A stretch of 64,000 bases of DNA from Podarcis liolepis. Its lineage: Eukaryota. The notes beneath the pieces were generated by a model. It saw only the letters and a list, made by a program, of their open reading frames with translations. It ran no database searches and was not told the DNA's origin. The stretch lies in NCBI GenBank assembly GCA_965112155.1, contig OZ218103.1, one strand, 5' to 3'. The translations under genes and the position numbers were made by a program. Of the stretch, positions 1-64,000 are shown piece after piece; position 1 is the first letter of the stretch; each line of letters starts with the position of its first letter.

Positions 1-1381
1 TAACTGCAACACAGGTCTCCACCGCTTTCACTCTTTCTCCCTTTTCGAACAAGTAGTTCTGTATTACAACTACAAAGCAGCTCTTCCTCATAGACTGAAA
101 TTTCTCATCTCAAGTTACATTTCTTTTCAAATATTTTTTCGCAGCAACTATACTTTTCCAATAAAGATCTAATTAACCCTTTCCCTTGTTTTGGCTTAGT
201 ACTCAAATAGCTTCCTAGGCTGGGATGGTCTGAAACCCAGGGCAAATTAGAGGTCTCCATAGCTTTGGACGCAGAACTGAGAGATACACACGCACCAGGT
301 TAAAGATGCTCCAGGCATTTGGATAATAAATATTACTGTGTGCTGGGGAGATGTGAGCCCTTATCAGAGGCACCAGCTTCTCCAGGCGATGGAGGAGATG
401 TTGTGCGACATCCTGACATCGTGCATGCAGCCCCCTGAACATTGAGGGTGCCTGGTCCGCTCCAAAAAACAAAACACATGGGGGGGATGGAAGTGTCTCA
501 GCCCTCAGAAGCCAGCGCCTATGGCTAATAAAGCAGCTGCGCTGTGGTATCTATTATAAAGGAGTAATTTATTATTTATGTTTTATATTTCATTGAAGAG
601 GGGGGTTTTAACAATTTGTTATATGAAGCTGCACTTGGTTCCAGAATGGAGGAGAGTGAGGTGAAGAAGCAAACAAGCAAATGAATATGAACAAGGCCAT
701 TTTCCCTCATCCAGACACCCTTTAAGTACCTGCTGAAGCATCATTCTCTCCTTTGGGCGTAAATGCTTCCTACTTTTCTGTATCCTCAAAGGCCAAATAT
801 AAATAATTGTAACAAACCAATAAGCATTGGCAATATCGACAACCCTAGAAAGAAGCTTGATGGATTTTCACCCAGAGGAATATAAGTTCTTGTGAACAGC
901 ACTGTATGAAAAAAGCCTGTGAAAATAAGTGGTCCACTAACTTTGTTCCTCTCCCAGCAGTCAAGCTAACTAGTTTGTGTGTGTTCTAATAATAAATTCT
1001 AATACTAATACTAACACTAGGTGGCAGTGGTGGTGCAGTTATCCCATTCTGATACATATGAACTGGCAAGGATTTTTTGTATTTTGATGAGCCTCATACT
1101 GAAATCCCAAATTATTATTCATAATATCATTTTGATTAATTACATTCGAAGCAACCATCTCATGGCGGTTTACACACAAGACAATCAAAAACATTTAAAA
1201 ACACAAAAACAGCAAATACATTTAAAACAAGACTAAAACCCTAATAAAGCAGACGGCAAGGGAAAGGCCCATTTATTTAAGGTGTTACAACTATACACAG
1301 AAAAACATTTGTGAAAAACACTGTCTACTTAAAACGAAGCAAAGGAACTTTTTCTATCCTGTTGCCAAAAACTATTATTAC

Positions 1382-1456
1382 CTTAGCAGCAAACCAAAGC
1401 CCAATTTTGTCAGCTTCCGCTTCCAATGTCCTGCTATATGGCCTATTGAACAGCAG
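1382..1456 (-). CDS. OMA1: OMA1 coding exon 6 (75 nt)
   Basis: CTTCTAG| ... |GTAATA; encodes [25 protein letters not shown]. Confidence 0.95.
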
Positions 1457-4400
1457 CTAGAAGGGAAAGGAAAGAGACATCAGAACTTTGCTCTTGCCAG
1501 TTTCTGAAACCAAAGTAAGCATTTTCCTAACTTACATACAACAAACAGACAAGTTTCAGCAGAAGCGTTCCCCCTCCTGCTCTTTCTGCAAAGGGCTTAG
1601 AGAAGAGGCTGTAGATGTACATTTTTTCTGGGGAATTTAGTAAAGGTAAAGGGACCCCTGACCATTAGGTCCAGTCGTGACCAACTCTCGGGTTGCGGCG
1701 CTCATCTCGCTTTATTGGCCGAGGGAGCTGGCGTACAGCTTCCATGTCATGTGGCCAGCATGACTAAGCTGTTTCTGGCGAACCAGAGCAGCGCACGGAA
1801 ATGGCGTTTACCTTCCCACCGGAGCGGTACCTATTTATCTACTCGCACTTTGATGTGCTTTCAAACTGCTAGGTTGGCAGGAGCAGGGACTGAGCAACGG
1901 GAGCTCACCCCATCGCGGGGATTCGAACCGCCGACCTTCTGATCGGCAAGTCCTAGGCTCTGTGGTTTAACCCACAGCGCCACCAGGAAGCAGCTAAATC
2001 AGCGGTTGCATTAGCAGCCTGGCTGAGGACCTGCTGCGTTCTAGAGTTTGGTTCCAATAAAAGCCATGCATGCCAGTGGTGCTTCTTCACTTTTTTCTCT
2101 CTCTCTCTGGTCTACAGTAGACGGAATGATAGCATGTGCTCCAGTGTTTTATAGACTGAAGTAGTGGGTGCAGCTAAGTGGGGAGTATTTGCATGGCCTG
2201 GCAAATAATGATAAGAGGCCGGAGTTAGCCACAGGTGAAAAAAGGAAACTAAAATGCATGCAGCCAGATGTGTTTTGATAATAAAAGCAGTGAAGTATGC
2301 TGCAGACACATCAGATACAGATAAAGAAACATCTATGTGCTTTATTGCATTTAGATCATTTAGCTGTCATTGGTCCCATTTTACAGGTGGTTACATAAAA
2401 CACTGAGGCACCACAATATGTGTGTTCACCTTTAAATCCATGGCAGAGGTCTTAAGGAAAAAAGCACCTCGGAGCATATACAGAGTGCTTTCCCCCTCAT
2501 ATTAAAGCTTTTCAATGCAAAATGTAATGCAAATATCCATGAATTATAATACAGTGTAAACCAACAAGTGTTGGTGACAGCAGAGCACAGAGATTGAAGT
2601 CAGAGAGAGAGGTGATGAGGGAGGAGGGTAACGACTTAGGATGACTGTAGAAGAGGCACTGTCTCGCCCCCAAGGAAAGCCCTGCCCAGCTCCAATCTAC
2701 CTGCCGCCCAGTTCCCAAAATGTCATGGGAAATTACCGTACCCACACATTGTAAGGCTTCACACTGCAATTATGACAGCAAAAAAACTTGGATAGCAGGT
2801 TTTCTGTGCAGTAGCCCAACTGAAAGTAAATTGCGCCTATGAAAGATGGACATGCCTTATTACAGCCTCAAGACTCTCCTCAGCTGTAATAGAGTTTATT
2901 CAGTTTCCACGTTTGTTCCTTTTTTAAAAAACAAACAAACTTGATTTTTCTGCCTGATATTTGACAATACTGCCAAATTTCGTTTCGTTTTAACCCTACA
3001 GGCATGGGGAGCACATGGGACCTACAGATGTGGATAGATTCCAACTCTCATCAGCCCCAGTCTGCATACTCAGTGGTCAGGAACCACCTGCAGGGCCACA
3101 GGGGCCCTTGCCCTAGTTCTGTAATGGACCAAAGTCCATTTGAATTGATACCATATTTCCAACTGCATTTCAAATACCTCATATTTTGCATGGACCACAG
3201 GTTTCATAAACTTACTCCCCTTCCAGAGTGTCACTGACAACAGTGGAATTGGGATCTTTTTAATTCAGTACTCTGAGGATGCAGCTTTTCAAATCTTGTA
3301 TTAATCATGTATTAATCTTGAGAGCAGTACATGTGAAAAGGATCTAGGAGTCTTGGTTGACCACAAACTTGACATGAGCCAACAGTGTGACGCGGCAGCT
3401 AAAAAAGCCAATGCAATTCCGGGCTGCATCAATAGGAGTATAGCATCTAGATCAAGGGAAGTAATAGTGCCACTGTATTCTGCTCTGGTCAGACCTCACC
3501 TGGAGTACTGTGTCCAGTTCTGGGCACCACAGTTCAAGAAGGACACTGACAAACTGGAACGTGTCCAGAGGAGGGCAACCAAAATGGTCAAAGGCCTGGA
3601 AACGATGCCTTATGAGGAACGGCTAAGGGAGCTGGGCATGTTTAGCCTGGAGAAGAGGAGGTTAAGGGGTGATATGATAGCCATGTTCAAATATATAAAA
3701 GGATGTCACATAGAGGAGGGAGAAGGTTGTTTTCTGCTGCTCCAGAGAAGCGGACACAGAGCAATGGATCCAAACTACAAGAAAGAAAATTCCACCAAAA
3801 CATTAGGAAGAACTTCCTGACAGTAAGAGCTGTTCGACAGTGGAATTTGCTGCCAAGGAGTGTGGTGGAGTCTCCTCCTTTGGAGGTCTTTAAGCAGAGG
3901 CTTCACAACCATATATCAGGAGTGCTCTGATGGTGTTTCCTGCTTGGCAGGGGGTTGGACTCGATGGCCCTTGTGGTCTCTTCCAACTCTATGATTCTAT
4001 GGTTCTATTCTATGATTCTAATCTTGCAATAACACATTTTCACCAGCTGGTAAAAAAAACTACCTGGCCACATGGTTATTCCAAGGCACTATGTTATATT
4101 GTTACTTTACTGCAGCGGTTTTATTTTGTAAACCGCCTTATTTTTCACAACGAAAGGTGGTTTATGAACACTACCAAATGAAATAAAAATTTTTAATTTG
4201 AGAAGCCAATCTTTTCAAAGAGGTACCTCAAAATGGTCTTGCTCAGTGCCTTGTGGGTCACCAGAGATCACATTTAATTATGCGACTTATTGACTTCCGG
4301 TTGTCAGTGATAATACAAAGTTACAACATTGACTTGAGAGGATAATATGGAATATTGCTAAAGGGAGAAGCACTGTACCCAGCCCAGACAGCTGTGGAAA

Positions 4401-7400
4401 CCAAGAAACAGCGATAATAAAATCACCACGTTTCTGCAACCTCAGAAGTTTTCCTGGCACCTCCCTTTTTAAAAAGAAAAGAGCTACCACAGGCATTTTA
4501 CACTTCTGGAACGTGAAGAGAAAGAAACTGCCAAATGTGACAGAGAGCGAAGAACTGGGTTTGGCAACTTGTGTACTATAAAGCAAGCCTGGTGCTGAAG
4601 TATCATTGATCATCCTGACAGTTCTCTCAGCCATTTTAGGTTAGGTTACTGAACTGCCTTTTCCTACATCTCTGATTTTATTCCTGACTGGCAGGAAGTT
4701 CAAGTGTAATAAGAAACTTTGCAGGGAGAGCAGGACCATTTATTCTCTTCTCAGTTCCTGGTTAATGAGCCTTGTAGCATGGAGCAAAAGAAAAAGAAAG
4801 AAAGAAAGAAAGAAACCCAAGTGGAAGGATCTCAGGGCATCTGAGGTTCTCGGATCACTTGGGGAGATCTGTGGATTTCACCCAAGAATGTTAAAATAGC
4901 ACAATATTGGCTCAACAGATGTACAAAGAACAATACTGCATTTTAAATCGTTTTCCGGGTGATCAAGCTAACCTTTAAAAATGCAATGGCATAAAAGGAG
5001 AAGGAAGTTCTACTGCAAAATGCATGCCATCCTCCAGAGATTGAACATTGTGGGTGATGAATGCTACAGTAGAATTTAAATTATTGATTCTAGGTAAGTA
5101 TGCTCCACTCAGTAGTATGGCTAGGGGCAGCAGAATGAGTTTATAAGAAAAATGTTTACTGGCTCAGAGCAGCGGCCAGGGAAATAACAAAGTACTTCCA
5201 TTTCCTAGTGTTGACTCCCAGCAGTCTGAAGTTTACAAACTAGAAGGCAATATATGTGTCTTTCGTGAATCAATCCAATGGTGTTTTTTAAAAACAAACA
5301 AGCAAACAAACCACACCTATGACAGTATGCATAATACACCCACAAAATGACCTACCTTTCTTGCGACTCTGAGATCAAGACCTGCTTCCCATGGGGAAAA
5401 GGCAAGCCAGGGCTTGTAATTAGCTACTCACCCAGGCTGAACTGCAGTTTCTTTCCCCTTCTTAGATCCAACACGCAAGCTGACTTAAGACCGTAAGTTT
5501 ACTGCTAGATCAGGTCCATAGTCTATTAAATGAAGCATTGTGTCCTGTAATACAGAGACCTCTCCCCACAAGGAACACCCCCGATGCAGGAGCTAGACGA
5601 ATGCTCTGTAGAACGGTGATCATCTTACCTCTTGAAACCAAGCTTGGAGCCAGTGGCCTATGATTGCTAAGCTGTCTGCAGGGCAAACAGCCCAAATCAT
5701 TATGAGAAGAATGAGGAGCACGAAATCCACAAAATGCATCAGGCTCGCCTTCTCTGCCTTAAAACAAGGAAAAGGGTATTTTAAAACCACCTATTTATGT
5801 CCTAATCTTGCGCATGGATATTTAAGGTTTTCTGTATTCAAAACGATGCGCTGTCTACCGACCCCTTTTACAAAACGTGAAGACGCAGAAGTTGCTGTTA
5901 CTTCTCCAACTTGGTTCACCAGCTGTTGCTGGACTACAACTCCCATCACATCCTGCTAGCTAAGGATTATGGGAGTTGTAGTCCAACTGGAGATCCAACT
6001 TGGAGAAACACTGTATGAAGCCACAATGCTGGCAGAAGAAGTACTGGATGCTGGAAAGCACCAACCCTGGGTAAGGAAGGCCTATAAAGAGCTATTCAGT
6101 TGTACGACACACCCCTAACTTCTGACTTCAATTAACATCACAGATGCAGAGTTTGGAGCAAAGCTTATTAGCCCTAGGAGGCAGGCTGTGAGCATCGCTG
6201 GGTAATTCCAGTCAAATATGGTGGTCTCCACATTGGTCACCTATGACCATGTGTTTAGTTTCAGAGGGCTTTGGCAACGTCACTTTTTAAATCAGGATAC
6301 ATACCCCGTGTCCCAGAACAGCATGAGCAAGTTCATGTCCCAGAATGAAAGACAGCTCATTGATATCTGACACAGCAGATAGCATACCAGTGAAAACAAA
6401 CAGTTGTCCATTCTGCAGGCAAAGAGAGGAAAGATAATACTGCAAACAAATTGTTTCACAGAGCAATCCAAAGTGGGGGTGGGGGTGAACCCACAGCTTG
6501 GCCAGGCCAGCACCAGCAGAGCAGAAAAATTGGGGGGGGGGGAGAGACAGAATGAAGGAAAAAAGAGAAGTTGTGTTTCTTCTTTATTCCTCCTTTTCTT
6601 CAGCACACTTCTTTTGGGGGGCGAGGTGAGGAAGGGAGACTTTCCTGCACGTTGGTCAGAAAAGGAGAGAAAATCAGCACGCAAACTTCAGGACATGTTT
6701 TCTCTCGACCCGTGTATGTGGACTGGGGGAGGCTGGATCCCAGAAGCTCCTCTTCTCCCCCACACCTTTTTGCCCTCTCTACTGTGAAAGCAATAATGGC
6801 AGAGGAAGGACAGCGGTACCAAGTCAAGCCCAATACTGTCTGCACTGACTGGCAGAGGCTCCTCCTGAGGGATTCAGATTTGGTGACATGCCCAGCCTCG
6901 CCTGCAGAAGCCAGGGACTGAATCTGGAAGAGCAAGGAGATGCTCTGCCTCTGAGATATGACCCCCCACCCTCACCGCCAAGAGGGAGAGGCACAAAATC
7001 CTTCGGCCTCTGGGACGTCCTCCCAAGGACAACAGGAATGCGCTGTCAGTAGCTTCTTTCCGAATTATTACATCTCTTGGTGTTCGATTTTTACTTACTG
7101 GAAGCACAACAGCATTAATGTCTGGTCCCTCCACCACATGGATAGTCCACTTGAACTCAGAGAGTCCTGGAAAATCCTTGTTGCTGTCAACCAAATGCAA
7201 AAAGACTTTTTTGACCTCCTGGTAACGGGGGTCCGTTTCAGGCAACATTCTGCTTTTAAATTCTTCGACCCACTGGAAGAAAAAGAGGACGCAGCATACT
7301 GACCGATTCAAGGCAAGTAAAATTGCAATTAAGAGATACAATATGCATGAATATCCATGGAAGAGGTAAAGGTACCCCTGCCCGTACGGGCCAGTCTTGC

Positions 7401-10400
7401 CAGACTCTAGGGTTGTGCGCCCATCTCACTCAAGAGGCCGTGGGCCAGCGCTGTCCGAAGACACTTCCGGGTCACGTGGCCAGCGTGACATCGCTGCTCT
7501 GGCGAACCAGAGCCGCACACGGAAACGCCGTTTACCTTCCCGCTGGTAAGCGGTCCCTATTTATCTACTTGCACCCGGAGGTGCTTTCGAACTGCTAGGT
7601 TGGCAGGCGCTGGGACCGAACGACGGGAGCGCACCCCGCCGCAGGGATTCGAACCGCCGACCTTTCGATCGGCAAGCCCTAGGCGCTGAGGCTTTTACCC
7701 ACAGCGCCACCTGCGAATATCCATGGAAGAGAGGTCAGTATAAATAAAAAAACATATGACGCAATCTAATTCAGAGCAGGGAGGAGACATACACCATACT
7801 ATTAGGGCATGATGAATTTTTCAACTCCCAAATTCCCAAAATGAAGGGTGCGAAAAAGTTGTAGAATGACTTGGGAATTCGAAAGATATTTTGTTACATT
7901 AATCTAATTTTGTTCGGTAAATGTGTGTAAAATTGCATAGAAATAATTTAAAAATGACTGCCAAGTACTTACATTTTAATATTATTCTTGTTTTCTAATA
8001 TTATGTATATTAATGATTTTACCTGACACTTTCAGAAGGCAAAATTAAAATTCTTTGGCTTTCCAAAAGCAGTTTATTTGCTTCTTAATCAAACGAAGTC
8101 TTAGCAAGCTAAATGTTGTCCAATCGCAAATATAACAGCAGATTTGAATCCCCCGCACCCAAAAACGAATTTTTAAGACCCCCTCGTGGAAGAAATTTGC
8201 CAAAATTAAATTTCACCCCCTAAAATGATATGCCCTGCTGTACAATATCCATTTAGGGAATAAAATTTAAAGATTTGCGCGAGCAAAATATTTAACTCAG
8301 GAAAGGTGACCTAATGACATGGGATACATCAGCGATTATATTTACATATATTATTTACTAACAAGCAATATTCATCTTCCTCATGTAACAAGCAGTAAAA
8401 ACAGATATTCTCAATCCTTGCACTGCCAACACTCCTTAAATGGAAGAAAAATTCCCTCAGCTATGTGGGAAGGCCAGAAAACAGGATATATGCTTCATAT
8501 AAGTTCCCATCTTCAATCACCAGCATTGGGCATTAATAAGGGTCTCAAGTAGTAGAGCGGGAGACCCTGAACTGTTACTGTGAGTCATCTCAGTTACTGC
8601 TAAGTGGGGCAGGGGAATTATTATTATTTTTGCTTTTTTTAAACAGCTACCCACCATGGCATACTCCATCTGGGACAATTCAGCAAAATGGTCTTTCCGA
8701 AACACCAGAAGCCGAGAACGTCCAGTGATTGGTGTCTCTTCCAAGTGAGTAAAATAAAACAGGATAAATACAAGTCCTAAAGTACACAGGCCCAGGGCTA
8801 TCTTCCATTTATTTCTTCTTGCAGCTTCTTTAAACAGCTCCTTCTTGTTTGGAGGAAGTGCCCTCCACCATTTTCTTATGCTCCTGTAAGGCACAAATAT
8901 AGCAAAGTTCGAGGAAGCCAGAGCGAATCGCAAGTGTCCCTGACTGCTGCACCCTCATCAGTGCTACCAGCATGTGTTATAAATGTCAAAACTTAACAGA
9001 CAAGCTTCTCTGCTTAATGCAAACAAATAGCATGCTAGTGCATGATGCCCCAAAGTTCTTTCGCCTGCTGTGCCACCAGGAAACAAACCATGGTCTGGCT
9101 TGTTTTGAGTGCCCAACCTGAGGCTCATGGCGTGTCAACCACAAGTGGTATGCCAAGACCAAACCTTGATTGCCACATGATTTATTTGGAAGGAAAGAAA
9201 CCATAGGCCTGAGTTTGGATGTAACAACAAGCCAGGATCTCTTTCCTGTTAGCTTAGCAACAGCAGAAACAGAAAAAGAGCAGAGCAAAACCTTTTCAGT
9301 GGCACAGACTAACATGCGGAGTGCTCACATTAAACCATAGTTAACATCGTTAGTTGTCTTTAGCTATGGTTTAATGTGACACTGATACAACAAGCTATGA
9401 GGCTGCAGCAATGTTCACTTTGATACCTCACTCTACAAGAGTAAAACGGATATGCTGCACATTCTTGTACACATGAGAGAAATGGGGAATTAGGGGGGTT
9501 TGCTGGTTAACCTGGTGTCAGGCTCCGGGGACTTGGCTTCCTTCCCCCCCTTTGGCCGTAGATAAGCAGGACAAAGCAAAGAGTCCCTTGCCATTTAAAG
9601 AGTCTTTAATCATCACAGCAAAAGAACAAAGCATTCATTATTAGAATTGAAGGTGTTCCAAATTGAGGCTTCCTCCCACTTCCCCCCAGTCACTTCCATC
9701 TCGCAACCACCATGCTTTTTGTGTAGCCATCTTATCTGCTCTGTGTGACCTTGGACTGATATACTGAATACTTTCCAGTGAGAGAGAGTCTGTTAGCTGT
9801 CTCTCTTCCTGTTCTTCTTCACTTTGATGTTCACCCCCCAGTTCTTCTCAACGTTCGTCATCAGAACTATGCCCCTCTGCAAACCACTGTTCCAAATCTT
9901 TACTGCTCCAGGGCAGCTTCAGGATCCTGATCAGGAGCAGGGGGAGAGCAGTACTCCTCAGCTTGGTCTCTGACACCTAGAGAGTGTGGGGCCTCCCAAA
10001 CTAAGGAGATTGGTTAGCTGCGTGTTATGAGGAGTCTGAGAGATGAGGAAAGGCAGCTGAGGGCTGTGCATAAGCACAACAAGAAGGGGTGGGGGAGAGA
10101 GCTGGTGTAGGGAAGGAGGAAAGCTGAATGGGAAGTAAACAGGAGGAAGATATGGCAAATAGTGAGTGTGGAACCACCATCACTCTCATCAAACAAATGG
10201 GCAGCATCATATTTGGGATTTAAAAGGCTATGTGCACATATCCACAGCTGGACAGGAACCCAGGACCCATTTATGCATACAGCTGCCCACAAAGCTAGGG
10301 ATCTACATAAAGTCTTGCTTCTGTACATATTAAACCCATAGGTGGATCAGGCAGCTTTTAAGGCATCCAGGTTAAGGCAAGTCATAGGCTGAGAAGGTGA

Positions 10401-13400
10401 GTTTAAAAAGAAGATGGATTTCAAGAACAAATAAATAAATAGGGAGAGATGGGGCAGTACCTACCTAGTATGCACATGTTTGTACAGAAAGAACTTCCAT
10501 TTCAAATGAAGAGGAAGCAAAAGTGAGGTAATATAATGCCAGGCACGTGGCAAGATATTACAGTCGTACCTCCGGTTACTAACTTAATTTGTTCCAGAGG
10601 TCCGTTCTTAACCAGAAACCATTCTTAACCAGAGGCGTGCTTTCGCTAATGGGGCCTCCTGCTGCCGCCACACCGCCGGCACACGGCTTCCATTCGTATC
10701 CCAGGGCAAGGTTCGCTGCTAGGAGCACCTACTTCCGACTTAGCGGAGGTTCATTACCCGAAGCATTCGTAAGCAGGATGGTACATAACCCGAGGTTGCA
10801 CAGTATACCAAAAAAAAAAAAGTGGGAGATTGCTCAATTGAAATTTGAGGAACCAAACAGCAGTTTGAATAATCTAAAGTATTCTCCTTCTAAACATTTT
10901 TTTTAAAAAAAAGTAATTTCTACAGATCTAAAATCTGGCTTCAATGAAGCCTTTGAGAATGGAAAAGGAAAGCCAAAACAAAAATCTAATGCATATTTAA
11001 AGGCTGAGAAACCATTAACTATCATATTCTATTTTAAAAAACAACATTCTGCTCTGGAGAATAATAAGAAAAAGAAGCAAGTTTCAAAACACTGAGACAC
11101 CTTATTTACAGTAAGAAAAATGTGTTCATTTAATAACAAAGAAAAGGTTTAATAAGGGATGGGATTTACCACATATACCACGATGGTTTTCCACAGGGTC
11201 CAACTTGTATATACAATTTAAATTTAATAGATGGTTCCTTGAGCAGCAACAGAACATCCATATTGCAAAAGCACAAGTGGAGCATCATTTGCTGTTTTGG
11301 CCTGCATAGTGAATATGTAAAGTTTATGGCCAGAATCCAGAGCACTGTAAAAGCAGCTCCAAGGGGGGTTTTATACTTGTTTTCCTCAAACAGAAGTCCT
11401 CCCTCTATGCCACAAGGCAAACCTGAGGACTTCCAAAACCAAGAATAATTTTCAAAAGCGATTTGTTACGTGGCATAGGGAAGTAAAGGAGTCAGCTCTT
11501 CAGAGTCAAAAATTCTACTGCACTACAGCAAGCCTCAACTTTCTGGATCACGAACTATATATATACAGTGGTACCTCGGGTTACAAACACCTTGGGTTAC
11601 AAACACTTTCTGGTTACAGACACGGAAGTAGTACCTCGGGTTAAGTACTTTGCCCCAGGATGAGAATAGAAATCGTGCACTGGCAGCACGGCGGCAGCGG
11701 GAGGCCCCATTAGCTAAAGTGGTACCTCAGGTTAAGAACCAATTAAGTTTGTAACCAGAGGTACCACTGTACTAGAAAACTAGATGCATGCTTTGTGATT
11801 GACCTATTCTTAAGCCCAAATTACTCAACCTCCGATCCAGAAAAACAGCTTACAAGGTGAAGCATCAGACACATGCCCTTACCACCGCTCATAAATCCAA
11901 GTGCGACGCAGGCCTATATATGCAGTGCCCCAGATTCTGAGAACCTTCCACTCCTTTCCCAGGAAGTTTGCAAAGGTGTGGCTTCCTCAGCAGGATAGTA
12001 CATGCATGGGGACAGTGCTGCAGCAGCCCTCTGATGTGCACATGATATCTAGATTGGAGATTAGTAGCCAAATTACCTTTTAAAAGGTGACTAGAGGTGA
12101 GGATGTGCTCCTAATATTAGAAGTGCGTTACCAAGATCCAAATTTCGTTAACCGATTGGTCTGCAAGCTAGGAACGAAACTCACTGCGCTGAGTCACTCT
12201 TAAAAACTTGAGAGACGCAACTACTTCCTTGGTGGAAATTACACAACAAGGTGTGTCTTGGCAACACAGTTAAAAACATTCTAAATTTTATTTTATTATA
12301 AAGAGGAAATTTTTTAAAGGATAATAAAGTGCCTAACTGCTGGTGGCATTTAGGAGAAAAGGGCACTGCTCAGACAGTATAGAACTAAAAGCACAGGAAG
12401 AACACTCTGCACCTAAGCCACCAAGTTGATGCCATTTCAAACTAAGCATATTTAAAGCATGCTTATTTCTTCTGCTTCATTCCCACCTTCCCACCAAAGT
12501 GATGAACAGAGTTGCATACTCCACTTCAGAGGTGTTTCAGAGCTTCGCAGATTTCAAATCAAGGAAGCAGTTGGCCTTTCAAGTAATTAAAACCTGGCTA
12601 AGGTAAATGAAAATCAATAAAAACCAAAACATATCCCCAAAGCAGGGGCTGCTTTCATGGGAAAGCACAGAAACAGAGGTGCGATTTATCATGGTTCCAG
12701 GCCGAGAATGGACAATACTCACTCTCTCCTTCCTACAGCCCCTGCCCCATCCTCTTTACAAGAATCAAAAGTGGTACTGTACTATCAACCTAGTGCCTAG
12801 AGCCAGGAGACATTATCCCTCAGTACTGGGAAGGCGGGCGAGGGACCAGAAAGCACCACAATGCTATTCTAGCATCCTTTGCTGGAGGATAGAGGTAGAA
12901 TATTCACGTATTTGGGGGAACAGTTTGGGAAACAGCATAGAAATGTACTTTACCCATTTTTATCCAAGTTACACATGTTCTTCCAAGCTACCTCACCAGG
13001 CTTTAAAACAGGTGAGAGGAGGAGGGGAGCAGAGACACAAAATCAGCAGTCATTCTCACAAAAAGTGAGCTTTCACCATCTACAGTGGTACCTCAGGTTA
13101 CATACGCTTCAGGTTACAGACTCCGCTAACCCAGAAATAGTGCTTCAGGTTAAGAACTTTGCTTCAGGATGAAAACAGAAATCGGGCTCCAGCAGGAGGC
13201 CCCATTAGCTAAAGTGGTGCTTCAGGTTAAGAACAGTTTCAGGTTAAGTACGGACCTCCAGAATGAATTAAGTACTTAACCTGAGGTACCACTGTATTTG
13301 CAAGGCTCCTTTCCAACATTATGAGCATGCCAGACAATCTCATGTGAAGTTTGCAAAGTATCCTATTAAGCTTGCATCTAAATTTACATTGCAACAATGT

Positions 13401-13923
13401 AGTATACTCTATACTGCTATAGTGTGTAGCAGAGCAATATTAATGTTTACCTCCCAAGGATGACAGCAAATAGTTTCTGAACTGGCTTCAATAGAATCCA
13501 CAAGATTGGAACGGGAGCCGCCTTCAGTGCTGAAGATCTGTGAAAAGGCCTGTGAAACTGGACATTCTGAGAAGCAGTCAAGTGTCGAGATTTTTGAAAA
13601 GAAAGTCCTCTTGCCCTTTGCTCAGAGAGAATACAAGGCCTCTTAGAACAGCTGTGTGCAACGTTGAAAATTCCTGCATTCTTAGGGTTCAAAAGCCGCA
13701 CTTGACTTTTATTAATGAGGTTACTGTAGGTGTTGGAACTTTCCGTCATTAAGTAGCACCTTCTGTTTTTACTTTTGTTCCATGATTGGCACTTAGTCAC
13801 TTGATGCTGGTGTCTGTTCAATGCTTCACTGGAAAACTTGTAAGGATTAATGCACTTTCCCCAACAGGCCAAAGATGTAAATCTAGTTAAAAGACAGTTC
13901 CTTGAGCCACTAAGAGCAGCCAT
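1382..13923 (-). CDS. OMA1: OMA1 mitochondrial inner-membrane zinc metallopeptidase (M48 family); spliced CDS, 3' exons lie outside the window
   Basis: Six GT-AG coding exons join in frame over 1188 nt: 13451-13923, 8655-8883, 7099-7272, 6305-6412, 5629-5757, 1382-1456. Peptides [39 protein letters not shown] (HEXXH) and [17 protein letters not shown] match vertebrate OMA1. No stop codon is reached in the window. Confidence 0.96.
1640..1984 (-). mobile_element. Sauria/Squam1-type SINE
   Basis: Minus strand has a tRNA-like head with A box TGGCGCTGTGG and B box GGTTCGAATCC (1919-1929), plus a (ACCTTT)-type tail. Similar to the copies at 7366 and 58725. Confidence 0.9.
3321..4018 (+). mobile_element. 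CR1 LINE, 5'-truncated (ORF2 C-terminus plus 3' UTR)
   Basis: Peptide [19 protein letters not shown]...[12 protein letters not shown]...RRLRGDMI is the typical CR1 ORF2 end. Frameshift near 3720. Ends in the (ATTCTATG)n tail. Possible TSD taatcttg at 3313-3320 and 4019-4026. Confidence 0.95.
4792..4815. repeat. (AAAG)n microsatellite
   Basis: Tandem AAAG units. Confidence 0.8.
5629..5757 (-). CDS. OMA1: OMA1 coding exon 5 (129 nt)
   Basis: TTTTAAG| ... |GTAAGA; encodes [43 protein letters not shown]. Confidence 0.94.
5903..6005. mobile_element. Palindromic MITE remnant (related to 34626)
   Basis: ggactacaactcccat...atgggagttgtagtcc inverted repeat. Confidence 0.65.
6305..6412 (-). CDS. OMA1: OMA1 coding exon 4 (108 nt, HEXXH active site)
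   Basis: CTGCAG| ... |GTATGT; encodes [36 protein letters not shown]. Confidence 0.96.
7099..7272 (-). CDS. OMA1: OMA1 coding exon 3 (174 nt)
   Basis: TTCCAG| ... |GTAAGT; encodes [10 protein letters not shown]...DINAVVLP. Confidence 0.95.
7366..7714 (-). mobile_element. Sauria/Squam1-type SINE with 17-bp TSD
   Basis: Same head and tail structure; perfect flanking repeat gaatatccatggaagag at 7349-7365 and 7715-7731. Confidence 0.92.
8655..8883 (-). CDS. OMA1: OMA1 coding exon 2 (229 nt, transmembrane segment)
   Basis: CTTACAG| ... |GTGGGT; encodes [17 protein letters not shown]...[18 protein letters not shown]...EYAM. Confidence 0.95.
9516..9975 (-). mobile_element. Probable solo LTR (460 bp)
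   Basis: TGTCAG...CTGACA inverted termini; 5-bp flanks cctgg/cctag; ATTAAA on the minus strand at 9605-9610. Confidence 0.6.
10561..10803. mobile_element. Degenerate Tc1/mariner (Tigger-like) MITE
   Basis: TA|CAGTCGTACCTC left end; internal sequence is the reverse complement of the family below; right TIR is decayed. Confidence 0.65.
11566..11769. mobile_element. Tc1/mariner (Tigger-like) MITE
   Basis: TIRs CAGTGGTACCTC...GAGGTACCACTG with TA duplication. Confidence 0.88.
13083..13294. mobile_element. Tc1/mariner (Tigger-like) MITE
   Basis: Same TIRs and TA duplication; shared core ggccccattagctaaagtgg. Confidence 0.88.
13451..13923 (-). CDS. OMA1: OMA1 first coding exon (exon spans 13451-13945), mitochondrial presequence region
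   Basis: Acceptor TTTCTAG| before 13945; ATG at 13923 in GAGATGG context; ends LFAVILG-R with donor GTAAAC. Confidence 0.9.
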
Positions 13924-15339
13924 CTCTCTCTCTCATGTGTTACACCTAGAAATGTAAATCAAGAGTATATATTTTTAAATGATGCAATAGCAAATGATAA
14001 CGCTATAAGACACTATGCTCTTTAAGGGTGTGTATTCACTAGAACTCAGTACTGGGTATTGGGAAAACCTCAGCATGGTTCTCCCAAAGTGCTGGGAGCT
14101 GTTGTTGGGGACAATGGCCTAGTTCAGATAATTGTTCCAGGTTTCAAAAACTATGGTTTATTAAATTAGGCGCATGAGCCAGGGCCAAATACCTAAACCC
14201 TTTCCACTGTTCTGCTTCATTTCTGATTTACAAAAAGCCAGAGTTGTGGGTCCAAAACTGTGTAAATCTGTCAGTTAGTTAGCAACCAGGATAATATCTG
14301 ACAATAAGCCAAAATTCTCCAGATATAATAGGGAACTCAGGCTTAGTAAAAGCCAGAAATGACGTGCTGAACAGACACACTATTAAACATGAAAAAAATA
14401 CACACTGAAGAGTAAAAGAGGGTCAAAACAAGTACAGTTCTCCCTATCCCATTGCTAGTTCCCAAGTTCACAAACTATTAAGACCGACTTCCCCCACTTC
14501 GGGCCGAACCACATTTTGGGAAGCCCAGAAAAATAGTCCAAACCAAGCCAATGGGTCACACAGAATCTTTACATCCATGAGCTACATCACACATTGTTCA
14601 GGTAAGCAGTTAGTACACGACAATGTGTGGGAGTGAGCCGTGGACTCTTTTCTCCCAACAGGACACACCTGTATGAGTAGGACTTCTATAATACATCCAC
14701 CCCATTTTTTAAACTTGCATGAACTGCATGTAAACCCCATTTACACACAGAGTGGGAGAGAATATGTGGTCCCTATAAGAACATCAAGGGTTGGAACCAA
14801 TGTAAGAATCCTGACCACAGCCACTGGCACTTATTTTCCATATGTGACACCTTGGTTTCCAACCAAAATTTGAGATACAGTGAAGTGATTGCAGAGTTGA
14901 AAAAGTTGATTTGGGTGTAATATCCCACTGCAGTAAATGCAGGTCCCACTTCTGATCTTTAGCTGACCATTTCTCTGGTTGATTAGTTCAAATCACTGGG
15001 TTGCCGTCAACTGCCGTTTACTCAGAGTAATTAACTTGTACTCACTTAAATTACTGGACCTAAGTTAATTGCAGCCATTAATTTAAAGACGCCTACTCTG
15101 AATAAAAGATAGTTGAATACAACCCACCACATGAAATTCAGCACACACAAAACTTCCTTGGCATCCGTAGCTCATGGCCCTCTGTCCACCCTTTTTACCT
15201 TGTTCTCTGTTCAGTGTCAGCAGCAAACTCCTTCCCTCAGTCAACCCCTTCCCTTAACTCTCTGATTTGGCTTCCCTTTCAAAGTTTCCAAATATCACCT
15301 CCATCACTAAATCACTAGGTGTCTTTATGCAAGCCACAA

Positions 15340-15490
15340 TCTCTCATCTTCACCCCCTATTCTCCACCTGCAAGATGGAGATAGTAATATTGATCTACCT
15401 GGCAGAGTTGTTGTAAGGATTATTGAGAGATTACAAGTAAAATGCCCTGAGCTCTCTGAAGTGCTTTATAAGCACGAAGTAGTATACTAG
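15340..15490 (+). mobile_element. Ancient CORE-SINE (MIR-like) fragment
   Basis: ccacctgcaagatggagatagtaatattgatctacctggcagagttgttgtaaggatt resembles the CORE domain. Confidence 0.6.
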
Positions 15491-15523
15491 CAGCTAACCC
15501 CCTGCTTTGTTTACCATCTAGCC

Positions 15524-15641
15524 CAGCCTCCTCCAACCTGGTGCCCTCCATAAGTTCTGGACTACAATTCCCATCCGCAGCACAGCTGTGGTAGCTGGGA
15601 CTGATGGGAGTTACAGTCCAAATCTACAGGGCACCAGGTTA
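15524..15641. mobile_element. Palindromic hAT-type MITE (related to 34626)
   Basis: actacaattcccatc...gatgggagttacagt hairpin; 8-bp direct repeat atctagcc at 15516-15523 and 15642-15649. Confidence 0.7.
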
Positions 15642-16149
15642 ATCTAGCCTGAGAAGTCAAAAGCTTGGGCACTATCCTGTCCAGGACAGATTCATTAACA
15701 ATGCACTCGTGTCCCATGGAAAACACCCTCATGAAAGTTCATGTACTACCTTCAATATCAGGAGCCAACTCCCTGTGAGGGAAGATCTGGCCGTCATATT
15801 CAAACCCAGAGACAATTGAATGGAGAGAATGACACAACGAAATAGGCGAGGCTTTAACTAAGGCTGACTATCCAAATGTCAAAAAAGGGGCACCGGGGCG
15901 AGCAAAATGAGGGGCAGGCAGGTGTTCTTTCCCGGAAGTAGAGCCATTCTTCTTTCCCTCATAGAACAGACATTTCTCACTTAAATTTCAAGTCAAATTT
16001 CCATTGCTAATTAAAACCAGCAATGAACGGCTGGATTAGGTGGGAATCCTAAACCATATTATCTGCTATATGAGTACATATCGGGGGTTCGCCTTGTGAC
16101 TTGGGTGGCTTTGTCCCACAGAAGCAGTCACAAAGTGGAGGCCTGAGGG

Positions 16150-17000
16150 ACCAGAGACGATGCAACGTACACGCACACCCTCTCTCCTGCGCCTCAAGCC
16201 ATGCGAGAGAACCCAGGTTTCCCTTGGCGCAGAAGAGCCGAGGGGGAACGGACCCGCCGCCTCCCTGCGCCACCTGAGCCTCTTTGGCCAACGTCAACAG
16301 GAGACGCTGCGAGGGCAGGAAGGGGAAACGCCTTCCGAAGAAGACGCAGAAGCAGGGAAACCGGAGCCAATAGAGAGCAAGCGGGGCGCCTCCTTATAAC
16401 GCGCGCCTGGAGGGGAGCGAGAGCTGTGCGTCCACAAGGCTGGTTGCCTTTCCCCCGCCATGGCCACTCCCATCACCTACCAGCCGCGACAGAACAAACT
16501 GGTTCCAGGAAGAGGAGGCGAGGTTACCAAAAGCTCAAGTCAGAGACGAGGCGCGGAGGAGGCGAGGAGCAAGATCCCCTGCTCCCTTGGCTGGCGATCC
16601 CTCCAGCAAGTGAAGACGTAATGGGGGGGGGGCTTGAGATACCAGCGCTTTCCCCTTACTCGCCGCCCGCCCGACCCTTGGAGAGAAGAAGGGGCGCCGC
16701 GCGTAAAGACGCAATGGCGACCTCTAGGACCCTTTGGCCGCGGAGAGGCGCGCCCTTCGCCCTCCCCGTGCACCAGGCCTCTTCCCCCTGCGCTCTACGG
16801 CTGGGGCGGCCGCTTGCCTTTCCTTCCGGGCTGGGGAGGGGAGGGAGCCAATCGGTGGCGGAGTTTCCCTGTTTCGCGACCGAGAGAAGGCCGCCTCCAG
16901 CCGCTGTGTTTACTGTCAGCGAGTTGAGCGTGGAGGAGATTCAGAGATGTGATTCTGCACCTACCTACCGGCAGTCCGGAGAGATGGAATGCATAGAATC
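16150..17000 (-). promoter_or_regulatory. CpG island: probable OMA1 promoter and non-coding first exon
   Basis: GC/CpG-rich block about 2.2 kb upstream of the first coding exon. CCAAT at 16848-16852 and GC boxes present. Candidate minus-strand donors: |GTAGGT (exon end 16481) and |GTAAGG (exon end 16660). Confidence 0.75.
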
Positions 17001-17050
17001 GTAACGAAGGGATCCCGAGGGTCATCCAGTCCAACCCCCTGCAATGCACA
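16990..17050 (-). mobile_element. Short CR1 3'-end fragment
   Basis: Reverse complement gives cagggggttggactggatgaccctc...gattctatg, like the tail of the CR1 at 3321-4018. Confidence 0.6.
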
Positions 17051-17106
17051 AAATTTGCCATATTCGGTGGCATGTGTAGAACCAGGTTTTTAAATGTGCT
17101 TGTCAG

Positions 17107-17236
17107 CATGGGCGTAGCCAAGGGGGTGCAGCTATGCCCCCCAGGTCAAATAAAACAATAAAAATACTTAACTAACTGACCAATTACTTCGGTTTTTCGC
17201 CCCCCTCCCCCAGCAAAAGTCCTGGCTACACCCATG
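17107..17236. mobile_element. hAT-type MITE
   Basis: TIRs CATGGGCGTAGCCA/TGGCTACACCCATG; 8-bp TSD cttgtcag/cttgccag. Confidence 0.82.
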
Positions 17237-20200
17237 CTTGCCAGATGTGGATCTGCCACTACTTCCATTAGTACACCAGCGATGGATGGTTCAGAAGTGT
17301 CTTGGGGCACTTACACTACCCTCAAATGGGCACACACGTATTGCAAGTGCATTTACATGCAACTAGGTAACACTGGGAAATAAATGTTCACTTGTGGTGG
17401 CTTTCCCATAGCCCAGGGGTACTAGAGAAATCAAATGGAAGAAACCTTTAAAAGGTGGCTCATCAACAGCCTTTCCTGTTGCAAGGGAAGACAGAGATTT
17501 TTCTCCTTCTGGACATCTGGATTTCAAAATTAGGGGAAGACAAACAAGTGGTTGGCCAGGTTATGCCATAATGGACTGTTGTGTGAAGAGGGTACTTTTT
17601 GGTGGCTGCAGGGTCCAGAGCATACTGTAATTAGAGCCTAGGAGGAGCACATCAGTTATACTTTCTTGCCCTTGGCCTGTCATCCAGTACAGAACCAGAG
17701 TTTACTTGTGAGCTAAGGAGGCATTAAAGGAACCAAGCAGTGAGCTGCGAAAAGTTTTGAGGGGCTGGAAAGCAGAGATGCACTAGGCTCACTCAGCTCA
17801 GGGGTGGGAAACCTCTGACCTGCAGGACTAATTTGGCTCGGCATGGGTTCCAGTTTGGGGCACAAAGCCATTTTCCCAAAACCGTGCCCACCTGCCCCAC
17901 ACCTGCAACATGAAGAGGGGGGGGGGCTGGTAGAAACACAGCTGCCTTTGCACAATCAGGAGCCTTAAAGTGCCCCAGCAAGGGAGGCTTCTTGTCACTG
18001 GCAATGAGAGTGATCCTGTCGGGTTCAGCTGTGCTACTAAGTTCCCCATGGAGAACTTGGCAGCGCAGCCAACCCCTGCCCAAAGCGGCTCATGAAAGCG
18101 GATCACTCTGCTCTCCACAGTCCCCCACCAACCTGGGAGCAAACTCAAAACGCCACCTTGTGATCTTTCATAGGAAAGTATGGTTTATAAATATGTAAAC
18201 AAAATAAATGATGCAAGCACTAAATTCCCTTTTGCAGCTGTATTACACCTTCTTCTGTATCTTCACAACAGCCATTATGACGTAGGTTAGGCTGAGAGTT
18301 GGTGAATAGCCTAAGGTAGGAAGTGAGCAAAAACAAGGACAAGTTAAGTGAGTTTAAAATGTGAAACTGCACATGCTCATGGTGTTTTCTTTTTGTTTAT
18401 CAGGGTTGGGAAAATGCTTTTCCTTTGTGGTTTGCTGATGATTGTGCACCTGAACAGACTCACAAGTACTTTTTGTAGCCCATGAAAGGTTTTGTGATAA
18501 TAAACCACAAGACTTATTTTGTGAGAATTTATTCCATTTCTTCCTTTTGGGAGGAAGGGGGGGGGGGCTATTTTGGGAACTGAACTAGGGCCCTCAAATC
18601 ACCTTAAAAGGAAGGTGGTGGGTTGCATTCTCCTGTGCCTTATTCAGAAATATGAAGCCGTGATAGTTATTCTAGGGAATCTTGGAAACAGCAAACAACA
18701 CTATCTCCATTGTCAAGTCATGTTTGCATCCTGTCAGCCCTTCAGCCAGACGGATGGCATAACCTTACAAGTCATTAGCTCCTCTATTTTCAAAAAAAAT
18801 GCTTATCTTTCATTAAGTATTCATAAAATAATAAGAATGTTAAACCACTGTGAAATATTTATAGAGCAGTAAGGAACAGGTTTACTCTACAGATTTGGAA
18901 CTGAGATTTTGAATATTTAGAGATATATTTATGCATTGCTTTTGAAGATGACATTTGCAAACAAGAAAGGAGATATTGCCCATGAACCTGAAATAAGTAG
19001 CTCTGGGAGCTGAGTTTCTTAAAAAATAATTGTGGCATAAAATTATGAGGCTTGCAATAAAATATTAGCTGCAGCTGTCAAGCTGCCAGTCCTGACACTA
19101 AAACTCCCTGGTTCATTTAGCACCCGCTACTCAGGCTGAATCTTATATGCTCCTTTCTGGGGAAAAGTTCCACTGAACTCAGTGGGGCATACTCCAGGGC
19201 AAACAGGTATAGGCTCGCATCCACACCATATATTAAAGCCTATTGCTTCTCCCAAAGAATTCTGGGAACTCTCATTTGTTCAGGGTGCTGGGAAATTGTA
19301 GCTGCAGGGGTTAAATGACAGCTCCCAGGTTTCTTTAGGGGAAGCCATTTTTTTAAATGTGCTTTTTTAAATGTGCACAGTCCACACCTTCACATCTGCA
19401 GACTGGCCTGGTTCAGATACCAGAGTTCTCACCAGAGACAACTGAAAATTACTGAGACCCACTGTTTTGGCTCCCACTCAGAGACACAGTACTTGAACTT
19501 TCAACTTTATTGCCAAAGGCTTTATTCCAAAATTCTCTGCAGAGTCTAAAAATAGGTCAGGTTACAGGTACACAGGTCAGGAGTTCAAAAGCTCTCTAAG
19601 ACGAATGGCTAAGATGTCTCAACACTTGACACACATGCTTGACCCACCTTTTGAAGAGCAGGGCAGGTGCGGTCATTTGTGTTGTTCTCTTACCAAAGAC
19701 TAGGCAGGCAAGCAGGCACTCCTGCAAGTAGGCTGGCTCTGCTGGTGCTGACACGGCCAATGGAATGTCCTTAGAGATGGAGCAGTGCGTCCATCTCATG
19801 GTCTGACCTAGGCTCAGAAACCTTCCTTGAGGTGGGAAAAGCTTCACGGCAGGGTGGAGACTGGATCAGATGTCTCTCCCACAGCTGGAACATCCAGTGC
19901 CACTGGGGTGGTGCTTTCTCCCAGCAAACCACTTGGCCCCTCCCCAACGCCAGGCACTCTTCCCATTCGTCATCCCCCTTGGACCAGCCCTGCCAAGATG
20001 TCTTCACAGGGCATATGACACCCACCCTGAGAGACTTCTTGTTCACATGTCCTTTAAGGCTTTCCCATAGTTGGCCACTGTGAGAACAGGAAGCTGGACT
20101 AGATGAGCCATTGGCCTGATAAAGCAGGCACTTCCTATGTTCTTAAAATGGGGCAGACCCAGATTCAAAATGGCAGCAAAGACAGTTTGGCATAATCACC

Positions 20201-23200
20201 TGGCAATTGCTGATATTGATACCTAATCCTTCTTTGGAAATTGCTAAACCAGAACGAGCCACAGTGAGCCTCAGGCTTGCCCCTCTTCCAGCCTGGCTAC
20301 GAGGAATTCACATCCATTTGGGCTTAGCTCCAGCTTCTCATATTGTGAGAAACAACAAACAATTGTGTTTGCTGTTAATAATGGTTTGAAACAAGGAACC
20401 TTAAAACCATGGGCTATGAAGTTTGCTTGTTTAAACAACCACAGTTAAAATGAACAACAATTTGGTTTAGAGAAACACACTAAACTGTGGTTAATGGAAG
20501 AGTGAAAGGTTCTGACATGCCATTTCAAACATGCCAGAGGCTCAGCTTGCTGTGACTCATTCTTGTCACACTAAACTATGGTTTAGCTTGCCATCCGAAT
20601 GTGGCTGCTGCACAGATACTCTGTCAATTGTGGGTGTATGAAGCTTATGTTATGGTACTAAATTCACATTATGCACCCTGCTTTTCTAAAACACCCCTGA
20701 CTGGCAATCCTACATATTAATATTCTGAAGTTGTCACCAAATGTAGCATGAGTAATTACAGGATAGCTTCATTGAAATCCAACAGTGAATACCTCTTAAT
20801 ATAGAAATGTAACATGTATAGTCATACAATTAGAAATGTGTAAGTGCTGGTTTTCTTTAAATAGGCAGCTAGATCTACAGACATAAGTAGTTATTAAAGG
20901 CTGTGGCTGTTCGTGAATTTTAATGAAGACATAGCACCTTTTATTTTGAGGAAAGGATCAAAAAGAGCTTTTAAAAATAAAGTTCCCAAGAGACTCTGGC
21001 CTTAGGTCAACCTTTGGACAACTGAACTAAAATTATTTTCTATACAAAACACCCGACACCTTATATTGTACATAGACCTTGGCTGCTACAGGTTTTACCA
21101 AGGGCAAGCTCTGAGGTATATCCAGAAATATAGCAGCCCTTTAAAATATGCTTCGAGCATTTTGCTCCTGAGATAAAGAGAAAAGAAAATAGAAAAACAC
21201 CATCTGCATTTCATTAACAGGAGGACTGCTTTGCCTACCAAACACCGTGCCTAGAAAAGGCAGAAAAAAGCAGGAGGAGCTGAAATTGTATTTTGCTGAA
21301 ATGCATAGCAATTCCAGAATTAAAATTTCATAGGATTATGGATGTCAAAATGCGGATTTGGAGAGTATGTGTGAAAAACCCTGAAATGGCTGAATAAAAT
21401 GTTGCTAAAACAATTGCTGTCCCTTTGTATGATAGATGCATGACTTTTGTAAATTGAAGCCCAAATGAAATTTACCTTACCTCCAAGGAGTGCTGTTTAT
21501 ACAATACACCTAAAATATAAACTTTTCCTGGCTGCCAGGTCCCCCAGTATGATAGCTTACTAAAAGATGACAGGTGAAAACGTTTTTTCTCTACCTTTTT
21601 ATGCTTGCAGATATTGTTCAATAGTCCCCAGAAAGAATTAACAGATTTTAACATTCTTGTACAAAGAAACTGTACTGTATCTGTGTAAATATTCAGGGAA
21701 TGACAGAGGTTAGAGAGAGAATTAGAACTAGGATTCCCCTCCCCCCTCCCTTTGTGCACTGGAGACCCCATTCAAATAGGCCATTTACTAGAAAGATCCA
21801 ATTATTATACTGTTGTTCAGCATATTTCCTCCGGTGAGAAAAAAGACAATTTTTTCACACACACACACACGTGTCTAGTGGGGACAGACGTTTATTCCAA
21901 ATAAAAATTGCCTGAGAAATAATGGGAGCAAATGTCACCAGTTCTTTTGGGGTCCATCTCTAAAACCTCAGAGGAGGATTACAAATCCATTCTCATCCTG
22001 CCTCTCATTTAGATAACAACCATGTGTCTCCCCATAATTGTTTCCTAGGTAGTGAAGTGTACTGGAGTAGGATTCTAAGTGTATTGTCCCTCAGGGAGCA
22101 AAGACCTTCATGAAAATAAAATGAGGATCTTGTCAGCTTATTCAGCGTGTGCAAAATTTTAACGAGGCAAAACTGTGGCATAAGGAATAGTGCTCTGGCT
22201 GCCAAACAATATATATAAATATATATAAAACCTGGGAAAGTCAAGTCTTCCTGCTCTGATAGGCAATTGTAACATCTCAAGATTAATTTTAGCATTAAAA
22301 TGAAGTAATTGCGGCACTTAGAAATTTATCAAAACCCTGAAACAGATCAATGGGAAGGCTTTGAAAAGGGTAATTGTACCTGCATGGGAAAGATTATTGC
22401 TGTAATAGTATTAACCATCCCAATTAAGGAATAGGGAATTGAGGGGGCAATTTGTTAATATTACAACCCATTCTCTGAAGAAGTGGTTAAAACTCTAAGA
22501 TATAAATTATGTAGTGTTTATCAGTATTTTATCACGATTATTTAATTACTTAAACTGTTCCAACTGTCATGTACCTAGCTTTTTTGTAAAGCACTTGTGA
22601 TTAGATATATCTATATATTTCCTAAGCATGTCAAAGGACAAGAAAACCATTTCCAGTGTGGTGAGATCACTTTACATTATATACAGTATGATTGCGCTGC
22701 TAAAACAACAGAGTTTTCTTACACCTCAACAACTATTAAATTTATTGTCACCCAAACTTCTGTGGGCCAGATTCCAATTCATCAGAAAGCATGAATATGT
22801 TTATTAAATTTCTACAAATTTCACATGTAATTCCAATACATAATAATTTTTTTCTTTTGTTTTATCAACTTCCCCTTTTTTATTTCGGCCCCTTGCTGCA
22901 CCCTATCTTCTGTCTCTTATATTATAATCACAATGCAATAATTTCTAATTCATTCTTTTGCTCATAGTTCAAATCCTGCTCATGGGTTCTTCATACTATA
23001 ATATTTCTTTAAATAATCTCCAAAAAGAGGCTTTCATTCTTCAATAAAAGAATCATCACTATTTTTTCTTATTACTGAAACTGGGTGCAAAACCTATTAC
23101 TATGTGCTGATTAAAGTGAAATATTTTTTGTTGGATGGTTTCAGCTCTAGCGACATCTGGATCATGTTTAATGAGGCAACCGTTCTGACCCTCCACATTC

Positions 23201-26200
23201 GTAGAACAAGTGAATGTTGCCCACTGGGTAAGCATGGACAAAGCAGCTTTTGGGTGACATAGATCAGAGAAGTAGAACATGACCCACTGGATGTATAGTA
23301 GCCACAGGAAAAGCATTTGAGAACCCTCTGCACTGCATCTTGGCCAGTCATCAGCCAATTGTGTGAACCCATGACCTAGCACCAAGTTCAGTTTTTGACA
23401 CCCACAGCCAATGTTCAAAAGGCAGGTGGTACACCAAAACCTGAATCGTGTGTGTGTTGTGGTAAATCTCCCCAATTGAATGACAGGCTAGAAACTGTCA
23501 TGCACAGGAGTTCTGTTGATGATGTCTAGTGCTTATTGGAACTGGTGGAATGTAAAATTGGGAAGCCAACAGAAGGCTCAGTCATAGTCAACTAATTCTA
23601 CTTTTGTCCCCCTTCTCCTCCTTGTCCTTCCTGCTGAGTTCTATAGGGGCAAAGCTGAGGCTAAAGAAGAGGCAGCTAACAGCTCCGGTCACCCCCTGGA
23701 CTGTAGGGATGCAGGTGAAGAGGGCTGGCTGAGGGCAGTGCCCCATGCCCCCTAGTCAACCAACCTCCAATGATGTCCTGGTAAGAGCTGTTTCCACTCA
23801 CACAAACGACTACACAAGACTACAGTAGAAGCAGAACAGAGAGGCTTTAACCATGAATTCAATGAAAAAGAATAAACAATTTCAAGGAGTGTGAACTGTG
23901 GCAGGTTATTAAAGCAAGAGTTGCTAGGACACAAAAGTTGTTAAGGCTAAAGATCGAGGAGAGAGCTTCTAGGATTCTCCTGTAGTGTTATTTTCGGGGT
24001 TTTTTGTCTAATAACATACAATAAAAGTGGTTTTCCCCAAACCCACCTCTAGCCAGCCCTTTCAGCTATCCATCAGCATTCCTGCCTCAGTAAATGGTTT
24101 GGCTTTTCCAATGCCTATTATGGATTAATTTATCAGAAAGCAAGTTGCGGGTTGATTTCAGAGCACACTGGAATGGGTCTGTAATAAGATCTCTAATGAA
24201 CTTGATCTGGGTGTGTGGATGATGTAATTGGATAGCTTCTTTGTCCTATGAGTACTAAAGTATGGATTGAAGTCGGTCTACAACTCAGCATATTGAAAGG
24301 GTAAGTTGAATTTGCTCACAGTCTATGATTCCCTTTCATGCACTTCCCAAGAAATTAAAAGACCTCTTTGAACATTATTGGTAAAACACTGGTAGTCATA
24401 CAAGGTCCCAGTTAAAAATGAATGTGATAATAACAGCCACAGGTAGGTAAAGGAGGAAAAGTAGGAGTGGTGAGAAGGTTGAAATTGCAAGAAAGGAATG
24501 CAACCTGACTCAGAAAGGACGTGGAGTTTGTCAAAGTCAGTTTCTTCCTGCGTCTTTATGCCAGCTAGAATGGCATATGGCCAGAGATGTTCTCTGCATG
24601 TCTTGCTGCAATTAATCTTTCTGTTCTTTTGATTAATTGCTGGCATATACTGTATCCCTCCCCATTTATGACCTCTGAGCTTTCTCTATCCCCTAGCAGC
24701 GTATACAACTGAGTCTTGACGGCATACACAGAAATACCAAAGCCCATCCACTTTTAGATGGGGTTAATTAATTATAGAAACTTTGATACATCTGTAGCTA
24801 TGTATGGCCTAGTCTACTCTCTCACACAGAAACAAAAGTCTTCTCCTAACCCATCAAATCTCAATTATTTTTTCTGCTTTTTTGAAACAATTATGATTAC
24901 TTGCACTTGTTTTCTTACTCATTAGCCATTGGATACATTGGCTACATTTACAATTCATAGTAAGTCACATGGCCAATAGTTTACCATGAACATTCAGATT
25001 ACTTTAGTCCTCCCTGCTAGCAAGCAGGAGCACAATCCTTGGTTTAATGTTATGTCCAATCCAGGGATTGTGGTTTGTTTTGTGTATCAGGGGTGTTATT
25101 TGATCTTATCCAGAGATGCATACAAAGAATATATTCTAAAACAAAAATAAAATTCTGAACAAAATTCTGAACAAAATAAAATTCTGAACAAAATGTATAA
25201 ACTGCAATTGGTGAGTAAATAGCAAACCTTGGCTTCAAATCATGGTCATGGTTTGTTTGGAACAAAACAAACGACAATCCCTGGTTTGGACAAAACACTA
25301 AACCAAGGTTCGTTGCTCCCACTTGCTTGTTGGGGGAGTGAAATAGGAGTATTCTGTATGTTCGTAACATTGCCACCCACGTTATGAAAACCATGGGCCC
25401 TAGGCATTTTTGGCTTATTTGATAACTCTGTCCCTGCTCAAAATAGACTTGACATCTGTTGTCAGAAAAAAGAAAAAATTAAGAGCAGGACCAAGTACAG
25501 ATGTTCTCAACTATTCTGCAACCTTTCTGCAGAACATCTTAAAGAAGCTCTAAGATCACTTGGGTACCTCTGACTTGACAGCCTCTACAACGAAGGAACA
25601 TTGTGCTTACAGCTATATGTGACTCACAGCTATATGGAGGAATGCTTGTTCATTCAGCAGCAGTGGTTACAGATTATGGTGCAAAGATTGTGGTGGCCTG
25701 TAACGACTACCATAGTTTGTAATGACAATTTTAATAGCTTGTAGTGACTTACTGCTTTGGGGGAGAGGCTTTGTGGCTAAGATGACCTATCTATAGTGTC
25801 ACAATAGCATGAAAGATCCTATTTTGCCTGGACAAGTTAGTTAACAAGAGGAGTACACTCTATAGCATATGCAACTATGTTGTACTGAGTCATTTTAGGT
25901 CTATTAAAACAGTAGAGAGGTTTTCGGGGGTTTCTTGCCAGCTAGACTGTGATGGCAAAGATTAGATAGCAAGCAGTGCACTTACTACCAGCAGCTGCTG
26001 TCACCAGATGAAAACGGGTGATACTTTCCAAGAAATGGCAATGGCTGGCAATGGTTTGATTATATCACACCACCCAGTACATGACTGGCAAGTAGTTTTC
26101 CCAGAGCTGGAATTCAGCAAGGACAGAAAAAGCTTACCCCTACATTAAAACACCAGGAGATAGTTAAGGACCACAGGCAGCCTGATCTATGCTGGGAGGA

Positions 26201-26254
26201 AAAATCCTTTAGAATCACAGCATGAAACTTAGCAACAGATTAAAGTTAAGAAAA

Positions 26255-26260
26255 TTTATT
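26255..26260 (-). terminator. Candidate polyadenylation signal (AATAAA) of TACSTD2
   Basis: tttatt on the plus strand, about 680 nt downstream of the stop codon. Confidence 0.55.
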
Positions 26261-26939
26261 TCAATGAAGATTACATTATAAACACACACACAAACACACA
26301 GACACACACCAGTTCCATGGTAAACGCTGACATTTGTTCACAGAAGGTATTACTATTTTACAAAAGAAATATTTTAGATCAGAGACAAAAAACAATCAGG
26401 TTTAAATGGAAGAAGCGAACCTTTCCAACACTTTTAATAATAGAAAGTCCGTCTCAAATGCACAGACAGAACACACACACCTTAGCAGCATGGGCCAAAG
26501 AGAACAGGGCGGGGGATTGGGGGATAGCTACACATAAACACACCCCAAAAAGATGTAGAAATGCAGTTAAAATAAATTAAACTAACCGTGTAGCTACAGA
26601 ACATTGTTTTCTTAAAAAACTACAGATCTGGAAAAGTTCAGGAGCGGGTACAGTACAGGGATTTTGTCCCTAACACATTGATATTCATCTCAAATTATTA
26701 TTATTATTATCACATAGTACACTATAGTTAAAGGGAAATGCTAACTATATCCCAATCACTTTTCCAATCTGGAATTGTGGACGTTTTACAAAGCTGTTGT
26801 TTTTATCTTTGATTAAACATTAATTTAAAAAAGAAAACCAAGTGCCCTCCCCACCTTCAAAAGACATGGTAGCAATGTTGTCGTCTTCTTTCCATTCTGC
26901 CCATGTCAAAATCTTAGTTCTACAGTCAAATTAAGGCAC

Positions 26940-27866
26940 TTATGCATGTTGTCCTCTTCGCATTTCTCCCATCTCTTTAATCTCAACCTTCTCATACTTG
27001 CCCGTCTTCCGCCTCCTGGTAACCACGAGCACAGTTATCCCAATAACAATGGCCAGGACTACCACCACCACCACTGCAATGATGCCCGCTGTCAGGCGCT
27101 GCATAGAGAACTCTGGTGGTTTGTCATCAACGTAGTATACTAGGATTTCTTCAATATCTAGAGGTTCGTCATTGACATAGAGACCAAACATATTATCGGG
27201 TGGGAAAATGGGTTTACCCTGGATGTCTTTTTCAAAGTAGTAAGCTACATCTGCAATGTCAACATCTCTGTAAGACTTGTCCGAAATGTTCTGCTTTAGG
27301 TCGATATGGATTAATGGCTCCTTGTACTCAACAGCTGTGATGAACTTCGGATGGAGCATATAGCGGTTTTCAATGAGCTGTCGGAAGCTGTTTGCCACTT
27401 CTGATTCAGACAAGGAAGTTTTTCGCTCTTTGTGCTTCATCTCAATGTAGATCCAGCTTGTTCTGACCAGCTCGTTGCACCTCATGTTGAGATCCCCCTT
27501 GTCCGTCCTCCTTACCCCAGCGCTGTTCACACACCAACAAGTATCTGTCTGATTGCACTGCCTGGCTTTGAAGAAGCCCATGGCATCACATTCTGGGTTA
27601 TAAAGTCCATCGTTGTCCACAAACCCATGCTCGGGCCTGGGAAAACTTCTGCCTCTTTTGGTTTTTATTTCCGCCTTCAGCAGCAGACATTTTGGAGTCA
27701 GCGTTGAACAGTCCAGCCTCTGGTTCGAACCGCGTGCCGTACAGATGCAGCTGCCGGATTCCAAACTGCAAGACGCCAGGTTATTCGTTGAGCAAAAGCA
27801 GTCGTTCTGGGCGGCCGACGTGGCCACAAGCATCAACACCAGGGCAGCCCCAAAAGCAGACTCCAT
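26940..27866 (-). CDS. TACSTD2: Tumor-associated calcium signal transducer 2 (TROP2), intronless, 308 aa
   Basis: First ATG at 27866 (MESAFGAALVLMLVATSAA signal peptide); the ORF track start at 27926 is a TTG. It has a 6-Cys N-terminal domain, a thyroglobulin type-1 domain (QC..CWCV), a TM helix and tail GKYEKVEIKEMGE. Lack of introns and the position between OMA1 and MYSM1 distinguish it from EPCAM. Confidence 0.95.
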   Translation of the reverse strand: MESAFGAALVLMLVATSAAQNDCFCSTNNLASCSLESGSCICTARGSNQRLDCSTLTPKCLLLKAEIKTKRGRSFPRPEHGFVDNDGLYNPECDAMGFFKARQCNQTDTCWCVNSAGVRRTDKGDLNMRCNELVRTSWIYIEMKHKERKTSLSESEVANSFRQLIENRYMLHPKFITAVEYKEPLIHIDLKQNISDKSYRDVDIADVAYYFEKDIQGKPIFPPDNMFGLYVNDEPLDIEEILVYYVDDKPPEFSMQRLTAGIIAVVVVVVLAIVIGITVLVVTRRRKTGKYEKVEIKEMGEMRRGQHA

Positions 27867-29111
27867 TGAGGATGAGCAAAAGAGGTCTTTAGGGAGAGAC
27901 AGGGCAGCACAGCAGCCTGAAGACAAGACACATCCACAACAAGAGCCTCCCGGTTTCTGAGTGATAGGGCGGGACAGCTGCCTCTCTTTCTACCATCGGA
28001 CCTGCCCAACCAGTCTGGCTGGTGACGCTCAAACAAAGCAGGTGTGTGGTGACACAGAAAACCCACAGACCAAGAGAGCTGCGCCTTCTTCAGTAGGGAG
28101 TGGCAGCAACTCTCTGCCTTCTCATACTTCCCTCCCCTCGGCCTCGCCTCCTGGTAATCACAAGTGAGGTAATTCCAGCAATAATGGCCAAGACTTCCAC
28201 CACCACCACCTGCTTTTCTTTCCTCCCACTGAAGGAGGAAGCACATCATGCCAGAAACACAGAAACCAATACTACATTAAGCTCTTGCAAATAGAAACGT
28301 GCCTACCCCATGGGCCAAACTATGCATAAGTGCTGGGTTAGAGGCTACTGTGAGGCCAAGCCCAGTCAGCCTCCGTTCTGTTCAGCCCAGGAGGCCTACT
28401 AAACAGGGAAGACAAACAGTAGCTCCAGTGGTCAGTACTCATAGTAGACAGGAGGTAAAGTGAAAGAGATCACAGCCTCCAGAACACCCTCTTTTCTTTT
28501 CTTTTTTTTTTAGAATCCTCATTATGTGTCAAGTGATTCAAGATGTGTCAAGATGTAATGCTGAGCCATTTCCATGGATAATCCACCAGACTATGGTAAG
28601 AAAGACAGAGGGGGTGAGCAAACAATAGGACAGTTCTGGAAGCAGTGTTATACCTAAAATTTTTGGAATGCCCAAAGCAGCCAATCCCAACCTGGTCCTC
28701 TGTAGATTTTGTTGGGATGACAACTCCCATCACCAGCTACGGTAACTGCCTTCCTCTAATGTGGGTTTCACTGCCTTCTATCACTTTTTAAAAGTGTATA
28801 CCTAATAAAATTCAATCATACAGTACACCAAAAGTGTGGATTGGAGTAGTTATGACTGGCCATAGCTCCCTATTTAAGTGTGCCCTGTGAGTGTCATATT
28901 GGGCTTTCCCTGTGTGTAATGTGTGAAGTGGCCATCATTTCACAATCAACTCTTAGGAAATGCTGTTCTCCATACCACTGATGTCTGTTGCTTTGACCCT
29001 CATGGAGAGGCCCTGTCCAGTCCTGAAATTACATCAGGAGAGCGGGATTAAGATTGAAAACAGCAGCACAAATAACTCTATATCAGCGAGGGGCATTCAG
29101 CCTTTGTTGAC

Positions 29112-29236
29112 CAGGGTGCTCGCCAAGTGTTTTGGCCTACAACTCCCATCATCTCTGGGCAGCATGGCTGTAGTCACTGGGGCTAATGGGAGTTGTAGTT
29201 TCAACGCCTGGAGGGCACCATATTGGTACAGGCTGT
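29112..29236. mobile_element. Palindromic MITE remnant (related to 34626)
   Basis: ctacaactcccat...atgggagttgtag inverted repeat. Confidence 0.65.
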
Positions 29237-31829
29237 TTTAACACAATAACATCCATTACAGTTTCTTCTTCTATTAGGTTTCAGGATTCTTTACCATTGT
29301 CCTCTGCTATGACCATCCAAACCTGCCCTCTGTACACATAAAACACATTACTCCAGGGACCCATAGGTCCATTTTTGTGTCAAACCACGAGGGCATGCGG
29401 CTTAAGCTAGTCTTTCCTGTAGGGTTCTTGTTGTCCAATACAATCTTCAAAATTGGTGTTATTGCACATCCTTGATGGGTTGGCTTTTCATCTCATTTTA
29501 AAACAAAACATGTTTCTGCTCCTTGTGGATGGTCACTGCATAACCTGCTCCTTTTGAAATGTTCGAAGCTTAGCCAATAAAAGACACAGTAACTTTCACT
29601 TGAGCTTTGCAAAGTTAAAAATACAATGATTAATATCATCAGGGAAGTTTCAGGAGGCATTTTGCAATCAAAACTCTGAGTAATTATTTCATAGGTGGCA
29701 TTCTAGCAGACAGAGAGGCTAAGATCCCTACAGCAGGCATGTCTGGTTAAATAGTCATCCTCCCCCCCAAAGGAACCATGGAGACAGCAGCTTGGGTGGG
29801 GGCTACAGATCTCAAAGTGGTCAAAAAACACAATGAAAACTGCCACCCTTTGACTGCTGGGATCTCAAATGTGGGGCATGATTCAAAGAGCTGCATATGG
29901 ACCTCCAGACATGCACTTTGGTTTTAAGCAGTTCCCTCCCATTCAGTTCTTCAGGGTCCTCCCAAACTGCTCCACACAAAGTTGGAGAAGCTCCTGCCTT
30001 TGGATTGGTCCCTACTGAACTTCCAACAGGGCTGGCTAGTCAAGGTTCCCACTTGCTCAGAGAAGCCCTGTCTGCATGTATTTGTATACACATATGCCCC
30101 CTTTTAAGCCTAATGCAAAATTCACAGCCCATATGTTAGGGGTGGGGAACTAGATCAGCTGACAGGCAATTATGTTCCTTGCTCCCCTGCAGGCCAAAGT
30201 TGACATGGCGAGATGACAAGGTGATAACTATAGGCTGTATACACACTAACCCGTTTATGGCGGAAAAATGTAGGTTTTTCTCAGTCGAGAATTACTCATG
30301 CTTATCCTCAACATGCTGTTTTCCACTTAGATTAAGTCCAAATTATTCTAGATCTTACCTCCCACAAGGATGGGCATGCTTACTTGATAAGCATCTCAAA
30401 CCCTCCCCTTGGTTGGGCTATTCATGCCTTTTCCTCCATGCACATGCCCCAGATGACTGAAGAAGGAAGTGGCGATTGGCATCCTGGCATACGCCCACCC
30501 ACAATGCCATTGGGCAGGTGTAGACGTGGGCACACACACCCCATTGCCAGGACTGCTGATGTCTGTTTTCACCTCTTTTCAAATGGACAAACTGCAGAAC
30601 CAACCTGGAATGAGCTTTTATTTTTATTTTTTTGAAAGAAACCAGTTTCTCAGGAAGCCCCTTTCTAGGGTGCAGAAATATGCAGTAGATCTAGACTGTG
30701 TGTGGACTACATAGGGAAAAAAGTACCCAGGCTCCATTGATTCTAGAATAAAATAGTGCATGTACACCAAATTAAACACACACATGCACTCTTTAAGGCT
30801 GCAATGCCACTTATTTGGGAATGAAACCCACTGAACTCAATGGGATTCTGATTTCTAAGGGGTTTTTGCACTGTAAGAAAACCTGTCTTCCGCTTACCAC
30901 TGTCACAACAACTCACCCAAGACCAAGTTTACACAACCACTGCAGAGGTGGTGGATGTGTGCTAAAGGCTGCTCTAACATGCTTTCTGTTGTGCACTGAG
31001 AAATCGCTAACAAAAGACTCTGCTCTTTCTTTTTTAAAGGCTCGGGGTAAAATACATATCCAGTTAATTCATAGAACTGACTCTGGCATATATTGGTTTG
31101 GGACGAAATATATCCAAAACCAGCTCTTGACTATCCTTCCATTTATCTTCCCCAGCTGTGTGCTCTCCAGAAATTTGGCCCACAATTCTCATCAACCCCA
31201 GTGAATATGCCCTCCAAAATGTATGGAGGGCACCAGCTGCCCTACTCATAGTTGCTGGAGCCACTGAAATCTTTCCGCAGGAGACGGCTCTTTCTATTAT
31301 CCGTCTGGGTGTGTTTTTACATCACAGATACCAACATTCTCTGGAGAGTAGGTAGAAAATAGGGGTGGGGCCAGGAAATGCTAGGGGAATACCAGGCAAA
31401 GTCATTGGGGTTCTTCTGCTGATGAAAGGTGTCTAGGGAGTGACAGTAAAAAAAGAGGAGTAACCGGAAACAGCAGCCAGAGAGCTGAGAAGTAGGACAA
31501 CAGGATCATTTCATACTTCATCAGAGATTTATTGCCATCAAAATGAGCCCCTGGACACAGGCCTGGTGTACTCACATAGCAGGATAAAGTGACAAACTGC
31601 TAAGGTGGCAGAACTGACTGCACCACTGCAAGCAAAAGGTCCTCTGTCTTCTTTAAAATAAAATAAAAAAGCCCTCCCTGCAAACAGAAACCTAGCACGT
31701 CATGGAGGAAAATTCGACCACAGTGCTGGTTTTCTATTTTGCACGGCACCCCCATCCACCAAGCATATATCCCACTGGATATATAGGAGGAATATGAGGA
31801 GGTACTTGTCTATTCTGCCACTTTGGCAC

Positions 31830-32055
31830 TATAGCATAGTAATTAAATGACTGACTGCCATCAGGAAGTCCCCGGTTTGAGGAAGTCAATAGGTGGCCTT
31901 TAGAAGGCCACTCACTTCGTCATCAGCAGTTCCCTCACCTGTAGTATGGGGAAATAATTATAATGACTTACTTTTCAAGTTTGTTTCACCGATTGCAGGT
32001 TCATAATGCTTATGAAGTACCTTGAAAGCATTATGCAAATGTTGAGTATTATTAT
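31830..32055 (+). mobile_element. Ancient CORE-SINE (MIR-like)
   Basis: Decayed tRNA-like head, then cagttccctcacctgtagtatggggaaataat (CORE) and a TATTATTAT tail. Confidence 0.55.
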
Positions 32056-32694
32056 TTCTGAAGTACATATGGAGGCAAACAAGCCAAAGTCTAGAATATA
32101 CCAACAGTACATCGCCAGCAGAAGAAAACAGATGGAAAAGGGTGGAGAGATCAGTCTTATTTCTTCCACAAATTTACCATGCAAAACACCAAGTGCTCTC
32201 AATGTCCAGGGCCTGTTAACATCTACTCCGGGGAGTTTTACACCCTTCAGAAGCCCGCTGTGATCTGTTTATAAGGCATTCAGGGTAAAGTTACTCACCT
32301 TCATAGCAATCCTGATGCCACATTTACATCTTCAGTGAGATGTCCAGTGCAAGGTCTACAGAACCATCGTGGGACCAGTTTCAGCTGCTGGGGTCAGATG
32401 ACATGACGGAGCAAACAACATGTTCCCTTGATTCTTGCCCCTCTTAGTTTATCAAATCTTCCCAAGGGGGGTGGCCAGGGGGATCTAGGGGGTGGTCAAT
32501 GCAATTTTGCAGGAGATAGTAGCCCTGGTCATCTTGAAACCCAGGTACTCCTGAAAAAGCACTGCCTGGACCTCTTGGTTTCTGAGAAGAACTGCCTGAT
32601 CATAAATACCGATACTGGAGGAAAGCTGATTGAGAGGGCTATGGTGCAACAATGGCAAATGGTGTTTCATCTAAGAGTAGCTTGGCCCGCTCTA

Positions 32695-32845
32695 ATTTGG
32701 GTTCAGGCCTGACTGTGGAACTGAATCAGCCCTGGCCGGATGGTTGGCCTTTATTGGAAGAAAGTGAGGGTGAGTGTCGCACTGTTATTCTTACTCAGTA
32801 TCTTAGTGATATTTGATGCCATTGCTCCTGGTATCCTTATGAGCC
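32695..32845 (+). mobile_element. Decayed L2-like reverse transcriptase fragment
   Basis: Reads GFRPDCGTESAL ... LFLLSILVIFDAIAPGIL, resembling the LINE RT motifs GFRP..STETAL and LLDLSAAFDTIDH.IL. Confidence 0.5.
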
Positions 32846-34625
32846 AGCTAAGGGCTAGTCCACACTTCTACTTGTCCTGTTCCTAGAAAGCACAGGTCCA
32901 AGCGGTTTTCTGCTTGACCTGCACTTTCTAGACACAAATCCAAGTGATTTTGTCTTTGCCCCACCACTTCCCCCTGGGAAACTCACTCTTTAGTGCTAAA
33001 TTGGATCAAACAGCAATCCACAGAAAATCTGATTGCTGTTTATTCCGATTCTGCGCTAAAGATCAGGTTCCCCCAGGCAAAAGCAATGGGGCAAACAGAG
33101 GCGTCGATAAGCCCTAGTGAGATGGGTATAGGAGGCAGTTTTACAGTGGTTCTGATCCTATCACCAGGATCAGAGAATAGCACTGTCTGTCTGTCTTTTG
33201 GCACCATCTTTACAGCGCCTGCTGGAGATCTTCTTTCAACAAGCCTTTAAGTGGAGATATGTATGCCAGCTTGCATCTGCATTCAAACTATTTTTAAGCA
33301 CTTTATATATAAAATTAAATGTTTGGGTTGCTAGTCCTACTCAGAGTAGGCCTATTAAAATTCATGAATCTAAGACAGCCACGTTCATTAACTTCAATGA
33401 GTCTCCAAAGACCAGCATTGGAAACAAACCTTCCTTCCTTTTTATATGTGGAACTGTTTTTAATAGCTTTTACACTTTTTTGTGGTTTGTCACTGTTTTG
33501 TTTTATAATTGTGTATTTTATTGTTGTAACCCTTCCTGGGCCTTTGTGGTACAGAGTGGATAAGAATTCATATAAATAAGTAAAGTATTTGCAACAATAT
33601 CACACTGTTCTTTCTATGGGGTTTCCCCAGGGTGTGCTCTTAACTGAATCCACACATGGCAGGGCTCACTGTAAACGCTTTCCAAATTGTTTTAACCATG
33701 CAGCTTGTCAGTATGTGTGCAATTTATCTTATTCTGGCTTAACAAGTCCAGATCCATATATCTACTTTTACAAGAGTGGGTGAAGTCGAGAAGTGAATGA
33801 GATGGCTTGGTCTCCATTCTGCTTCCTTTTTACAAGTCACTCAGCAACTAGTGAGAACCATAATTAATTGGAAGATGCAATTGGCTTGGTAAATACATCT
33901 CATTCTACATGAATCCTGGATAATACTATACTTTGGACTCAATCCAATCCTGAACTATGATTAGGCAAGCCTAATTCGTTTTTACAAACTCTCCTATGAA
34001 AGAATAATCCATGGAAGACACTACCATTTAAGAGCCCATTATAATACAGAGGACTTGCTGATGGGTGTTTACTACAGGCTTGGCACATCCATACATCATC
34101 TGAATCAAAATGCCAACTCGTATTTTCTCAAATATCAAGCTTCTGCCTGGAAACAACCACAGTGGTCAAGAACATGCGGCTCAGTGGTGCAAATCTCACC
34201 TAGGACACACTAAGGGTGGAGTTTAATCAGAGCAGATGCATAGAATTCATTGAACAGCATAAGTTAGGTTCATTAATTCTAAGCAACACTTAAGTGAAAG
34301 ATCACCCTAAGTATTAAAAAACTTGACATACCTGGGTCTTGCTTTAGCCCTTAAAAAGAACTGGTAGGATTTTGCCCTACAAACAACACCATTTTATCTC
34401 CAGAAAGCTCCTTTTCAAAATAAATTTCTGCTAAAAAACATAGAGACTTTTCTCACTTACATTATCTGATGGAGAACACAAAGCTAAGGGACAACACATC
34501 AGGATTATTTCTAATAGATGAATCCCATCCATCAGAAGGCTTTGCCACTGAGTTCTGTGGGATTTCCTCCTAGGTAACTGTGCACTGGCTTGCAGCCTAA
34601 ATAACTCTGAAGCATTGGTCCAGTA

Positions 34626-34761
34626 CAGGCACCCCCAGAATGCAACCTTCCAGATGTTTTGGCCTACAACTCCCATGATCCCTAGCTAACAGGACCAGAG
34701 GTCAGGGATGATGGGAATTGTAGTCCAAAACATCTGGAGGGCCAAAGGTTGGGAATATCTG
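34626..34761. mobile_element. Palindromic hAT-type MITE
   Basis: Hairpin arms ccagatgttttggcctacaactcccat / atgggaattgtagtccaaaacatctgg; perfect 8-bp TSD gtccagta. Confidence 0.85.
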
Positions 34762-35704
34762 GTCCAGTAGCTGGGTATGAACTGCTAATCACCCTTAAAC
34801 TCTGTATCCTTGACTTTTCCACCTTTCTTTAATGCTATTTTGAAACCCAAGACAGTTCCTGTCCCAGACTATTGGCGTAACAAGCTCTGGGTGCATGCGT
34901 GAGTGGCATACCATGCCACACGTTAGCATCAAGCTGCTGGAAAACGCAAGGGCTGGCATGGGGAAGAACCTTCACACAGAAGGTCTCTTGGCCTTTTTGT
35001 GCTGCCATGTTAAGTGCAGGATGAAGCTGCAGTGCTGTGGCTTCCAGCCTGGAAGAGGAACAGAAGAACTCATCTCACTAGTCACCACCACCCCACAAAC
35101 ACACCTATTTAGATTTAATGCAACCAGCTACCACTCCTCACTATGCCTACTACCCAGGATTTGAGTAAATGTTACTACACATCTGATCATTTGCTTGTTG
35201 TTACTGAACTTCTGATCTACTATTCAGCTGAATGTCCCAAAAGCGACAGTCACTGAACCACTTTTCTTGCCTCCCATCTTCCTGCGTCTCACCTCCATTA
35301 GGTCAGAGGCTTATAAAGTGAGTCAGGGCGGTTTGGATGACTTCCTGCTTATTACACGCCTTATCTTTTCCGGCCTCTTTATCTTTTGACACACTGATGC
35401 CAAGCTTATGTAAGCCTTTTATTACTGAGTTAAGAGACTAGTGCTGTGAATTTTGACCAGCTTAATTACTGTGAGTGAGCAAGCCTATTACTGGGCAACT
35501 GAGTGAACAAAAAACAAAAACACCTATGTCCCCTGATGGCTGGGAATCTCTCCCCAGTCTTTGGATGGCGACCTCCTTCTAAGGGGAGGGTCAGCGAAAC
35601 AGTTTGAAGCTCATTTTGCAGCCTGAATTTTAGTTAGAACCTAACAGAACTCGGGTGCAGCCTTGAATTTGCTGAGGTCCAAATTTTCTGTTTTGTAGAT
35701 ACAG

Positions 35705-36028
35705 CTGTGGAATGCCCTCCCATCAGATGTCAAACAGATAAACAACTACAGTGGTACCTTGGGTTACAGATGCTTCAGGTTACAGACTCTGCTAACCCAG
35801 AAATAGTACCTCGGGTTAAGAACTTTGCTTCAGGGTGAGAACAAAAATCGTGCGGTGGCGGCGCGGCGGCAGGCTCCATTAGCTAAAGTGGTACCTCAGG
35901 TTAAGAACAGTTTCAGGTTAAGAACGGACCTCTAGAACAAATTAAGTTCTTAACCCGAGGTACCACTGTATTTGACTTTTAGAAGACATCTAAAGGCAGT
36001 CCTGTTCAGGGAAGTGTTTAATGGTTGA
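35705..36028 (+). mobile_element. L2-like LINE ORF2 C-terminal fragment interrupted by a MITE
   Basis: Removing the MITE and one TA restores LWNALPSDVKQINNYLTFRRHLKAVLFREVFNG*. Confidence 0.75.
35749..35968. mobile_element. Tc1/mariner (Tigger-like) MITE nested in a LINE fragment
   Basis: Same TIRs (one mismatch) and TA duplication. Confidence 0.88.
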
Positions 36029-38009
36029 TGTTTCATTGTGTTTTTAATATTTTGCTGGGTGACACCGAGTCAGATGGGTGTTTGTTTTATTCATTATTAT
36101 TATTAGCAGAAATAAGAGGGGTAGAATCAAGTAGCTGCAATCACTGGTAAAATGCTAACTACTTCAGCACTTTACTGTTGTAGTTCTAGAAAGAGCATTT
36201 CTGTCCATATAAGCCTCCACATTGGGTGAAAGATTCATGAACTGCAAGAGTTTGGACTATATGGCACCTTCCAACTATGATTCCATGTAGGTACTAGTAA
36301 TTGAAAAGCCAAAAGTATTTCAATGTTGGGTTAACTGGGACATTACTATAAATTAAGGAGTCACTCCTTTAAATTAGTTGTCACATAGCTCCCTCTGCTG
36401 GCTTCATCCAGGTTTCAACCACAGCTAATTTCAGCCATTGTAATATTTACACAAAATTTTAATCCCCCCCCCCCCCGAAAAAAGAAATTGGTAGGAAAAT
36501 AAAAATAGCCTGAACTTGCTCACTGGTGCCAGAATGTATGGTTCTAAGAAGTGATAATTCTCATCTTCAGATGTTGTAAAATAAAGATGTCATACGGTTT
36601 ATTTTGCTTTGCAAAATAAAGCCCTTGCAAAGAGATACTGCAAACAGCCTGCTCATAATTGTTTAGGAACTGATTCTTTTCCTGTGTCAGAGAGGGCTAA
36701 ATGCTGTAACGACGGAGTCTTTATTAGGGGTGTGCAAACAATTCAGGTAACTCCCAAATGAAGAACCAAAGTGGGGCTGCTTCAGGAAGATTCTGGGCTT
36801 GTCTGAGCCAAAGGGGCATCTCTTCAGTGTATCCTGAACAGAGGACTGATGAAACACTTCAGAGATTGAGATGTTAAACTATGGCATTGTGTCTCCAGAA
36901 ACTGAAGCATTTTCCCCAAGGGTTGACATAACACCAGGATGTGGAGAGCTCTTTTGTGACAGACACGCCTAACTTGAAATCAGAGGGAATTATTATACCA
37001 AGGCTCTCCAATCACAGTGCTTTGGTGAAGGGATGTCAAATTTATCTCCTTGCTCCTTTCTGTCTTGTGGTCTTTGCTTGAAATTTTGCAGGTTACTTTC
37101 CATGGGGCAATTTTTTGATGTGTGCTGTTTCCATTAAAAACCATTGCACACCAAACCAAGTGGTTGCAATGTATAGTTCTCCTCCACAAAAATCAACTTT
37201 AAATGTGCCTACCACAAAGCCCCCTGGCACTATTTGTCTGCGACTGGGCAGTTTCTTACAGGAGGGGCACCTTTCCCAAACTGTAAAATGGTTTCCCCCT
37301 TTCAGAAAAACCACTGGAGTGATCCTTACGCAATTTAGCAGCATACATTCCTTCAGAAGAGTCTGTCATACCTGTAGATTTCATCCAATCCCCCCCCCCC
37401 CAAAAAAACTATAGATGTTTCTCTTTTTAAAAAAAATCTATCAAATTGTAAAGGTGCCCAGCACAAAACATCCCTGACCAATTTTTCTGATTTGGCAGGC
37501 TATATGCACGCTGGAGGGGCTACTTTGCCTAAAGATGTTATCTAATTCCGTCAAAAGAAAAGGAGAAAAAAATCCTCAGCCACTTTTGATTAACGATAGG
37601 GGGACTTAAGCTTCATTTTTCTAAAGCAAATGTGGACCCAGAACTCACTCAGACAAACAATGAAGCAGTCCAATTTCCAAATAAATGCCAAATCAGGATG
37701 AAAACCAAATTTTGTGGCTGGTTCAAAACCTTAATATTTACACACAATGAACAAGCAACAAAGTCTGCCTGGCTTTTTGACCCAAAGTTCAAAATATGTG
37801 CAATTAGAAATTGAAATGTGACCTTGTACTGTTTAGCTGAGCCCCAGGACATTTAGTACTTAATTATTTGATACAAAATGATGCTCCTAAATGCAAATCT
37901 ATGAGAGAAAAACAAATAAATCTGCAATGTTCATGGGATTTATTTTTCATTTTTTATGTACAGAAATACTAATTTGAAGCCAAACAACATTGAAATCATC
38001 TTCACACAA

Positions 38010-38015
38010 TTTATT
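38010..38015 (-). terminator. Candidate distal polyadenylation signal of MYSM1
   Basis: AATAAA on the minus strand about 1.45 kb after the stop; others at 39437-39442 and 37939-37944. Confidence 0.45.
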
Positions 38016-39455
38016 GAAGGGGCAATGTGAGCAAGAAGAGTTCTTTGCATTGTTTTAATGATAAAATCCTTCTCAATTCCTGAGAAAGACATCACGGGCA
38101 AATATACCTGTATTGTGCTTTTATATGAGGGTCAAATAGTCCAGTAATTCTCTTCTGTACAAACATACAATATTTACATTGCTGTCATATGGCAATATGC
38201 AGATTTACAATAAGGATGTAAACAATAAAATTTAGAAGCTGCATTATGATTATCACATAACTCTGTAAAACATAAACTATGGTTTTGGATATTCCAATCC
38301 AGAGGAATTCCCAGATATTATTTAGCAATATGCTAGAATTTCAATGGGGAAGATGAGACATTGGATCACATGCAACTTAGAAGTCGTAATGGTCTAAGGA
38401 GTCAAGTAACAGGTAATATTTCAAAAGCAATGCGAATACACCTAGTGCACTATGATACAGGGTCCCTTGCATGCAGATGATTACTGAGTCAAATATATTC
38501 TAATACTGAACTAAAGGGGCTAAAGTGGAACATGTTGCACATCCATAACTTCCACAGGGTAAAAATAAAAAAAAAAGTCCACCTGGGATTCAAGAATAAA
38601 GTTATATAATCCTTCAGAAAATTTCTTACTCCTTTGTATGTCTTTCATATTTAGTACATATTCTGAGTTGTGATACCCAAGGGTCAAGGGAATGTTTTAA
38701 GCACATGAGCCCAGCTTCGGCTGGGGAGGGCGGGATATAAATAAAAAATTCATAATTTCTGTTTGGAAAGGCTCAGCCTTCTTTCCCTAGTTCTTGAGAA
38801 ATGAACAAGGCCACCCAAACTCTGCAAATCTATACAATTAATCTGGATAGAAGAATTTGATATGAAGGATTTATTAGTCCAATATTGTTTTGCTACTGCA
38901 GACTTCTGTTGAAAGCAGTAAGCCTCTTGAATGGGCTGGGCATGCATCAAGTGAGAAACTCAAGACTGAGATGCTCAATGAGAAATCATATCATTGTTGT
39001 CTTGTGGTTTTCCATCCTTTCCCGATTTCAGCAATATGCAATACAACTCAGTTTATCCACTGGACAAAATGTGCTTGCAGTTACATTAGACATTGAAATG
39101 TATAACACAGGGGTGTTCCCAAAATGGCACAAGGTAGGCAATATAACTAATTTATGTTAACATCAAATTTCTAATAGCTCTTGGTCCAAGCAGAACACTA
39201 TCACTTCAGCTATTTGGGGCAACAAATGGTGCAACTGTTTTATCCAAGTGGTGGGCTGCCAAGTAGTTCATTCATCTCTTTGCAACACAACCATAATTTC
39301 AGAAGATTAGAAGTTATGTCAGAGATCAGATAGTTTGTCATGATTGTCTCACACTGTCTTTCAGTAACAGTCATTTTCTTGACCCGCAGTGGATGCTGTC
39401 ATGTTCAAGAATGGACACTTTATAATAAAGTGAGCATTTATTCTTTTCAGCACTA

Positions 39456-57120
<17,665 letters not shown>

Positions 57121-57714
57121 GCCGACACCCGCCCGCCGACGCCGCAGCCGCCGACACCGGAAGTCGCGGGAACAAAACAGGAAACGGGGGGTCCAAGGCC
57201 GGCCCAGGGAATGCGGTTCAACCATAGAGAGTTGTGAGCATGCGCTCCATGACGCTGCGAAGCTTCGGGCGCCCTTCCTTTTGCCCTCAAGCTCTAACGG
57301 GGAATCGCCGGACTGGGGGGGGGGGGGCGGGATGCGCAGTGGGAATAGGAAAAGAGCTTGGTAGGAAGCGGACCGCGATGGGAAGAGAGAAGAAGCAGGG
57401 TAGGAAGAATATAATAGGGCATGTTCTTGTCTCTACACACACACACACGCGCGCGGGGAAGCTTCCAAAATGAAAACGTAAAAGCACAGCGTAACCAAAC
57501 AAAAAGCAGAATTTTGCAGGGAAAGTGGGAGTCCTCGGGGAGAAATTAAAACGGGATAAAATGACCTCTTCTGGTTGCAAGCCATGGGTGGTGATCAAAG
57601 GATAGAAGTTGAAGGAGAGCTCTCACTCGGGAGAAAAATAACATTCCGGTCCTACTTAGAATTCAGTTAAAAATACCTCTGTCAACGCCAGTAGCCACTG
57701 CCTATGTTAGATTA

Positions 57715-57953
57715 CAATGGTACCTCGGGTTAAATACGCTTCAGGTTAAATACGCTTCAGGTTGCAGACTCCACTTACCCAGAATTATTACCTCGGGTTA
57801 AGAACTTTGCTTCAGGATGAGAACAGAAATCGCGCGGCAGCAGCGGGAGGCCCCATTAGCTAAAGTGGTACCTCAGGCTAAGAATGGTTTCAGGTTAAGA
57901 ACAGACCTCCGGAACGAATTACTACTGTAAGTTCTTAACCCGAGGTACCACTG
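57715..57953. mobile_element. Tc1/mariner (Tigger-like) MITE upstream of MYSM1
   Basis: CAATGGTACCTC...GAGGTACCACTG with TA duplication. Confidence 0.87.
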
Positions 57954-58724
57954 TATTGCCCTATTGCTCAGGTATAGGAGATTTGTAAAATGGACGCATT
58001 TCACAGATCCTTAACGAGAATTTTCACATTTACGACTAAACAGAGGACTGAAATCATAAATGTGGGAGTATTTTTTCAGATTATTAACTATAAAGTTGTT
58101 GAGGCACCAAGAATTGTGTGAGAGCAGACAGCACGTCAGCTGCCTTAAATGGTGTCAGCATGACTCAGCTTTATCCTGATGTAAGCTTCTTCTGAGCTTG
58201 TTGAAGGAATAATGGGAACCAAATTCTATAAATAAACAATATAGCAGGAAGAACAGGTACAACCATCAAGTACAAATTTGGTTTTATCTTTTTTTTTGTA
58301 AATTGTTTTGAAGGTTTTTGTCTTTACAATCAAGCAGTGTACTGTAGAAATTTTATGAAATAAGTAATACTCTCGGTGTTTCTCCATCCTTGCTTTGTTC
58401 AAACTTATGCCATTGCTTAAAACAGTCACTTTCCCCCTTTCAGAGCCCTCACTTCTTCACTTACTTTCCTTCTTCCATTCCTCAGCTACCCTATATGAGA
58501 CAGATAATGGATGTGGATCCCACAAATTTTTCATAGTATGATCCCATAGAGTGTTTCATTCTTACCATGTATTGCCTTCGAAATGAAGTTCCAGATTCAA
58601 TGCAGTAATTCAGATATTTTATTATCAAGCAAACACCCATATATAAACAACAACAATGAAGCTTCTCTAACTGAACAAGCTAACTGACATACCTTCTCTT
58701 AAAATTTTATTTGTTTTAAAGATA

Positions 58725-59090
58725 AAGTAAAGGTAAAGGGACCCCTGACCGTTAGGTCGTCGCGGATGACTCTGGGGTTGCGGTGCTCATCTTGCTTTAC
58801 TGGCCGAGGGAGCCTGCATTTGTCTGCAGACAGCTTTCCGGGTCATGTGGCCAGCATGACTAAGCCGCTTCTGGCAAACCAGAGCAGCACATGGAAACAC
58901 CATTTACCTTCCCGCCGGAGCGGTACCTATTTATCTACTTGCACTTTGACGAGCTTTCGAACTGCCAGGTTGGCAGGAGCAGGGAATGAGCAACGGGAGC
59001 TCACCCTATTGCAGGGATTTGAACCACCAACTTTCTGATCAGCAAGCCCTAGTCTCTGTGGTTTAGACCACAGCACCACCCGCGTCCCAG
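58725..59090 (-). mobile_element. Sauria/Squam1-type SINE with 12-bp TSD
   Basis: Highly similar to the copy at 1640; flanking repeat gttttaaagata at 58713-58724 and 59091-59102. Confidence 0.9.
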
Positions 59091-59410
59091 GTTTTAAAGA
59101 TACAATAACATATAATCATGAGGGTATATGTGCAAATGGGACTACAGAATATGAGAGAAGAGAAGGTCTGGAGGGGGGGCTGTGTGAATTGGGGTGCCCA
59201 AATGGAGAGGGAGGCATGGACATAGGGGGAAACGGGTGGATATAGGTGCAAAGTTGGGCTGCAGAACAGAAGAGAGTAGCTGCTTCAAAGGTATAGTTGG
59301 GAAGGTGAAATGGAGGTTTAGCAATTGCATGGGGTGAAAAAGGAAAGAAAAAGGGGGTTAATGTGGGGGCACTGGGGGATTCCAAATGGAATGAGCAGGG
59401 AGGGCAGAAC

Positions 59411-59561
59411 CATGGGCGTAGCCAAGAGGGGGCAGCTCCCCTCCCCCCCCCCCCCGATCAAGTAAAACAATATAAATACTTAACTAACTGACCAATCACG
59501 TCAGTTCTGCCCCTCCAACAATGTCCTACCCTCCCTAACAAAAATCCTGGCTACACCCATG
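59411..59561. mobile_element. hAT-type MITE (same family as 17107)
   Basis: Same TIRs and shared core aatacttaactaactgaccaat; perfect 8-bp TSD ggcagaac. Confidence 0.86.
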
Positions 59562-60310
59562 GGCAGAACCCTCCTAGTACAGTAATATCTGTAATCCCAA
59601 CCACACCCCAAAAAGCTTATGTCCAAAGCAGCTAATATCAATTGTAATAAAACAACACACAACAATAAAACATCAAAACAAATCAGGAACAATAAGAGAT
59701 AGGCAGGCAATCTAAAACTAAAATCTAAATGCTAAGCGGTAATCCAACTGAATAATTTTGAAGAGCAAACCAAAACAACACTGGCAAGGAGGGAGATAGC
59801 GTAATCCCTCCATGCAATGGCATTCCATGTGCTGGGTGCCATTACAGGAAAAGGTTAACCTTTCCATGACTGTATTTAAGTAGTAGCTTAGTACCTGTAG
59901 GCAGCATGGAATTGCATGCAGGCAAATGAGTAGGCTTGAGGAGAAGGAGGGATGAGGGCCCCATTCCTCCTCTGTGCTCAGAATAGAAACCAAGTGAGCT
60001 GGCAGGTGAGGGAAGCCCTGCCTCTGTAGGAATGCAGAGAGGCTTGCTTCAGGAGGAATGAAATACTTCTGCCAACCACCTCCAGTGGATGGACTAGTTG
60101 TTTTCTTAAGGCTAGGGCCTTTTGTGGGCTTGTTTATAGGAACCCTCCCTCCTTTAAGATTTTGATTTAAAATAATAATAATCAAGAGATCCAACCACTG
60201 ATTTCCTGCATTGACCCTGAAATAGGGGGGCCCAGACACAGGTGAGAGCAAGGCACTAGACAGCAGGAAGAAACAACTTGTGCTTCTTACGTAGATTCTT
60301 CTTAGCACAT

Positions 60311-62581
60311 TTATCTTATCAATAACATTTTCTTTTTCAAAAGAGTAACAATTTGAGCCTGGCTTTCAGTTGGGCTGGATTCTGCTACTTGAAGTGGAGT
60401 CTTCTTCAGGCTATTTGTGGCCTGCAGATTTGCTTTACCCCCCTCAGACCAGCTGACCAGTGCGCTCACACAGTTAAAATGACCAGCTCTGCAAGCACAA
60501 TGCAATGGTGTGTCCTTATTGTTGTCCAGAGCATTAATGGCTGAACCGTTGCTCAAGAAGAAATGTATTAGGTCGCTGTGTCCGTGTTCTGCTGCAAGAT
60601 GTAGTGGTGTCTTCCTCCAAATATTTTTGTCATCGATATTTTTATTCTTGCCAGCAGCCAGAAGGGCCTGTAGTATCTCCACATTCCCATTGATGGCGGC
60701 ATAGTGCATAGATGTGCATCCGTCCATGTCTTTGGCACCAAACCTGGACTTCTTCGCTAACAGTGCTTTCACTGCGTTAAGATGACCTCCCATGGCTGCA
60801 AGATGAAGCGGGGTCTTTTTCTCCTTGTCTGTTGCATTGGAGTCAGCATTGAAGTTCAGCAGCAGTTCTACCATAGCAGGGTTTCCTGCTTCAGCAGCAA
60901 GATGCAGAGCTGTCTTTGCCTGCTTATCCTTAACGTTGACATTAGCCTTTCGCCGCAGCAGCTTTTGCGCAACTTCCACATGGCCCTTATAACTTGCAAT
61001 GTGCAAGGGAGTGAGCAGTTCTTTAGTGACCGAATCAGTTTTCGCACCTCCGTCAATCAATAAGTCAACTAGTCCTCCCTTATTGTGCAATGCGGCCACG
61101 TGGAGGGGGGTCTGATCTCCCTGCCCGGCAATGTTGGCATCCAATCCTTTGCTCAGGAGCATCTTTGCAATGGAGGAGGCTCCAGCTTGAACTGCCAGAT
61201 GTAAAGCACTGCTTGAGTTTGGGGCCTTGTCCTTCAGGCTCGCTCCCTTTTCAATGAGAACTTTTGCTGACTCGGTCTTGCCCATCTCGCACGCCACAAG
61301 CAGTGGTGTGTACTGCGCTTCGTCGAGGGCGTTTTTGTCGGTACCTTTATCAATTAAAGCTGCTACGATGCCATGCAGGTCCTTCTGAATGGCTTTAAAG
61401 AGAGCTGACACCATCATAGCCGGCGACATGCCTTTGGAATAGTCCAGCAATAACTTGAAGAGAGAGTGACTGTTGCTGTTAAAGGCTACATCAATGATGC
61501 TGGAATCAATGTTGGCTCCAGCTTCCAGGAGAACCTGGACAGTCTTCTCAAACCCTCGAGACACGGCATAGCCCAAAGCGGTCTGTCCTCTCTCATCCTT
61601 GGCATCCTTCAAAGCACCATTCTTTAGGATGGCTTGCACCAGCTCACTGTCATCTCTGAGAGCAGCCATGTGCAGGAAGTTGTGTTGGTTCTTGTGTCGC
61701 CTCACCTCTTCTTTCAGGATGCTCTTCAGAACATGGGTGTGGTGGTTCTGATGGGCCAAATGAAGTGGGCTCTTGCCTTCTTGATCCAAGGTGTACATGT
61801 TGGCACCCGACTGGAGCAGCATTTTCACAGCTTCGCCGTGACCTCTCTCAGCAGCTCTGTGTAGCGGGGTTCTTCCTTTCTTATCCTTAACTTCCAGCTT
61901 AGCCCCTCTGCCGATTAGATAGTCAATTATTTCTGTATGCCCGTGAGCCGCTGCAATGTGTAGGAGGGTTTCATCTTCAGAGTTTACTGCGTTAATATCA
62001 TTCTCTTTTAAGATCTTTTCTAAATAGGAAAGATTACCTTTAGCCACAGAATCAAAGACGGAAAGAGAATTGAAAGAATTGTCTTGGGATTTCACAGCAG
62101 CTGAATCCTTTTTTACTTTACGTTTGATCTGAGTCAGCTTTTCTGGCTTAGCTAAAACCTGTCTGGGGCTATCCTTCTTTTCTTGGTGAGGATCTTTACC
62201 CTTTTGAACCCACCCTTTATCTTTCTCCAGTAGATAACCTATCAGTTGCCTTCTGGCATCACCAATTCTTTCATTCACATTGCTGACATAACTCCTCATG
62301 TTGTTATATAGCTGTGGCTCAATCTGTTTCAGACATGGATAAAAAAAGAGCCTGCAAGCTCGCTCACCTTGAGAAACCAATATATCCAGGACCCGGGAGT
62401 TCTTTGCAGTTCTTGTTCTGTAGTAGGATAAGACCATTTTTTTCTCCGGTGTAAAAATGCCGTGTTCTATCAGCCAGTTCAGAAGCTGATCAGGGTTCCT
62501 TATGCCATCTACAAGTTCGTTCTTTTTCGTTCTCAGTACTTCTGTGGCATAGGGATTTGTGAACATGCCAGCTGAATACAT
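60311..62581 (-). CDS. CAIAP: CARD- and ankyrin-repeat-containing inflammasome adaptor protein (Caiap-like), intronless CDS, 756 aa (751 aa if the ATG at 62566 is used)
   Basis: Uninterrupted ORF. N-terminal CARD-like helical domain ([17 protein letters not shown]...LLNWL...[18 protein letters not shown]), a basic linker, then roughly 15-16 ankyrin repeats (TPLHxAA...G...V..LL..GA). This architecture matches zebrafish Caiap. Confidence 0.88.
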
Positions 62582-63724
62582 GATGTGTTTAGATTATGCA
62601 CCCGCAATACATTAAACATGCCTTTGAAGTTCGGCATTTAGCATGAGAAAGGGTAGATTGTTACATAAGTTTGCTCCAGTTTCTGCCAACAAATATTCTG
62701 GTGGTCCAACTGGAAATCTCAGCGACAACCACACACACAGGGGGGAAAGGGAGAGCATAAACTTTTCACCTCTCGTTGTGCAACGCTGTTGCCTTCCAAT
62801 TCTCTTTTCTATTCCTTAACAACAGACTGGAGTTGACGAATTGAAACAAAACAAAACTCAGTAAAAATATTCCAGTAAAAATGGTCGCATTGCAAGAACT
62901 TGCAAGATAAAATCGGGAGGAAGTTTTCAAAGTTGGTAGCTAAGCTGTTGATGGATAGAAACTAAAAAAAAAAAAAAATGTATTTGGCATGTGTGACCCA
63001 TCTGTCAAACATGTCAGTAGAAAAGCAGCAGGCTAGTAACTGTTGCTATGTAATTAGCCTTTGTGTAACATTAAGATAAAATTGTATACCCTTCAGTTAG
63101 TTACACAGCGGCATATCACACAGTGATCAAAAGCTGCAGGGCAAGTAGCTAAGAATGAGTTTAATGTTTCAAAAAAAGTAGATCCCGCATTTATTTTATT
63201 TATTTAGAAAAATGCATTAGCCACTTTTTAAAAAAAACTATCCTAAGCAATGTACATACAACAATAAAACTTTTCAGATAGCAACATAATGGCATGCTAT
63301 GAAAGGGCCATATATGTGAAACATGAAAAAAATCAAGAAATAGACATTTATTTTACCTTTCGCAACATGTAATAATTTAATCAGTGCTGTGAGCTTATGG
63401 CGTTTCGATAAAGGCAAATTCTGATTGAAAACACATCTGTCCTCGAGGTGGAATATTTTAACAACTGAGGAATTTTCATTAAAGCGATATGGGCAAATTA
63501 TAATGACGGCTTCTAATAAACAGAAGATTAGCAGAACAATCTTACATAGCAATTGCACCGGGAGTAAAGTTACATCACTGCTATTTTATATTTATAGACA
63601 TATTCATAGTCTGCCCTCTCACAAAATATCAGGGCAGTGCACAGCAATATAACAAAATATTTTTTTAAAAAGCATTAAAAGCAGTATGGAATTATCATTA
63701 AAATAACCAGCAACTCAATAAATA

Positions 63725-63760
63725 AATGAATGAATGAATGAATGAATGAATGAATGAATG
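63725..63760. repeat. (AATG)n microsatellite
   Basis: About 9 tandem AATG units. Confidence 0.9.
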
Positions 63761-64000
63761 CATAGGTCTGCCAGCAGCTTTCTTCTAAGCAGGTAGGATG
63801 GCTATACATGCTCAGCCCAGGAGTAGGAAAGAAAACACACAAAACAGAAAATTCAAAAATAGCATAAAAGCAGAAGATAGGCCCCTCCATCTGTGAACAC
63901 ATAGCCAAAATCCACCATACACAAACCATACACAGAGGAAGCCAGTGAACTCACAGTGAAAAGGGCACAGTGAAAATGGGTGCTGTGCAGGGGTATATTC

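What the first reader, a model, noticed from the sequence alone, without database searches (positions are those of the whole stretch)
60311..62581. Intact intronless CARD-ankyrin (Caiap-type) inflammasome adaptor gene
Seen: a 2.27-kb uninterrupted ORF fusing an N-terminal CARD-like domain to a long ankyrin array, with no kinase, NACHT or LRR domain. Known: this architecture matches Caiap, characterised in zebrafish as an inflammasome adaptor and reported in non-placental vertebrates but not placental mammals. As I recall, the human OMA1-TACSTD2-MYSM1-JUN interval has no such gene. Inference: this is a functional squamate ortholog and an innate-immune component that has barely been studied in reptiles. 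It is the least-characterised gene in the window, but not wholly new.
Basis: partly seen in the sequence, partly recalled or inferred. Interest (0 to 1): 0.75.

Follow-up and report, generated by a model that had tools for sequence, protein, structure and literature searches.

The report
Lizard Caiap, CARD-ankyrin immune adaptor gene
This is an unbroken lizard copy of Caiap, a known vertebrate gene that likely helps hold active inflammatory caspase together as it does in zebrafish; it is ordinary apart from a conserved, untested extra helix behind its CARD domain.

Summary
Confirmed. The ORF 62581-60311 (minus strand, 756 aa) is unbroken. It has a CARD at aa 14-96 (Pfam E 6e-10; predicted fold matches solved CARDs at Z about 12) and 16 ankyrin motifs. 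It is 51% identical to zebrafish Caiap over its whole length and 97% to a Zootoca protein, and the gene tree follows the species tree. It lies just upstream of MYSM1 in an OMA1-TACSTD2-MYSM1 block; JUN is outside the window. The family is published (PMC5662874, which already lists three squamates) and is named in many reptile annotations. Function in lizards is inferred from that single zebrafish study.

Additions here: (1) lungfish and lamprey orthologs exist, against the 2017 paper. (2) A conserved segment behind the CARD (aa 97-123, predicted extra helix, ending LE-x-D in 116 of 120 rows) was left in the paper's 'CARD-deleted' construct, so caspase binding was never mapped to the ankyrins alone. 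(3) That segment and the first ankyrin repeats are eroded together in 8 marsupials. No monotreme or placental ortholog appeared among named hits. The scan's earlier findings held nothing on this gene.

The parts
60311..62581 (-). caiap coding sequence, one unbroken ORF, 756 aa plus stop
62294..62563 (-). CARD, aa 7-96 (Pfam match aa 14-96); predicted six-helix death fold with a split first helix
   Evidence: coordinates
62213..62293 (-). Conserved post-CARD segment, aa 97-123: end of a prolonged helix 6 (to aa 106) and a predicted extra helix at aa 112-123 of low confidence (pLDDT about 62-65)
   Evidence: no Pfam family for aa 97-121 alone
62219..62230 (-). LEKD, aa 118-121; LE-x-D in 116 of 120 aligned rows with residues
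62072..62212 (-). Variable lysine-rich linker, aa 124-170, likely flexible
   Evidence: lowest conservation in the protein
60314..62071 (-). Ankyrin array, aa 171-756: 16 motif-bearing repeats, plus degenerate repeats inferred by eye near aa 172 and 362
61547..62071 (-). First ankyrin block, aa 171-345, eroded in marsupial orthologs
62582..62629 (-). 48 nt upstream of the ATG that lie on one contig with the start of the ORF (run X1, RNA status a guess); in-frame stop at 62594-62596
42879..50917 (-). Context: two MYSM1 exons (SWIRM-bearing 50165-50917, JAB-bearing 42879-43040); CpG-island-like stretch at 56501-57500 is the likely 5' end
   Evidence: the name MYSM1 for this domain set (PDB calls it KIAA1915) is recalled
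26940..27866 (-). Context: single-exon EpCAM/Trop-2 family ORF, 308 aa, read as TACSTD2
   Evidence: assignment to TACSTD2 rather than EPCAM rests on recalled intronless structure and gene order
6290..6412 (-). Context: peptidase M48 exon with HExxH, read as OMA1
   Evidence: the name OMA1 is inferred from family and gene order

Best explanation
This is the intact lacertid-lizard ortholog of Caiap, and it likely works as in zebrafish: a cytosolic scaffold predicted to bind already-activated caspase-1 through the part behind its CARD and to cluster through its CARD, keeping the enzyme in stable high-mass complexes. Shown here: intact frame, CARD and ankyrin domains, orthology, gene order. Taken from zebrafish and HEK293T work (PMC5662874): binding to active but not inactive Caspa, no binding to Asc, CARD-dependent oligomers, need for resistance to Salmonella. 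[quoted passage not shown] Orthology about 0.97; conserved mechanism about 0.6.
For: 51% identity and 70% similarity to Danio Caiap over 751 columns, matching the 48-50% the paper reports for reptiles. The CARD fold is supported by the model (pLDDT 88-95 over aa 11-100) and by the structure search: best rows CARD8, NLRC4, ARC and BinCARD CARDs at Z 12.0-12.3, rmsd 1.2-2.1, 79-88 aligned. A quick tree of 36 chosen rows places the query with Zootoca (support 100) then Rhineura (99) inside squamates (100), with fishes, amphibians and archosaurs in expected order. The C-terminal repeats (aa 621-756) stay 49-81% identical from lamprey to lizards and 60-65% in marsupials, as expected of a conserved binding surface. 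The position aligned to NOD1 Arg-69, a type Ia interface residue (PMC4132792), is Ser in 108 of 121 rows and never Arg; this fits a CARD that does not pair canonically with ASC.
Against: All functional data come from one paper that used morpholino, crispant and overexpression assays; the other hits I opened for the name are a review and a reference-list citation. Zebrafish Caspa has a PYD prodomain while the paper itself leaves other vertebrates open. Caiap is kept full length in chicken, turkey and zebra finch, which appear to lack Pycard/ASC (PMC13076529), although the zebrafish effect needed Asc. Two raw RNA runs of a related organism label showed next to no reads on the ORF (X16, about 12% read; X14, about 6% read; tissues unknown). 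No complex was modelled.
Confidence: 0.6

Rival explanations
1. Same gene, but the active caspase docks on the conserved post-CARD segment (aa 97-123, ending LE-K/R-D), as a slow or uncleaved pseudo-substrate, and the ankyrins bind another partner.
For: The paper's CARD-deleted construct removes zebrafish I12-Y97, which maps to lizard T13-Y98, so the segment stayed in. aa 108-122 is the second most conserved 15-mer of the protein. LE-x-D stands in 116 of 120 rows and is the only [LWYFIV]E-x-D motif in the query. Only catalytically active Caspa bound. The likeness of LE-x-D to caspase P4-P1 preferences, and that Lys after Asp disfavours cutting, are recalled.
Against: The model makes aa 112-123 a helix, while caspase substrates bind extended (recalled); the Asp may simply end the helix. 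In the more diverse set only 62 of 72 rows keep LE-x-D. No binding test could be run.
Confidence: 0.12
2. Caiap's main role is outside inflammasomes, as a scaffold in development or cell-death control, and the zebrafish infection phenotype is a side branch.
For: Strong single-copy conservation from lamprey to birds. Zebrafish transcripts are maternal and found in heart and skin as well as kidney. It is kept in birds that appear to lack ASC. The best structural matches include apoptosis CARDs (ARC, caspase-9) tied with inflammasome ones.
Against: Zebrafish morphants developed normally, and infection induced caiap in macrophages. A shared fold shows no function either way.
Confidence: 0.18
3. 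The CARD is NOD1-like and recruits RIPK2 to drive NF-kB, with the ankyrins as a sensor in place of NACHT-LRR.
For: NOD1 is the closest solved CARD by sequence (E 2.7e-5; next family E 0.19) and ranks first in Foldseek (E 4e-3). NOD1 Glu-53 aligns to E46 (E or D in 119 of 121 rows).
Against: Three of four NOD1 residues reported for RIP2 binding or signalling (Asp-54, Glu-56, Arg-69) align to K47, M49 and S62, with no Asp/Glu at 47 or 49 and no Arg at 62 in 121 rows. In the wide structure search NOD1 (Z 11.5) is tied with many other CARDs.
Confidence: 0.07
4. It is a member of another ankyrin family (RIPK4, ANKK1, ANKDD1) or a recent, unexpressed retrocopy.
For: Single coding exon, next to a single-exon TACSTD2. 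ANKDD1A/B clusters are the next look-alikes of zebrafish Caiap in the Atlas (score 0.96, 131-138 of 256 features shared).
Against: No kinase domain, and the CARD is N-terminal. The two Caiap clusters score 0.99 with 225-228 features shared. End-to-end alignment with orthologs across vertebrates and a frame open over 756 codons.
Confidence: 0.02

Closest known systems
Caiap, zebrafish (PMC5662874; stored protein P0108, 744 aa)
   Same: N-terminal CARD, linker, 16 ankyrin repeats; 51% identity end to end; post-CARD segment 80% identical.
   Different: Linker unrelated (10% identity). The zebrafish gene has two exons, and here only one coding exon is seen. The zebrafish partner Caspa has a PYD prodomain. 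No assay exists for the lizard protein.
Squamate Caiap records (Zootoca 'ankyrin-3-like' P0002; Rhineura P0003; Anolis P0010)
   Same: 97%, 85% and 77% identity, same length within one residue.
   Different: This exact sequence is not in the protein collection; some close records still carry generic ankyrin names or split gene models.
NOD1 CARD (PDB 2DBD, 2NZ7)
   Same: Closest solved CARD by sequence, about 25% identity.
   Different: [quoted passage not shown]
ANKDD1A/B (ankyrin repeats with a death domain)
   Same: Ankyrin array plus a death-fold domain; next Atlas look-alikes.
   Different: Different death-fold class; its C-terminal position in ANKDD1 is recalled, not tested; far fewer shared features than the Caiap clusters.

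Membership tests
Caiap | N-terminal CARD | tested here: met
   Pfam PF00619 aa 14-96, 39.4 bits above cut-off 23.9; model matches CARDs at Z 12.3, rmsd 2.0, 87 aligned
Caiap | About 16 C-terminal ankyrin repeats and no enzymatic domain | tested here: met
   16 motifs; no other Pfam family above cut-off besides ankyrin types and CARD
Caiap | Full-length similarity to zebrafish Caiap at about 50% identity | tested here: met
   381 of 751 identical; paper gives 48-50% for reptiles
Caiap | Orthology by tree | tested here: met
   Quick IQ-TREE tree of 36 rows follows the species tree; the careful search did not finish, and no other ankyrin family was included as outgroup
Caiap | Same gene neighbours in other vertebrates | not testable with these tools
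   No vertebrate genomes are held; only the lizard order and a human gene list were seen
Caiap | Binds active caspase-1-like enzyme, oligomerises through the CARD, does not bind ASC | not testable with these tools
Caiap | Expressed, low and inducible in macrophages | tested here: inconclusive
   Low-depth contigs cover all 8 bins from 60117 to 62524 in X1 and X2 (RNA status a guess); next to none in raw RNA runs X16 and X14
NOD1-type RIPK2-recruiting CARD | Glu-53, Asp-54, Glu-56, Arg-69 equivalents | tested here: not met
   Only Glu-53 is kept (E46); others align to K47, M49, S62
RIPK4 / ANKK1 | N-terminal protein kinase domain (recalled) | tested here: not met
   No kinase family at E<=0.1

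The most novel reading that the evidence does not exclude
Caiap carries a family-specific helix behind its CARD, ending in a near-invariant LE-K/R-D, that is the real docking site for activated caspase: a built-in pseudo-substrate that explains why only the active enzyme binds. It is older than jawed vertebrates (lampreys have it, even in a short paralog with only the first ankyrins), and its joint decay with the first ankyrin repeats in marsupials marks the step before the gene vanished in placental mammals.
Probability: 0.12. Interest if true: 0.6.

Novelty: already known. Interest (0 to 1): 0.22.

Why it matters
As a gene, little: Caiap is published and annotated in many reptiles. The side results sharpen an under-studied family. 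Orthologs in lungfish and lampreys move its origin to the base of vertebrates and remove two losses claimed in 2017. The published mapping of caspase binding to the ankyrins is confounded by a conserved segment left in the deletion construct, which is a cheap thing to test. If Caiap stabilises caspase-1 in birds that seem to lack ASC, it would bear on how non-mammalian pyroptosis is wired.

Tried and rejected
No whole genome is held, so JUN and synteny beyond the window were not checked. The run search listed no holder on record as RNA; this says nothing on expression. No read-through joint between caiap and MYSM1 and no joint inside the ORF appeared among the 15 joints shown (63 more not shown); the first MYSM1 exon region was itself uncovered in X1 and X2, so absence means little.

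Placental or monotreme ortholog: none among the named rows (120 of 151 listed; 16 of 16; only 8000 candidates scored) or (120 of 263 listed). The one named placental row there (P0236, PP6 ankyrin subunit) is at most 34% identical to the Caiap set, so another family. Protein searches cannot see pseudogenes. Of 45 representatives for the N-terminal region I looked up 20; the only named invertebrate-chordate row (Branchiostoma, E 5e-4) is a TRIM71-labelled multi-CARD protein without ankyrins by eye. The Atlas search of aa 5-125 gave only generic CARD clusters under 0.8, a lead at best. A conserved caspase site within the variable linker was rejected: Asp at 130, 137, 159 and 167 is kept in 3-43% of rows. 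dN/dS was not computed: no orthologous DNA was held. One search compared two unrelated exon frames and gave nothing. Paper searches returned no Caiap text in the 10 rows listed for each and are uninformative. The scan's earlier findings gave nothing on this gene.

Full report
Observation. The window holds an ORF on the minus strand from 62581 to 60311 that gives 756 residues without a stop; shuffled windows reach at most 191 residues in 50 trials. An in-frame stop lies 12 nt upstream of the ATG, so the frame cannot be extended. Pfam finds a CARD at aa 14-96 above its cut-off and ankyrin repeats, with no kinase, NACHT or LRR. A relaxed motif scan finds 16 ankyrin helix-1 motifs from aa 205 to 728. 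The gene is single in the window.

Identity. Searching with aa 1-170 gave 151 proteins, 120 listed; the best are lizard proteins (Zootoca 'ankyrin-3-like', Rhineura, Elgaria, Pogona), and many rows are named 'CARD- and ANK-domain containing inflammasome adapter protein'. Whole-protein identity is 97% to Zootoca, 85% to Rhineura and 77% to Anolis, and a Podarcis muralis fragment is 98.5% identical over 197 residues, so the window is from a lacertid lizard (inference). Against zebrafish Caiap, 381 of 751 columns are identical from aa 7 to the end. A quick tree of 36 rows chosen from 304 stored proteins follows the species tree; it has no outgroup from other ankyrin families, and the careful search did not finish. 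The exact sequence is not in the collection.

Surroundings. On the same strand lie a peptidase M48 exon (6290-6412), a single-exon EpCAM/Trop-2 ORF (26940-27866), and JAB- and SWIRM-bearing exons (42879-43040 and 50165-50917). I read these as OMA1, TACSTD2 and MYSM1 from family and order (names partly recalled). A CpG-rich stretch at 56501-57500 likely marks the MYSM1 start, about 3 kb beyond the caiap stop. A human deletion report lists OMA1; TACSTD2; MYSM1; JUN in a row (PMC5618647, figure legend passage), which fits absence of an annotated gene there. JUN is not in this window and no genome is held, so conserved synteny of caiap itself was not tested. A fish paper names Mysm1 and Oma1 as neighbours but not caiap in the passage seen (PMC4177693).

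Structure. A model of aa 1-130 from 72 sequences has pLDDT 88-95 over aa 11-100 and about 62-65 over aa 101-120, with helices 12-18, 20-26, 30-39, 45-51, 57-71, 73-87, 89-106 and an extra helix 112-123. The wide structure search returns CARDs on top (CARD8, NLRC4, ARC, BinCARD, caspase-9, zebrafish ASC, caspase-1, NOD1; Z 11.5-12.3, tied); the matches span aa 7-108 and barely test the extra helix. Foldseek gave no E<=0.001 but the same class, NOD1 first. [quoted passage not shown] The full-length model did not finish.

What is known. PMC5662874 (I read the abstract, methods, results and discussion, and part 1 of 3 of supplement 1; supplements 2-5 not read) describes zebrafish Caiap: 744 aa, CARD and 16 ankyrins, two exons; induced in macrophages by Salmonella; needed for caspase-1 activity and survival; no binding to Asc; binding to active but not C230A Caspa; CARD-dependent oligomers. 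Its table includes Anolis, garter snake and king cobra. It reports no ortholog in placentals, lamprey or lungfish. A search for caiap with inflammasome found 14 papers, 13 listed; a whole-word search found 68, 40 listed, mostly plant and place names. The two I opened are a review restating the result (PMC9978379, passages) and a reference-list citation (PMC12830592). I saw no reptile study in these listings, but the library lacks most subscription journals.

Additions. First, full-length orthologs exist in lungfish (P0075, 756 aa) and in four lamprey species (817 aa cluster; Pfam CARD E 9e-9); lampreys also have a 278-286 aa paralog with the N-terminal region and about three ankyrins. NCBI already names these, so this corrects the paper more than it discovers a gene. 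Second, the two most conserved 15-mers among 121 rows are aa 71-85 and aa 108-122; the second lies outside the Pfam CARD. The paper's CARD deletion (I12-Y97) maps to lizard T13-Y98 and so kept this segment, which ends in LE-x-D in 116 of 120 rows of A2 and 62 of 72 rows of the more diverse A4. Third, in 8 marsupial orthologs identity to the lizard falls to 24-40% over aa 97-121 (60-84% in 14 other rows) and 28-31% over aa 171-290 (40-79% in 13 other full-length rows), while the CARD (54-60%) and aa 621-756 (60-65%) hold. The ankyrin His at 208 and 241 is replaced in 8 of 8 marsupials and kept in 14 of 14 others, and the eight His positions from 461 on are kept in all 8 marsupials. The marsupial stem is long (0.91 against 0.13 for squamates). 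Against over-reading: a profile of aa 97-123 that included 5 marsupials still scores them 38.5-48.8 bits against 41.6-60.9 for 11 others, so the segment is eroded, not gone, and joint erosion does not show contact.

Expression. Laid on 55000-64000, two contig sets whose RNA status is a guess (X1, X2) cover all 8 bins from 60117 to 62524 at word depth 1-8, and 5 flanking bins are empty in both. Two raw RNA runs (X16, X14; 12% and 6% read) show next to nothing on the ORF. This fits low or tissue-limited expression, as in zebrafish, but does not show it. One X1 contig joins 48 nt of leader to the ORF start. A possible splice acceptor at 62711-62710 with a pyrimidine tract upstream (seen) leaves a 5'-UTR intron open.

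Mechanism. The best reading transfers the zebrafish model: after inflammasome activation, Caiap would bind processed caspase-1 through its post-CARD part and cluster through its CARD. In reptiles the pore former would be GSDMA, which caspase-1 from chicken, human and mouse cuts in Anolis and alligator (PMC10948149, passages). The green anole has Pycard, while chicken, turkey and zebra finch appear to lack it (PMC13076529, passages) yet keep Caiap; this fits ASC-independent binding but also a role outside ASC inflammasomes. Caspase-1 R55 in helix 4 is needed for ASC signalling (PMC7830601, passage); that Caiap S62 is its counterpart is inferred through NOD1 Arg-69 and was not aligned directly.

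Verdict. The observation and the name are right. The gene is a known ortholog, so novelty is 'already known' and interest 0.22. The bold reading, that the conserved post-CARD helix is the caspase dock, has about 0.12 probability and a simple test.

Noticed in passing
P0141 / P0174 (lamprey proteins): Short Caiap paralog of 278-286 aa: N-terminal region, about three ankyrins and a cysteine-rich tail. Pfam does not call its CARD.
   Followed up: partly
P0075 (Protopterus) and P0125 cluster (Lampetra, Petromyzon, Lethenteron): Full-length Caiap in lungfish and lampreys, where PMC5662874 reported none.
   Followed up: yes
P0139, P0195, P0201 (Podarcis muralis UniRef rows), also Anolis and bird rows: Short 'uncharacterized' proteins that are pieces of Caiap with internal gaps; likely split gene models, since the window shows one unbroken frame.
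   Followed up: partly
P0041, P0308, P0309 (zebra finch, turkey, chicken): Full-length Caiap is kept in three birds reported to lack Pycard/ASC (PMC13076529).
   Followed up: partly
window 56383-56657: Tandem array with a 46-nt period beside the CpG-rich stretch read as the MYSM1 5' end.
   Followed up: no
window 57713-57955 and 58727-59088: High-copy repeats between caiap and MYSM1 (very high depth and loose ends in all four runs); the first has 21-nt inverted ends, the second looks like a squamate SINE (recalled).
   Followed up: no
window 58711 and 58623: First AATAAA signals on the caiap strand lie about 1.6 kb past the stop, beyond the repeat; the 3' end is not known.
   Followed up: no
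window 3374-3820 (+): 148-aa frame that resembles the end of a CR1-type LINE ORF2 (recalled); no Pfam family above cut-off.
   Followed up: no
window 13447-13923 (-): 158-aa frame rich in basic and hydroxyl residues, likely the first coding exon of OMA1 with its mitochondrial targeting part (inference; no Pfam match above cut-off).
   Followed up: no
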